Shown: positions 1 through 12,902 of the stretch, one piece after another | How the letters are laid out: every line of letters begins with the position of its first letter | How positions within the stretch are numbered: the stretch's first letter is position 1 | Virus record (IMG/VR): IMGVR_UViG_2541047884_000004 | From: a virus | Taxonomy: Duplodnaviria; Heunggongvirae; Uroviricota; Caudoviricetes | Length of the DNA stretch: 12,902 bases | Reading direction: 5' to 3' (one strand) | Notes under the pieces: model-generated | Told to the model about the DNA's origin: nothing | The model's input: the letters and a program-made list of their open reading frames with translations, nothing else | The model's database searches: none | Translations under genes and position numbers: made by a program

Positions 1-169
1 GCATCTGTATGTCAGTAATTACCGCGTTCGCCAGCGTCAGTTCTCTGGCATTTTTGTCGCGCTGGGCTTTGTAGGTAATGGCGTTATCACGGTAATGATT
101 AACAGCCCATGACAGGCAGACGATGATGCAGATAACCAGAGCGGAGATAATCGCGGTTACTCTGTTCAT
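1..169 (-). CDS. Rz-like i-spanin, N-terminal part only; gene continues beyond the window start
   Basis: Minus-strand ATG at 169..167 overlaps the endolysin stop (ATGA). My own translation of the reverse complement gives [56 protein letters not shown]..., i.e. an N-terminal TM helix followed by a charged coiled-coil-like region, and it sits directly downstream of the endolysin. Confidence 0.6.
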
Positions 170-663
170 TGCTGACCCCACAAACAGATTTCACGCTCAA
201 TCTCACGACGAGTCATGAGACCTTTCCATTGCTTACCGCCAGCATATGTCCAGCGACGTAGCTGATCACATGCGCCTTTGATATCGCCCTGGTTTATTTT
301 GCGAAGAAGCGTCGATGTTCTGAAATTGCCAGCACCCACGTTGTAAACGAATGAGTAAAGAGCGCCGCGCATTGTTTCCGGTATATCGACTTTGATGTAC
401 GGGTTAATTTGTCTGGCGACCGTGGCAAGGTCTTTATTCAGGAGGGCTTTGCATTCTGCTTTGGTATACGTTTTACCGAGCATGATGTCTTTTCCTGTAT
501 GCCCGTGACATACAGTCCATACACCAACAATATCTTTGTATGGTATGTAGCTGACACCTTCCAGACCATCGTTACCACTTGGGCCAGTGATTAACACTGA
601 TGCTATAGCAATTGCTCCGCCACCAATAGCAGCAGCAACGGCTTTTCGTAATGATGGAGGCAT
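166..663 (-). CDS. R: SAR endolysin, phage 21 R-type lysozyme (GH24)
   Basis: 165-aa ORF. N-terminal Gly/Ala-rich weak TM segment ([18 protein letters not shown]) typical of a signal-anchor-release domain, followed by a T4-lysozyme-like core. Start ATG 663..661 overlaps the holin stop by 1 nt. Confidence 0.88.
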
Positions 664-878
664 TATTCACCTCTCGCAGCCTTGCGCTTATCTTCTTTAA
701 TCTTGAAATAAAGGTTTGTCAGGTACGTCAGCAGGCCAAATACCAGGCTACCCAGCACACCTATTGCCGCCCACTGTGAGGGCGTGACTTTATCGAGCAA
801 CTGTAAAAACCAGTACCCGGCACTACCTGCTGAGGTACCATAGGCGACACCCGTTGTTAACTTATCCATGGATTTCAT
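663..878 (-). CDS. S: Class II holin, pinholin of the phage 21 S type, with dual-start motif
   Basis: 71-aa [29 protein letters not shown]...; two TM segments; Met1 and Met4 separated by Lys-Ser as in the S21 antiholin/holin pair; immediately upstream of a SAR endolysin. Confidence 0.85.
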
Positions 879-1006
879 AACCCCACCTCGCAGACAAAGC
901 GGGTGTAAATTAAGGGGATACTACGTATCGCAATAAAGGCAGAAACGTAACAGATTCGGAGTCAGTGAATAACTCAGGTATTGGGTTATCAGCTAATATC
1001 GAGACT

Positions 1007-1037
1007 CAAAAAATGGAAAAACCCGCTCGACGGCGGG
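1007..1037 (-). terminator. Intrinsic terminator, minus-strand polarity, about 140 bp upstream of the holin start
   Basis: GC-rich inverted repeat cccgc-tcgacg-gcggg at 1022..1037; on the minus strand it is followed by TTTTTCCATTTTTT (plus-strand A-run 1007..1021). Confidence 0.5.
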
Positions 1038-1466
1038 TTTAAGCTGTGTGACGAAGTAACCACTCTTAACAGCATAACCAATTTTTTACGTACGTAAACT
1101 ACTAAATGATATTTGTGAGAATGCCACCGAGTGTTCAAAACACCACCACAAATGCATAAGAAAACTTCAACAAATAACCAGTTAATAATTTCCGATGTTA
1201 TTTTTAGTTTGTTTAAATTAAGCTAAAGAATTATAGAGCACTTATAAATAAGTGCCATTAATATAAATTAGCTAATAGATTTATTTTTGTTCAGACAAGA
1301 GCCATGAATAGGATTAGATAGAAAAGGTTCAGATAAAAATAGAGATCTACTTCACAAATTAAATGAGAAACTAAAACTTACATCTTGAAATAATCACATT
1401 GATTAGATGAATATTTATCGCGCAGTGACATCATTTTTTAATAATAGTTCAAAAAAAGGGCGTACA

Positions 1467-2549
1467 ATGAAAAAATTAACAGTGGCAATTTCTGCTGTAG
1501 CTGCATCAGTACTGATGGCGATGTCTGCTCAGGCAGCTGAAATTTATAATAAAGACAGTAACAAGCTGGATCTATACGGGAAAGTTAATGCCAAGCACTA
1601 CTTCTCCTCTAATGATGCAGATGATGGTGATACTACTTATGCCCGTCTTGGCTTCAAAGGTGAAACCCAAATCAACGATCAACTGACTGGTTTCGGTCAG
1701 TGGGAATATGAATTCAAAGGCAACCGTGCTGAATCTCAAGGTTCTTCCAAAGACAAAACCCGTCTTGCATTTGCAGGCCTGAAATTTGGTGATTACGGCT
1801 CAATCGATTACGGCCGTAACTACGGTGTAGCATACGACATCGGTGCGTGGACTGACGTTCTGCCAGAATTCGGTGGTGATACCTGGACCCAAACAGATGT
1901 GTTCATGACTGGTCGCACTACTGGTGTTGCAACTTATCGTAACAACGACTTCTTTGGTCTGGTCGATGGCCTGAACTTTGCTGCTCAGTATCAGGGTAAA
2001 AATGACCGCACTGACGTAACTGAAGCCAATGGTGATGGTTTCGGTTTCTCCACTACTTATGAGTATGAAGGATTCGGCGTGGGTGCAACCTATGCTAAAT
2101 CAGATCGCACTGACGGTCAGGTCGCCTATGGTAAGAGCAAATTCAATGCCTCCGGCAAAAATGCGGAAGTATGGGCTGCAGGCCTGAAATATGATGCGAA
2201 CAATATCTATCTGGCTACCACATATTCTGAAACTCAGAATATGACCGTTTTTGGTAATAACCATATTGCAAACAAAGCACAAAACTTTGAAGCAGTAGCA
2301 CAATATCAGTTTGACTTCGGTCTGCGTCCATCTGTTGCTTACCTTCAGTCAAAAGGTAAAGACCTTGGTGTTCATGGTGACCGAGACTTAGTCAAGTATG
2401 TCGATGTCGGTGCTACTTACTACTTTAATAAAAACATGTCCACTTTTGTTGATTACAAAATCAACTTAATTGACGATAGTAAGTTTACCAAAACAGCTGG
2501 TATTGATACCGACGACATCGTCGCTGTAGGTCTGGTTTATCAGTTCTAA
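1467..2549 (+). CDS. nmpC: OmpC/PhoE-family general porin, phage-borne NmpC/Lc-like
   Basis: Signal peptide [23 protein letters not shown] then [16 protein letters not shown]...; hallmark 16-strand porin motifs ([43 protein letters not shown]-terminal VAVGLVYQF). ATG 1467 is preceded by AAGGG. Location between Q and the lysis genes matches the known nmpC (DLP12) and lc (PA-2) position. Confidence 0.88.
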
Positions 2550-2568
2550 TCTGACTTACGAAAAAGAT

Positions 2569-2603
2569 ATGTTGCGGGAGGCTTTGCCTCCGCAACATAT
2601 AAG
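2569..2603 (-). terminator. Long hairpin with downstream U-run on the minus strand; candidate tR'-like terminator about 140-170 nt downstream of Q
   Basis: atgttgcgggaggc / ttt / gcctccgcaacat (13-14 bp stem, one bulge). Minus-strand transcript would continue AUCUUUUUCG (plus-strand cgaaaaagat at 2558..2568). No T-run on the plus side. Confidence 0.4.
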
Positions 2604-2687
2604 TGGAGCCCTCAAGCCACTTCCTTTAGAAGCACTACCTTGCTTCTTACTATATAAACCTTCTGTTATATATTACCCTTTATTTTG

Positions 2688-2713
2688 GGGGCGTTTCCAC
2701 GCCCCATTTTTAA
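2688..2713 (+). terminator. Intrinsic terminator for the porin transcript
   Basis: 7-bp GC stem ggggcgt / ttcc / acgcccc (2688..2705) followed by ATTTTTAA on the plus strand. Confidence 0.55.
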
Positions 2714-2737
2714 TAACTTTTAGTAAACAATTGCATA

Positions 2738-3121
2738 TCAATTAGAATTATTAGCAACGATATCCATATCTAACCGGATATCTAATGCCATTAACATCCC
2801 TTCAATTATGCCCTCAGCCTTCTGTAACCTTTTCCCGATATAACCATCCGAGCAGCAATGCTTACTTGCCAGTGACATGAATGTCATACCACATACATAA
2901 TAATCTACTAATAAATCGTGTAAATCGCTGTTGTTCTTTTTCAGACGGGCCATGCACCCGCAAATGATCATCGCGTCATCGTCACAACATTGCGGGCGAG
3001 ATTTTACTTTTGAAGGAATTAATCCCTTAAAACCGGCGGCAATGGACGACCAGGTCACATCTTCATGATTATTAGCCGCCCACGCACCCCAACGCTCAAG
3101 AACCATCTGAATATCACGCAT
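2738..3121 (-). CDS. Q: Late-gene antiterminator Q (DLP12 QuuD-like)
   Basis: 127 aa from ATG 3121 ([18 protein letters not shown]...), preceded by GGAG; the ORF-track start at 3136 is a TTG. Cys-rich ([12 protein letters not shown] ... HCCSDG). Position between rusA/ylcG and the lysis cassette. Confidence 0.7.
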
Positions 3122-3206
3122 CAACTTACTCCACAAAAATCAGACCAGAACGCCAATTACAAGCAAAAATCAACAAAACAGTATTAGTTGATTGTTATCT
3201 CTGACT

Positions 3207-3347
3207 TCATACTCCTGTTCCTGTCAGGGTTTTGGCGTAATTCTTCAGTATTCGGTAATCGGTCAAAACAGAACCGAGGAAACGATATAAGCGCAGACGC
3301 CCCCAGCGGTGGCGAAGAAGTTCTGCCATATTAAACTCAAACATCAT
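3207..3347 (-). CDS. Small YlcG-like protein (46 aa)
   Basis: Not in the ORF track (too short). My translation: [46 protein letters not shown]. Start overlaps the rusA stop (ATG 3347..3345 against TGA 3346..3344). A small gene of this kind lies between rusA and Q in DLP12-type prophages. Confidence 0.45.
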
Positions 3348-3706
3348 TCATTCCCCATTTCGGTGATGGTCAGTTCCAGCCTCCCACCTTTGGTAACAGG
3401 CATCTTCACAACGCGGTAATCAACGACCTGAGCATCATCCAGCCAGAAACCTGCTTTAGTGAGTGCGTCAAAAGCGGCTTTTTGCAGATTATCCAGGTCA
3501 CGGCGACGGCGATCCGGCATGTGGCACTCAATGCGGATTTTCACAGGCATAGCCAGGCCGATATCCAGCATTGCGTTTTTAATGATTCGGGCGACGTTAT
3601 CGCGGTATGCCTGCCCCTCTGCGCTGACGTGCGTGCGCCCGCGATTATGGCGGTAATAGCGATTATTGCTCGGAGGCCAGGGTAATGTGATGCTGTAGGT
3701 ATTCAC
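3344..3706 (-). CDS. rusA: Holliday junction resolvase RusA
   Basis: 120-aa [49 protein letters not shown]...; matches the RusA family as I recall it, including the acidic catalytic residues. The start codon on the DNA is GTG, preceded by GAGGGGG. Confidence 0.9.
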
Positions 3707-3725
3707 GCCTTAATAACCCCCTCTT

Positions 3726-3920
3726 TCAGCCACATAACCTGTGTTCTCGCCATACCTTCCAGCGCGCATTCTTTTGCATATGCAGCATCGACTTGCTTGG
3801 CATGCCCTTTACCGGCAATCTTCTGTATGCGCTAAACCTAGATAGAATCCACTCTGTGCACATTGAAGCCCGCTCTATGCTTTCTTTCAGGTATTGAAGG
3901 GATTGAGATGGGCTAAGCAT
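3726..3920 (-). CDS. Hypothetical 64-aa protein; N-terminus resembles NinF, remainder unrelated (possible recombination-joint remnant)
   Basis: Strong RBS (caGGAGGccaataATG); ATG overlaps the end of the upstream gene. First ~10 residues [10 protein letters not shown] match my recollection of lambda NinF; the downstream sequence lacks the Cys-rich NinF core. Confidence 0.4.
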
Positions 3921-4260
3921 TATTGGCCTCCTGCATCAGGAGAAAGACAATCATGGCGGCGCGGAGAGGTCTGGTATCAAATATTGGGCTTACGCCTTTT
4001 GCATCCACACACCATTCAGTTAACTGGTCTAAGATAGAAATCCTGTATTTCTCAATAATCGGCCATGAAGCGCTCGGATCATTGCAGTAGTCAGGCAAAT
4101 GATTTAATGGCTCAAAAGTTGTATCAGCATTTCCGTAATACCATTTGTTGGTGTTATTCCCTGATGTTTCCGGTTTACTTGCCCAAAGGCCTTTAAAAAT
4201 TATGTCTCCTACCATTCTGTTAATTTCAAAATCACTTAACTGTGAATAATCCATTGTCAT
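3913..4260 (-). CDS. Hypothetical protein, possibly NinX/DUF2591-like
   Basis: 115 aa from ATG 4260 ([18 protein letters not shown]...), ATGA-coupled to the ninE stop. Family assignment is from memory only. Confidence 0.45.
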
Positions 4261-4433
4261 TTCCTCGCACGATATCTTAGCCACCGGATATCCCACAGGT
4301 GGGCTGTGTAATTGAAGGTTTTTACGTCAGATTCTTTTGGGATTAGCTTGCGTTTATTTCTGGAGCGTTTCGTTGGAAGGTATTTGCAGTTTTCGCAGAT
4401 TATGTCGGTGATGCTTCGTCGCTGTCGTCTCAT
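4257..4433 (-). CDS. ninE: NinE
   Basis: 58 aa from ATG 4433 ([58 protein letters not shown]), near-identical to lambda NinE as recalled. ATGA overlap with the upstream methyltransferase stop. Confidence 0.8.
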
Positions 4434-4957
4434 GCAGCCCTCCTGACGCCCTGCCCGATCGCCATCAATGCCGCTTTGGATACGGTAGTAAACATCCGTC
4501 GAGGACTGATGAACGGTCGCCAAATCAGCAGCATGGAGCCTTTGCTGTTTCCCTTCTTCTCCAGCCCTGTCGATGGTTCGATAAAATTAATCCGTCCATC
4601 AGTGATAATACGAACTTCGTCAACACTCTCCAGAGCCTTGCTGAACCATCCGACAGACATATCCTCTGGCACAAGCATCACTACCGTCTGTCGCTGTTGT
4701 ATACACTGCTCAGCGGCTTTTTCCACCCACGGCCTGATATTGCTGTACGGTGGGTTATTCCAGATTGCACCGTGGCTTACCCACTCAGAATTGAGCGCGT
4801 CGTCGTCCTCAGTTAGCCAGTGAGCGCACAGAGCATTTTTGTCGCTCGCTGCCGAATCCAGCCAGAATCCAAACTCAATATCCAGTGCATCAAAAAGCCA
4901 AAGCGGCGTTTGCCAGCAGTCCTTGTCGTGTGCTGGCGTATTTGATTTGATAGTCAT
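4430..4957 (-). CDS. Phage Dam-type DNA N6-adenine methyltransferase
   Basis: 175 aa from ATG 4957 ([26 protein letters not shown]...); contains the NPPY catalytic motif (WNNPPYS). ATGA overlap with the ninB stop. The ORF-track 5' extension is not credited. Confidence 0.8.
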
Positions 4958-5394
4958 GCAGCCCGATCTCCCCATCGCGCTTTCCATTCGAGAGCCAGTC
5001 GCGCTTCGTCTGACCACTTAACGCCACGCTCTGTACCGAATGCCTGTATAAGCTCTAATAGCTCCGCAAATTCGCTTACACGCATCCTGCTGGTTGACTG
5101 GCCTATTACCACAAAGCCATTCCCGGCAAGGTTAGGAACAACATCCTGCTGCTTTAATGCTGCGGTAAACACACACTTCCAGCTTTCTGCATCCAGCCAG
5201 CGACCATGCCATTCAACCTGACGAGAGACGTCACCTAAGCAGGCCCATAGCTTCCTGTTTTGGTCTAAGCTGCGGTTGCGTTCCTGAATGGTTACTACGA
5301 TTGGTTTGGTTGGGTCTGGAAGGATTTGCTGTACTGCGTGAATAGCGTTTTGCTGATGTGCCGGAGATCGAATTTCAAAGGTTAGTTTTTTCAT
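4954..5394 (-). CDS. ninB: NinB (Orf) recombination protein
   Basis: 146 aa from ATG 5394 (MKKLTFEIRSPAHQQNAIHAVQQILPDPTKP...), preceded by GGGAGAGGGAAG; near-identical to lambda NinB as recalled. Confidence 0.9.
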   Translation of the reverse strand: MKKLTFEIRSPAHQQNAIHAVQQILPDPTKPIVVTIQERNRSLDQNRKLWACLGDVSRQVEWHGRWLDAESWKCVFTAALKQQDVVPNLAGNGFVVIGQSTSRMRVSEFAELLELIQAFGTERGVKWSDEARLALEWKARWGDRAA

Positions 5395-5467
5395 GACTTC
5401 CCTCTCCCCCAAATAAAAAGGCCTGCGATTACCTGCAGGCCTGTTATTAGCTCAGTGATGTAGATGG

Positions 5468-5758
5468 TCATCTTTTAACTCCATATACCGCCAATATCCG
5501 TTTCATCGTGGCACTCTGGCGACACTCCTTAAAAATCAGGTTCGTGCTCATCTTTCCTTCCCGTTCTTCCTTGGTAGCAAACCGGTAATACACCGTTCGC
5601 CAGACCTTACCTTCGATAACCAGAAGACCTGCCCGTGCCATTTTAGCCGCGGCCTGATTTATGCTGGTTACTGTTGCGCCTGTTAGCGCGGCAACGTCCG
5701 GCGCACAGAAGCTATTATGCGTCCCCAGGTAATGAATAATTGCCTCTTTGCCCGTCAT
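5468..5758 (-). CDS. ren: Ren (Rex-exclusion resistance protein)
   Basis: 96 aa MTGKEAIIHYLGTHNSFCAPDVAALTGATVTSINQAAAKMARAG...; matches lambda Ren as recalled. ATG 5758 overlaps the P stop (ATGA). Confidence 0.85.
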   Translation of the reverse strand: MTGKEAIIHYLGTHNSFCAPDVAALTGATVTSINQAAAKMARAGLLVIEGKVWRTVYYRFATKEEREGKMSTNLIFKECRQSATMKRILAVYGVKR

Positions 5759-6456
5759 ACACTTGCTCCTTTCAGTCCTAACTTAGCTTTAATTTCTGCG
5801 ATCTTCGCCAGCGCCTGAACACGATTTAGAGGTCTGCCGCCCATGACAGGAAGTTGTTTTACTGGTTCAGGTATCGTCTCACCACGGTTAATTCGCGCTG
5901 TCATACAGGTCAGTTCATCGGCAGCCTTGCGTCGTAATTCCGCGTCAGTCAGCGCATTGGCCCGCATGTTCTGGTACAGGTTGGTAACCAGCCAGTAGTG
6001 CGCGTTCGATTTCCACGGATAAGACTCTGCATCCGGATACAGGCCTCGCTTCCGGCAATACTCGTAAACCATATCAACCAGCTCGCTGACGTTTGGCAGT
6101 CCGGCGATAACGGATGCTTCTTCCCGGCACCATGCAACAAACTGCCCGGGTGATGGCAGAAATGGTCGATTCTGCCGACGGGCTACGCGCATTCCTGCGT
6201 TAACCTGTTCCATTGTGGTGATCCCGTTTTCCCGGAAAGCCAGAACCCACTGGCGGCGGATTTCGTTCAGTTCGTTCTGGTCACGGTTAGCCAGACTCGC
6301 CGGGAAAGTTGCCAGTAACTGGCTGAACACACCGTTGATGATCTGCGCTACCTGCTGTACCTGCGGCTTTTCGTCGTACTGTTCCGGCATGTTGTTGGCG
6401 ATCCGACGCATCTGCTCACGGTCAAAATTAACCATCTGTGCGGCGATGTTTTTCAT
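5755..6456 (-). CDS. P: Replication protein P (DnaB helicase loader)
   Basis: 233 aa MKNIAAQMVNFDREQMRRIANNMPEQYDEKPQVQQVAQIINGVFSQLL...; near-identical to lambda P as recalled. ATG 6456 overlaps the O stop. Confidence 0.95.
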   Translation of the reverse strand: MKNIAAQMVNFDREQMRRIANNMPEQYDEKPQVQQVAQIINGVFSQLLATFPASLANRDQNELNEIRRQWVLAFRENGITTMEQVNAGMRVARRQNRPFLPSPGQFVAWCREEASVIAGLPNVSELVDMVYEYCRKRGLYPDAESYPWKSNAHYWLVTNLYQNMRANALTDAELRRKAADELTCMTARINRGETIPEPVKQLPVMGGRPLNRVQALAKIAEIKAKLGLKGASV

Positions 6457-6801
6457 AAATCCACCCCGTAAATCCAGTCAGTGTTTGTCAGGTCGAGTTT
6501 TGGTTTGCAGGCTGTCACACCTGCCTGTTGCTTGTTACGGTTGATTTCGAGCTGGGTCCACTTGTCGCGGAGTTTGGCCGGGCTCAGCACGTTACCGGAC
6601 CAGAAGTTGTCCTGGCATGCCCAGCGGAACAGTACACACATGTCGCGATGGTTACGTCCGTCACGTTCACGCATCAGGCGGATATCGTTAGCCCACCCTG
6701 CAAAATTCGGTTTTCTGGCTGATGGCGCGATGGTCTTCACCATGTCAAACATCCATTCTGCGGCGGTCAGGTCTTCTGCTGTCCCCCACTTGCTGCCGCT
6801 C
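6453..6801 (-). pseudogene. O: Replication initiator O, C-terminal (P-interacting) fragment, separated from its 5' part by an IS insertion
   Basis: In-frame translation from the IS boundary reads SGSKWGTAEDLTAAEWMFDMVKTIAPSARKPNFAGWANDIRLMRERDG...GVDL, matching the lambda O C-terminus. No promoter or start of its own; the upstream boundary is the IS end at 6802. Confidence 0.9.
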
Positions 6802-6855
6802 TGAACCGCCCCGGGAATCCTGGAGACTAAACTTCCTGAGAAAGAGGTAAACAGG

Positions 6856-7182
6856 ATGACTAAAAATACTCGTTTTTCCCCCGAAGTCCGTCAACGGGCA
6901 GTCCGTATGGTTCTGGAAAGTCAGAGCGAATATGACTCACAATGGGCGACAATTTGTTCCATTGCTCCAAAGATTGGCTGTACGCCGGAGACTCTGCGTG
7001 TCTGGGTTCGCCAGCATGAGCGGGATACCGGGGGCGGTGATGGAGGGCTCACCACCGCTGAACGTCAGCGTCTGAAAGAGCTGGAACGTGAAAATCGTGA
7101 ACTGCGCCGCAGTAACGATATCCTTCGCCAGGCTTCCGCTTATTTTGCGAAGGCGGAGTTCGACCGCCTCTGGAAAAAATGA
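6856..7182 (+). CDS. IS3-family transposase OrfA (HTH/leucine-zipper part)
   Basis: 108 aa [55 protein letters not shown]...; ends in an A6 run (7174..7179) where the -1 frame OrfB begins. Confidence 0.9.
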
Positions 7183-8069
7183 TGCCACTGCTGGATAAGC
7201 TGCGTGAGCAGTACGGGGTCGGACCGCTATGCAGCGAACTGCATATTGCCCCGTCAACGTATTACCACTGTCAGCAACAGCGACATCATCCGGATAAACG
7301 CAGTGCCCGTGCGCAGCGCGATGACTGGCTGAAGAAAGAGATACAGCGCGTATACGATGAAAATCACAAGGTATACGGTGTGCGTAAAGTCTGGCGTCAG
7401 TTGTTACGGGAAGGTATCAGAGTGGCCAGATGCACTGTGGCACGTCTCATGGCGGTTATGGGACTTGCCGGTGTTCTCCGGGGTAAAAAGGTCCGTACGA
7501 CCATCAGCCGGAAAGCCGTTGCCGCAGGCGACCGCGTAAACCGTCAGTTCGTGGCAGAACGACCTGACCAGCTGTGGGTGGCTGATTTTACTTACGTCAG
7601 CACATGGCGGGGCTTCGTCTATGTGGCGTTCATCATTGATGTGTTTGCCGGATACATCGTGGGGTGGCGGGTCTCATCGTCCATGGAAACGACATTCGTG
7701 CTGGATGCACTGGAGCAGGCGTTATGGGCCCGTCGACCGTCCGGCACGGTCCATCACAGTGATAAAGGTTCTCAGTATGTATCGCTGGCCTACACACAGC
7801 GGCTTAAGGAAGCCGGATTACTGGCATCAACAGGAAGTACAGGCGACTCGTATGACAACGCGATGGCGGAGAGCATCAATGGTCTTTACAAAGCGGAGGT
7901 AATACACCGTAAGAGCTGGAAAAACCGTGCAGAAGTGGAACTGGCCACACTCACGTGGGTGGACTGGTATAACAATCGACGATTGCTGGAAAGGCTGGGC
8001 CATACTCCTCCGGCAGAAGCAGAAAAAGCTTATTATGCTTCCATCGGAAACGATGATCTGGCAGCCTGA
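7179..8069 (+). CDS. IS3-family transposase OrfB (DDE catalytic domain); OrfAB fusion expected by programmed -1 frameshift
   Basis: 296 aa with an rve-type integrase core (…[31 protein letters not shown]… [11 protein letters not shown] … [17 protein letters not shown]…). Overlaps OrfA in the -1 frame at the A-run. Confidence 0.9.
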
Positions 8070-8111
8070 GTTCACAGATAAAACACTCTCCAGGAAACCC
8101 GGGGCGGTTCA

Positions 8112-8665
8112 CTCTGAATTGCAGCATCCGGTTTCACCACAGAAAGGTCGTTTTCTGGCTGGTCAGAGGATTCGCCAGAATTCTCTGACGAATAATCTTT
8201 TCTTTTTTCTTTTGTAATAGTGTCTTTTGTGTCCCCCTGTTTTGAGGGATAGCAATCCCCCAATTTGAGGGATGTTTTATCCCTCGTTTTAGGGGATTTT
8301 CCCTCGTTTTGAGGGATACACCATTCTGAGATGTTTTTATTTGGTCCAAACATGCCGCCTTGCTGCTTGATAATATTCATTCTGACGAGTTCTAACTTGG
8401 CTTCATTGCACCGTTTGACGGGTAACTTTGTAATCTCGCTAAGTTGAGAATCGGTGATTCTGTCCATTGGTTTATTCCATCCATAGGTTTTACGCAGAAT
8501 GGCAAGCAGCACTTTAAACTGTCGCTTGGTCAGATCTGCGCCTGAATAAGCCTCAAGCAGCATATTTGATAGTCTGGCGTAACCATCATCGAGATCTGCC
8601 ACATTACGCTCCTGTTTGGCAAAGTTACCTCTGCAGAAGTTGAGTATTTTTGCTGTATTTGTCAT
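8112..8665 (-). pseudogene. O: Replication initiator O, N-terminal (ori-binding) fragment, truncated by the IS insertion
   Basis: ATG 8665 with AGGAG RBS; MTNTAKILNFCRGNFAKQERNVADLDDGYARLSNMLLEAYSGADLTKRQFKVLLAILRKTYGWNKPMDRITDSQL... matches lambda O. The reading frame runs into the IS end and stops at 8072 after 15 IS-encoded residues. Confidence 0.9.
8185..8317. repeat. ori-lambda-type replication origin inside O: four iterons plus adjacent AT-rich region
   Basis: Four ~18-19 bp near-palindromic repeats of the TCCCTC-N-GAGGGA type (about 8232..8250, 8255..8273, 8279..8297, 8300..8317), flanked by the AT-rich stretch 8185..8231 (tgacgaataatcttttcttttttcttttgtaatagtg). Confidence 0.75.
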
Positions 8666-8697
8666 AATGACTCCTGTGGATTGATCCAGTAATGACC

Positions 8698-8994
8698 TCA
8701 GAATTCCATCTGGATTTGTTCAGAACGCTCGGTTGCCGCCGGGCGTTTTTTATTGGTGAGTCCATCAAGCGCATACTTAAAAGCCCTGCTAATCGGACTG
8801 ATGTCTGATGCCATTCCGAAAGCACACAAGACCGAAGCAATAAATCTCCAGTCCGTTCTGCTTATCTTCGATTCATGACAGCCAATCATCTTTGCCAGAC
8901 CGCGCTGGGTAATAGCTGACAGATTGATAAGTAAATCTGTTTCTGCGCGATCAACGTCACGCTGTGATAGTTTGCTGTAACTTGTTCTTTCCAT
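8698..8994 (-). CDS. cII: CII-like transcriptional activator
   Basis: 98 aa; C-terminal LTNKKRPAATERSEQIQMEF matches lambda CII as recalled, the N-terminal two thirds are divergent. Position between cro and O. Confidence 0.8.
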   Translation of the reverse strand: MERTSYSKLSQRDVDRAETDLLINLSAITQRGLAKMIGCHESKISRTDWRFIASVLCAFGMASDISPISRAFKYALDGLTNKKRPAATERSEQIQMEF

Positions 8995-9079
8995 TTCTTA
9001 AGATTTCCAATAGTGAATAGTTAGTTGAAAGGTATGCGTGGAAACGCATATGGCCTTAGTTGGTCAGATATCTTGGAAC

Positions 9080-9124
9080 TCGCTTTTCAGCGACGTAGGA
9101 CGAATGTCCGTTGTTACAAAGAGC
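9080..9124 (-). promoter_or_regulatory. nutR-like site: boxA, spacer hairpin, boxB hairpin with GAAA loop
   Basis: Minus-strand reading GCTCTTTGTAACAA (boxA-like, 9124..9111), hairpin GGAC-attc-GTCC (9109..9098), hairpin TCGCT-GAAA-AGCGA (9093..9080). It lies just after the cro stop and has the same architecture as the site upstream of N. Confidence 0.5.
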
Positions 9125-9135
9125 GGATCCGCTTA

Positions 9136-9351
9136 TTAAGCGGCTTTGTGTTCCGGCGGGAACACGTCATCAAGACTGACTTTTGCGCCTAACTTGTTTA
9201 GGCACGCAACAAGAGCACGGCATGTTTTAAGGTCTGGGAAGCGACGACCAGATTCCCAATGTCCGATAGCTCCCTGTGTGCATCCAACTGCCTTAGCAAG
9301 TGTTGTTTGAGAGATATTCAGTGACTCTCGATATTTTCGTAGGTTGCTCAT
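9136..9351 (-). CDS. cro: Cro-like repressor (HTH, XRE family)
   Basis: 71 aa from ATG 9351 (MSNLRKYRESLNISQTTLAKAVGCTQGAIGHWESGRRFPDLKTCRALVACLNKLGAKVSLDDVFPPEHKAA), preceded by GGAGGG; divergent from cI. The longer ORF-track form would overlap the operator region and is rejected. Confidence 0.75.
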   Translation of the reverse strand: MSNLRKYRESLNISQTTLAKAVGCTQGAIGHWESGRRFPDLKTCRALVACLNKLGAKVSLDDVFPPEHKAA

Positions 9352-9462
9352 ATGCCCTCCATAGTAAACACGAATAAAAAAATACAATATGTACTTTGCG
9401 AATACAAGTAAAAATACACATTGTGCATGGATGGTTCCAGTACAGAGCGTAATAATAAGGAC
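9352..9462. promoter_or_regulatory. OR region: divergent pR (for cro) and pRM (for cI) with TACA/TGTA-type operator repeats
   Basis: Candidate pR on the minus strand: TTGTAT (9407..9402), 17-bp spacer, TATTTT (9384..9379). Operator-like near-palindromes include TACAATATGTA (9383..9393) and TACAAGTA (9403..9410). The motif at 9382..9397 is shared with the pL region. Candidate pRM -10 TAATAA (9450..9455) lies 7 bp before the cI ATG. Confidence 0.55.
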
Positions 9463-10122
9463 ATGAAAATGAAATGGTATGAACTGGCTAGATCCAGAAT
9501 GAAAGAGCTCGGCATAACTCAAGAGAAGTTAGCCGAAGAGCTAGGTATGACGCAGGGTGGGATTGGACACTGGTTGCGCGGATCTCGTCATCCATCTCTT
9601 AGTGATATTGGTGTGGTGTTTAAATACCTTGGTATTGATAACATATCATTCAACCACGACGGGACATTTTCACCTGTTGGCGAATACTCATCGGCCCCAG
9701 TTAAAAAACAATATGAGTACCCTGTTTTTTCTCATGTTCAGGCTGGGATGTTCTCTCCAGAACTCAGAACCTTTACCAAAGGCGATGCGGAGAGATTGGT
9801 AAGCACAACCAAAAAAGCCAGTGACTCTGCATTCTGGCTTGAGGTTGAAGGTAACTCAATGACCGCACCAACAGGTTCCAAACCCAGCTTTCCTGACGGG
9901 ATGTTAATTCTGGTTGACCCTGAGCAAGCTGTTGAGCCCGGCGATTTCTGCATAGCCAGACTTGGTGGTGATGAATTTACCTTCAAGAAACTGATCAGGG
10001 ATAGCGGTCAGGTGTTTCTACAGCCACTAAACCCACAATACCCAATGATCCCATGCAATGAGAGTTGTTCCGTTGTGGGGAAAGTTATCGCCAGCCAATG
10101 GCCTGAAGAGACGTTTGGGTGA
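9463..10122 (+). CDS. cI: CI prophage repressor: HTH N-terminal domain plus S24 (LexA-like) autocleavage C-terminal domain
   Basis: C-terminal ~150 aa ([71 protein letters not shown]...[10 protein letters not shown]) match lambda CI as recalled, including the GNSM serine and catalytic Lys regions. N-terminal DNA-binding domain differs from lambda. Start taken at ATG 9463 (ATG 9469 also possible). Confidence 0.9.
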
Positions 10123-10161
10123 TGAAACCACTTTTATCTACAATTTACAGGGCGGTAAACA

Positions 10162-10719
10162 TTGGCAAAAATAGATGATTATCAGCCAAGCCAAGTAGAA
10201 GTTGATAAAGTACTTTATTGTAAAAAAATAGTTAACTTTTCTGGCGTTAAATGGAAACAGAAACCAAGTCGCTCTGATATGTGGCTACAAGCCCATATCA
10301 TCCCCTTGGATGAGGATTGTATACCTATACAAGGGCTAAAGTTTGAACTGAAATGGAAACCAGATCAGGATTCAGAACCTGATGACCCGATTTCTTACCC
10401 TAAAATAAATATTATTGCTTTCTATCATAACAAGAGGGTTTTCGCGGTAGATACCTATCACTTTGACAAACACACGAATAGTTACAAGGTCGATCATCCG
10501 AAGTACCAAGATATCATTTACGGTGCTCACTACCATGTATACTATGAAGAAGCTGGATACTATAGTGATAGAATAGCGTTTCCAATCGAAGATGACATAA
10601 ACCCAGATGGCCTGGTAGGGTATTGGAATTACTTCTGTAAACATCTGAACATAACTTACTCTGGGAGAATACCTTTACCGCTTGAAGATGAGTCGGGGCA
10701 AATGGGGTTTGGAATATGA
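10162..10719 (+). CDS. Hypothetical protein, 185 aa, no recognised family; first gene of a two-gene cassette at the rexAB-equivalent locus
   Basis: Long ORF in AT-rich DNA immediately downstream of cI. First in-frame start is TTG at 10162 (preceded by AGGGCGG); no in-frame ATG until codon 40. Hydrophilic, rich in aromatic and acidic residues, no obvious TM segment. Confidence 0.6.
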   Translation: MAKIDDYQPSQVEVDKVLYCKKIVNFSGVKWKQKPSRSDMWLQAHIIPLDEDCIPIQGLKFELKWKPDQDSEPDDPISYPKINIIAFYHNKRVFAVDTYHFDKHTNSYKVDHPKYQDIIYGAHYHVYYEEAGYYSDRIAFPIEDDINPDGLVGYWNYFCKHLNITYSGRIPLPLEDESGQMGFGI

Positions 10720-11468
10720 TGTGCGCAACAGTGATCTCACAACTAGGTTTCGAATGCCATCCAATAGGCAAGACCTTGAGAATTATCAGTCCATTCACTT
10801 ACTGTGATGATGGAGAGCATGTCGGTGCCTTTATCCGTGAAGTCAATGGTAGGTATTTAGTTAGTGACAGATGCGATGCCTTAATGAATATGGAGGCAAG
10901 AGGGATCTCGCTTACCAAAAAACGACTTGATGAGATACGACAATTACTGCTTAAAGAAGGCGCAGAACTCAATGCTCGAGGAGAAATCATTGCTTGGGCA
11001 ACAGAAAAGGATGTCGGTGCGATTACATCGAACATAATTAGAGCTGGTATACTCGCATCAACTTTGTCGTTAGACTGGTATCAGCCAGTTCAAGCTGAAA
11101 AGTTTGAAAGTATGGTTATTGATTATCTATATCACACAGAGCTTAGAGACGCACTTTCTCTTCGTGAAAACGTATATGGCTTGAGTGGACATCAAATTAC
11201 CGTCCCTGTAACAATAAAAACCGACATACCTAAATACGTTTTTACATCAAGCGTGAAACACGGAGGAAGCTGGAATAGTGCTTACTCATTGCTTGGGAAA
11301 CTAATTGATCTTAAAGCTTCAAGTGAGGAGTATAACAACAGATTTGTTGTTATAGACAGCGAAGCAATTGGTGATCAAATGCAACAACTCTCCTTACTCT
11401 TCCATGAATCAAGCCAAGTTCTACCATTCTCCAAAAGAGAGACTTGGGTTAAGAGACTTGCAGCATAA
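10716..11468 (+). CDS. Hypothetical protein, 250 aa, no recognised family; second gene of the cassette
   Basis: ATG 10716 overlaps the stop of the upstream gene (ATGATG...TGA, typical translational coupling). Same strand as cI, followed within 6 nt by an intrinsic terminator. No TM segments apparent. Confidence 0.65.
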   Translation: MMCATVISQLGFECHPIGKTLRIISPFTYCDDGEHVGAFIREVNGRYLVSDRCDALMNMEARGISLTKKRLDEIRQLLLKEGAELNARGEIIAWATEKDVGAITSNIIRAGILASTLSLDWYQPVQAEKFESMVIDYLYHTELRDALSLRENVYGLSGHQITVPVTIKTDIPKYVFTSSVKHGGSWNSAYSLLGKLIDLKASSEEYNNRFVVIDSEAIGDQMQQLSLLFHESSQVLPFSKRETWVKRLAA

Positions 11469-11473
11469 TACAA

Positions 11474-11499
11474 CCCGGCCTCAGCGCCGGGTTTTCTTT
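11474..11499 (+). terminator. Intrinsic terminator ending the cI-cassette transcript (tIMM-equivalent)
   Basis: cccggc / ctcag / gccggg stem-loop followed by GTTTTCTTTG. Confidence 0.6.
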
Positions 11500-11682
11500 G
11501 CCTCACGTTCGCCCACCTAAAAACACATAACCAATTATATTTATTGAAAAATAAATAGATGCAACCCACTAAACCACGCAATTCTGATCTCTCCTTACAT
11601 CGCCGAGGCAATACATCCACGCTAAAAAACAACACTATTAAATACAAAGCGTTATAAAAAACCACGCCAACTTACAACAAAT

Positions 11683-11725
11683 TGTATTGATCTTGTAAAG
11701 TACATATCGTACTATTTAACCGTCA
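11683..11725 (+). promoter_or_regulatory. pL promoter with overlapping OL operator repeats
   Basis: TTGATC (11697..11702), 17-bp spacer, TACTAT (11720..11725). Operator-like inverted repeats TACAACAAATTGTA (11683..11696), TGTAAAGTACA (11704..11714) and AGTACATATCGTACT (11709..11723). The 16-mer AAAGTACATATCGTAC (11707..11722) recurs at OR with two mismatches. Confidence 0.5.
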
Positions 11726-11761
11726 GCAGGACGCTGGAAGCCAAATGGAACAGACTGGCAG

Positions 11762-11806
11762 GCTCTTTAAACAACGTCGACTCTCGACTACGTGGCTGAA
11801 AAGCCA
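11762..11806 (+). promoter_or_regulatory. nutL-like site: boxA, spacer hairpin, boxB hairpin with GAAA loop
   Basis: GCTCTTTAAACAA (11762..11774), hairpin GTCGA-ctc-TCGAC (11776..11788), hairpin TGGCT-GAAA-AGCCA (11793..11806), about 100 nt upstream of N. Confidence 0.5.
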
Positions 11807-11904
11807 GATCACCCAACCACATAAGCTGTGGGATGCAATGCCGAAGCAACCGTCTCAGGAGGAGCTTCGAGATTGCATCGCCAAAGTTTATTCGGGAGGA
11901 ATCC

Positions 11905-12177
11905 ATGTCCAGAAAAACAGAATTTAAAGGCACCGCAGCTTCTCGCCGTAGAGCTCGTCGCGCAAATCTGCAAAGTCAGGAGGCGATCAGCTCCGACAAG
12001 CTACACAGGCCAACCCCTTCACGAGTGGTCTTGCAATGCAAGCTCAAACCAGCAATGAGAGCAGAAGTGATAACTCTGACAACGTTGACCAGAAAATATG
12101 AAGGTTCAACTTGTCTTCCGAACGTAGCTCTTTACGCGGCAGGCTACCGGAAATCAAAACAACTGACGGCGAGATGA
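11905..12177 (+). CDS. N: N-family transcription antiterminator (P22 gp24-like)
   Basis: 90 aa from ATG 11905 with GGGAGGA RBS. N-terminal arginine-rich motif (GTAASRRRARRANLQ); C-terminal LPNVALYAAGYRKSKQLTAR closely resembles the P22 gene 24 protein C-terminus as recalled. First gene after pL/nutL. Confidence 0.75.
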   Translation: MSRKTEFKGTAASRRRARRANLQSQEAISSDKLHRPTPSRVVLQCKLKPAMRAEVITLTTLTRKYEGSTCLPNVALYAAGYRKSKQLTAR

Positions 12178-12193
12178 TAAATTCATTTGCTAA

Positions 12194-12775
12194 TTACTTG
12201 TTTTTGCCATGCTTATCCTGAGCGATAAGTTCATCCATAAGGCTGTCTGCCTTCCCGGCAAACCTAATGTAGCACTCATGTCTATAGCTTTCAGGGATAA
12301 CGAAACGGTCGGTATCAGGATATCCAACAGCAGGAGGCCTTCGAACGAGGAGTCCTTTTTTGAGCAATGAAATTGATTCATGAGCGCCCTTTTCCGTTTG
12401 TAGCTGGTTATTAGCGGCTACAGCGAATGCCAAATACGCTCTTTCTCCAAGAGTTAACGAATCAAACAAATCTTGCACATATTTTTCTTCTTTAGATTTG
12501 CGCTTCTGAGCAGCGAATACCTCAATTCTTTCAGTCACAGCGTGATAAGCGGAATTAACAACGCCGTTAAGCACATAGCTAACGCAAAACAACAGGATGT
12601 AATACATCCAGTAATGAGGAAGGATTTCTGGATTATGCAGGTTTATCCATTCTTTTACGCTTACCGGCATAACAATAATCAATATGATCAGGATGATTAG
12701 CATATGAATCAACTGTTTAAGTGTCATTCCTTGCAGGAAAAAATGCATTAGTTCCTGCCACCATGAGTTGTTCAT
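12194..12775 (-). CDS. sieB: Superinfection exclusion protein B
   Basis: 193 aa from ATG 12775 (MNNSWWQELMHFFLQGMTLKQLIHMLIILIILIIVMPVSVKEW...), hydrophobic N-terminal TM region; near-identical to lambda SieB as recalled. Convergent with N. Confidence 0.85.
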   Translation of the reverse strand: MNNSWWQELMHFFLQGMTLKQLIHMLIILIILIIVMPVSVKEWINLHNPEILPHYWMYYILLFCVSYVLNGVVNSAYHAVTERIEVFAAQKRKSKEEKYVQDLFDSLTLGERAYLAFAVAANNQLQTEKGAHESISLLKKGLLVRRPPAVGYPDTDRFVIPESYRHECYIRFAGKADSLMDELIAQDKHGKNK

Positions 12776-12809
12776 CGGCGTTTCTCTTTTGCTCTCTGTA
12801 GGGGTGAAT

Positions 12810-12902
12810 TGAACCGCCCCGGGTTTCCTGGAGAGTGTTTTATCTGTGAACTCAGGCTGCCAGATCATCGTTTCCGATGGAAGCATAATAAGCTTTTTCT
12901 GC
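12810..12902 (-). mobile_element. End of a second IS3-family (IS629/IS1203-like) copy, inverted relative to the first; continues beyond the window
   Basis: 12810..12902 is the reverse complement of 8019..8111, the right end of the complete copy including its terminal inverted repeat and the 3' end of OrfB. Confidence 0.88.

Follow-up and report, generated by a model that had tools for sequence, protein, structure and literature searches.

We analyzed a window of 12,902 nt, the whole stretch of DNA under study, from a virus of the class Caudoviricetes (IMG/VR record IMGVR_UViG_2541047884_000004). It carries an outer-membrane porin gene between the antiterminator gene Q and the lysis genes, transcribed from the opposite strand. 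The features of this locus, with their coordinates in the window and the evidence for each, are as follows.

166-663 (-): endolysin, an RrrD-type lysozyme (PF00959; annotation)
663-878 (-): holin of the phage-21 S type, EssD (PF04971; UTI89/CFT073-type annotation)
1009-1040 (-): intrinsic terminator past the late promoter and ahead of the holin gene, with an 8-bp stem and then TTCCATTTTT, almost unchanged across 8 copies
1044-1064 (no strand): CRP-binding site 1 of the PA-2 lc annotation, 0 mismatches to J02580.1 misc_binding 1067-1087
1339-1359 (no strand): CRP-binding site 2 of the PA-2 lc annotation, 0 mismatches to J02580.1 misc_binding 1363-1383
1385-1414 (+): candidate sigma-70 promoter of the porin gene, TTGAAA, 18-nt spacer and GAATAT, with a predicted start near 1421
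1418-1450 (-): late promoter equivalent to DLP12 essDp, with a sigma-E-like GAACT at 1450-1446, a 17-nt spacer and TCACT at 1428-1424
1456-1460 (+): AAGGG resembling a Shine-Dalgarno sequence, 6 nt ahead of the start codon and the same in 8 phage/prophage copies
1467-2549 (+): porin coding sequence of the NmpC/Lc group, 360 aa plus stop (RefSeq WP_000737271.1)
1467-1535 (+): porin signal peptide, 23 codons
2550-2711 (+): structured 3'UTR of the porin gene, about 162 nt from stop codon to terminator, counterpart of the DLP12/PA-2 ipeX region
2560-2600 (-): terminator-like hairpin, its stem at 2567-2600 with 15 bp and a 1-nt bulge, then CTTTTTC on the minus strand
2688-2711 (+): intrinsic terminator of the porin transcript, GGGGCGTTTCCACGCCCC then ATTTTT, with a 7-bp GC stem
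2738 to about 3121-3136 (-): antiterminator gene Q of the QuuD type, running towards the porin gene (PF06530, 181 bits; quuD in UTI89 and CFT073)
3344-3706 (-): RusA (profile search)

The porin frame, as read from the sequence, begins with an ATG at 1467 and ends with a stop codon whose last base is 2549 (+), with 0 internal stops. An earlier, sequence-only reading of this DNA had described a complete OmpC/PhoE-family porin with its own signal peptide and ribosome-binding site, and each of these elements was borne out. The product covers the full Pfam Porin_1 profile (PF00267, positions 1-337 of 337; 504.7 bits, cutoff 23.7, E = 1.9e-151) and scores above the cutoff of the NCBIfam "porin OmpC" model, which is a subfamily and not an equivalog model (521 bits, cutoff 484); its scores against the NCBIfam PhoE and OmpF equivalog models fall under their respective cutoffs. 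Solved chains of OmpC, OmpK36, PhoE and OmpF align with it from end to end, scoring about 390-460 bits; OmpC, OmpK36, OmpK37 and PhoE reach 450-460 bits. A full-length match to phrog_410 scores 742 bits. The PA-2 lc record annotates a sig_peptide that residues 1-23 reproduce exactly. The mature protein then begins at residue 24 with AEIYNK, and in the alignment this residue falls on residue 1 of the crystallised OmpC chains. The motifs that define general porins are PEFGG in the constriction loop L3 and a C-terminal aromatic residue, the beta-signal for outer-membrane assembly; in the present protein, PEFGG occupies residues 133-137 and the C-terminus reads ...VGLVYQF. At about 70% identity to solved OmpC, the protein would be expected to adopt the trimeric 16-strand beta-barrel fold. 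A single-sequence AlphaFold model reached a pLDDT of 33, and its strands and loops were unusable.

A longer open reading frame starting at 1407 was rejected because the A-run before the ribosome-binding site varies in length among phages, breaking the frame. None of the PADLOC models matched the porin, which is therefore not catalogued there as a defence gene. The names given to it differ between sources, with "porin OmpC" in RefSeq and OmpD in phage records. We rejected the ompC orthology that the RefSeq name would imply, based on the prophage locus between quuD and essD, an identity of 70.7% and the presence of loop indels. The gene is the already known NmpC/Lc gene, an assignment that is correct but ordinary.

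The order Q (-), porin (+), holin (-) is invariant in 7 lambdoid phages, and the layout of the porin locus is common to PA-2, DLP12, Perceval, PhiR70_1, ev099, PhiR26_1, mEp332 and Kati. Across 8 copies, PA-2 and DLP12 among them, the 590 nt upstream of the porin are 94% conserved and the downstream spacer between porin and Q is about 95% conserved. Flanks conserved at 94-95% agree with the earlier view that this is the locus of Lc in PA-2 and of NmpC in DLP12.

The upstream region has a GC content of 26-29%. Judged by its bases, the Shine-Dalgarno-like AAGGG is weak to moderate in strength. The candidate porin promoter is a weak consensus match chosen by eye, in a block that is invariant in 8 copies, and it was not called by a consensus promoter scan. 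Of the 10 consensus positions in TGTGA-N6-TCACA, 8 are kept in the core of CRP site 2, AGAGATCTACTTCACA, and the site centre at 1348.5 corresponds to -72.5 from the predicted porin start, a standard class I spacing. An Rfam search of the porin leader, at gathering thresholds and at E<=1, found no family.

On the downstream side, the predicted terminator was also recovered, although it lies 139 nt past the stop codon and not immediately behind it; its stem is invariant in 8 copies, with only the loop varying. The 3'UTR that precedes it is 95% identical to the nmpC-quuD spacer of K-12 (about 10 positions differ) and folds at -53.6 kcal/mol, with z = -6.1 relative to shuffles. Rfam assigned no family to this 3'UTR at the gathering threshold or at E<=1, and the sub-threshold matches sau-19 and Trp_leader were rejected as chance hits to what are merely terminator hairpins. 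The hairpin at 2567-2600, read on the plus strand, is the first stem of the porin 3'UTR. Its stem is kept in 8 copies, with a differing bulged base, and a terminator scan did not call it, probably owing to the bulge. On the minus strand, the same hairpin at 2560-2600 stands directly downstream of Q, where it may terminate transcription leaving Q and would then shield the porin from antisense readthrough.

The sequence-only reading had also stated that host porins are lost in lysogens, but the 3'UTR had escaped its notice. IpeX is a stable RNA of about 167 nt that is processed from the porin transcript, and the original study, in its abstract, reportedly saw no obvious base-pairing with ompC. 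In the PA-2 literature, Lc and IpeX are tied to the loss of OmpC, which is the receptor of PA-2. A literature search of our own on PA-2, Lc, OmpC and lysogens found nothing. IpeX RNA from the porin 3'UTR of DLP12 and PA-2 has been reported as a repressor of OmpC and OmpF (PMC12197685, PMC5069750, PMC8065619), and it is to this RNA, carried in the 3'UTR of the porin transcript, that the disappearance of host porins from PA-2 lysogens has been attributed (PMC12197685, PMC8065619, PMC5069750). The corresponding region is conserved here. By analogy with these phages, an IpeX-type RNA, and not the protein alone, is the likely cause of host-porin loss. Based on its similarity to the K-12 counterpart, the present 3'UTR would be expected to have IpeX activity, and we assume this activity to be equal to that of K-12.

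Taken together, the locus is best explained as a self-contained lambdoid moron cassette that is expressed in the lysogen and shifts the cell surface from OmpC/OmpF to a phage porin through both the protein and an IpeX-type RNA (probability about 0.88). Its parts would be a regulatory region rich in A and T, the intact porin gene of NmpC/Lc type and, behind this gene, a structured 3'UTR with an intrinsic terminator; the whole would stand between Q and the late promoter on which Q acts, and would read towards Q. In the lysogen, host RNA polymerase would transcribe the porin gene independently of the phage repressor, under a regulation that is probably CRP-dependent and temperature-responsive. 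The precursor would then be exported via Sec, its 23-residue signal peptide cleaved, and the protein inserted by BAM. The result would be a diffusion pore, trimeric and with 16 strands, present alongside OmpC/OmpF or in their place. The 3'UTR RNA, as reported for ipeX of DLP12/PA-2, would lower the synthesis of OmpC and OmpF post-transcriptionally. The lysogen surface would in this way move to the phage porin, with OmpC/OmpF receptors gone for other phages and colicins and with permeability and antigenicity altered.

The earlier reading spoke of lysogenic conversion; the present copy is really a resident gene of a decaying prophage damaged by IS3, which lies in the replication gene O. A superinfection benefit for this particular prophage is conjecture; the window contains no tail genes.

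We compared the porin alleles and found them to be mosaics, with a conserved 5' third and an anciently diverged remainder. Between allele types, barrel codons gave a dN of 0.01 against a dS of about 1.07 (dN/dS about 0.01), and 27 of the 29 replacements fell in surface loops; the loop boundaries used for this split are estimates from OmpC/OmpF topology, supported by the porin indels relative to solved OmpC, which are located in the same estimated loops. The low dN relative to dS in the barrel indicates strong purifying selection and thus a working protein. The loop alleles fall into three anciently diverged classes (the window type, the Lc/K-12 type and the PhiR70_1/ev099 type), which share their flanks and one conserved 5' third. 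A doubtful further reading of this pattern is that the exposed loops are under balancing selection, exerted by phages using the porin as a receptor or by host immunity.

At the DNA level, the porin gene is 100% identical in many chromosomes of ExPEC, e.g. UTI89, CFT073, S88 and APEC O1, and the allele is concentrated in ExPEC, APEC and AIEC strains, with hundreds of sequenced genomes carrying it. Matches were present in 3,171 complete genomes. The protein is 100% identical in phages ev207, ev017, 2G7b and Perceval and in those PhiR phages that were propagated on K-12, C or ECOR13. IMG/VR contained 461 confirmed relatives; the best 80 of the 461 all have a 100% identical protein, which makes them uninformative on variation but attests to the commonness of the allele, and allele diversity was instead sampled by tblastn over phage records. 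The same prophage also carries other surface or virulence morons, namely iss/bor and a TonB fragment, and sitABCD is found among the morons of Perceval (PMC9928086).

This distribution raises the possibility that the main selected role of the porin lies in host physiology or virulence rather than in phage defence, with the repression of host porins as a by-product, a view that we regard as rather unlikely but the strongest of the alternatives. It is compatible with the cassette described above and differs from it only in the dominant benefit, for which the PA-2 literature, with Lc and IpeX tied to the loss of that phage's own receptor, points to the phage side. The role could be in permeability at 37 C, in heat or bile tolerance, or in antigenic variation against immunity. 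Consistent with such a role are the concentration of the allele in ExPEC, APEC and AIEC, the adjoining surface and virulence morons (iss/bor and the TonB fragment here, sitABCD in Perceval), the induction of the porin gene at 37 C and the link between NmpC and heat resistance in AW1.7 (cited in PMC12890032). The confinement of divergence to loops fits immune as well as phage pressure. However, nmpC showed no significant association with any pathotype (PMC9409007).

The sequence-only reading had placed the porin between Q and the lysis genes and had taken it to be transcribed against the late operon. The position and the opposite orientation are confirmed; a crossing of the gene by the late transcript is probably not the case. 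The essDp equivalent starts near 1418 (-), faces the holin gene and stands back-to-back with the 5' end of the porin gene, in a block that is invariant in 8 copies. The DLP12 essDp amplicon was made with primer Pdlp12Fw and described as "-121 to +650" (PMC7918800). In the window, Pdlp12Fw maps to 1539-1520 (-) with 0 mismatches and the reverse primer to about 753-774, so the fragment with published promoter activity begins within the signal-peptide codons of the porin. The sigma-E identity of this promoter is a single-laboratory claim, made for DLP12. The terminator at 1009-1040 (-) is a candidate tR', which Q would override; Q itself has a distant match to the Q21 structures 6P18 and 6JNX. 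We also considered as PR' a sigma-70-like promoter at 1258-1230 (-) (ATGGCA, 17-nt spacer, TATAAT). It lies where the intergenic region is least conserved, and essDp maps elsewhere, which is why we rejected it as the main late promoter; its -35 is not kept, nor is its -10 in two phages. Because essDp maps to about 1418 (-), between the porin and holin genes, the porin probably sits outside the late transcript, between Q and the target promoter of Q.

In classical lambdoid phages (lambda, 21, 82), PR' is found directly after Q. An equivalent arrangement here would put the porin inside the late operon, with the late transcript running antisense through it; induction would then silence the gene, either through colliding transcription or through antisense RNA. 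In favour of this, the spacer between Q and the porin shows high conservation, and the minus-strand hairpin and T-run at 2600-2560 could act in the manner of tR' and end a short RNA of the 6S type. We nevertheless consider this arrangement improbable. No sigma-70-like promoter was called at 2737-2600 (-) in the scan, the active essDp fragment begins in the signal-peptide codons with its +1 at about 1418, and a second terminator, at 1040-1019, stands just upstream of the holin gene, where tR' is expected. As for the conserved spacer, IpeX alone accounts for it.

The locus c1560 of CFT073 is presumably the same as the present porin locus. In that strain, nmpC/c1560 is induced at 37 C at both the mRNA and the protein level (PMC12890032), and nmpC is among the genes most strongly induced at 37 C in CFT073 and K-12 (PMC12890032, PMC8544407). 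In LF82, NmpC of Perceval has been defined by experiment as a moron, transcribed 10-fold above the prophage background (PMC9928086), and an NmpC spot was identified by mass spectrometry in outer-membrane profiles of AIEC (PMC9409007). The sequence-only reading had named a lack of expression in lysogens as its refutation; what has been documented is expression, for the identical Perceval protein in LF82 (PMC9928086). By analogy with that protein, the present porin would be expected to show moron-type expression from its lysogen. It is very unlikely that the gene is silent or "quiescent", as nmpC was reported to be in E. coli B, and kept only because the prophage is young, with no conversion phenotype: the promoter match is weak, an upstream GC content of 26-29% is typical of H-NS-silenced DNA and the prophage in the window is decaying, but the 10-fold transcription in LF82 (PMC9928086), the protein in AIEC outer membranes (PMC9409007), the strong 37 C induction of mRNA and protein in CFT073 (PMC12890032) and a barrel dN/dS of about 0.01 across anciently diverged alleles, unlike that of silent genes, all argue otherwise.

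The lysogen-expressed moron cassette thus remains our preferred explanation. A further, doubtful elaboration is that the cassette is not a simple insert and is wired as a two-way switch with the lytic programme. The porin start at about 1421 (+) and the late start at about 1418 (-) would share one invariant stretch of about 60 bp, and RNA polymerase at either of these back-to-back promoters should exclude the other. At the opposite end, the Q transcript appears to end at 2600-2560 (-), inside the porin 3'UTR, and the porin transcript would end 27 nt from the Q stop codon, so that the two RNAs would overlap in antisense by about 150 nt over the IpeX region. If such a switch exists, on induction the porin would be turned off and IpeX neutralised at the same time, so that host porins return or envelope capacity becomes available before the cell lyses, and lysogeny would have the opposite effect.

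Phage-borne porins are a textbook form of lysogenic conversion, in which phage and colicin attachment, the entry of small molecules and antibiotics, and immune visibility are changed. The RefSeq label "OmpC" on the present allele may mislead porin typing, the inference of antibiotic permeability and work on vaccine antigens. Beyond this caution on naming, the window adds no news on the porin gene itself. Useful by-products of the analysis are a map of the parts of the cassette (porin, IpeX-type 3'UTR, divergent late promoter and convergent terminators) and the recognition of the alleles as loop mosaics under strong barrel constraint.

Among known systems, the Lc porin of PA-2 (protein 2; J02580.1) occupies the same locus: Rz-R-S share a strand, the porin is encoded opposite to them, and Q follows on its far side. 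The 23-aa signal peptide and the first 98 residues are identical to those of the present porin, both CRP sites are exact in the present copy and the downstream spacer is about 95% identical. The two proteins (365 aa in PA-2, 360 aa here) are nevertheless different allele types with 90.7% identity overall; from codon 149 onward, synonymous divergence has reached saturation (dS about 1.6), with replacements and indels concentrated in the estimated loops L4-L8. PA-2 is an active phage, whereas the present copy lies in an IS3-damaged prophage. The DLP12 prophage (qsr') of K-12 shows the same order, rusA-ylcG-quuD / nmpC / essD-rrrD-rzpD, together with the same flanks, 3'UTR and late-promoter block. 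There, IS5B interrupts nmpC after 1040 nt, 58 nt before the stop codon, whereas the present gene is intact, as the sequence-only reading had stated. When the gene fragments are joined, K-12 NmpC is an intact protein of 365 aa that is of the Lc allele type and 90.7% identical to the present porin.

More distant relatives share the protein fold without the locus. The chromosomal porins OmpC, OmpF and PhoE and the Salmonella OmpD have in common with the present porin the Porin_1 fold, PEFGG in L3 and the C-terminal signature. Relative to solved OmpC, to which it is 70.7% identical at ungapped positions, the present porin has an L4 that is 11 residues shorter, further loop indels and its own regulatory region with CRP sites. 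NmpC of the P1-like phage P7 is phage-borne, belongs to the same group and is 81% identical with a similar signal peptide, but it lies between odaA and ssb, without the Q/holin neighbourhood, and its 5' third has also diverged (dS about 2). The closest counterparts are those of Perceval (LF82), ev207, ev017 and 2G7b, with the same layout, a 100% identical protein and 99.5-100% identical DNA including the flanks. These phages are inducible or plaque-forming, whereas the present prophage is hit by IS3 in O; their cassettes and the present one are without differences.

The sequence-only reading had described a complete porin of the OmpC/PhoE family with its own signal peptide, ribosome-binding site and terminator, and our analysis showed that this finding is real and correctly interpreted. 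The ORF at 1467-2549 (+) runs for 360 codons without interruption. In a Pfam profile search its product covered the entire Porin_1 profile (504.7 bits, E = 1.9e-151), and end-to-end alignments with the solved chains of OmpC, OmpK36, OmpK37, PhoE and OmpF scored 390-460 bits and paired mature residue 24 (AEIYNK) with the first residue of the crystallised porins. The protein also has PEFGG in L3 and ends in YQF. Among NCBIfam models, the protein passed the "porin OmpC" subfamily model (521 bits, cutoff 484) and did not reach the PhoE and OmpF equivalog cutoffs; the PHROGs family phrog_410 covered its full length (742 bits). Over residues 1-23 the sequence agrees exactly with the signal peptide given in the PA-2 lc record, a Shine-Dalgarno-like AAGGG lies 6 nt 5' of the ATG, and the sole + strand terminator called 3' of the gene (2688-2705 plus T-run) begins 139 nt past the stop. 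The position between Q and the lysis genes, on the opposite strand, was likewise borne out by the surrounding features:

166-663 (-), lysozyme
663-878 (-), holin, phage-21-type
2738-3136 (-), Q (PF06530)
3344-3706 (-), RusA

The porin is already known down to the exact allele. The segment 1200-2760 occurs at 100% identity in many complete E. coli chromosomes, such as UTI89, CFT073-lineage strains, S88, APEC O1, IHE3034, ABU 83972 and ATCC 11775. A related copy was present in 3,171 of 5,426 complete genomes, with 657 records matching at 99% or more; RefSeq labels the gene "porin OmpC", and it adjoins quuD. The temperate phages ev207, ev017, 2G7b, 4A7, Perceval and several PhiR phages, the latter propagated on K-12, C or ECOR13, carry it at 99.5-100% DNA identity and encode an identical protein. 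IMG/VR contained 461 relatives, of which the best 80 were all 100% identical.

The sequence-only reading had named a lack of expression in lysogens as what would refute it. Because the NmpC of Perceval, a phage of strain LF82, is this same protein and is transcribed 10-fold above prophage background (PMC9928086), published work already answers for this allele whether the gene is expressed in lysogens, and it is. NmpC was identified by MALDI in outer-membrane profiles of AIEC (PMC9409007), and CFT073 nmpC/c1560, judged from its position to be likely the locus of the window porin, was preferentially expressed at 37 C as mRNA and protein (PMC12890032). In K-12, the nmpC promoter was strongly induced at 37 C (PMC8544407), and RybB is reported to target the nmpC mRNA (PMC3333887).

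The DLP12 lysis-operon regulatory region has been cloned as "-121 to +650", with primers in the supplement (PMC7918800). Reverse-complemented, the forward primer matches 1520-1539 exactly, within the porin signal-peptide codons, and so places the late-promoter +1 near 1418 (-); the reverse primer maps to about 753-774, in agreement with +650. On the 5' side of this start stand GAACT (1450-1446) and, after a 17-nt spacer, TCACT (1428-1424), a sigma-E-like motif that agrees with the dependence on RpoE and Q cited by that study. This block is invariant in 8/8 copies, and the intrinsic terminator that the scan called on the - strand at 1040-1019, past the late start and ahead of the holin gene, is the natural candidate for the one overridden by Q. 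At the other end of the porin, a hairpin at 2567-2600, read by eye, is followed by CTTTTTC on the - strand and so looks like a terminator for transcription exiting Q; the terminator scan did not call it because of a 1-nt bulge. The Q gene and the promoter that Q targets thus flank the porin cassette, and we infer that the cassette is shielded on both sides. A PR' located directly after Q, with a late transcript running antisense through the porin, has a low probability.

The consensus promoter scan called no + strand promoter for the porin. The best candidate, in a region of 26-29% GC, combines TTGAAA (1385-1390), an 18-nt spacer and GAATAT (1409-1414), and predicts a start near 1421. Relative to that start, the conserved CRP site (centre 1348.5) would lie at -72.5, which is a class I position. 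About 60 bp of invariant sequence (1385-1450) hold both this predicted promoter with its 5'UTR (+) and, overlapping them back to back, the sigma-E/Q-dependent late promoter (-) known from the literature, so that transcription of the moron and of the late genes might be mutually exclusive. The convergent terminators are staggered within 2560-2711: the apparent one of Q, on the - strand, falls in the porin 3'UTR, and that of the porin, on the + strand, is 27 nt away from the stop codon of Q. Transcripts of Q and of the porin would therefore be mutually antisense over about 150 nt across the IpeX-type region.

The porin 3'UTR (2550-2711; 162 nt from the stop codon to the terminator T-run) folds into four hairpins plus the terminator, at -53.6 kcal/mol, whereas shuffled sequences averaged -31.8 (z = -6.1), and no Rfam model was found for it. 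It corresponds to the DLP12/PA-2 region from which IpeX, the RNA reported to repress OmpC/OmpF, arises. Reportedly, ipeX lies inside 247 bp from the stop of the IS5-truncated nmpC to the terminator; the 58 nt of nmpC fragment 2 plus the 189-nt spacer also make 247, in agreement with the geometry seen here. The loss of host porins cited in the sequence-only reading therefore most likely stems from this 3'UTR RNA.

Lambdoid-phage porins fall into three allele classes: the window/Perceval class (360 aa), the PhiR70_1/ev099 class (360 aa, 94-95% identical) and the Lc/K-12 class (365 aa, ~91% identical). Among the compared copies (window versus L002, L084 and L086-L091), both flanks and codons 1-148 are near-identical across classes.

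Substitution rates of the window porin versus the Lc/K-12 allele type
Codons 1-148: dS 0.08-0.21, dN ~0
Codons 149 to end: dS ~1.6 (saturated), dN 0.09
Codons 149 to end, outside estimated loops: dS ~1.07, dN 0.01
Codons 149 to end, inside estimated loops: dS not calculable (saturated), dN 0.20-0.22

Of the 29 replacements relative to the Lc/K-12 type, 27 lie inside loops (end of L3, L4-L8) whose limits are estimates from OmpC/OmpF topology, AlphaFold without an alignment having given a pLDDT of only 33. Indels relative to solved OmpC also coincide with estimated loop segments. The gene is thus a recombinational mosaic: its 5' third and its flanks are common to the classes, while its 3' parts diverged anciently, with a tightly conserved barrel and differences restricted to the exposed loops as estimated.

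A complete IS3 at 6802-8111 (25-nt inverted repeats, orfA/orfB, ALIL frameshift pseudoknot at 7137-7253) interrupts the lambda-type replication gene O, leaving an N-part at 8072-8665 (-) and a C-part at 6453-6752 (-). The same insertion occurs in KE51 and three other human isolates, whereas the UTI89 prophage, an intact version, has an intact O and no IS3 in the region shown, and that of CFT073 has IS3 elsewhere, between ninB and ren. A second IS3 end at 12810-12902 adjoins sieB (12194-12775); it is 100% complementary to 8019-8111 and so has the opposite orientation to the first copy. Between sieB and this IS3, the window is without 3,377 bp (ral, cIII, kil, gam, bet, exo and others) that KE51 has, a difference that points to a deletion next to the IS3; a genome with the exact sieB/IS3 junction was not identified. 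Around an untouched porin cassette, the prophage is therefore decaying and probably replication-defective.

The CI-like repressor (HTH plus S24 peptidase; 9421-10122, 233 aa) is intact in the window, while the CFT073 RefSeq record, 99.9% identical elsewhere, annotates it as split into a short HTH ORF and a pseudogene (12428-13129 of that locus); the window therefore does not derive from this CFT073 assembly. Directly 3' of the repressor, in the position of lambda rexAB, two overlapping genes (10162-10719 and 10716-11468, +) match the two components of PDC-M24, a candidate defence system in PADLOC; the match to A is weak (E = 1.2e-3) and that to B spans the full length (E = 5e-10, DUF1828). This pair may represent a second exclusion module linked to the repressor operon. 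Beyond the window's left end, just past Rz, the UTI89 and CFT073 prophages carry iss/bor, encoding a serum-survival lipoprotein, and a TonB-fragment gene (10184-10477 and 2383-2676 of the respective loci). The porin thus belongs to a cluster of surface-related morons around the lysis module.

What remains new is the possible regulatory coupling, through divergent promoters that overlap and convergent 3' ends that do likewise, and the putative loop-mosaic population structure, both outside the original claim.

Over eight copies including PA-2 and DLP12, the 590 nt upstream of the porin are 94% conserved and the 189-nt spacer to the Q stop about 95%. The two CRP sites annotated in PA-2 recur at 1044-1064 and 1339-1359 with 0 mismatches each, and the Q(-)/porin(+)/holin(-) arrangement was the same in every lambdoid phage inspected. 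Locus, sequence and flanks therefore establish the window porin as a member of the NmpC/Lc cassette. Identity as an ompC ortholog was rejected: the protein shares 70.7% identity with a solved OmpC and shows indels at residues 95-96, 142, 179, 223-225 and 302. K-12 DLP12 shares the gene order of the window, but its nmpC is, as the sequence-only reading had stated, disrupted, being split by IS5B 58 nt ahead of the stop; the rejoined fragments give a 365-aa protein 90.7% identical to the window porin. PA-2 Lc (J02580.1) is also 90.7% identical, and the porin of P7, in a P1-type context, is 81% identical.

Follow-up and report, generated by a model that had tools for sequence, protein, structure and literature searches.

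The described enzyme closest to the one considered here is M.EcoVT2Dam, the methyltransferase "of prophage VT2-Sa", which PMC6602927 presents as an orphan enzyme whose known target is GATC; Radlinska & Bujnicki (2001) are cited for Dam-like (GATC) activity in two other papers (PMC7139368, PMC7556043). The M.EcoVT2Dam protein is 100% identical in the phages Phi24B and Min27 and 99% identical in HK97 and 933V, and the Phi24B 'dam' coding sequence, of 528 bp, is 100% identical to NP_050531 (PMC3342100). The role of phage Dam enzymes has been described as not well understood (PMC7556043), and host Dam reportedly leaves the DNA of lambda and P22 virions under-methylated (PMC8022706).

Here we compare with these systems a methyltransferase gene carried by a 12,902-nucleotide stretch of viral DNA (IMG/VR record IMGVR_UViG_2541047884_000004), referred to below as the window. 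The gene is already known and annotated, and its product lies one residue from an enzyme cloned and characterised in 2001. As a discovery the locus matters little: the gene has a name in RefSeq, hundreds of phage records contain it, and so do about three in ten of the complete genomes of E. coli. The questions it raises are those of the family as a whole rather than of this locus, namely why phages of Dam+ hosts carry a second GATC methyltransferase and how GATC is read by a 175-residue enzyme without a recognition domain.

Results

The coding sequence occupies positions 4430..4957 on the minus strand and encodes 175 residues, as indicated by the open reading frame, the sequence itself, the family profiles and the annotation of identical DNA. 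The initial annotation had placed a gene at this interval without naming the strand, and the interval proved to fit an intact frame exactly; read from the sequence, the frame runs from an ATG at 4957..4955 to a TGA at 4432..4430. In a program-made list of open reading frames it begins further upstream, with a GTG at 5017, but the ATG at 4957 is supported as the start because it agrees with the RefSeq annotation of identical DNA and with the N-termini of 43 homologues. The hexamer GGGGAG at 4968..4973 (minus strand), 10 nt 5' of this ATG and inside the end of ninB, is a possible Shine-Dalgarno sequence by its resemblance to the consensus.

Upstream of the gene lies ninB (orf), which encodes a recombination mediator (4954..5394, minus; PF05772, 184 bits), and downstream lies ninE (4257..4433, minus; PF05322, 140 bits), both identified also by RefSeq annotation, which for ninB is that of identical DNA. 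Translational coupling to the two neighbours had been suggested earlier, and both junctions do carry ATGA overlaps on the minus strand, visible in the sequence and in the RefSeq coordinates (those of the identical prophage in the case of the first): at 4954..4957 the ninB stop codon TGA (4956..4954) overlaps the methyltransferase ATG (4957..4955), and at 4430..4433 the methyltransferase stop codon TGA (4432..4430) overlaps the ninE ATG (4433..4431). Beyond these neighbours come NinX, RusA and the Q antiterminator in one direction and ren and P in the other. In phage lambda, ninC and ninD fill the interval between ninB and ninE; judged by gene order, the methyltransferase gene thus stands in their place, as had been proposed. 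Three antisense open reading frames on the plus strand (4312..4446, 4476..4823 and 4839..5021) gave no Pfam match, and an Rfam scan gave no match in the methyltransferase region. Promoter-like matches within or near the gene (4632..4605 and 4428..4399) were no more frequent than in shuffled sequence, and we therefore claim no internal promoter.

Elsewhere in the nin region, a small gene seems to have decayed between rusA and ninX: the identical prophage of E. coli ATCC 11775 is annotated there with a DUF1364 pseudogene that is truncated at its N-terminus (~3703..3792, minus), and an open reading frame for 64 residues at 3726..3920 (minus) has no Pfam match.

A hairpin followed by a T-run, resembling an intrinsic terminator, was found by consensus scan between ren and ninB at 5419..5442 (minus); from the lambda gene order and general knowledge we take it to be the counterpart of lambda tR2. 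On the plus strand, a small gene at 11905..12177, for which the identical prophage of ATCC 11775 carries only the annotation 'hypothetical protein', encodes an arginine-rich stretch, KGTAASRRRARRANLQ, that resembles the RNA-binding motif of lambdoid N antiterminators. Given a tR2-like terminator upstream and an N-like gene, we infer that the methyltransferase gene is made from the PR operon with antitermination.

The product belongs, by its full-length profile matches, to the phage 'Dam' family PF05869/TIGR01712, the group that includes the T1, HP1 and VT2 enzymes. It matched PF05869 ('DNA N-6-adenine-methyltransferase (Dam)') with E = 3.7e-65 and 219.1 bits against a cut-off of 28.1, over profile positions 1-167 of 169, and the NCBIfam equivalog TIGR01712 ('phage N-6-adenine-methyltransferase') with 265.6 bits against a cut-off of 97.05, over all 165 positions, scores far beyond chance and in agreement with the enzyme class assigned by the initial annotation. 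The PHROG match was phrog_111 ('DNA methyltransferase') and the best PADLOC match 'orphan methyltransferase'.

Motif IV, which is expected to be catalytic and to bind adenine, is the NPPY tetrad N68-P69-P70-Y71 at 4745..4756 (minus; codons AAC CCA CCG TAC). It is unchanged in all sequences of a 44-sequence homologue alignment, so the closer alignment that might have revealed a mutated motif upheld the earlier reading of it as intact. N-terminal to it lies an acidic, motif I-like loop, F31-W-L-D34-S-A-A-S38 (4844..4867, minus), delimited from the alignment and an AlphaFold model; it follows the modelled strand of residues 31-34, and F31, L33, D34 and A36 are invariant in the 44 homologues. By analogy with the general architecture of such enzymes, this FxLDxAA segment around D34 is the presumed SAM-binding loop. 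In all, 46 columns of the alignment are invariant (including T17-P18, E28-F29, F31, L33, D34, A36 and N68-P69-P70-Y71), and all 46 residues are therefore present in this protein.

Other classes of adenine methyltransferase fit less well. A Pfam scan at E<=0.01 returned only PF05869 and so no match to PF02086, the alpha-class family of E. coli Dam, T4 Dam and DpnM, and the target-recognition domain that alpha-class enzymes carry between their SAM-binding and catalytic regions is absent from the 175-residue protein: D34 is separated from N68 by only 33 residues, and the protein forms a single domain with no recognition domain intervening. The beta-class order, in which motif IV comes before motif I, is likewise not that seen here, since motif I precedes motif IV. 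Judged by its surroundings, the methyltransferase is an orphan enzyme without a restriction partner; its neighbours are NinB and NinE and no restriction endonuclease gene adjoins it, and relatives 64-68% identical to it in Providencia and Yersinia prophages also lie in early operons without a nuclease neighbour.

A sequence search of the PDB gave nothing meaningful (best E-values 0.31, to SdiA, and 0.69), and no PF05869 structure is present in that database; the fold was therefore assessed on an AlphaFold2 model. The model (mean pLDDT 87.8, pTM 0.86) has strands alternating with helices in a Class I (Rossmann-like) methyltransferase fold closest to N6-adenine methyltransferases, and its best fold matches were PCIF1, M.TaqI and HsdM, at 13-17% identity. 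The predicted structure is thus that of an N6-adenine methyltransferase, and the protein fits the 'group 2' (M.TaqI/M.EcoKI/PCIF1) adenine methyltransferases of Iyer et al. (PMC4738411). With PCIF1 as the top match, an RNA methyltransferase was considered and rejected: the likeness is one of fold, which N6-adenine methyltransferases share, M.TaqI, M.BseCI and HsdM, which act on DNA, score nearly as high, and a near-identical enzyme is reported to methylate DNA.

The initial annotation held that target specificity could not be read from the sequence, a position that comparison with the Stx2 phage VT2-Sakai does not sustain. The protein has the same length as orf32 of that phage (NP_050531) and is identical to it at 174 of 175 residues, the single difference being D51 here against A51 in orf32, in a freely variable alignment column that falls in a loop. 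In VT2-Sakai, orf32 is likewise flanked by ninB and ninE, and its junctions with them have stop and start codons that overlap. Because orf32 is the only annotated DNA methyltransferase in the VT2-Sakai genome, we take it to be M.EcoVT2Dam; the near-identity, together with the GATC target reported for that enzyme, makes specificity in practice inferable from sequence, with good confidence, and the adenine of GATC is most likely what the enzyme methylates. The sites themselves are neither depleted nor enriched in the window (37 GATC against 47.8 +/- 6.3 expected; not significant), and there is thus no compositional sign of selection tied to GATC.

Genes that match the 528 bases at 100% identity and bear the name 'phage N-6-adenine-methyltransferase' occur in E. 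coli ATCC 11775 (RefSeq protein WP_000153286.1), Nissle 1917, NU14 and many others. Of 5426 complete E. coli genomes, 1566 (~29%) have the gene at a nucleotide identity of at least 95%, as do 244 phage records, among them Stx1 and Stx2 phages, HK140, Sf101 and many wild lambda-like isolates; in nearly all of these records NinB and NinE flank it. A tblastn search with the protein found relatives in 1906 phage records, and a large protein collection holds hundreds of clusters, all with PF05869 and the same naming. The 64-68% relatives of the Providencia prophages (L010-L012) lie between the replication genes and Q. Those of the Yersinia prophages (L007-L009) close the early-left arm, with the integrase or the end of the prophage nearby, downstream of an exo-like gene (YqaJ) and a DNA_pol3_theta homologue. 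These relatives are not tied to ninB and ninE, and by these positions the gene acts as an early-operon cassette that can be moved.

The window matches the prophage of ATCC 11775 at 99.98% identity over 1..6805 and 8112..12809; what sets it apart is a 1313-bp insertion in O and a second IS copy from 12810. The insertion, delimited by comparison with ATCC 11775, is an IS3-family element at ~6806..8118 that splits O into segments at 6453..6752 and 8072..8665 (minus). It encodes OrfA (6856..7182; HTH_Tnp_1) and OrfB (7179..8069; rve) and contains an ALIL frameshift pseudoknot found with Rfam (7137..7253); its 1313 bp fit IS629/IS1203 plus a 3-bp duplication, and similar elements among the matches are annotated IS1203. 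The exact IS/O junction does not occur in unbroken form in any of the complete E. coli genomes of the collection. Near the other end of the window, the second IS copy (12810..12902) starts 34 bp upstream of the start of sieB (12194..12775, minus) and continues beyond the edge of the window. Its end repeats the first copy's right end in reverse complement, with the same peptide encoded on opposite strands at ~8000 and ~12880, and the two copies flank the immunity region in inverted orientation. Because O is split by the IS629/IS1203-like element, the prophage is probably replication-defective; the element also lies between PR and the nin genes, whose expression may for that reason be reduced.

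Genes were also noted in two other parts of the window. Directly downstream of cI, at the position of lambda rexA/rexB, are two overlapping genes, 10162..10719 and 10716..11468 (both plus). The product of the second (DUF1828) aligns over nearly the full length with PDC-M24B, a candidate defence protein of PADLOC (E = 5e-10), and that of the first matches PDC-M24A weakly (E = 0.0012) and also DUF6978, below the cut-off; the pair may represent a two-gene anti-phage system expressed in the lysogen. Between the Q antiterminator (2738..3136, minus) and the lysis genes (holin 663..878 and lysozyme 166..663, minus), on the opposite strand, is a gene for an OmpC/NmpC-like general porin (1467..2549, plus; Porin_1, 505 bits), annotated ompC in ATCC 11775. 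Prophages of the DLP12 type carry a porin as a cargo gene, and the same is seen here.

Discussion

We found that this gene encodes a phage methyltransferase that is, by sequence, nearly indistinguishable from M.EcoVT2Dam, and its position and family suggest how it would act. As a gene of the nin segment in the rightward early operon, it would be expressed after induction or infection, when N antitermination has set in, with its translation coupled to that of ninB and ninE through the ATGA overlaps. As in the family generally, the target adenine would be flipped into a pocket lined by N68-P69-P70-Y71, with SAM held by the FxLDxAA loop around D34, and the methyl group would pass from SAM to N6. 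The under-methylation of lambda and P22 virion DNA provides the rationale for a role in completing methylation: the enzyme would make up the missing GATC methylation of rapidly replicating phage DNA where host Dam lags, so that progeny DNA would be shielded from methylation-sensitive, GATC-cutting restriction and the host would treat the fully methylated DNA as 'old'. The explanation we favour, to which we assign a probability of about 0.88, is therefore that of an orphan PF05869 enzyme akin to M.EcoVT2Dam that most likely methylates GATC, would do so early in the lytic cycle and thereby complete the methylation of phage DNA, and is probably little more than a passenger here, in a prophage that is probably defective. 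Because host Dam already methylates GATC, the refutation that the initial annotation had proposed, namely that no new methylated motif appears upon expression, would be a false negative in a Dam+ host.

The placement of the gene, in a repressor-controlled PR operon behind a tR2-like terminator, and the fact that GATC is already methylated by the host both speak against an enzyme acting mainly in the lysogen, as an epigenetic factor that would supplement or replace host Dam at GATC and so stabilise lysogeny or alter Dam-dependent expression. Such a role has been raised for Phi24B, whose VT2-identical dam product was detected with a lysogen-specific antiserum, raised against lysogen cultures, and whose authors suggest that it may supplement host Dam, host Dam being needed for stable 933W lysogeny (PMC3342100). 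Spontaneously induced cells are, however, always present in lysogen cultures, and the level of the Phi24B dam transcript changes significantly on induction (PMC3342100), so we consider a mainly lysogenic role rather improbable. A somewhat different challenge to the favoured account, taken jointly in its two forms and in our view unlikely but deserving of some small weight, is that the true job of the enzyme is something other than protection from restriction, such as a counter-defence or timing device of the lytic cycle, or that GATC is read in an unusual mode, which could involve dimerisation or the C-terminal hairpin and helix. As a counter-defence or timing device, the enzyme might pre-empt sensors of unmethylated or hemimethylated GATC, such as MutH, SeqA and methylation-sensitive defence nucleases.

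The small size of the protein, 175 residues without a separate target-recognition domain, also invites the thought that its specificity is relaxed or different, GATC being merely the site that was assayed for what is in fact a broad anti-restriction adenine methyltransferase like M.EcoGII or Hia5. Non-specific adenine methyltransferases do exist in E. coli and Haemophilus prophages, according to PMC5778455, PMC3299994 and PMC7556043, and restriction-protection assays of the 2001 period may have missed weaker off-target methylation. M.EcoGII and Hia5 nevertheless belong to other families, the former being placed in the beta class (PMC7544214) and the Hia5/Hin1523 family being related to EcoDam, DpnM and T4Dam (PMC3299994), whereas here only PF05869 matched and motif I comes before motif IV; on these grounds of family and motif order, with the enzymes compared by description rather than by sequence, we rejected a non-specific enzyme of that type. 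Moreover, PMC6602927 lists M.EcoVT2Dam as GATC-specific, and it describes a strain with a single extra motif, CRARCAG, in which a homologue of M.EcoVT2Dam (99% amino acid identity) is present in two additional copies; its authors propose the Type IIG enzyme Eco95NR1IX as the source of this motif and judge the M.EcoVT2Dam copies an unlikely cause. A broad or different specificity thus appears very improbable. We give almost no credence to the notion that the gene is an inactive remnant in a decaying prophage. It would accord with the IS in the replication gene O, the second IS copy nearby and the neighbouring DUF1364 gene annotated as a pseudogene in the identical prophage, but the open reading frame is full length, every invariant family residue is kept, and the DNA is identical to copies in inducible, sequenced phages such as ev207, ev017 and PhiR57_1. 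What the insertions do suggest is that, in this probably defective prophage, an intact gene for a GATC methyltransferase is probably little more than a passenger.

Comparison with other enzymes places this protein among the phage Dams. The Dam of phage T1 (gp20, 237 aa), annotated as resembling the HP1/HP2 Dam, has the same family (PF05869), the same motif order and the NPPY tetrad, but shares only 33% identity with the present protein and is longer by ~45 residues at the N-terminus and by a 14-residue insertion that precedes the last strands. This enzyme of a virulent coliphage is said to be a GATC methyltransferase, in work attributed to Scherzer et al. in 1987. The alpha-class GATC enzymes E. 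coli Dam, T4 Dam and DpnM, by contrast, match at the level of the fold only (8-11% identity) and carry between their SAM-binding and catalytic halves the recognition domain that this protein does not have. Its better fold neighbours differ in other ways, PCIF1/CAPAM being a eukaryotic enzyme of ~700 aa that methylates mRNA caps and has additional domains, and M.TaqI and HsdM being enzymes that carry, or partner with, target-recognition modules.

The term 'Dam-type', used by the initial annotation, is consequently apt for the probable target and for the Pfam name but not for ancestry, where the protein has no match to the E. coli Dam family and its fold neighbours are PCIF1, M.TaqI and HsdM. 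Judged by sequence, it shares target and Pfam name with E. coli Dam and yet stands outside the E. coli Dam family, in keeping with the statement in PMC7139368 that among phage Dam-like enzymes only those of T2 and T4 are homologous to cellular Dam. Its closest counterpart remains M.EcoVT2Dam, from which the present case differs in its setting: the prophage here is lambda-like, is without stx and carries IS insertions.

Follow-up and report, generated by a model that had tools for sequence, protein, structure and literature searches.

The stretch of DNA analysed here (the window; 12,902 nt) gives a view of 12.9 kb of a prophage, which belongs to the lambdoid prophages of a B2/ExPEC-type E. coli lineage that includes those of CFT073, ATCC 25922 and Nissle 1917. 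The gene for the replication initiator O lies on the minus strand, with its ATG at 8665-8663 and its stop codon at 6455-6453, and is split by an insertion sequence (IS) at 6802..8111 on the plus strand, the transposase genes of which are antisense to O. Gene P, encoding the helicase loader, follows intact at 5755..6456 on the minus strand (PF06992, E=1e-61, and annotation in relatives), its start codon overlapping the O stop codon in the ATGA at 6456-6453.

Direct reading of the sequence gave an IS length of exactly 1310 bp, with the 5′ end TGAACCGCCCCGGG and the 3′ end CCCGGGGCGGTTCA; size and termini (TGAACCGCC...GGCGGTTCA) are those of IS3-family elements, which measure about 1.2-1.55 kb and run from 5′-TG to CA-3′. 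The left inverted repeat (IRL, 6802..6826, plus strand) begins with TG and pairs with the right one (IRR, 8087..8111, plus strand), which ends with CA, the two 25-bp repeats matching at 23 of 25 positions. Also typical of IS3 elements are the two overlapping reading frames on the plus strand, orfA (6856..7182; 108 aa), encoding the HTH transposase N-terminal part (PF01527, E=7e-13; positions 1-86 of the IS3 family model), and orfB (7179..8069; 296 aa), encoding the DDE/rve catalytic part (rve, E=8e-28). OrfB alone scored 314.6 bits against the IS3 equivalog NF033516, for which the cut-off is 160, and the profiles matched in the IS reading frames were HTH_Tnp_1, HTH_21, rve and rve_3. An A6 slippery run (7174-7179) stands immediately before the orfA stop codon, within an ALIL pseudoknot, a −1 frameshift stimulator (7137..7253, plus strand; RF01497, 120.2 bits against a gathering score of 50, E=2e-31). 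This combination of A-run and RNA structure predicts OrfAB frameshifting of the IS3 kind, and PGAP flags a 'programmed frameshift' in identical copies of the element. A complete IS3-family element of 1310 bp is what a preliminary description made from the letters of the sequence had reported, and that reading is upheld here.

Copies identical to the element (100%) are present in EC21GDE043 and in CFT073, where the same prophage has its copy between ren and ninB. Copies in O157:H7, named 'IS1203 family' by PGAP, are 95.7-96.3% identical (about 96.2%), and the ISfinder rule for isoforms is at least 95% nucleotide identity. On these grounds the element is best named, by way of the PGAP-labelled copies, as an isoform of IS629/IS1203 and not the O157 sequence itself; its length, ends and protein families agree with that assignment. 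Its frames are intact and identical copies occur at different sites in sister strains, which indirectly suggests an active element.

The element is flanked by a CTC on its left (6799..6801) and on its right (8112..8114), both seen by reading of the sequence and both already noted in the preliminary description. A target-site duplication of this length is expected of an IS3 element (3-4 bp), and duplications of 3-4 bp have been reported for IS629 (PMC3271280). A 3-bp repeat alone would arise by chance with a probability of 1/64; the junction is more than chance because excision restores a known O gene to the base. As it stands, the window lacks an uninterrupted O frame of ~299 codons; such a frame appears only when the IS and one CTC are taken out in silico, the join of 6453-6801 to 8115-8665 being 900 nt long, or 299 codons without an internal stop, and reading PDAAIQSGSKWGTAEDLTAAEW across the joint. 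The insertion point falls at codons 184/185 of O, corresponding to lambda coordinates 39237-39239. Over these 900 nt the reconstituted gene matches O of phages ev017, ev207, PhiR57_1 and PhiR63_2 at 100%, as it does O of ATCC 25922. Relative to lambda O it is 97.9% identical, with 19 base differences, silent or missense, in 900 nt, and the protein matches at 296 of 299 residues, the differences (G11C, G17K and S282C) all being distant from the joint. This base-exact restoration of a known gene is decisive and settles the insertion as real, and it bears out the claim of a simple insertion whose flanks rejoin into a continuous O frame.

The window thus holds O in two pieces, as a disrupted member (pseudogene) of the lambda-type O family. 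The promoter-proximal piece is a truncated frame of 197 aa (8072..8665, minus strand), composed of residues 1-185 of O (8665..8111) and 12 IS-coded residues, EPPRVSWRVFYL, with a stop codon at 8074-8072; the tail had been put at 15 residues, which we correct to 12. Codon 185 still encodes Ser, the terminal IS base changing AGC to AGT. As had been claimed, the fragment keeps its ATG, a ribosome-binding site (AGGAG, 5 nt upstream of the ATG) and the ori iterons. It contains Phage_rep_O (PF04492) at residues 22-115 (E=3e-36) and matches TIGR01610, phage_O_Nterm, with 133.5 bits, and so carries a lambda-type N-terminal domain. Four iterons of the 18-19 bp type (8300-8317, 8280-8297, 8256-8273 and 8233-8250, minus strand), each identical base by base to lambda ITN1-4, adjoin an AT-rich tract (8191..8232, minus strand; 65-85% A+T in 20-nt windows), forming an origin inside the coding sequence. 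O-plus coordinates 305 to 552, spanning the AT tract, are identical to lambda, and the IS lies about 75 bp past that tract.

The orphaned 3′ part of O (6453..6798, minus strand; identified from the sequence and by comparison with lambda O) comprises codons 186-299 and the stop codon, and the equivalent piece in relatives is annotated by PGAP as 'replication protein, incomplete, missing N-terminus'. Gene P is now separated from the last translated O codon by 1.7 kb and one antisense IS. In lambda-type initiators, the C-terminal half binds P and recruits DnaB. Classical hybrid-phage genetics (Furth et al. 1978; Wickner and Zahn 1986) reportedly established the division of O into N- and C-terminal parts, the C-terminal half contacting P. 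The amino-terminal half binds the iterons (PMC4488673). Solved structures yielded no match to O, and a literature search for P-binding residues of O and for dominant-negative N-terminal O returned only the iteron binding of the amino-terminal half; the domain boundary used here is taken from Pfam, TIGR and the literature. With that boundary, the split falls between the ori-binding part and the remainder of O, as the preliminary description had placed it.

We next consider how widespread the event is. Among complete E. coli genomes, 0 of 5,426 had the exact junction, neither junction being found there as one piece, and exact-match scans for the left junction in GTDB representative genomes, IMG/VR and JGI metagenomes were negative. 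The uninterrupted 200-bp site was present in 3,213 of the 5,426 genomes, and prophages whose site is empty and whose flanks are ~100% identical occur in ATCC 25922, BEN2908, ST95-32 and others. Because the junction is absent from all 5,426 genomes while 3,213 have the uninterrupted site, the event appears to be recent and strain-specific. The earlier suggestion of a probably recent insertion therefore holds, given also the 100% identity of the IS to another copy and flanks ~100% identical to empty-site strains. The exact junction could be used as a strain-specific marker. We consider it highly probable that a simple, recent transposition placed an IS629/IS1203-type element in O of this lambdoid prophage and, as we infer, cost the prophage its own theta replication.

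On derepression of pR, O would be translated as far as the 12th codon within the IS, into a 197-aa product that keeps the iteron-binding N-terminal half but lacks residues 186-299, the half that contacts P according to genetic work; without that half no O-P-DnaB preprimosome should form at ori, so that the prophage could not begin its own theta replication. Transcription towards P and the genes downstream would have to pass through the IS, 1.3 kb that is antisense and would go untranslated, and P would also lose its translational coupling to O through the ATGA overlap, so lower P expression is expected; we infer this polarity on P. A scan for promoters and terminators showed no strong O-sense terminator inside the IS; all that it detected was the promoter and the terminator of oop, as expected. 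Copying of the prophage DNA is thus very probably stopped, a well-founded reading, and the insertion would be a concrete reason why prophage DNA should not amplify after induction in this strain. The loss concerns self-driven replication only. Since ori is intact, O could be provided in trans by a lambda-type phage, whether co-resident or superinfecting, and lambda-type O and P together could still replicate the element. Replication from the ori of a trapped prophage kills the host (PMC3349717), and in an excision-defective prophage the loss of O would also end this lethal in-situ replication after induction.

Whether the insertion changed the behaviour of the prophage depends on its state beforehand. 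The prophage may already have been non-inducible when the IS arrived, in which case the insertion was neutral, a further step of decay with no change of phenotype; we regard this as a serious possibility, though not the favoured one. Nissle 1917 carries the same prophage (99.8% identity) with O intact, and neither antibiotic nor heat induced the prophages of that strain, prophage 3 being judged inactive or defective (PMC5987069). O may accordingly not be the sole or first defect, because an intact-O prophage was reported as non-inducible. Decay is also seen elsewhere in the lineage: DUF1364 is a pseudogene in all relatives, CFT073 has a broken cI in addition to the IS between ren and ninB, and E12053 and EC21GDE043 have large IS-flanked deletions. 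The Nissle observation is, however, reported as 'data not shown' and concerns another strain (PMC5987069). Moreover, O apart from the insertion, P, ren, nin, Q and the lysis genes in the window are open and ~100% identical to those of intact-O strains, and an identical O is present in the isolated and sequenced phages ev017, ev207, PhiR57_1 and PhiR63_2.

A different question is whether the position of the hit reflects preferred IS629 sites in O, selection for O knock-outs (which would abolish replicative killing or lytic loss of the host), or both, making the insertion a case of recurrent domestication. Across 23 complete genomes, lambda-type O genes contained IS629-type copies at 13 further positions, in both orientations, which makes 14 mapped positions with that of the window. 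Four genomes carry insertions at the CTA of O nt 225-227, which occur in both orientations and involve two variants of the element, 99% and 96% identical to that of the window. Within the prophage lineage of the window, E12053 and EC21GDE043 carry a copy in the opposite orientation that abuts O 3 bp away, and the insertion in the HM670 group lies 33 bp off. When the insertion sites in O were compared for a shared target motif, no strong one emerged, only a weak one, CG|(C/G)T(C/A), at four sites. Together with the documented replicative killing by trapped lambda prophages (PMC3349717), these coincidences give the idea of a non-random hit some substance.

Orientation is unbiased: with the CTA site and the two close pairs entered under both, the positions number nine for one orientation and seven for the opposite. 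Against the idea, by a rough count, ~24 copies lie in O where ~3 would be expected under uniform insertion, and this ~7-fold excess is covered by the general bias of IS629 towards phage DNA, 62% of its copies being in prophage or prophage-like DNA (PMC3271280). Copies inherited by clones are not independent events, and the E12053 junction could derive from a window-like ancestor. Among 14 sites, ~0.7 pairs at most 3 bp apart are expected, so three such coincidences are marginal (~0.03, an estimate), and published work describes no sequence-specific IS629 hot spot (PMC3271280). Preference or selection as the reason for the hit is on balance unlikely. The fuller proposal, that CG|CTC, CG|CTA and CG|GTC are true IS629 target sites in O, reused both ways, and that the knock-outs are selected prophage immobilisation, is more improbable still; if true, lethal in-situ replication would be abolished while immunity, SieB and the candidate defence cargo are kept. 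The one mildly new point is that insertions in O recur, with a few positions struck more than once and in either orientation, and these repeat hits will matter only if a proper survey confirms site preference or selection.

The truncated O could also be pictured as an exclusion factor, with the O(1-185)+12 protein occupying the iterons of incoming lambda-type phages and blocking their replication. The fragment does have a start codon, a ribosome-binding site and a complete iteron-binding domain. ClpXP recognises a signal at the N-terminus of lambda O and degrades the protein within a half-life of minutes, and the fragment retains this N-terminus. The replication system is sensitive to titration, because extra copies of ori-lambda or oop-ori in trans inhibit lambda-type replication (PMC4488673, PMC3349717), but this published inhibition requires multicopy DNA, oop plus iterons, and not O protein (PMC3349717). 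The fragment is single-copy and stands downstream of pR, cro and cII next to an intact cI-type repressor gene, so that none of it is expected while lysogeny is stable. Infection by a heteroimmune phage would leave the repression in place, and immunity would stop a homoimmune one anyway; intact O is, in addition, the norm in this prophage lineage. Interference with superinfecting phages, which the preliminary description had raised, is accordingly weak as a proposal for a single-copy fragment behind a repressed pR, and we judge exclusion to be very unlikely.

At the far end of the window lies the right end of a second IS copy (12810..12902, minus strand), which matches the first exactly over its 93 bp, is inverted relative to it and runs to the window end; the two copies bracket 8112..12809. 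The genes for immunity, SieB and a candidate defence cargo in the window now stand between two inverted IS copies. ATCC 25922 has an IS at the same nucleotide upstream of sieB, which we considered as the counterpart of the second copy and rejected: it is a different element of ~1.25 kb with an AAT duplication and ends (TGAAGTGG...) that resemble those of IS911. The inverted pair (6802-8111 and 12810 onwards, 4.7 kb apart) might be read as a composite transposon with O′ and its ori, oop, cII, cro, cI, N and sieB as cargo, together with a two-gene candidate defence system that weakly matches PADLOC candidate PDC-M24 A/B. We give this reading hardly any credence: the copy in O has its own perfect CTC duplication and flanks that rejoin exactly, which implies that it arrived as a single IS, the outer flank and duplication of the second copy lie outside the window, and the two-copy arrangement occurs in no other genome among 5,426 complete E. 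coli genomes. Least credible of all is an assembly artefact, with an IS copy misplaced into O. Multicopy repeats such as IS629-type elements do often disrupt or mislead the assembly of short reads, but a misjoin would not produce a flawless 3-bp duplication that, once removed, leaves a known gene exact to the base, and analogous insertions are present in closed genomes.

The preferred reading, a single transposition into O, can be set beside several known systems. Lambda itself has the same layout of cII, oop, O with ori inside, and P with overlapping stop and start codons; O is uninterrupted there and split here at lambda 39237-39239. The IS629/IS1203 elements of E. coli O157:H7 and Shigella and the CFT073 copy resemble the window IS in their 1310 bp, TG...CA ends, ~25-bp imperfect inverted repeats, orfA and orfB with −1 frameshift, ALIL, 3-bp duplication and preference for prophage DNA, the O157:H7 copies differing in being about 96.2% identical. 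For O-defective lambda prophages (amber or resistant to replicative killing), the expected phenotype is the same, namely no ori-lambda theta replication after induction (PMC3349717); the host of a trapped prophage survives, as would be expected here (PMC3349717). Those prophages are laboratory point or selected mutants, whereas the present case is a natural IS insertion with a predicted phenotype.

The closest natural cases are in HM670, KE51, FCI5 and OZ546918, which share with the window the prophage, the IS (99.92%), its orientation and the gene, and in which PGAP annotates the O halves as pseudogene pieces. We examined them as the same insertion on the strength of a 99.9% full-length match and rejected them, as their junctions are 33 bp apart from ours: the IS lies 33 bp further into O, with a GTC duplication at O nt 585-587, and there is no second IS copy upstream of sieB. 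Equal total length had masked the difference between the two insertions. More widely, IS629 interrupts various phage genes (PMC3271280, PMC4587872), and IS629-type elements are a well-documented main source of variation among otherwise identical prophages. The published lists of IS629 insertions in prophages (PMC4587872, PMC2669165, PMC3271280) contain none in O. In Stx and other prophages of O157:H7, IS629 is found in roi, lysozyme, methyltransferase and nu1 (PMC4587872, PMC2669165, PMC3271280). IS-driven prophage decay is common and well understood, and the insertion described here is real but ordinary. It belongs to the same class of events as the O157:H7 insertions, in which a single IS splits a gene, varies between strains and adds to the defectiveness of the prophage; the genes hit are other ones there, and here it is the replication initiator.

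The replication initiator gene O, which starts at 8665 on the minus strand, is interrupted by a 1310-bp element at 6802..8111 (start TGAACCGCCCCGGG, end CCCGGGGCGGTTCA), the ends of which match as inverted repeats at 23 of 25 positions. CTC stands on either flank (6799-6801 and 8112-8114). When the element and one CTC are taken out, 6453-6801 and 8115-8665 form a single open frame of 299 codons (900 nt), which reads ...AAIQSGSKWGTAEDL... over the joint. Across all 900 nt the rejoined DNA is 100% identical to the O gene of phages ev017, ev207, PhiR57_1 and PhiR63_2, and its identity to lambda is 97.9%; the protein agrees with lambda O at 296 of 299 residues, and all differences lie away from the joint. 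A 3-bp repeat by itself means little as evidence of insertion. The insertion is confirmed because the rejoined gene matches known O genes and prophages with an empty site exist. The preliminary description had proposed an insertion with CTC duplication splitting O, and the match of the rejoined frame to known O, to the base, bears this out. It is correct except for the length of the IS-encoded tail, given there as 15 residues: the truncated frame (8665..8072, minus strand) encodes 197 amino acids, O residues 1-185 with an IS-coded tail of 12, EPPRVSWRVFYL.

By all sequence criteria, the element is an IS3-family insertion sequence. Its ends are TG...CA, and orfA (6856-7182, HTH_Tnp_1) overlaps orfB (7179-8069, rve DDE core), both antisense to O. 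The NCBIfam IS3 equivalog score is 314.6 bits (cut-off 160), an A6 run lies directly ahead of the orfA stop, and the ALIL frameshift pseudoknot is found at 7137-7253 with 120 bits (gathering score 50). The target duplication is 3 bp; IS629 duplications are 3-4 bp (PMC3271280). The element is 100% identical to a copy in the ren/ninB interval of the same prophage in E. coli CFT073 and ~96.2% identical to O157:H7 copies, labelled IS1203 family by PGAP and named IS629 in the O157 literature.

Versions of the same prophage with an empty site and ~100% identical flanks occur in E. coli ATCC 25922, BEN2908, ST95-32 and others. The uninterrupted 200-bp site is present in 3,213 of 5,426 complete E. coli genomes, and neither the left nor the right junction was found as a single piece in any of the 5,426. 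The exact 33-nt left-junction pattern was absent from GTDB representative genomes, IMG/VR and JGI metagenomes. The absence of the junctions, the perfect duplication, the identity of the IS to its sister copies and the flanks shared with empty-site strains indicate that the event is recent and strain-specific. A 99.9% full-length match in HM670, KE51, FCI5 and OZ546918 was considered as the same insertion and ruled out by its junctions: these genomes carry the same IS in the same orientation, 33 bp deeper in O and with a GTC duplication.

The N-terminal fragment retains its start codon, an AGGAG ribosome-binding site 5 nt upstream and the entire N-terminal DNA-binding domain (residues 22-115); the amino-terminal half of O is its iteron-binding part (PMC4488673). 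Also on this side are the AT-rich tract (8191-8232) and all four iterons, which span 8233-8317 and are identical to those of lambda. Since the IS, at lambda coordinates 39237-39239, lies ~75 bp past the AT tract, the cis-acting ori is intact. No ribosome-binding site is evident for the orphaned residues 186-299 (6453-6798). Classical hybrid-phage genetics assigns the contact with P to this other half of O. Because that half is orphaned, O-P-DnaB assembly at ori would be expected to fail, leaving the prophage unable to begin theta replication unaided, as had been suggested from the sequence. P itself (6456..5755, minus strand) is likely to be expressed at a lower level, because its translational coupling to O through the ATGA overlap at 6456-6453 is lost and 1.3 kb of antisense IS sequence, transcribed but untranslated, now precedes it; a scan in the direction of P found no strong terminator. 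With ori undamaged, the prophage element could be replicated in trans by a lambda-type phage that is co-resident or superinfects, like the cross-talk described among defective O157 prophages (PMC2669165). Should the prophage be unable to excise, the lack of O would also avert the lethal replication in situ that has been termed replicative killing (PMC3349717). E. coli Nissle 1917 carries the same prophage with O intact and its prophages are reported to be non-inducible (PMC5987069), so the break in O may be neither the first nor the sole defect.

The preliminary description also raised the possibility that the N-terminal O fragment interferes with replication of related superinfecting phages. 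We regard this as very improbable: the fragment is encoded in single copy downstream of pR, beside an intact cI-type repressor, and documented trans-inhibition of lambda-type replication requires multicopy oop-ori DNA, not O protein. Lambda O is, moreover, quickly degraded by ClpXP via its N-terminus.

The window covers the early-right and late-control part of the prophage in reverse, as read with the annotation of near-identical relatives. The minus strand carries cII (8994..8698, CII family, PF05269), O, P, ren, ninB, a methyltransferase gene, rusA, Q and the lysis genes, as well as sieB; cI, two small genes and N are on the plus strand. The plus strand also carries a full-length OmpC/NmpC-type porin gene as prophage cargo (1407..2549; PF00267, E=2e-151; annotated ompC in relatives), with the Q antiterminator gene on one side and the lysis genes on the other, both on the minus strand; iss/bor is just past the window edge in relatives. 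Opposite cII, a promoter-like site (TTGAGT-17-CATAAT, 8640-8668, plus strand) and a strong terminator (8722-8749, plus strand) occupy the position of the lambda oop antisense RNA, and neither is touched by the IS. The Nissle 1917 'phage repressor (pr)', carried on pUC19, is reported to cut plating of lambda and Stx phage >200-fold (PMC5987069). Its cloning and quantification primers map to window 8672..9040, spanning the CII-family gene and the oop terminator without the oop promoter or any cI-type repressor. Directly 3' of the cI-like repressor, in the lambda rexA/rexB position, the overlapping genes 10162..10719 and 10716..11468 (plus strand) have PADLOC matches to the candidate defence system PDC-M24 (full length for part B, E=5e-10; weak for part A, E=1e-3), with DUF1828 and a sub-threshold DUF6978 match in Pfam.

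The right end of a second IS copy (12810..12902, minus-strand orientation, 93/93 bp match), inverted relative to the first and cut by the window end, lies directly upstream of sieB. The two copies flank 8112..12809, which holds the 5' part of O with ori, oop, cII, cro, cI, two small genes, N and sieB. An open frame exits the right end of the second copy (12194..12886, minus strand) and runs in frame into sieB, giving 230 amino acids versus 193 for SieB (PF14163); the same outward frame from the first copy is 7927..8217 (plus strand). ATCC 25922 carries a different IS3-family element of ~1.25 kb (locus L004, 12988..14252; ends TGAAGTGG...), presumably resembling IS911 in its ends. Because this element, with an AAT duplication, follows the identical nucleotide (after ...GGGGTGAAT; window 12801..12809), two different IS3-family elements have used the same spot, which is empty in CFT073 and HM670.

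When junctions were searched for in both orientations and the matches mapped, IS629-type copies were located at 13 further positions of lambda-type O genes in 23 complete genomes. Two-sided insertions lie at O nt 89-91 (duplication TGG), 225-227 (CTA; window-equivalent 8439..8441), 240-242 (AAC), 349-351 (GAT), 433-435 (GTC, at the edge of iteron 4) and 585-587 (GTC). Others are one-sided: past the IS, different DNA takes the place of the expected sequence, as would follow from IS-mediated deletion. Copies in both orientations and of two IS variants occupy the CTA site in Z1323HEC0393, O157:H7 F8798, O157:H7 F6294 and Z1323PEC0008, and, judging from an identical search match, in AR-0430. A similar close pair, 843/846 on the O-plus scale (O nt 55-58), occurs in LC-1302-2020 and MMC-J-0105. 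In APEC E12053 and EC21GDE043, of the same prophage lineage as the window, an inverted IS629-type copy abuts O at window-equivalent 6798, 3 bp from the window's junction, with a deletion from there up to a truncated int beside icd. The int break points differ between the two, which suggests successive IS-adjacent deletions. Their junction could be an independent hit or could go back to an ancestor resembling the window, in which the second, inverted IS copy transposed intramolecularly. In E. coli MS 119-7, an IS629-type copy with a TAA duplication lies in the cII-O interval, at the O start/ribosome-binding region between TTGTCATAA and TAATGACTCC; the O frame is still intact but cut off from pR.

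By a rough count, ~24 copies lie in O against ~3 expected with uniform insertion. The published preference of IS629 for prophage DNA in general is of about this size, so gene-level targeting of O is not required; 62% of IS629 copies reside in prophage or prophage-like DNA (PMC3271280). At the level of single sites, the coincidences are no more than suggestive. The sole modestly new aspect is that a few O positions are used repeatedly, and its meaning hinges on a phylogeny-aware survey. Neither partner is a new sequence: one is an O gene of lambda type, the other an IS629/IS1203-type element to which the CFT073 copy is identical. Annotation pipelines already record comparable cases as 'replication protein' pseudogenes in separate pieces. 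We conclude that the finding is real but ordinary: an IS split of a prophage gene is a well-documented kind of event, and IS629 is known to interrupt various phage genes (PMC3271280; PMC4587872).

What the first reader, a model, noticed from the sequence alone, without database searches (positions are those of the whole stretch)
9080..9124. Paired nut sites with identical architecture and a covarying spacer hairpin
nutR (here) and nutL (11762..11806) share a near-identical boxA (GCTCTTT-N-AACAA) and a boxB hairpin with a GAAA loop on a 5-bp stem whose sequence differs (TCGCT/AGCGA versus TGGCT/AGCCA). Between boxA and boxB each site has a second small hairpin whose primary sequence differs but whose pairing is kept (GGAC-attc-GTCC versus GTCGA-ctc-TCGAC). 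Preservation of structure despite sequence change argues that this extra stem is functional RNA, and it is not part of the canonical lambda nut site. The boxB form is lambda-like while the N protein is P22 gp24-like, an unusual pairing.
Basis: seen in the sequence. Interest (0 to 1): 0.45.

Follow-up and report, generated by a model that had tools for sequence, protein, structure and literature searches.

The report
Known spacer hairpin in phage nut sites
The two sites are the N-antitermination (nut) signals of a Shiga-toxin-phage-type prophage, and the extra small hairpin between boxA and boxB is real and evolutionarily maintained, but it is the same spacer stem-loop already described and mutated experimentally in the related phage H-19B, so it is ordinary for this phage group.

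Summary
nutR (9124..9080, minus strand) and nutL (11762..11806, plus strand) each read boxA, ACAAC, small hairpin, UACG, then a 5-bp boxB with a GAAA loop.

Both 45-nt sites are letter-for-letter those annotated as "putative N-utilization" sites in phage VT2-Sakai. The N protein is 98.9% identical to VT2-Sakai N.

The nutR hairpin, the UACG linker and the boxB stem are identical to H-19B nutR. Published work describes that site as having "two hairpins". As I recall, its spacer dyad symmetry was tested by disrupt/restore/delete mutations (Neely & Friedman 2000, the "reducer").

Across 63 distinct nut sites from relatives, the spacer stem is kept by compensatory changes. Cells are 92% paired against 59% in shuffles, with 12 different stems and free loops.

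The "lambda-like boxB with a P22-like N is unusual" claim does not hold. The loop is a true GAAA tetraloop, neither the lambda nor the P22 pentaloop, and it is the rule for this N clade.

One possibly new by-product: boxB loop type (GAAA or GACAA) tracks the length class of the N arginine-rich motif, even in mosaic phages.

Verdict: already known, low interest.

The parts
9080..9124 (-). nutR, whole site: boxA, ACAAC, spacer hairpin, UACG, boxB
   Evidence: Read. The 45 nt of the site are identical to the VT2-Sakai 'putative N-utilization rightward' sequence. CM R1 scores it 58.9 bits. It lies between cro and cII.
9110..9124 (-). nutR boxA plus rrn-like extension, GCUCUUUGUAACAAC
   Evidence: It matches the rrn/lambda boxA consensus quoted in PMC2724277.
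9098..9109 (-). nutR spacer hairpin GGAC-AUUC-GUCC (4 bp)
   Evidence: Identical to the H-19B nutR spacer. Covariation across relatives.
9094..9097 (-). conserved single-stranded linker UACG
   Evidence: Present as UACG or CACG in every recovered site. ACG was required by my regex and was in the model seed, so its invariance is not independently tested. Only the first base was free to vary, and it is always a pyrimidine.
9080..9093 (-). nutR boxB UCGCU-GAAA-AGCGA (5-bp stem, GNRA tetraloop)
   Evidence: The stem covaries in relatives (UCACU/AGUGA).
11762..11806 (+). nutL, whole site
   Evidence: Read. Identical to the VT2-Sakai 'putative N-utilization leftward' sequence. CM R1 scores it 62.5 bits.
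11762..11775 (+). nutL boxA plus extension, GCUCUUUAAACAAC
11776..11788 (+). nutL spacer hairpin GUCGA-CUC-UCGAC (5 bp)
   Evidence: In close relatives the stem is constant and the loop varies (CUC, ACAC, ACUC, AUC, GCAC). In distant relatives the stem is replaced by GGUGA/UCACC, GGCGA/UUGCC, GAUUC/GAAUC and GAGC/GCUC.
11789..11792 (+). linker UACG
11793..11806 (+). nutL boxB UGGCU-GAAA-AGCCA
11905..12177 (+). N antiterminator gene (90 aa; ARM MSRKTEFKGTAASRRRARRANLQ)
   Evidence: Translated. PF25694 N_peptide, 1.5e-32. PHROG 271. 98.9% identical to VT2-Sakai N and 41.7% to H-19B N.
9136..9351 (-). cro (the gene before nutR on the pR transcript)
   Evidence: Annotation of the 99.9%-identical phage PhiR57_1. 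HTH_3 domain.
8698..8994 (-). cII (the gene after nutR)
   Evidence: Phage_CII, 2.8e-33.
9427..10122 (+). cI repressor
   Evidence: HTH_3 plus Peptidase_S24.

Best explanation
These are the nutR and nutL RNA signals of a VT2-Sakai/H-19B-family N antitermination system.

On the pR and pL transcripts each site presents four elements:
- a consensus boxA with an rrn-like ACAAC extension;
- a 4-5-bp hairpin;
- a conserved single-stranded UACG;
- a boxB hairpin whose GAAA tetraloop is the target of the arginine-rich N-terminus of the phage N protein.

The extra hairpin is the H-19B-type spacer stem-loop, which Neely & Friedman called the 'reducer'. It is selected as an RNA structure, not as a sequence.

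By folding on itself it removes 12-16 nt from the linear spacer. The conserved flanks, ACAAC on the boxA side and UACG on the boxB side, then lie 9-11 nt apart, close to the 8-9-nt spacers of lambda. The N-NusA (and NusB/S10) complex can then assemble on RNA polymerase.

Shown here: the identity of the sites, their homology to H-19B and VT2-Sakai, and conservation of pairing by covariation.

Inferred: the distance-reducing role, and that the flanks are the protein-contacting part.
For: Identity:
- The 3.8-kb immunity region is 99.9% identical to phages ev207, ev017 and PhiR57_1.
- The nut sequences equal the annotated VT2-Sakai nut sites.
- The gene order is cII, nutR, cro, cI, nutL, N.

Homology to a characterised element:
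- H-19B nutR is CACAAUGGACAUUCGUCCUACGUCGCUGACAAAGCGA. The hairpin, linker and boxB stem are the same as in the window.
[quoted passage not shown] It reports that N plus NusA/NusG protect the spacer and boxB but not boxA.

Structure is what is conserved:
- In a structure-blind MAFFT alignment of 63 distinct sites, 92.4% of cells are paired against 59.3% in shuffles (0 of 500). The covariation score is 0.775 against 0.155. Slid controls give 31-52%.
- There are 12 different stems, loops of 3-7 nt with no conserved sequence, and G.U pairs on the transcribed sense strand in three lineages.
- The hairpin persists with three different boxB/ARM types. It is therefore not part of N-boxB recognition.

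Geometry:
- The distance from boxA to boxB is 22-25 nt linear and 9-11 nt with the insert removed.
- Lambda spacers are 8-9 nt, and NusA binds the spacer.

From memory (Neely & Friedman 2000, Mol Microbiol 38:1074; not held): one-arm changes inactivate H-19B NUT, compensatory changes restore it, and deletion of the dyad has little effect.
Against: - The mechanistic step rests on a paper I could not re-read, and on geometry.
- If deleting the hairpin costs little, it is unclear why it is kept across N proteins as diverged as about 40% identity. That argues for some additional positive role.
- No experiment exists for this phage type. Unlike H-19B it has consensus boxA elements, so its host-factor requirements may differ.
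- The invariant first G-C pair and the highly conserved flanks could also mean that a protein reads the base of the helix.
Confidence: 0.62

Rival explanations
1. The hairpin is a positively acting part of the nut site rather than a neutralised insertion. It would be a structured platform that helps NusA/N dock, or that shapes Rho loading at the overlapping nutR/rut site. It might also stabilise the leader RNA or time a pause so that boxB is presented correctly.
For: - It is conserved through at least 12 stem replacements and three boxB/ARM classes.
- The first G-C pair is invariant in 62 of 63 sites.
- In H-19B nutR the spacer is the region protected by N plus NusA/NusG. Rho also footprints there.
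Against: - Loop sequence and length, and stem sequence, are free, so any recognition would have to be shape-only.
- As I recall, deletion of the dyad in H-19B had little effect on reporter antitermination.
- No direct data exist for this phage.
Confidence: 0.25
2. The hairpin is an insulator against misfolding. By pairing with itself the spacer is kept from pairing with boxB or boxA, which would otherwise give alternative, inactive NUT structures.
For: - The title of the H-19B paper refers to 'alternative NUT RNA structures'.
- The equilibrium MFE of the isolated 56-nt nut RNAs pairs boxA with the 3' arm of boxB.
Against: In silico arm-complement, compensatory and deletion variants of the window and H-19B nut sites give no consistent change in the probability that boxB forms. 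For nutR the values are 0.84 (wild type), 0.88 and 0.93 (single-arm variants) and 0.82 (deletion). H-19B nutL gives 0.99 in all variants.
Confidence: 0.08
3. The dyad symmetry acts at the DNA level or on the opposite strand. It would be a protein-binding palindrome, or a weak intrinsic terminator for antisense transcription (hairpin plus the T-rich complement of boxA).
For: The scan flags the antisense of the nutL hairpin plus GTTGTTTAAA as terminator-like.
Against: - The stems are only 4-5 bp and the nutR T-tract is poor.
- At nutR such a terminator would block pRE-type transcription towards cI.
- G.U pairs on the sense strand (GGCGA/UUGCC, GGACG/UGUCC, GGGC/GUCC) become C.A mismatches on the other strand.
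- The palindrome sequence is not conserved, so there is no fixed protein site.
Confidence: 0.03
4. Two small hairpins arose by chance in two AT/GC-mixed spacers and have no selected role.
For: Each stem is short, and 2% of shuffles do as well.
Against: Family-wide compensatory changes are seen, and 329 of 331 instances are paired.
Confidence: 0.01

Closest known systems
H-19B (and 933W) nut sites with spacer dyad symmetry, the 'reducer' stem-loop (Neely & Friedman 2000, Mol Microbiol 38:1074; used by the Sen laboratory, PMC3526286)
   Same: - The architecture is the same: boxA region, ACAA(C/U), hairpin, UACG, 5-bp boxB.
- The nutR hairpin GGAC-AUUC-GUCC, the linker and the boxB stem UCGCU/AGCGA are identical.
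- N belongs to the same family (41.7% identity).
   Different: - The boxB loop is GAAA here and GACAA in H-19B.
- The N ARM here is 7 residues shorter.
- The nutL hairpin is GUCGA/UCGAC here and GAUUC/GAAUC in H-19B.
- Both sites here have a consensus boxA. H-19B has GCUAUUU in nutR and no recognisable boxA in nutL.
VT2-Sakai (Sp5) Stx2 phage nut sites as annotated in AP000422
   Same: The 45-nt nutL and nutR cores are letter-for-letter identical, although the flanks differ. N is 98.9% identical.
   Different: None in the sites themselves. The record only labels them 'putative N-utilization' and does not mark the inner hairpin. In the window, two different genes lie between cI and pL, and an IS element sits in the O gene.
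Lambda nutL/nutR
   Same: - boxA, spacer, boxB order and position (nutR between cro and cII, nutL before N).
- A 5-bp boxB stem closed by U-A with a GNRA-type loop.
- NusA binds the spacer.
   Different: - The lambda spacer is 8-9 nt and unstructured.
- Its loops are the pentaloops GAAAA/GAAGA with one extruded base.
- Lambda N belongs to a different ARM class.
P22 nut sites and gp24
   Same: - N is in the same Pfam family, with an alignable ARM and a near-identical C-terminus.
- The P22 boxB loop GACAA becomes GAAA if the looped-out C is removed.
   Different: - P22-type sites have no spacer hairpin (L084).
- The loop is a pentaloop.
- N is only 39% identical.

Membership tests
Lambdoid N-utilization (nut) site | Position on the early transcripts: nutR between cro and cII, nutL between pL and N | tested here: met
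   Gene map from the 99.9%-identical phage and Pfam. VT2-Sakai annotation of pL, pR and the nut sites.
Lambdoid N-utilization (nut) site | boxA element matching (C/U)GCUCUU(U)A | tested here: met
   GCUCUUUA in nutL and GCUCUUUG in nutR. Consensus from PMC2724277.
Lambdoid N-utilization (nut) site | boxB hairpin with a GNRA-type loop, downstream of boxA | tested here: met
   5-bp stems with a GAAA loop. The stems covary. The loop is a true tetraloop, not the pentaloop of lambda or P22.
Lambdoid N-utilization (nut) site | A cognate N protein with an arginine-rich motif encoded just downstream of nutL | tested here: met
   The 90-aa ORF matches PF25694 at 1.5e-32.
Lambdoid N-utilization (nut) site | N-dependent read-through of downstream terminators | not testable with these tools
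   Needs reporter or in vitro transcription assays.
H-19B-type nut site with spacer stem-loop ('reducer') | [quoted passage not shown] | tested here: met
H-19B-type nut site with spacer stem-loop ('reducer') | Sequence homology to the H-19B nut sites | tested here: met
   In nutR the hairpin, UACG and boxB stem are identical. nutL shares the ACAACG...CUACG frame.
H-19B-type nut site with spacer stem-loop ('reducer') | Pairing, not sequence, is what matters | tested here: met
   Covariation statistics. The experimental equivalent in H-19B is recalled from the literature only.
H-19B-type nut site with spacer stem-loop ('reducer') | Dispensability of boxA, NusB and S10 for N action | not testable with these tools
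   Both sites here keep a consensus boxA, unlike H-19B, so this property may not carry over.
Rfam families | Match to any curated RNA family at the nut sites | tested here: not met
   cmscan of the window with E up to 10 gives nothing at 9080-9124 or 11762-11806.

The most novel reading that the evidence does not exclude
This N clade may contain a natural class of nut sites whose boxB is a genuine 4-nt GNRA tetraloop (GAAA), with no extruded base. That class is read by a short arginine-rich motif (RRRxRRAxLQ).

Sister phages with an ARM 7 residues longer (RRRERLKxxAxxxGV) use the P22-type GACAA pentaloop.

The association holds in reciprocal mosaics. L190 has a long ARM and GACAA on a 'GAAA-clade' backbone. 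L301 has a short ARM and GAAA on an H-19B-type backbone and hairpin.

If this has not been described, it is a compact natural specificity switch for ARM-RNA recognition. The extruded pentaloop base of lambda boxB is thought to be needed for NusA-dependent function, so the finding would also say that requirement is not universal.

A second point follows. The spacer hairpin is retained across three boxB/ARM types, which hints at a role beyond a neutralised insertion.
Probability: 0.3. Interest if true: 0.45.

Novelty: already known. Interest (0 to 1): 0.2.

Why it matters
Little changes for the field. The element is the known spacer stem-loop of H-19B-type nut sites, found in a prophage whose nut sites are already annotated in VT2-Sakai.

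The useful residue is comparative:
- a clean covariation data set (63 distinct sites, 12 stems) showing that the helix is under selection across the whole clade;
- conserved ACAAC and UACG flanks that mark the likely protein-contacting spacer;
- the correlation between boxB loop type and ARM length, which could guide specificity experiments on N proteins of Shiga-toxin phages. In those phages N-dependent read-through feeds into toxin expression.

Tried and rejected
- Rfam scan of the window: no family at the nut sites.
- Neely & Friedman 2000 could not be fetched. No open paper describing the 'reducer' or nut sites of VT2-Sakai-type phages was found.
- Thermodynamic test of an 'insulator against misfolding' role: no consistent effect of arm mutations on boxB pairing probability. 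Rejected as the main explanation.
- Apparent match between the base 5' of boxA and the variable boxB stem base (G in nutL, C in nutR). It is not kept in relatives, so it is treated as chance.
- The promoter scan did not recover pL or pR at its thresholds. I relied on the VT2-Sakai annotation instead.
- Metagenome pattern scan: mostly chance hits in unrelated contigs. Only about 15 were real nut sites.
- My first regexes missed sites because of lazy or greedy matching, and were redone.
- PDB sequence search with N: no hit.
- An antisense-terminator reading of the nutL hairpin was rejected because of the sense-strand G.U pairs and the weak T-tract.

Full report
**What is in the sequence**

Reading the window confirms the finding exactly.

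On the minus strand, 9124..9080 reads GCTCTTTGTAACAAC / GGAC-ATTC-GTCC / TACG / TCGCT-GAAA-AGCGA. On the plus strand, 11762..11806 reads GCTCTTTAAACAAC / GTCGA-CTC-TCGAC / TACG / TGGCT-GAAA-AGCCA.

The only corrections are that nutR is on the reverse strand, and that the gap in 'GCTCTTT-N-AACAA' is one base in nutL and two in nutR.

Folded alone, each spacer segment adopts the stated hairpin (-5.2 and -4.9 kcal/mol; 4 of 200 shuffles do as well). In 121-nt contexts the minimum-energy structures contain both the spacer hairpin and boxB.

Isolated 56-nt RNAs instead pair boxA with the 3' arm of boxB around the spacer hairpin. That is an equilibrium alternative whose relevance is unknown.

**Context**

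The region 8600-12400 is 99.9% identical to phages ev207, ev017 and PhiR57_1, and about 95% identical in parts to many Stx phages. Annotation of PhiR57_1 together with Pfam gives this map:

| Feature | Coordinates | Strand |
|---|---|---|
| cII | 8698-8994 | - |
| nutR | 9080-9124 | - |
| cro | 9136-9351 | - |
| cI | 9427-10122 | + |
| two accessory genes | 10162-11468 | + |
| nutL | 11762-11806 | + |
| N (90 aa, PF25694, E=1.5e-32) | 11905-12177 | + |
| sieB | 12194-12886 | - |

N is 98.9% identical to VT2-Sakai N, 41.7% to H-19B and 933W N, and 39% to a P22-type gp24.

The VT2-Sakai record AP000422 already annotates 'putative N-utilization leftward' and 'rightward'. Their core sequences are identical to the window's nutL and nutR.

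**The extra hairpin is a known element**

The H-19B nutR site used by the Sen laboratory is defined by antisense oligos RS663 (spacer, CGTAGGACGAATGTCCATTGTG) and RS664 (boxB, GGGACTCGCTTTGTCAGCGACGTA). It can also be read in the H-19B record: CACAAUGGACAUUCGUCCUACGUCGCUGACAAAGCGA.

Its hairpin GGAC-AUUC-GUCC, the UACG linker and the boxB stem are identical to the window's nutR. Only the boxB loop differs (GACAA against GAAA).

That paper states that the nutR site contains two hairpins. It also reports that N plus NusA/NusG protect the spacer and boxB, but not boxA, and that Rho footprints on the same spacer.

H-19B nutL has the same frame with another stem: ACAACG-AUUC-GAAUAU-GAAUC-UACG-GCGCUGACAAAGCGC.

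The paper that analysed these 'dyad symmetries in the spacer' is Neely & Friedman 2000. It is cited but not held. From memory:
- changing one arm inactivated NUT;
- compensatory changes restored it;
- deleting the dyad had little effect;
- the authors proposed that the stem-loop (the 'reducer') brings the flanking sequences together;
- H-19B N needed NusA but not NusB, S10 or boxA.

**Is the pairing selected?**

I collected loci through N homologues and through one boxB-anchored metagenome scan.

Sites were extracted using only 'ACG + boxB' and an A.AA(C/U) anchor, with no requirement on the insert. This gave:
- 331 instances, 28 distinct inserts and 12 distinct stems;
- nutL stems GUCGA/UCGAC, GGUGA/UCACC, GGCGA/UUGCC and GAUUC(G)/(U)GAAUC;
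- nutR stems GGAC/GUCC, GGACG/UGUCC, GGACG/CGUCC, GGACA/UGUCC, GGGC/GUCC, GGGA/UCCC and GGC/GCC;
- 329 instances with at least 4 end-anchored pairs, against about 2% for shuffled inserts.

The exceptions are one 3-bp stem and one singleton (L298) with a G to C change at the first base that leaves 4 inner pairs.

On a structure-blind MAFFT alignment of 63 distinct sites, the five proposed pairs give:
- 92.4% of cells paired, against 59.3% in shuffles (0 of 500 reach it);
- a covariation score of 0.775 against 0.155;
- slid-partner controls of 31-52%;
- four pairs with changes on both sides.

A covariance model recovered both window sites and relatives without my filters. On its alignment both helices covary.

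Loops vary freely in sequence and in length (3-7 nt). G.U pairs occur on the transcribed strand in three lineages, which argues for RNA rather than DNA or antisense function.

The flanks ACAAC and UACG are nearly invariant, although they were partly imposed by my filters. They did reappear in the model-based hits, including sites with a different boxB. The model itself was built from sites carrying those flanks.

**Mechanism**

With the insert removed, the distance from the 8-nt boxA core to boxB is 9-11 nt. The linear distance is 22-25 nt.

Lambda spacers are 8-9 nt and are the NusA-binding part of nut. This fits the 'reducer' reading. The helix is a structural device that keeps the single-stranded flanks at a lambda-like spacing for assembly of the N-NusA (and NusB/S10) complex.

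An alternative 'anti-misfolding' role got no support. Arm-complement, compensatory and deletion variants did not change the predicted probability of boxB formation in a consistent way.

A weak antisense terminator-like hit at nutL is contradicted by the sense-strand G.U pairs and would be harmful at nutR.

What remains unexplained is why an insertion that is reportedly dispensable persists across the whole clade and with three different boxB/ARM types. I therefore keep a positive, shape-only role (a NusA/N platform, or an influence on Rho loading) as the main rival.

**The boxB/N claim**

The loop is a 4-nt GAAA closed by U-A. The lambda loops are GNRNA pentaloops with the fourth base extruded. 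The P22 loop is GACAA with the C looped out.

So the window's boxB is neither. It is what both become once the extruded base is removed.

The pairing is not unusual. Every N with the short ARM (RRRxRRAxLQ) has GAAA at both sites. H-19B-type N with an ARM 7 residues longer has GACAA.

The rule holds in mosaics:
- L190 has a long ARM and GACAA at both sites, on a backbone and hairpins otherwise typical of the GAAA group;
- L301, L308, L311 and L375 have a short ARM and GAAA with an H-19B-type central domain and hairpin.

A third group (L242, L244-L249) has another ARM and a boxB GGUGC-CGAGAAC-GCACC, yet keeps the spacer hairpin.

I found no paper in the held library that describes the tetraloop class. 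I offer it only as the most novel reading that is not excluded.

**Verdict**

The structural inference is supported by strong covariation.

The feature is the already characterised spacer stem-loop of H-19B-type nut sites, in a prophage whose nut sites are identical to those annotated in VT2-Sakai. Novelty: already known. Interest: low.

Noticed in passing
window 6856-8069 (+), with 7137-7253; neighbouring ORF 8072-8665 (-): An IS3-family insertion sequence. It has orfA (HTH_Tnp_1) and orfB (rve) with an ALIL frameshift pseudoknot (Rfam, 120 bits). It abuts a 197-aa Phage_rep_O ORF, so the prophage replication gene O appears to be interrupted and the prophage may be defective.
   Followed up: partly
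window 11905-11990 (N ARM) with 9080-9093 and 11793-11806; loci L093, L190, L301: boxB loop type tracks the N arginine-rich-motif class. The short ARM goes with the GAAA tetraloop, and the ARM 7 residues longer goes with the GACAA pentaloop. This includes reciprocal mosaic phages.
   Followed up: partly
L244:1734-1790 (-) and L244:4834-4890 (+); also L242, L245-L249: A third nut type. The spacer hairpin is kept (GGAC-augaa-GUCC and GAGC-gggaa-GCUC), followed by UACG-GAA and a boxB with a 7-nt loop (GCCAC-CGAGAAC-GUGGC and GGUGC-CGAGAAC-GCACC). It is paired with an N whose ARM is GKDNAKSRRNARRAEE.
   Followed up: partly
L251, L255, L257, L261, L267, L275: about 100-160 nt upstream of N: Relatives with a lambda-like ARM (MNAQEKRRAARAEKQ) and the lambda-like boxB GCGCUGAAAAAGCGC. 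They carry a covarying hairpin (GGGAC...GUCCC or GGGAA...UUCCC) immediately UPSTREAM of boxA, again preceded by ACAACG. The hairpin module seems able to sit on either side of boxA.
   Followed up: no
L233:2760-2800 (-) and L233:5630-5650 (+) (H-19B): H-19B nutL has no recognisable boxA (GGUGAAUAUACAAC), and its nutR has GCUAUUU. The window's sites both have the consensus GCUCUUU. Host-factor requirements may therefore differ between the two phage types.
   Followed up: no
window 9040-9075 (-) and 11810-11826 (+): Both nut sites are followed, 10-20 nt after boxB, by a similar short motif (ACCAACUAAG and ACCACAUAAG). It could be a boxC-like or tR1/rut-related element.
   Followed up: no
window 9129-9143: A 6-bp hairpin CCGCUUAUUAAGCGG overlaps the cro stop codon, directly upstream of the nutR boxA. 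Its antisense was flagged as terminator-like on the plus strand. Some relatives have a different sequence there (GCAUAAGUAAC...).
   Followed up: no
window 10162-11493: Two accessory genes lie between cI and pL (185 aa with no Pfam hit; 250 aa with DUF1828), followed by a strong terminator-like hairpin at 11472-11493. This cargo differs from VT2-Sakai at the same position.
   Followed up: no

Follow-up and report, generated by a model that had tools for sequence, protein, structure and literature searches.

The locus analysed here raises the question of whether a short motif shared by the two flanks of a phage repressor gene marks the operators of a lambda-like immunity switch, and whether the repressor message made from that switch is leaderless. 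We examined a 12,902-nt stretch of phage DNA (the window), across which extends a lambdoid early region whose orientation is inverted relative to the usual lambda map. The genes and the terminator on which the argument draws are as follows.

8698-8994, minus strand: cII (Phage_CII, Pfam)
9136-9351, minus strand: cro, 71 aa (HTH_3, Pfam, plus annotation in related records)
9463-10122, plus strand: cI repressor, 219 aa (Pfam: N-terminal HTH_3, 1.9e-10; C-terminal Peptidase_S24, 1.1e-28)
10162-10719 and 10716-11468: two cargo ORFs between cI and N
11472-11493: intrinsic terminator 3′ of the cargo ORFs
11833-12177, plus strand: N antiterminator, heading the pL operon (Pfam N_peptide, 1e-32)
12194-12886, minus strand: SieB homologue (Pfam)

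This region shares 99.9% identity with coliphages ev017, ev207, and PhiR57_1, and the window as a whole matches prophages of B2 strains, e.g., CFT073 and Nissle 1917. From cro to N, with the cargo excluded, the DNA is ~96% identical to that of the Stx phages Nil2, Stx1-converting phage AP005153, Stx2 II, 2851, and PA4-type. The cargo pair resembles the candidate defence system PDC-M24, while Sakai has orf22 instead, and no stx gene was found within this 12.9-kb window of the prophage. As argued below, the region very probably constitutes the OR/OL switch of a lambdoid prophage belonging to the VT2-Sakai immunity type, with predicted lambda-like workings that include a leaderless cI mRNA from pRM.

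The 16-mer AAAGTACATATYGTAY is present in exactly two copies in the window, at 9382-9397 on the minus strand and at 11697-11712 on the plus strand, against a chance expectation of 0.01 matches, and two or more copies were seen in 0/200 shuffles. The first-pass annotation had noticed both copies and located the OR copy correctly, whereas the interval it gave for the OL copy, 11707-11722, is 10 bp too high. It had further assigned the 16-mer to the spacer and -10 of two promoters, and the hexamers quoted for them are indeed present.

9407 to 9402, minus strand: pR -35, TTGTAT (called from the sequence)
9384 to 9379, minus strand: pR -10, TATTTT, 17 nt from the -35 and partly made by the outer half-site of OR1
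11687-11692 and 11710-11715, plus strand: pL, TTGATC and TACTAT separated by 17 nt (called from the sequence)

At pR and pL alike, the 16-mer spans most of the spacer plus the first 3 nt of the -10. To call the two -35 elements good was generous, as they agree with TTGACA at 3/6 (pR) and 4/6 (pL) positions, and the match of both hexamers to the consensus is weak (7/12 for pR and 8/12 for pL). A consensus promoter scan of 8900-11900 at a threshold of 9/12 listed none of pR, pL, and pRM, and therefore the promoter calls rest on position and conservation.

The 16-mer consists of one flanking base (9397 or 11697), lying outside the operator and free to vary among relatives, and nucleotides 1-15 of a 17-bp pseudo-palindrome of the 7-3-7 type. 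Six such sites were delineated, three between cro and cI and three upstream of N, and their twelve half-sites yielded the half-site A-A-R-T-A-C-A and the operator consensus AARTACA-NNN-YGTAYTT. Each site was ranked among 12,881 window positions by a leave-one-out position weight matrix built from the other five, and that rank closes its line below.

9380-9396: putative OR1, AAATACA-ATA-TGTACTT, overlapping the pR spacer and -10; fits the consensus best; rank 1
9412-9428: putative OR2, AAATACA-CAT-TGTGCAT, centred 43 bp upstream of ATG 9463; rank 5
9438-9454: putative OR3, CAGTACA-GAG-CGTAATA, centred at -17 from ATG 9463 with its right half over the pRM -10; rank 2
11640-11656: putative OL3, AAATACA-AAG-CGTTATA; rank 2
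11673-11689: putative OL2, TACAACA-AAT-TGTATTG, overlapping the pL -35 by 3 bp; rank 3
11698-11714: putative OL1, AAGTACA-TAT-CGTACTA, overlapping the pL spacer and -10; rank 1

The centre-to-centre spacing is 32 and 26 bp at OR and 25 and 33 bp at OL. Of the six sites, OR1 (minus-strand reading AAGTACATATTGTATTT) and OL1 (AAGTACATATCGTACTA) are the most symmetric, carry the same base at 14/17 positions, and are predicted to bind the repressor most strongly. Since these two are the most consensus-like sites, the 16-mer is common to both, and it runs from the spacer into the -10 because the outer half-sites supply the first -10 bases, namely, TGTATTTT at pR, CGTACTAT at pL, and CGTAATAAT at pRM. 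The additional TACA/TGTA inverted repeats that had been reported to flank the 16-mer exist as well; an exact TACA-N3-YGTA is found at four places in the 12.9 kb, three of which lie in OR or OL.

All six 17-mers coincide with features labelled "putative operator" in GenBank AP005153. Compared with the list in Table S5 of Yin et al. (2015), OR1, OR2, OR3, and OL1 are identical, while OL2 and OL3 each show a single-nucleotide difference; that source equates the PST1 operators with those of O157:H7 Sakai, citing Fattah et al. (2000). The operator part of the interpretation is thus already known from GenBank and the literature for exactly the VT2-Sakai immunity type. The same table interchanges L and R, as well as the numbering, with respect to where the sites lie in the genome. 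Binding data for the cognate repressor and operators were not found in the literature searched, where the sole EMSA concerned lambda CI on VT2-Sakai sites and gave a micromolar KD; the operators are not discussed in PMC10458857.

Natural variation was then read across 80 IMG/VR loci whose repressor N-terminal domains are 97-100% identical, which provided 29 OR and 31 OL variants. In the OR intergenic region, variable columns amounted to 28/60 in the spacers, 4/9 in the centre triads, and 5/42 in the half-sites, and the corresponding figures at OL were 29/55, 3/9, and 11/42. With OR and OL combined, 16/84 half-site columns varied versus 64/133 of the others (Fisher p = 1.3e-5). The half-site changes were mostly outermost or were swaps seen in other sites (R at position 3, A/G at 7, and C/T at 11), apart from a few changes in OL1 and OL2 that were each confined to a single variant. 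Among the 29 variants, OR1 varied only at positions 1, 7, and 17 and at central position 9, and OR2 only at central positions 8-9; the left half of OL2 was the least conserved half-site. Promoter elements were retained as well. The TTG of the pR -35 (9405-9407) was invariant in the 29 variants while neighbouring bases varied, as was the predicted pRM -10, AATAAT (9451-9456); at pL, most relatives have TTGACC or TTGACA as the -35, and the -10 does not vary. The 16-mer had been proposed as a likely site for the repressor N-terminal domain, and this prediction gains support from the identity of the six sites with annotated putative operators, the sparing of their half-sites by variation, and a fitting gene context.

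Further candidate sites were considered and set aside. A fourth operator in OR (GAATACA at 9400-9406, within the palindrome TGTA-N9-TACA at 9390-9406) was rejected, as positions 9397-9400, 9403, and 9404 vary freely and the stretch corresponds to the pR -35. Two matrix matches in sieB (12588-12604 and 12600-12616) reach scores similar to those of the weaker operators; conservation is no guide within this coding sequence, and the matches are probably due to chance.

The protein expected to read these sites is a composite. Residues 1-90 of cI are 98.9% identical to those of VT2-Sakai cI (Sp5, AP000363) and 100% identical to AP005154, PA phages, and many Stx phage repressors, so that across AP000363, AP005153/AP005154, Nil2, and the PA4-type PST1, the N-terminal domain is 98.9-100% identical to that of the window. 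The nearest distinct N-terminal domains, at 50-55% identity, belong to Salmonella phages Oslo and ST64T/L (c2 in the latter) and to Klebsiella phages, and remoter ones to Proteus, Providencia, Vibrio, Aliivibrio, and Shewanella prophages and coliphage mEp013. From about residue 84 onward, cI is nearly identical to the C-terminal domain of lambda cI (PDB 3bdn and 8gmu). The N-terminal domain, by contrast, is of the HTH_3 type and aligns weakly with that of lambda, without the N-terminal arm, such that residue 11 corresponds to lambda residue 24. Helix 2 reads QEKLAEEL versus QESVADKM in lambda, and two of its glutamates align with lambda E34 and D38. These two lambda residues make up the positive-control patch that contacts sigma-70.

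Divergent immunity regions extended the comparison. The TACA-N3-YGTA core was found at -75 to -77, at -43, and at -16 to -19 from the repressor ATG in most distant relatives; those bearing it come from Salmonella, Klebsiella, Citrobacter, Proteus, Providencia, and Vibrio, with N-terminal domains mostly 40-56% identical. The core is retained at -43 only in mEp013 and was found at none of the Shewanella loci. We also compared 11 representative immunity regions, whose N-terminal domains mostly share 40-60% pairwise identity, for a -10-like hexamer, defined as at least 5/6 matches to TATAAT with A2 and T6. Such a hexamer ends 6-7 nt before the ATG in 10/11 regions versus a background of 1.6% of positions in the same upstream regions, a count to be read as conservation despite divergence because the relatives share ancestry and a binomial P overstates their independence. 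Oslo and the Proteus group carry an exact TATAAT. No relative compared has a Shine-Dalgarno at usable spacing before ATG1, the preceding sequence being TCTGCGC in ST64T, TCATGGCT in the Klebsiella phage, and TTGTTGTT in Vibrio H20. Met1-Lys2 and Trp5 are invariant family-wide, and the codon-3 Met (ATG 9469 in the window) is missing from four groups.

In the window, the elements immediately upstream of cI and a candidate for a second cI promoter are the following.

9451-9456, plus strand: predicted pRM -10, AATAAT, 5/6 versus TATAAT, ending 6 nt before ATG 9463
9457-9461, plus strand: AAGGA, Shine-Dalgarno-like, 1 nt from ATG 9463 and 7 nt from the in-frame ATG 9469
8972-9004, plus strand: pRE-like element, TTGC-N6-TTGT (8972-8985), 13 nt, TAAGAT (8999-9004), spanning the cII start codon

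The hexamer cited earlier as the basis for a leaderless transcript, TAATAA, is present at 9450-9455 and ends 7 nt before ATG 9463, as described, but AATAAT is the better -10 register; the perfect TATAAT of Oslo and the Proteus group fixes that register, and therefore TAATAA is one base off. No other strong -10-like hexamer occurs within 60 nt upstream of the cI ATG. The window thus reads AATAAT, AAGGAC, and ATG 9463 where lambda reads TAGATT, TAACGT, and ATG, and the operator centres fall at -75, -43, and -17 from the repressor ATG, compared with annotated values of -66, -42, and -19 in lambda. The lambda cI message from pRM is an established leaderless mRNA (PMC10491246). The window resembles it in a -10 located 6 nt before the AUG, in an operator lying over the -10, and apparently in the lack of a Shine-Dalgarno usable for that AUG; it differs in that codon 3 is also an AUG and that an AAGGA adjoins the start. 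Taken together, these comparisons make the predicted leaderless, pRM-derived cI mRNA well supported as the expected lambda-like arrangement, and transcription from pRM likely starts at 9463 ± 2. Transcript-start or leaderless data for the Sp5/Sakai cI were not found in the literature searched.

A long-leadered cI transcript had been named as an observation that would speak against this prediction. That argument does not hold, for a cII-dependent, pRE-type transcript with a leader of ~450 nt is expected anyway, and the element at 8972-9004, the layout of which we take to be the same as the lambda pRE geometry, is its expected source.

We considered whether the 16-mer might instead reflect promoter similarity or be a relic of recombination between pR and pL, with no repressor recognition involved. 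Each copy does overlap a spacer and a -10, as such an origin would have it, but the 7-3-7 motif recurs at four further places, none of them a pR or pL -10 region. The motif is moreover dyad-symmetric, its half-sites are kept while centre triads and spacers drift, and its core co-occurs with the repressor family across genera, so that this origin appears very improbable compared with operator function.

The start of cI admits other readings too. Translation might begin at ATG 9469 with the help of AAGGA, cI then not being leaderless and its transcripts starting upstream of 9457, either from an upstream pRM start or from pRE only. AAGGA does lie 7 nt before ATG 9469 and is nearly invariant within the immunity type, the second ATG is annotated as the start in Nil2 and in the RefSeq record of Salmonella phage Oslo, and Oslo likewise has AAGG followed by ATGAAAATG. 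Yet Met1 is found in every relative, while the ST64T, Klebsiella/Citrobacter, C. freundii L093, and mEp013 groups carry a different residue at codon 3; this contrast supports ATG 9463 as the start, and most relatives lack any Shine-Dalgarno. In addition, the -10 ends 6 nt before ATG 9463, so that a pRM transcript would not carry AAGGA as a usable leader, and a start at 9463 agrees with the placement of OR2 at -43 and OR3 at -17. We therefore regard initiation at ATG 9469 alone as unlikely. AAGGA is too close to serve ATG 9463 and could be used for ATG 9469 only on leadered, pRE-type transcripts. A start at ATG 9469 can hold for pRE transcripts without contradicting the leaderless pRM model. 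It is conceivable, albeit doubtful, that the repressor has two starts, AUG 9463 (MKMKW) on leaderless pRM mRNA and AUG 9469 (MKW) with AAGGA on pRE mRNA, in which case the conserved ATGAAAATG would be a built-in dual-mode initiation site. In a tiny sample, GG occurs in the 6-8 nt before ATG1 in 6/7 groups with the codon-3 Met versus 1/4 without it. Least credible of all is a start at the upstream in-frame ATG 9427, which would give the longest ORF and make the OR3 region coding. The frame is open from 9421/9427 into cI, and this start is annotated in AP005153; however, ATG 9427 lies inside OR2, upstream of OR3 and of the -10, the same frame has a stop 8-9 codons before Met1 in Oslo and the Klebsiella phage, and every relative aligns from MK..W. 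ATG 9427 was accordingly rejected as the cI start.

With a leaderless start at ATG 9463 as the preferred reading, the working of the switch can be outlined by analogy with lambda, from which we infer binding, activation, cooperativity, looping, and the transcription start. Repressor dimers would bind the 17-bp AARTACA-N3-YGTAYTT sites, and occupancy of OR1 and OL1 would repress pR and pL by occlusion of the spacer and -10, the outer half-site YGTAYT supplying the start of the -10 hexamer. A dimer bound at OR2, centred at -43, would sit where lambda cI touches sigma-70 and would thereby activate pRM, the acidic helix-2 residues being kept, and OR3, lying over the pRM -10, would mediate negative autoregulation. 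Pairwise cooperativity and OL-OR looping over ~2.26 kb would be expected of the lambda-type C-terminal domain; cooperativity across the 32-bp OR1-OR2 gap is assumed on the lambda model. Cro presumably binds the same sites as cI. Transcription from pRM would start at the A of ATG 9463, and the leaderless mRNA of the lysogen would span cI and the two cargo genes and end at the terminator at 11472-11493. Judging from the sequences, outer operator half-sites that double as the -10 of pR, pL, and pRM may be a conserved design of this repressor family; ST64T has the same pR-type arrangement with TATTAT as the -10.

The number of sites, the second set at pL, the overlap with the pR, pL, and pRM core elements, and the repressor domains are those of a lambdoid tripartite OR/OL; among these sites, OR2 is the exception to the overlap, as it sits 4 bp (9408-9411) upstream of the pR -35. 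Like lambda, the window has a divergent cI-cro pair flanking three 17-bp pseudo-palindromes, a further set of three ahead of N, a nearly identical cI C-terminal domain, a pRM -10 that ends 6 nt before the ATG, OR2 at -43 (-42 in lambda), cargo genes and a terminator after cI, and pRE-like and cII elements. In contrast, the half-site is AARTACA rather than the TATCACC of lambda, the repressor lacks the lambda arm, the promoters fit the consensus less well than those of lambda, and OR2 lies off the pR -35. The spacings differ too, OR1 and OR2 being 32 bp apart versus 24 in lambda, where the centre spacings are 24 and 23, unlike the 32/26 (OR) and 25/33 (OL) found here.

Closer relatives frame the assignment. 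Phages of the Salmonella L/ST64T c2 and Oslo types, with N-terminal domains 50-55% identical, carry the TACA-N3-YGTA core at three sites, located at about -76, -43, and -17, and keep the distance from the -10 to the ATG; they depart from the window in the bases around the core within the half-sites, in the spacers, and in the C-terminal domain. The VT2-Sakai group has the same operator 17-mers as the window (4/6 identical and two with 1 nt different) and different cargo between cI and OL, and both the DNA-binding domain of the repressor and the operator sequences assign the window to this immunity type. PA4-type phages represent the Sakai Stx2a prophage type (Yin et al.).

The switch is an ordinary, known one, and its interpretation is not new. 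The sites, their conservation, their geometry, and the protein domains were observed directly here; what is added consists of the conservation footprint of the six sites and the family-wide comparison backing the leaderless prediction, i.e., evidence and no new idea. The immunity type is widespread in E. coli and governs the Sakai-type Stx2a and Stx1 phages of O157:H7, and its operators and repressor expression bear on Shiga-toxin induction and on superinfection immunity from commensal or probiotic strains. The OR segment was found in 772 of 5,426 complete E. coli genomes and is 100% identical in Nissle 1917 and the E. coli type strain.

In the most distant relatives, the Shewanella and gammaproteobacterial metagenome-assembled loci, the operator core TACA-N3-YGTA was not found upstream of the repressor gene, where other inverted repeats (for example GCCGATATGGC) occur instead; yet these loci retain CATAAT followed by 6 nt and the ATG. 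The promoter-to-ATG geometry has thus outlasted operator specificity in these sequences.

The repressor start codon is annotated inconsistently in public records of related phages. In the VT2-Sakai record (AP000363), cI starts 150 nt downstream, yielding a truncated 169-aa product, the AP005153 and ST64T records use the longest-ORF ATG, which lies upstream within the operators, and those of Nil2 and Oslo take the second ATG. The cI gene of the window (9463-10122) is a mosaic with a junction near 9700-9712: it joins an N-terminal domain of the L/ST64T/Oslo type, 50-55% identical to the domains of those phages, to a C-terminal domain that, from about residue 84, is nearly identical to that of lambda cI. 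As told in later papers, both the mosaic nature of the repressor and the cross-immunity between lambda and VT2-Sakai were observed by Fattah et al.

The putative operators OR1-OR2-OR3, between cro and cI, are spaced by 32 and 26 bp (9380-9454), and OL1-OL2-OL3, upstream of N, by 25 and 33 bp (11640-11714), such that the pattern is mirrored between OR and OL. This spacing differs from that of lambda, and the values at OR in ST64T are 34 and 26. The distance from OR2 to OL2 is 2,261 bp. Two overlapping 17-mers inside sieB, AACAACAGGATGTAATA (12588-12604) and TAATACATCCAGTAATG (12600-12616), reached scores comparable to those of the weaker operators when the half-site matrix built from the operators was applied, and are probably chance matches.

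Between cI and OL lie the following features:
10162-11468, two cargo ORFs
11472-11493, terminator

In PADLOC these ORFs hit PDC-M24, a candidate defence system, with component B matched over its full length (5e-10) and component A weakly (1.2e-3); Pfam assigned DUF1828 and, weakly, DUF6978. In lambda the equivalent position is occupied by rexAB. Sakai-type phages carry other cargo there than this PDC-M24-like pair. In lysogens, the cargo ORFs are probably carried together with cI on one transcript from pRM, the predicted cI promoter.

Upstream of cI are two further features:
8698-8994, minus strand, cII (Pfam Phage_CII, 7e-34)
8972-9004, cI strand, pRE-like element (TTGC-N6-TTGT, 13 nt, TAAGAT), identified by sequence and spanning the cII start codon

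The layout of this element is the same as that of lambda pRE, the cII-dependent promoter.

According to Bury et al. 2018 (PMC5987069), EcN_1294, the 'phage repressor (pr)' from prophage 3 of Nissle 1917, gives K-12 roughly 200-fold protection from lambda and from stx phages. Placed on the window, the cloning primers of that study fall at 8672-8691 and 9022-9040, and its qPCR primers at 8739-8757 and 8780-8797. Since these positions (8672-9040) flank or fall within cII, the EcN_1294 amplicon holds the cII homologue and not the cI repressor.

Follow-up and report, generated by a model that had tools for sequence, protein, structure and literature searches.

In a 12,902-nucleotide stretch of viral DNA (IMG/VR record IMGVR_UViG_2541047884_000004, referred to below as the window), a repressor gene of the lambda cI kind encodes a protein that joins a lambda-type C-terminal domain (CTD) to an N-terminal DNA-binding domain (NTD) of another kind. 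The initial annotation regarded this protein as a hybrid of a distinct immunity specificity, which raises the questions of whether the combination is new, how it arose and what it does in its host. We consider it very probable that the gene is the cI of a defective lambdoid prophage of the VT2-Sa (Stx-phage) immunity group, of the type represented by prophage 3 of Nissle 1917. The coordinates of the main features are collected in Table 1.

Table 1. Features of the immunity region in the window, with the evidence used to place them
Feature	Coordinates	Strand	Basis
cII, 98 aa	8698..8994	-	Pfam Phage_CII, E=7e-34
cro, 71 aa, HTH_3, divergent from cI	9136..9351	-	Pfam; annotated as cro in Nil2, VT2-Sakai and AP005153
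OR1, putative (AAGTACATATTGTATTT on the minus strand)	9380..9396	-	Exact match to VT2-Sa OR1; putative operator in AP005153
OR2, putative	9412..9428	-	Exact match to VT2-Sa OR2
OR3, putative	9438..9454	-	Exact match to VT2-Sa OR3; overlaps the proposed PRM -10
cI repressor gene, 219 aa plus stop	9463..10122	+	ORF, translation, Pfam HTH_3 and Peptidase_S24
CI N-terminal DNA-binding domain and start of the linker (residues 1-83)	9463..9711	+	Pfam HTH_3
Lambda-type module of cI (residues 84-219)	9712..10122	+	Distal linker, cleavage-site region, S24 oligomerisation/self-cleavage domain
Ala94-Gly95, counterpart of the lambda Ala111-Gly112 self-cleavage bond	9742..9747	+	Alignment to lambda CI
Ser132, counterpart of the lambda Ser149 nucleophile	9856..9858	+	Alignment to lambda CI
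Lys175, counterpart of the lambda Lys192 general base	9985..9987	+	Alignment with 8gmu
Two-gene cassette, 185 aa and 250 aa, overlapping, in the rexA-rexB slot	10162..11468	+	Lambda homology stops at the cI stop and resumes at 11472
Terminator-like hairpin closing the cI operon	11472..11493	+	Terminator scan, inverted repeat
OL3, putative	11640..11656	-	1 mismatch to VT2-Sa OL3
OL2, putative	11673..11689	-	1 mismatch to VT2-Sa OL2
OL1, putative	11698..11714	-	Exact match to VT2-Sa OL1
N antiterminator gene, downstream of OL/PL	11905..12177	+	Pfam N_peptide, E=1.5e-32

The two parts of the CI protein

The cI frame runs intact from the ATG at 9463 to a TGA at 10120-10122, as seen in the list of open reading frames and in the translation. 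Pfam placed HTH_3 (PF01381) in the N-terminal domain at residues 11-58 (E=1.9e-10) and Peptidase_S24 (PF00717) in the C-terminal domain at residues 87-209 (E=1.1e-28). With its S24 domain, Ala-Gly bond and Ser/Lys dyad all present, the protein fits the LexA/lambda-CI family of self-cleaving (S24) proteins. Its C-terminal domain is 99% identical to the CTD in the lambda CI structures (PDB 3bdn, 8gmu, 2ho0 and 1f39); the 8gmu chain has an Ala at the position of Lys175, which is the site mutated in cI K192A constructs. The Ala-Gly site, the Ser/Lys dyad and the entire cooperativity surface are the same as in lambda CI (PDB 3bdn, 1f39, 2ho0, 1lmb).

For the comparison with lambda, the CI reference was taken from NC_001416. 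Over the full length, BLASTP gave 151/212 identities (E=8e-112). When the two genes were compared codon by codon, anchored at their stop codons, residues 84-219 were identical to lambda CI at 135 of 136 positions, the exception being L112 (W in lambda), and nearly all codons upstream of 84 differed. The lambda-type domain had been expected to begin at about residue 85, and this is where it was found, with a similarity that chance could not have produced. In the nucleotide comparison, the lambda-homologous segment extends from nt 9712 (codon 84) to the cI stop (93.4% identity, 27 mismatches in 412 nt), and no lambda-like DNA was detected on either side of it. Residue 84 corresponds to lambda Tyr101 (alignment offset 18, less the initiator Met). 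It falls inside the interdomain linker of lambda CI, which we take to be residues 93-131, in agreement with the junction near the linker put forward earlier. Because the junction precedes the Ala94-Gly95 self-cleavage site by 10 residues, the exchanged unit is the cleavage-site region together with the C-terminal domain. CI is a natural mosaic of an HTH part (residues 1-83) and a lambda-type part (residues 84-219).

The N-terminal part gave 15/50 identities to the lambda N-terminal domain (E=8e-08), and at 30% over 50 residues it lies outside the lambda-type NTD of the imm lambda group. The initial annotation was right in calling the HTH domain different from that of lambda; to call it unrelated was too strong, as both belong to the same Pfam family, HTH_3. 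Because this family is shared and the lambda NTD is among the best PDB matches, together with those of the 434 and P22 repressors, the CI NTD is a distant homologue with the same fold. We propose TQGGIGHW as its recognition helix. In the alignment, the counterparts of lambda Gln33 and Gln44 are retained, Glu34 and Asp38, which we take to be the positive-control residues, correspond to Glu21 and Glu25, and Gly, His and Arg stand where lambda CI has Ser45, Ala49 and Asn52. Since CI is 14 residues shorter than lambda CI ahead of the HTH, it would have no lambda-like N-terminal arm, unless an upstream start is used.

Such an upstream start, an ATG at 9427, is given for cI in RefSeq (WP_001302016.1) and in AP005153. 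It overlaps OR2, and the 12 extra codons cross OR3 and the proposed PRM. The M-x-M motif is also found at the start of the CI homologues of Salmonella phage SPN9CC and of an Erwinia phage, and in SPN9CC a stop codon lies 8 codons upstream of the M-x-M start in the same frame; both observations support a start at 9463, or at the second ATG at 9469, as preferable to the one at 9427. The position of an AAGGA at 9456-9460 would suit a ribosome-binding site of ATG 9469, so that it is conceivable that cI has two starts, a leaderless one at 9463 and a Shine-Dalgarno-driven one at 9469.

Operators, promoters and neighbouring genes

The operators were mapped by placing on the window the six VT2-Sa sites given in Table S1 of a 2023 paper (PMC10742460). 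Four of the six are identical here and two differ by one base, and the record of the Stx1-converting phage (AP005153) has cI flanked on both sides by three sites annotated as putative operators. The half-site is approximately A-A-R-T-A-C-A, as against TATCACCGC in lambda, and the lambda operators (TATCACCGC-type 17-mers) had no match at up to 3 mismatches in 9352-9462 or 11594-11830. Operators differing from those of lambda had been foreseen, and three 17-bp sites of another type do lie on each side of cI. The operator core ACRNNNTGT is not enriched across the window (18 matches, 13.7 expected); the evidence for the operators lies only in their clustering in two sets of three and in their identity to published sites. 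Of the core positions, 6 of the 13 ACRNNNTGT positions sit in two 67-bp clusters, one in the cro-cI gap and the other upstream of N. The inverted-repeat finder reported no repeat in OR because the operators are imperfect palindromes. The CI NTD, the adjacent cro and the six 17-bp operators make up the immunity-specific module.

The layout is that of a lambda-type switch, with a tripartite OR (9380-9454) between the divergent cI and cro and a tripartite OL (11640-11714) upstream of N. [quoted passage not shown] The centre-to-centre spacing is 32 bp for OR1-OR2 and 26 bp for OR2-OR3, compared with 24 and 23 bp in lambda, and because of this spacing the details of cooperativity may differ from those in lambda. 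The centres of OR3 and OR2 (the latter at 9420) are 17 and 43 nt from the cI ATG at 9463; in lambda, where the PRM start coincides with the first base of cI, the corresponding distances are 19 and 42 nt. Read by hand, a -10-like AATAAT at 9451-9456 would set the PRM start at about 9463, and TTGTAT-17-TATTTT on the minus strand is proposed as PR, with OR1 covering the spacer and the -10. PR, PRM and PL were not called by a generic promoter scan of the window, so their placement relies on manual reading and on the lambda-like geometry.

Cro is 35% identical to the CI NTD, and its recognition helix, TQGAIGHW, shares 7 of 8 residues with that of CI. The near identity of the two helices fits the reading of one operator set by both proteins. 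In lambda, Cro is of the lambda type, whereas here it is an HTH_3 paralogue of the CI NTD. The structure of a homologue of this Cro has been solved (PDB 28tn, "lambda repressor-like protein", E=4.5e-17).

Two hairpins were seen on the plus strand on the N side of the region. The one between PL and N is boxB-like (UGGCU-GAAA-AGCCA, 11793-11806, z=-2.9) and is likely to be nutL. The other, a strong hairpin of the N leader (11829-11883, -27 kcal/mol, z=-4.3), immediately precedes the N start; it contains a 16-nt inverted repeat at 11832-11879 and may resemble the RNase III site of the corresponding leader in lambda. Rfam returned no known RNA family over 8600-12300.

Beyond the rexA-rexB slot, the segment in which lambda homology resumes (11472-11593) has 90% nucleotide identity to the lambda region just past rexB. 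The two genes that occupy the slot match DUF6978 (weakly) and DUF1828 in Pfam, and phrog_2017 and phrog_1960, all of unknown function. Compared with the PADLOC system PDC-M24, the pair matched M24B over the full length (E=5e-10) and M24A weakly, over about 50 residues (E=1.2e-3). The cassette is presumably co-transcribed with cI and may possibly be a prophage-encoded defence pair. A search of the literature found nothing on PDC-M24, and for DUF1828 only unrelated material.

The same repressor in Shiga toxin phages and E. coli genomes

The CI protein is identical at 219 of 219 residues to the annotated cI product of Nil2, the Stx1-converting phage, Stx2 II, 2851, 1717, YYZ-2008 and PA phages, of which the Stx1-converting phage and Stx2 II are from strain Morioka V526, and at 218 of 219 to the CI of VT2-Sa (AP000422). 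In a tblastn search, 58 of 50,697 phage records carried CI at an identity of at least 99%, including PA-series Stx2a phages and several non-Stx lambdoid phages, in which the gene is likewise annotated as cI. The NTD alone retrieved the same set of phages, and its next best matches, in Salmonella P22-like and Erwinia phages, reached only 52-57%, so the domain lies outside the classical laboratory immunity types and is of the VT2-Sa type. In the group of VT2-Sa, VT2-Sakai (Sp5), Nil2, the Stx1-converting phage, Stx2 II, 2851, 1717 and YYZ-2008, the cII-cro-OR-cI DNA is 96.4-96.8% identical to the window. The VT2-Sa/Nil2-type Stx phages have orf22 and other genes downstream of cI where this prophage has the DUF6978/DUF1828 pair; unlike them, the prophage is defective and the window contains no stx.

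The initial annotation held that identity of the NTD to a well-characterised immunity type would make this a known hybrid, and such identity is what the comparisons gave: the protein and the operators are those of the described VT2-Sa/Nil2/Stx1-phage type. The hybrid is already known and is common in E. coli, the mosaic having been described about 25 years ago in Shiga-toxin phages. In the part of Fattah et al. 2000 that is related in PMC10742460, the homology between the VT2-Sa and lambda CI proteins is given as high C-terminally and low N-terminally.

One copy of the gene departs from the rest. In AP000363, one of two GenBank records of VT2-Sakai, an in-frame TAG at about 3091-3093 occupies codon 31 of cI, where all other copies, including AP000422, have Gln. 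Because of this codon, cI is annotated there as a truncated 169-aa protein; the TAG reflects either a mistake in sequencing or a genuine amber mutation.

In 236 complete E. coli genomes, the 3.6-kb immunity region is found at 99.9-100% identity. Among the matches listed are mostly ExPEC, avian and canine isolates together with Nissle 1917, and also ATCC 25922, S88, UM146 and ABU 83972. The immunity-specific 360 bp (OR and NTD) are present in 776 of 5426 complete E. coli genomes (14%), including many O157:H7. Nissle 1917 carries the region in prophage 3, next to icd; this prophage has an integrase truncated by an IS and is reported to be non-inducible (PMC5987069). The window corresponds to this prophage, with identical cI, OR and OL, the exception being a 1.3-kb IS that splits the replication gene O, and the prophage is further degraded here than in Nissle 1917. 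The element (6806-8111, IS3 family, with ORFs at 6856-7182 and 7179-8069) was judged against the otherwise 99.9% identical Nissle 1917 prophage 3, and a second IS end lies beyond 12799 in the window. An OmpC/NmpC-like porin gene, annotated ompC in Nissle 1917, is found at 1407-2549 on the plus strand, with the Q antiterminator on one side and the lysis genes on the other, an arrangement shared with DLP12-type prophages.

The "phage repressor pr" of Nissle 1917 was considered as a candidate for the same cI and rejected, its cloning and qPCR primers bracketing cII (window 8672-9040). For this gene, EcN_1294, a more than 200-fold drop in plating has been reported with stx and lambda phages (Bury et al. 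2018, PMC5987069). Because the primers map to a CII-family gene, the protection would stem from a cII homologue expressed off pUC19 and not from the immunity repressor.

Origin of the mosaic and proposed role of CI

In imm434 and imm21 phages and in hybrid repressors, the NTD-cro-operator module determines specificity, the CTD provides dimerisation, cooperativity and RecA sensitivity, and the linker is the point at which the two can be exchanged. The CI described here follows the same principle; the laboratory hybrids were engineered or selected, whereas this one is a natural and widespread allele. In the shared CTD module, 26 synonymous changes and 1 non-synonymous change separate the window from lambda (dS 0.37, dN 0.003, dN/dS 0.008), which marks the module as old, with a nearly frozen protein, and not as a recent import from lambda. 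In a comparison of CTD distances that left out the Stx1-converting phage, Nil2 and 683R2, the CTD of phi458, which has a VT2-Sa-type NTD, was 18 nt from that of HK544, which has a lambda NTD, and 33 nt from that of the window. Since the CTD alleles fail to group by NTD type, this indicates repeated exchange, and the mosaic very probably formed through exchanges at the linker that drew on a common pool of CTD alleles. All phages sampled whose CTD reached 97% identity had a lambda or VT2-Sa-type NTD, and no third NTD class was found on a lambda-type CTD.

Homology also breaks at the cI stop, which is followed by rexAB in lambda, orf22 in Stx phages, other genes in HK544 and mEp234 and the DUF6978/DUF1828 pair here. 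Because of the breaks at both the NTD junction and the stop codon, the conserved CTD works as a recombination joint between the immunity-specificity module and the accessory-gene slot. In the Salmonella P22-like phages SPN9CC, epsilon34 and vB_SosS_Oslo the CI homologues are full-length, combine an NTD of this class with a lambda-type CTD and begin with M-x-M, but the SPN9CC-type CI differs in sequence (NTD 52%, CTD about 80% identical) and presumably in immunity specificity. As the SPN9CC-type CI shares both domains with the protein of the window, either lambda CI or the CI of the window could with equal right be counted as the hybrid.

The same pattern might have come about by vertical descent, the NTD diverging fast for a new specificity and the CTD being frozen by purifying selection without any recombination. 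The distant homology between the NTDs would agree with such a history, as would the dN/dS of the CTD and the greater divergence of the NTD than of the CTD in SPN9CC, which suggests that NTDs evolve faster. However, about 10 nt at codon 84 are enough for nucleotide identity to rise from nothing detectable to 93%, and it vanishes right after the stop, the synonymous divergence of the CTD is only 0.37 against no detectable DNA similarity upstream, and the CTD alleles are not clustered by NTD type. Descent without exchange is very improbable in view of these discontinuities, and we keep to a mosaic formed at the linker.

Two further alternatives concern the activity of the protein. CI could belong functionally to the lambda immunity group, with mutual operator recognition giving true cross-immunity. 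[quoted passage not shown] 2000 in the summary of that work given in PMC10742460, where lambda CI also shifted all VT2-Sa operator oligonucleotides in EMSA, and the residues at lambda Gln33 and Gln44 are conserved. On the other hand, the affinities of lambda CI for the VT2-Sa sites, the only binding data located, are only micromolar and near-uniform (3.7-6.4 uM, compared with 0.2-3 uM on its own sites; PMC10742460), resembling low-specificity binding; no lambda-type operator lies near cI, the operator consensus AARTACA differs from TATCACCGC, and the positions of Ser45, Ala49 and Asn52 carry other residues. We find it highly unlikely that CI falls in the lambda group; its immunity is very likely distinct from that of lambda, a view qualified in print by the cross-immunity just cited (Fattah et al. 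2000 via PMC10742460). The gene could also be an inert remnant of a dead prophage that no longer acts as a repressor in this host, in keeping with the split O gene of the window and with the truncated integrase and the lack of induction in Nissle 1917. Yet the ORF, the catalytic residues, the six operators and the terminator show no damage and agree exactly with their Nissle 1917 counterparts, the protein is identical in Stx phages that were deposited as isolated, complete phage genomes, and the immunity-specific segment is conserved in 776 genomes, all of which makes an inert cI hard to credit.

As a repressor of the VT2-Sa group, CI would work in the manner of lambda CI, a proposal based on the near identity of the two proteins and on the operator layout. 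CI dimers would bind OR1/OR2 and OL1/OL2 cooperatively through the CTD, thereby repressing PR and PL. From OR2, centred at -43, a dimer would activate a weak PRM, whose start at or next to ATG 9463 would give a leaderless cI mRNA as in lambda, and OR3 and OL3, about 2.3 kb apart, would permit looping and autorepression. Upon stimulation by RecA*, CI would cleave itself at Ala94-Gly95. We infer this RecA*-stimulated self-cleavage, and with it induction, from the identity to lambda CI residues 101-236, while cooperative binding, PRM activation from OR2 and OL-OR looping are predicted from the identity of the CTD and from the position of OR2 43 nt upstream of the ATG. Because cI sits in a defective prophage, its present role is likely to be superinfection immunity against homoimmune phages, including many Stx phages, on the assumption that the gene is expressed.

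The CTDs are 99% identical and belong to a shared pool of recombining alleles, so that lambda-type and VT2-Sa-type CI might form mixed dimers, tetramers or octamers in cells that carry both prophages, an idea that we put forward as speculative and rather doubtful. If true, it would allow cross-talk such as mutual destabilisation, coupled induction or partial cross-immunity. It might then underlie the lambda/VT2-Sa cross-immunity of Fattah et al. 2000, and possibly account for some of the protection that Nissle 1917-type strains have from lambdoid phages.

For repressor biology the significance of this cI is modest, and it opens no new question there: it is a textbook case of modular phage evolution, in which the specificity module and the signalling and cooperativity module are swapped at the linker. 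The gene is a marker of one of the most frequent lambdoid immunity groups in E. coli. Commensal, probiotic (Nissle 1917) and ExPEC carriers encode the exact repressor of many Stx2a and Stx1 phages, so that immunity to lysogenic conversion or lysis by phages of the VT2-Sa group is predicted for carriers of such a cryptic prophage.

Follow-up and report, generated by a model that had tools for sequence, protein, structure and literature searches.

A two-gene cassette in the rexAB position of an Escherichia coli lambdoid prophage as a candidate lysogen-expressed defence module

Introduction

What does a lambdoid prophage carry behind its repressor gene when rexA and rexB are replaced there by two unrelated genes? 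Textbooks place prophage-encoded exclusion in this slot, which in lambda is occupied by the genes for RexA, a cytoplasmic DNA-binding sensor, and RexB, a polytopic integral membrane protein. A position directly after the repressor gene has been reported for both RexAB and the Salmonella protein BstA, and the interval between cI and N is described as a mosaic hotspot (PMC8585504). The question is raised here by a 12,902-nucleotide stretch of viral DNA (IMG/VR record IMGVR_UViG_2541047884_000004; the whole stretch is referred to below as the window), in which two genes, here called A and B, follow cI. An earlier note on this DNA had described them as an unrecognised, AT-rich cassette in the rexAB position, and had proposed that they form a novel exclusion or anti-phage system.

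Prophage setting

The window covers the early-to-late region of a lambdoid prophage of E. coli, with the rightward genes drawn on the minus strand (Table 1). In E. coli Nissle 1917, the counterpart of this region lies in the prophage next to icd and is 99.9% identical, and RefSeq annotates there A with the same start and B as a 'DUF1828 domain-containing protein'. A study of Nissle 1917 by Bury et al. involved the cloning of a gene called 'pr', and stated that the other prophage genes were untested. The identity of 'pr' with one of the cassette genes was considered and rejected, as the 'pr' primers map to the cII-like gene. The operator-like sequences on the two sides of the cI-A-B unit are related as inverted repeats, one of 21 nt and 86% complementarity that pairs 9377-9397 with 11697-11717, and a second that pairs 9381-9392 with 11677-11688. 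These OR-OL repeats place pL/OL approximately 200 nt beyond the terminator that follows B.

Table 1. Features of the window in gene order, with coordinates, strand and basis of assignment where given
Feature	Position	Strand	Remarks
Lysozyme and holin genes, then ompC/nmpC-like porin gene	1407-2549 (porin)		Start of the window gene order
Q, rusA, ninB, ren, P			Next in gene order after the porin gene
O			Next after P; interrupted by an IS3-family element
cII, cro	8698-8994 (cII-like gene)		Next after O
OR-side operator-like sequence	9377-9397		Between cro and cI; pRM/pR region
cI repressor gene	9421-10122	+	HTH_3 and Peptidase_S24 (Pfam); RefSeq start at 9427
Upstream ORF, 18 codons	10122-10178	+	ATG overlaps the cI stop codon (TGATG)
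Cassette proper, 1348 bp	10124-11471	+	Without lambda homology (blastn against lambda)
Gene A, 185 aa	10162-10719	+	TTG start; WP_001062368, 'hypothetical'; PHROG 2017
Gene B, 250 aa	10716-11468	+	ATG start; WP_000968518; DUF1828; PHROG 1960; PDC-M24B-like
Intrinsic terminator	11472-11493	+	Ends the cI-A-B unit; terminator scan and RNA folding
OL-side operator-like sequences	11677-11717		In the pL region, before N; paired with the OR side by inverted repeats
N	11833-12177	+	N_peptide (Pfam), E 1e-32
sieB	After N	-	

Exact replacement of rexA-rexB

Comparison with lambda by blastn shows a module swap with sharp edges. On the repressor side, window 9712-10123 and lambda 37637-37226 share 93% identity over the C-terminal half of cI up to one base beyond its stop codon; on the other side, the identity is 90% between window 11472-11593 and lambda 35826-35708, a segment that extends from the stop codon of rexB through the terminator region. 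The cassette between these two blocks stands in place of lambda 35827-37225, containing rexA-rexB. Because the exchange is exact and lies between lambda-like flanks, the assignment to the 'rexAB position' in the earlier note is literally correct.

The two modules are alike in their order, which runs from cI through two genes to a terminator and then OL/pL. By contrast, the products differ. BLASTP finds no similarity of A or B to the Rex proteins, in agreement with what had been noted: no RexA homologue was found among them, and the search for a RexB homologue was likewise negative, with E-values of at least 0.34. The reported lack of transmembrane segments was also borne out, with maximal Kyte-Doolittle means over 19 residues of 0.45 (A) and 1.19 (B); no signal peptide or transmembrane segment was seen in either protein, and both are predicted to be cytoplasmic, whereas RexB is a membrane protein. 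Since A and B include neither a relative of RexA or RexB nor a membrane protein, their mechanism must differ from that of RexAB.

The cassette is also distinct in composition. A and B together have a GC content of 39.8%, compared to 46.3% for cI, 49.9% for N and 46.0% for the window, and their GC at third codon positions is 0.34-0.36, compared to 0.45-0.48. The AT-richness remarked on earlier is thus genuine, and moderate in size. Comparison with six to eight orthologues gave dN/dS values of 0.05-0.2 for A and B, with dS saturated, indicating that both are real genes under strong purifying selection. Within the same loci, A diverges faster than B, for example with identities to the window proteins of 36% (A) and 54% (B) in Aeromonas, and of 44% (A) and 64% (B) in Klebsiella.

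Operon structure and translation starts

The two reading frames are present as first described, and are joined by a 4-nt overlap (ATGA), in which the TGA of A (10717-10719) overlaps the ATG of B (10716-10718). A lies directly upstream of B with this overlap in all 17 readable loci from close relatives, and the overlap is retained in 46 of 48 distant viral loci. From this conserved adjacency and overlap, A and B are an obligate pair.

The start of A had been flagged as uncertain for want of a nearby ATG. The first in-frame ATG is indeed codon 40, and three observations support the TTG at 10162 as the start: the frame is closed by a stop codon (TAA, 10156-10158) two codons before it, invariant residues of A lie before codon 40 and would be deleted by a start there, and A homologues from eleven other genera begin at the same aligned 'MAK' position. 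The start codon in these relatives is GTG in Salmonella, Klebsiella, Yersinia, Providencia, Xenorhabdus, Izhakiella and Pantoea, TTG in Aeromonas, and ATG in Thorsellia only, so that 12 of the 13 enterobacterial and Aeromonas loci listed have a weak start (TTG or GTG). Distant high-GC relatives commonly have ATG at this position, so that the weak start characterizes this branch rather than the family at large.

The short upstream ORF that begins at the cI stop codon ends 14 nt beyond the TTG of A. Comparable short ORFs end at or near the A start in 10 of the 13 loci, compared to 16% of random positions, and may couple the translation of A to translation upstream of it, as judged from the arrangement of the frames.

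cI is presumed to be the first gene of the pRM operon, and no terminator was predicted between cI and A by the terminator scan. Promoter-like sites in the region number 6, compared to 7.8 expected in shuffled sequences, and no internal promoter is therefore claimed. The strong terminator that had been reported after B is confirmed as an 8-bp stem with 6 G-C pairs followed by a T-run, with a folding energy of -17 kcal/mol (z = -4.3 relative to shuffled sequences), and is homologous to the lambda terminator region after rexB.

Distribution and genomic context

Of 5426 complete E. coli genomes, 239 (~4%) contain the complete cassette at an identity of at least 99%; among them are Nissle 1917, the type strain ATCC 11775, NU14 and several ExPEC strains of avian and human origin. 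The cassette further occurs in seven phage records, among which ev017, ev207, PhiR57_1, PhiR63_2 and an Stx1a phage are named. Orthologues of B with 47-84% identity occur in Salmonella (>500 collection blocks), Klebsiella, Yersinia, Providencia, Xenorhabdus, Photorhabdus, Pectobacterium, Serratia, Erwinia, Edwardsiella, Thorsellia and Aeromonas. A locus search of species-representative genomes returned 6 loci, owing to the narrow patterns used. The low GC content and patchy distribution are consistent with mobile accessory cargo.

In all contexts examined in enterobacteria and Aeromonas, the A-B pair lies just 3' of a prophage repressor gene on the same strand (E. coli, Salmonella, Klebsiella, Yersinia, Providencia, Xenorhabdus, Izhakiella, Pantoea, Thorsellia and Aeromonas), sometimes with a small DUF3024 gene between the repressor gene and the pair. 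The repressors themselves are diverse. Some contain S24 and HTH domains and are mutually 19-28% identical; two repressor/cro types precede the pair in Aeromonas and two different repressors in Providencia; and short HTH-only repressors precede it in Rac- or Gifsy-like prophages of Klebsiella and Salmonella. As the pair is always found behind whichever repressor is present, the simplest explanation is that it uses the lysogeny promoter.

A more distant set of 49 viral contigs carrying PDC-M24B-like relatives, from high-GC hosts, was fetched. In 41 of 48 of these contigs, the same strand carries an S24 repressor gene at most 2.5 kb upstream of the pair; many of the contigs are near-duplicates, so that this count is not a tally of independent events. 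The distance to the repressor gene has a median of 317 bp and is often less than 100 bp. According to profile searches, the A-like gene in these distant loci (~170 aa) is homologous to A of the window. This genomic context is the strongest line of evidence.

Protein B

The earlier note could name no family for either protein, which is corrected by profile matches: B is a DUF1828 protein that belongs to PHROG 1960 and is PDC-M24B-like, and A belongs to PHROG 2017. B residues 26-110 match Pfam DUF1828 with 33.5 bits (gathering cut-off 22), as do 33 of 38 members of the wider B family; one B-family member has a weak match to DUF1829. Over residues 2-249, B matches the PADLOC family PDC-M24B (E 5.2e-10, profile positions 4-254 of 256), which is also matched by 31 of 38 diverse B-family members (best E 8.8e-55). 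When 1.84 billion representative proteins were searched exhaustively with a profile, only 229 relatives of B were returned, nearly all ~250 aa long and matched over their full length. The B family is small and compact, with a fixed two-domain architecture.

In the predicted structure, the N-domain of B resembles type III secretion system chaperones, YbjN and DUF2170, while the C-domain has the restriction-endonuclease-like alpha-beta-beta-beta-alpha-beta core topology of the PD-(D/E)xK fold, which it shares with Can2, NgoMIV, BstEII, PspGI and NucC-type nucleases. The canonical D...(D/E)xK motif was sought in the alignment of the B family, in which beta2 does not begin with a conserved acidic residue and beta3 lacks (D/E)xK. 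Conserved positions in the C-domain are S157 (GxSGH), D198 and an acidic residue at 213/214, and those in the N-domain are D32 and D51. With no evident PD-(D/E)xK triad, B may lack nuclease activity.

Protein A

The predicted structure of A is mostly beta and matches no known fold. For the cassette proteins, sequence searches of solved structures with single sequences and with three profiles returned nothing meaningful, and no NCBIfam model matches A or B. The residues D97, H104, N106, G121, H123, H125, Y127 and E129 are invariant among close relatives of A, and the Asp/His/Asn cluster within them (D97, H104, N106, H123 and H125) suggests a metal-dependent active site.

The relationship of A to the PADLOC family PDC-M24A and to DUF6978 is marginal, resting on partial matches with E-values of 1e-3 to 1e-4. 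A itself has a weak match to PDC-M24A over residues 104-154 only (E 1.2e-3); similarly weak matches occur in 2 of 9 A relatives, and in none of 18 diverse A proteins at E <= 1e-3. Of 18 close A relatives, 15 have a weak match to DUF6978, with scores under its cut-off.

Comparison with known systems

Among the closest known systems is PDC-M24, one of 145 'phage defence candidates', whose nomination by 'guilt-by-embedding' rests on copies found inside known defence systems (Payne et al. 2024 preprint). In that work it corresponds to cassette CAS_00098, with the gene order FAM_00129>>FAM_00065 and 153 occurrences. Outside prophages, the B family also occurs within restriction-modification, BREX or DISARM-type loci (Payne et al. 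2024 preprint). PDC-M24B includes B as a divergent member, and the gene order is shared, with a small A gene ahead of a B gene of ~250 aa. By contrast, A matches PDC-M24A/DUF6978 only marginally and may belong to a different partner family, and PDC-M24 was defined from copies inside defence systems, whereas the present branch is prophage-borne and repressor-linked. A second partner of the B family is tabulated in the same preprint (FAM_01408>>FAM_00065; Payne et al. 2024 preprint), and A may be a member of this FAM_01408. In the search against PADLOC that had been proposed for the cassette, B matches the candidate family PDC-M24B, and neither protein matches a validated defence family or any PADLOC entry other than PDC-M24. 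As the B family was already listed as a PADLOC candidate, the terms 'unrecognised' and 'novel' applied to the cassette were overstated.

Two further comparisons are informative. BstA, an abortive-infection protein of the Salmonella BTP1 prophage, has the same post-repressor synteny (PMC8585504), but is a single protein accompanied by a DNA-based self-immunity element (aba), and has no homology to A or B. The Can2/Card1, NucC and Cap4-type systems couple a sensor to a PD-(D/E)xK effector; in B, by contrast, the N-domain is chaperone/YbjN-like and not CARF or SAVED, the canonical triad is not conserved, and no cyclic-nucleotide synthase gene lies nearby. A literature search for DUF1828, DUF6978, PDC-M24, WP_001062368 and WP_000968518 found no functional study.

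Function of the cassette

The reading that we lean towards, with modest confidence, is that the lysogen expresses the cassette as a defence or abortive-infection module of two proteins. A and B would be transcribed together with cI from pRM and pRE, with transcription stopping at the lambda-type terminator. A would be made at a low level, given its weak TTG/GTG start, a poor Shine-Dalgarno sequence and the upstream ORF that ends at its start, and the ATGA overlap would couple the translation of B to that of A. A and B probably work together as a complex, in which B would be the conserved core and a likely sensor-effector or regulator, combining a peptide-binding chaperone-like N-domain with a C-domain of restriction-endonuclease fold, and A would be the faster-evolving partner and a possible metal-dependent enzyme. 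Upon infection, a phage product would trigger A or B, and the triggered protein would attack nucleic acid or some other essential target; this would block phage growth, and the lysogen would be protected from other phages by exclusion or abortive infection. As to which protein does what, the nuclease fold of B and the His cluster of A each qualify for the effector, and the fast evolution of A and the chaperone-like peptide-binding domain of B each qualify for the sensor.

A more specific version can be put forward only tentatively. A and B would here constitute a widespread repressor-linked abortive-infection family, in which A is an enzyme of new fold with a D/H/N/H/H site, kept scarce by its weak start codon and by coupling to the upstream ORF, and B is a chaperone-like sensor built on a degenerate nuclease fold, which restrains A until a phage protein binds. 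Such a mechanism would be unrelated to those of RexAB, BstA or any validated system.

Low-level expression of A is equally a feature of an account that we regard as unlikely, in which the pair is a toxin-antitoxin-like addiction module stabilizing the prophage or its immunity region, with A as the toxin, B as its neutralizer, and no primary anti-phage role. The two genes are small, overlapping and coupled, the weak start of the first gene is as in toxin-first operons, and both the chaperone-like, peptide-binding N-domain of B and the enzyme-like His/Asp/Asn cluster conserved in A would suit such roles. However, no known toxin or antitoxin family was matched in Pfam, NCBIfam or PADLOC, and the strict post-repressor position fits lysogen-specific expression better than addiction. 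Many toxin-antitoxin modules also act in defence, so that this account overlaps with the defence reading.

Physical linkage to repressor genes across the family could instead point to an accessory of the lysis-lysogeny switch, which would modulate repressor stability, RecA-dependent induction or the lytic transition; we consider this quite unlikely. Hex of phage 434 is reported to have such a role. Switch-related roles are documented for cargo of the cI-N slot, in that RexA and RexB of lambda are reported to assist the switch from lysogeny to lytic growth (Thomason et al. 2021, as cited in PMC12315714). The cassette, however, follows unrelated types of repressor, both S24 cI proteins of low mutual identity and HTH-only proteins, which argues for shared use of a promoter over a specific protein-protein partnership, and the B family also occurs in defence loci outside prophages.

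Lambdoid prophages also carry fitness and virulence morons, and the porin gene in the window and the frequency of the cassette in ExPEC, APEC and probiotic strains recall these, but a phage-unrelated stress or colonization factor that uses the highly expressed repressor transcript is improbable for two predicted cytoplasmic proteins, one with a nuclease-like fold and a family tied to defence loci, in hosts of lifestyles as different as Enterobacterales, Aeromonas and high-GC bacteria.

Significance

For the preferred reading as a lysogen-expressed defence module, the presence of defence cargo in the cI-N slot and the B family as a PADLOC candidate were already known. What appears to be new in the literature searched is the exact replacement of rexAB together with the family-wide linkage to repressor genes, and the divergent A partner without known fold together with the conserved translational arrangement. 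The cassette is a strong and cheap experimental lead rather than a surprise: a natural, exact swap of the rexAB cargo that can be cloned on 1.4 kb offers a tractable test of the slot. Its carriers matter in their own right, including Nissle 1917, ATCC 11775, ExPEC, APEC and Stx-converting phages, and its relatives span Enterobacterales, Aeromonas and high-GC bacteria.

Should the genes prove to have no role in defence, the locus would serve as a caution against inferring function from position alone. If the reading as a repressor-linked abortive-infection family is true, the cassette could be one cause of the lambdoid-phage resistance of Nissle 1917 that was left unexplained by Bury et al. If a role in defence is true, the cassette would provide a validated family with two proteins without solved structure, the PADLOC candidate PDC-M24 would gain its first support from experiment, and there would be evidence for a general rule that defence systems can be located from the genes that follow prophage repressors.

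Sequences upstream of and within gene A

In the window, gene A, the first gene of the two-gene cassette 3' of cI, is preceded by a short ORF whose ATG overlaps the cI stop codon (TGATG), and short ORFs also lie just 5' of gene A in the related loci L006, L008, L013-L017, L068 and L069. Such an ORF stops at, or a few bases from, the non-ATG start of gene A in 10 of 13 loci, compared with 16% of random positions, and gene A may be controlled by termination-reinitiation via the upstream ORF. Within gene A, a 26-nt direct repeat (10570-10595 and 10666-10691, 77% identical) encodes in both copies a similar R-I-x-F/L-P-(I/L)-E-D-(D/E) peptide, and may have arisen by chance or through duplication of a short stretch within the gene. 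Prophages of Izhakiella and Providencia have a 113-aa DUF3024 gene separating cI from gene A; the window lacks this gene, which could represent an additional moron or, alternatively, a third component.

Features of the window and of related loci (L numbers)
Feature	Position	Strand	Remark
Porin gene, ompC/nmpC-like	1407-2549		between Q and lysis genes
O, C-terminal part	6453-6752		
IS3-family element	about 6800-8111		orfA 6856-7182, orfB 7179-8069
O, N-terminal part	8072-8665		
cII-like gene	8698-8994	minus	'pr' primers map here (region 8670-9040)
Upstream ORF	10122-10178		
sieB ORF, as mechanically listed	12194-12886	minus	230 aa
DUF3024 gene	L012:5044-5385		
DUF3024 gene	L014:5053-5394		
DUF3024 gene	L015:5052-5393		
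ORF listed with DUF3024 genes	L007:5010-5354		114 aa

Other features of the prophage

Bury et al. (2018) reported that EcN_1294, the 'phage repressor (pr)' gene of E. coli Nissle 1917, protects K-12 against lambda and Stx phages. Mapping of the primers published in that study places EcN_1294 at the cII-like gene of the window, not at cI: the 'pr' qPCR primers and one 'pr' cloning primer match exactly, whereas 2 positions of the second cloning primer are mismatched.

Replication gene O is interrupted by an IS3-family element, and a second, inverted copy begins at 12810 and continues beyond the window end, its visible part (12810-12902) being 100% complementary to 8019-8111 over 93 nt. The whole immunity region (8112-12809) is flanked by the two copies. 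In Nissle 1917, O is uninterrupted and only the sieB-adjacent copy is present. The N-terminal extension of the 230-aa sieB ORF reaches into the IS end; the RefSeq SieB of Nissle corresponds to 12194-12775 (193 aa). The ompC/nmpC-like porin gene, preceded by highly AT-rich DNA (1051-1500; 26-29% GC, the window minimum), is a classic late-region moron.

Follow-up and report, generated by a model that had tools for sequence, protein, structure and literature searches.

The window, as we term the whole 12,902-nt stretch analysed here, ends in the IRR end of a second copy of the insertion sequence IS629. This end is very probably the scar of an IS629-anchored deletion that joined the leader of sieB to the middle of the integrase gene, int, and removed the sieB promoter together with the genes ral to xis. 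In the reading that we propose, one breakpoint would lie 4 nt upstream of the sieB RNA start and the other within int, next to icd, and the deletion would have taken the complete promoter along with these early-left genes. Combined with the IS629 insertion in the replication gene O, this would have produced a grounded prophage that is unable to replicate or excise and that keeps cI immunity, a candidate defence cassette, N, sieB, the lysis genes and a porin gene; the two inverted IS629 copies could recombine, leaving regulation unaffected. The whole is ordinary IS629-driven prophage decay, and it is of little importance beyond this strain, adding one more way in which IS629 grounds a lambdoid prophage.

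The prophage and its IS629 elements

The lambdoid prophage is read from right to left. Its minus strand carries the genes for lysozyme, holin and an OmpC-like porin, followed by Q, rusA, the nin genes, P, O, cII and cro. The plus strand carries cI, a two-gene cassette and N, after which comes sieB on the minus strand. Coordinates are summarized in Table 1.

Table 1. Features of the window, with window positions and strand
Feature	Position	Strand	Remarks
Gene O, 3' part	6453..6801	-	collinear with the 5' part; O is intact in ATCC 25922
IS629 copy 1, full length, 1310 bp	6802..8111	+	inserted in lambda-type replication gene O
Transposase genes orfA (6856-7182) and orfB (7179-8069)	6856..8069	+	overlap at a run of A, GGAAAAAATGA
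Gene O, 5' part, truncated by copy 1	8112..8665	-	PF04492; four ori iterons at 8234-8318
Block between the inverted IS629 copies, 4698 bp	8112..12809		O', cII, cro, cI, two-gene cassette, N, sieB
cI-type repressor gene	9421..10122	+	HTH and Peptidase_S24
Two-gene cassette	10162..11468	+	at the rexAB position, between cI and N
sieB, intact ORF of 193 codons	12194..12775	-	Pfam PF14163, E=2.5e-22
Remaining sieB upstream sequence: 4 nt (ATTC) and 30-nt leader	12776..12809	-	RNA-start equivalent is the A at 12805
IS629 copy 2, terminal 93 nt	12810..12902	-	IRR end (IS positions 1310 to 1218), opposite in orientation to copy 1

The 185-aa protein of the cassette gave a weak match to PADLOC PDC-M24A (E=1.2e-3) and a match below cutoff to Pfam DUF6978, and its 250-aa protein matched PDC-M24B (E=5e-10) and DUF1828. 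Its resemblance to PDC-M24, a candidate system of PADLOC, is weak, and the two genes are a candidate for a prophage defence pair that the immunity block has kept. The repressor gene is intact in the window, in FY26 and in ATCC 25922, and it is split in two in CFT073 and in Nissle 1917 (positions 11922-12623 of the Nissle 1917 extract and 17428-18129 of the extract labelled L006).

Copy 1 has 25-nt terminal inverted repeats starting TGAACCGCCCCGGG, with IRL and IRR matching at 23 of the 25 positions, and is flanked by a CTC target duplication (6799-6801 and 8112-8114). The 5' ORF of O runs on into the element and ends at 8072. Over the full 1310 bp, copy 1 is 99.5% identical to elements annotated as 'IS3 family IS629' in Stx phage records, which served as the reference for the name instead of ISfinder's own. 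Pfam domains are HTH_Tnp_1 in orfA and HTH_21 and rve in orfB; an ALIL frameshift pseudoknot lies at 7137-7253 (Rfam RF01497, 120 bits), and the RefSeq annotation of the transposase in relatives reads 'programmed frameshift'. The element is thus a member of the IS3 family and of IS629 by its length, its TG...CA terminal repeats (TGAAC...GTTCA ends), its two ORFs with a -1 frameshift and ALIL, its 3-bp duplication and its near identity to annotated copies. IS629 is an element of E. coli prophages best known from O157:H7, with a preference for prophages, where it causes inactivation and deletions (PMC9943667). The present case differs in its host, an icd-integrated lambdoid prophage common to ExPEC and avian strains (CFT073, UTI89, APEC), and in that copy 2 appears to be a deletion junction without a duplication. 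The absence of a duplication at copy 2 marks a rearrangement junction and is no argument against IS629 membership.

A second copy of the same IS, in opposite orientation, had been proposed for the window end in an earlier note made from the letters alone, and a perfect inverted arm bears this out: segments 8019-8111 and 12810-12902, of 93 nt each, are 100% complementary at a distance of 4698 nt, which cannot be chance. The distance of 35 bp given there between IS and sieB was likewise right, with 34 nt separating the terminus at 12810 from the ATG at 12775-12773 (minus strand). The orfB stop codon of copy 2 would be at 12852-12854. The truncated O protein that continues into copy 1 is specific to this insertion, and searching for exact matches to it led to the scaffold from which the window comes. 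The window is one contig of the draft scaffold KE701661.1 (GCA_000460295.1; scaffold-piece positions 5764-18665), with N runs on both sides, and it stops inside copy 2 because this contig broke inside the repeat; for annotation, a 'second copy at the window end' is to be read as a contig break within a repeat.

Past the end of the window the scaffold continues with a gap of 1230 N, then 11 nt of the IRL end (GGGGCGGTTCA), a truncated int (int'), icd, rluE and onward, and the stretch after the gap is 100% identical to FY26 over 4533 bp. The IS sequence expected to be missing amounts to 1206 nt, in agreement with the size of the gap. In the closed genomes FY26 and NCTC11151, a full 1310-bp IS, 100% identical to copy 1, occupies the identical sieB junction, and in a second draft assembly the 4.7-kb block forms a separate contig with ~89 nt of IS end on each side. 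The earlier note had let its reading depend on copy 2 not being a mere fragment. The 93 nt seen are identical to copy 1, and for the rest the gap size, the IRL end past the gap and the full copies in closed relatives agree, so that copy 2 is almost certainly full length; its interior is the scaffold gap, and its link to int' rests on the scaffolding and on the same junctions in the closed relatives.

Beyond window position 1, the scaffold (positions 18666-20594 of the piece) shows an N run followed by the first 93 nt of another IS629 copy. The site of this third copy is TonB/iss, as in FY26 (TSD GCGC there), and the prophage carries at least three IS629 copies.

Origin of the copy at the sieB leader

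Copy 2 is flanked by AAT on one side and TAT on the other, and hence has no target duplication. We ran the comparison with IS-free relatives that the earlier note had asked for, and found that in those without copy 2 (ATCC 25922, CFT073 and KE51) sieB is followed by ral, cIII, kil, gam, bet, exo, further early genes, xis, an intact int and icd. The int gene beyond copy 2 is 5'-truncated, and its breakpoint falls inside the intact int of ATCC 25922. Since ral to int separate sieB from icd in these relatives, and since the int breakpoint is internal, the comparison indicates that a deletion has brought the sieB leader up to the middle of int, with copy 2 marking the junction. The lost stretch, from ral into the 5' part of int, measures ~8-10 kb. 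The deletion could be an adjacent deletion anchored at an IS end, or the product of recombination between two direct copies. The intermediate, a simple IS629 insertion in int or at the sieB promoter, was found in none of the complete genomes. IS629 in the phage-21-type int of EC38 (AF017626), although 100% identical as an element, was rejected as a precursor of the int' junction, as it lies at another site (TSD ATA) in another type of int.

Three other origins of copy 2 were weighed against a deletion junction. The earlier note implied a simple, independent insertion 35 bp upstream of sieB with the left arm of the prophage intact beyond it. Its placement of the IS terminus at the leader holds, and the clean abutment of the two would suit an insertion, as would the fact that in ATCC 25922 a different IS3-family element inserted at this very nucleotide, with an AAT duplication. 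However, int' rather than ral lies beyond the gap, the target duplication is absent, ral to xis are missing from all closed genomes with this junction, and among complete genomes there is none in which IS629 at this site is followed by ral. A simple insertion is already contradicted by these observations, and we consider it extremely unlikely. A solo IS629-end remnant in place of a full element, which would provide no substrate for recombination, is very unlikely. Two 171-bp IS629 right-end remnants do occur at this locus in Nissle 1917, and the window itself shows 93 nt only; against this stand the IRL end that follows a gap of nearly the expected size and the full copies at identical junctions in FY26 and NCTC11151. 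A contig break ~90 nt into a repeat is moreover typical of a multi-copy IS, and the block contig of the second assembly likewise breaks at both ends.

The third origin, that both copies and the block form a composite transposon which moved the immunity region as a unit, has next to no probability. In its favor are the 4.7 kb held between two identical IS ends, the separate contig bounded by IS ends in the other assembly, and the precedent of the citrate transposon Tn3411, which is flanked by the IS629 relative IS3411. Copy 1, however, splits O with a CTC duplication of its own and leaves the two halves collinear, the outer flanks (CTC and TAT) differ, IRL lies at both outer ends, and the block has the native prophage order, identical to that of IS-free relatives. 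A composite-transposon origin is refuted, and with it the earlier suggestion of a composite unit. The collinear halves of O, together with the separate duplication at copy 1, also show that this assembly has the block in its ancestral orientation.

The sieB upstream region

The product of sieB is identical to P22 SieB at 159 of 193 residues (82%) and differs from that of IS-free relatives at one (N48 vs S48). It is a PF14163 protein encoded on the opposite strand in the usual sieB position, which lies between N and ral, and it has an internal, in-frame esc start equivalent (ATGCTAATC at 12703), the esc ATG being conserved relative to P22; a search for SieB in PADLOC gave no match. The locus resembles the sieB-esc locus of P22 and lambda, with its promoter PsieB, in position, sequence and esc start, and its leader is identical to that of empty-site relatives. 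It differs from that locus in that the -35 and -10 of PsieB are deleted, with the IS629 IRR end in their place, and in that the ral side, the normal continuation of the early-left transcript, is gone.

A literature search for the position of the sieB promoter yielded nothing useful, and the features of the P22 GenBank record were used instead: promoter 29690-29720 (TGTACC...TAAACT), RNA start at A 29727, ATG at 29758. Promoter and RNA start were transferred to the window by near-identical alignment, with CFT073 as the empty site; the promoter region hardly differs among P22, lambda and CFT073. Upstream of the RNA-start equivalent, 4 nt remain before the IS junction, both the -10 (TAAACT) and the -35 are absent, and the former -10 position reads GCGGTT. 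In the region ~31 nt or more upstream of the ATG, where the P22 record puts the sieB promoter, the window has the IS629 end. The earlier view that the native promoter was displaced or replaced is therefore upheld to the extent that, by identity to P22, the whole -35/-10 region appears to be gone.

That sieB might instead be driven from the IS end found no such backing. Consensus scans, which may miss weak or non-canonical outward promoters in an IS end, detected no sigma-70-like site in the IS end and leader or anywhere in the IS, and only read-through from the transposase gene is plausible. The orfB stop codon lies 76 nt from sieB, both genes are co-oriented, no outward terminator was found between them, and RNA folding of this stretch gave nothing remarkable (z = -1.26). 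We infer that sieB would lack transcription of its own and would be expressed only by weak IS629 read-through, with strongly reduced SieB and Esc as the most likely outcome. Thus, sieB has probably been silenced in a prophage that keeps cI immunity and the candidate defence cassette.

In IS3-family elements, the circle-junction promoter makes use of a -35 element in the right end. If the IS629 end provided an outward or hybrid promoter, sieB would be constitutive or stronger instead of silenced, and the shared orientation of IS and sieB is compatible with this. Transcripts crossing IS629 have been detected in an stx2::IS629 phage after mitomycin C induction of the prophage (PMC7430833), and because transcription through IS629 has been detected there, expression of sieB could exceed what we assume. 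Those transcripts represent read-through following induction, however, rather than transcription starting inside the IS; no -35/-10 combination reaches 9/12 in the IS end and leader, and the native -10 is replaced as described above. We accordingly regard a promoter in the IS629 end as unlikely, and favor reduced expression of sieB.

The sole sigma-70-like match near sieB (ATGACA-17-TATGCT, 12699-12727, minus strand) lies inside the gene, overlaps the esc start equivalent and is also present in the IS-free CFT073. An ATG at 12886 in the IS end is in frame with sieB, with no stop between them (12776-12886, minus strand), and ORF finders and the source annotation call a 'SieB' of 230-235 aa. This longer protein, with its IS-derived N-terminus, is probably an annotation artefact.

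The bracketed block and decay in related prophages

The inverted copies do bracket an immunity block of ~4.7 kb (ori, cII, cro, cI, the cassette, N and sieB) at 8112-12809, as the earlier note had it. Its further view of the pair as a substrate for inversion holds in that inverted, identical IS ends make inversion possible; for this pair it has not been observed. Only the ancestral orientation was seen, without an inverted isomer of 8112-12809, and no complete genome carries this pair; likewise, searches of complete E. coli genomes with the whole window and with the O junctions recovered no genome with this exact arrangement. KE51-type matches at '100% coverage' were rejected as instances of the same arrangement, since their IS629 copies lie at other sites (in O with TSD GTC, and in DUF1382). 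Inversion of this pair would alter none of the four IS-flank junctions, because both inner junctions are IRR ends; it would therefore have no regulatory consequence and would escape junction searches. The pair resembles known IS-mediated inversions in being an inverted pair of repeats, identical over the 93 nt seen and probably over the full 1.3 kb, and in that an inversion involving copy 2 is seen between NCTC11151 and FY26. It differs in that no isomer was found for the window's own pair and that no IS-flank junction would change.

Relatives that share the IS-int' junction make up a decay series. NCTC11151 and FY26 differ in a ~12-kb segment from iss to sieB with swapped outer flanks, indicating an inversion between inverted IS629 copies, with the sieB-side copy as one member of this other pair. 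A full IS followed in tandem by a partial one (positions 155-1310) is a further feature of NCTC11151. In APEC E12053 and EC21GDE043 the 3' part of O is joined directly to IS629 and int', and the whole immunity block is gone; int' is shorter in EC21GDE043, a sign that another deletion started from the opposite IS end. In BEN5202 almost nothing of the prophage is left. Judged from these relatives, the lineage has actually gone on to lose DNA by IS-anchored deletion and to undergo inversion between other pairs. Inactivation of genes and deletions in the E. coli genome are known effects of IS629 (PMC9943667). The window's prophage resembles the grounded prophages DLP12 and Rac in having lost int/xis and replication functions and in retaining immunity, exclusion, lysis and porin genes, and DLP12-type late genes (essD, rrrD, rzpD, quuD, rusA and ylcG) are annotated in its relatives. 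It differs from both in lineage and breakpoints, and in its graded decay among FY26, NCTC11151, E12053, EC21GDE043 and BEN5202.

The same few nucleotides are recurrently used by IS3-family ends in these related genomes, which is only mildly interesting. ATCC 25922 has an ISEc52-like IS3-family element of 1253 bp upstream of sieB (piece 15311-16563; ends TGAAGTGG..., TSD AAT). This element and the IS629 of the window end at the same nucleotide (window 12807-12810), 4 nt upstream of the sieB RNA-start equivalent; the same sieB promoter appears to have been knocked out at the same base by two unrelated IS elements. In Nissle 1917 (CP007799; piece 15302-15656), the left end of the ISEc52-like element upstream of sieB contains two IS629 right-end fragments of 171 bp each, arranged in tandem, and 9 nt of the sieB leader are missing, an arrangement that may be partly an assembly artefact.

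In gene O, three different IS629 junctions fall within 5 nt of GCCG-CTC-TGAATTGC (window 6795-6801 / 8112-8120). In the window the TSD is CTC and the IS lies on the plus strand, E12053 and EC21GDE043 read ...GCCG|IS(-), and FY26 and NCTC11151 read IS(-)|CTGAATT; the E12053 junction lies 3 nt outside the IRL end of the window copy, and that of FY26 2 nt outside its IRR end. This cluster beside an IS-end-like motif suggests a hot spot, or end-targeted events between copies. That the sieB site and the 5-nt stretch of O next to the motif are true hot spots for IS3-family ends is a tentative proposal, which we consider rather unlikely. If it were true, neighbouring IS629 copies would interact not just through homologous recombination but also through end-targeted strand transfer by the transposase, and the lineage would form a natural series for the dismantling of a prophage by IS3-family elements, with immunity and defence genes spared. 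In the extracts of relatives, the O junctions are at 10615 (FY26) and at 7740 (extract labelled L012).
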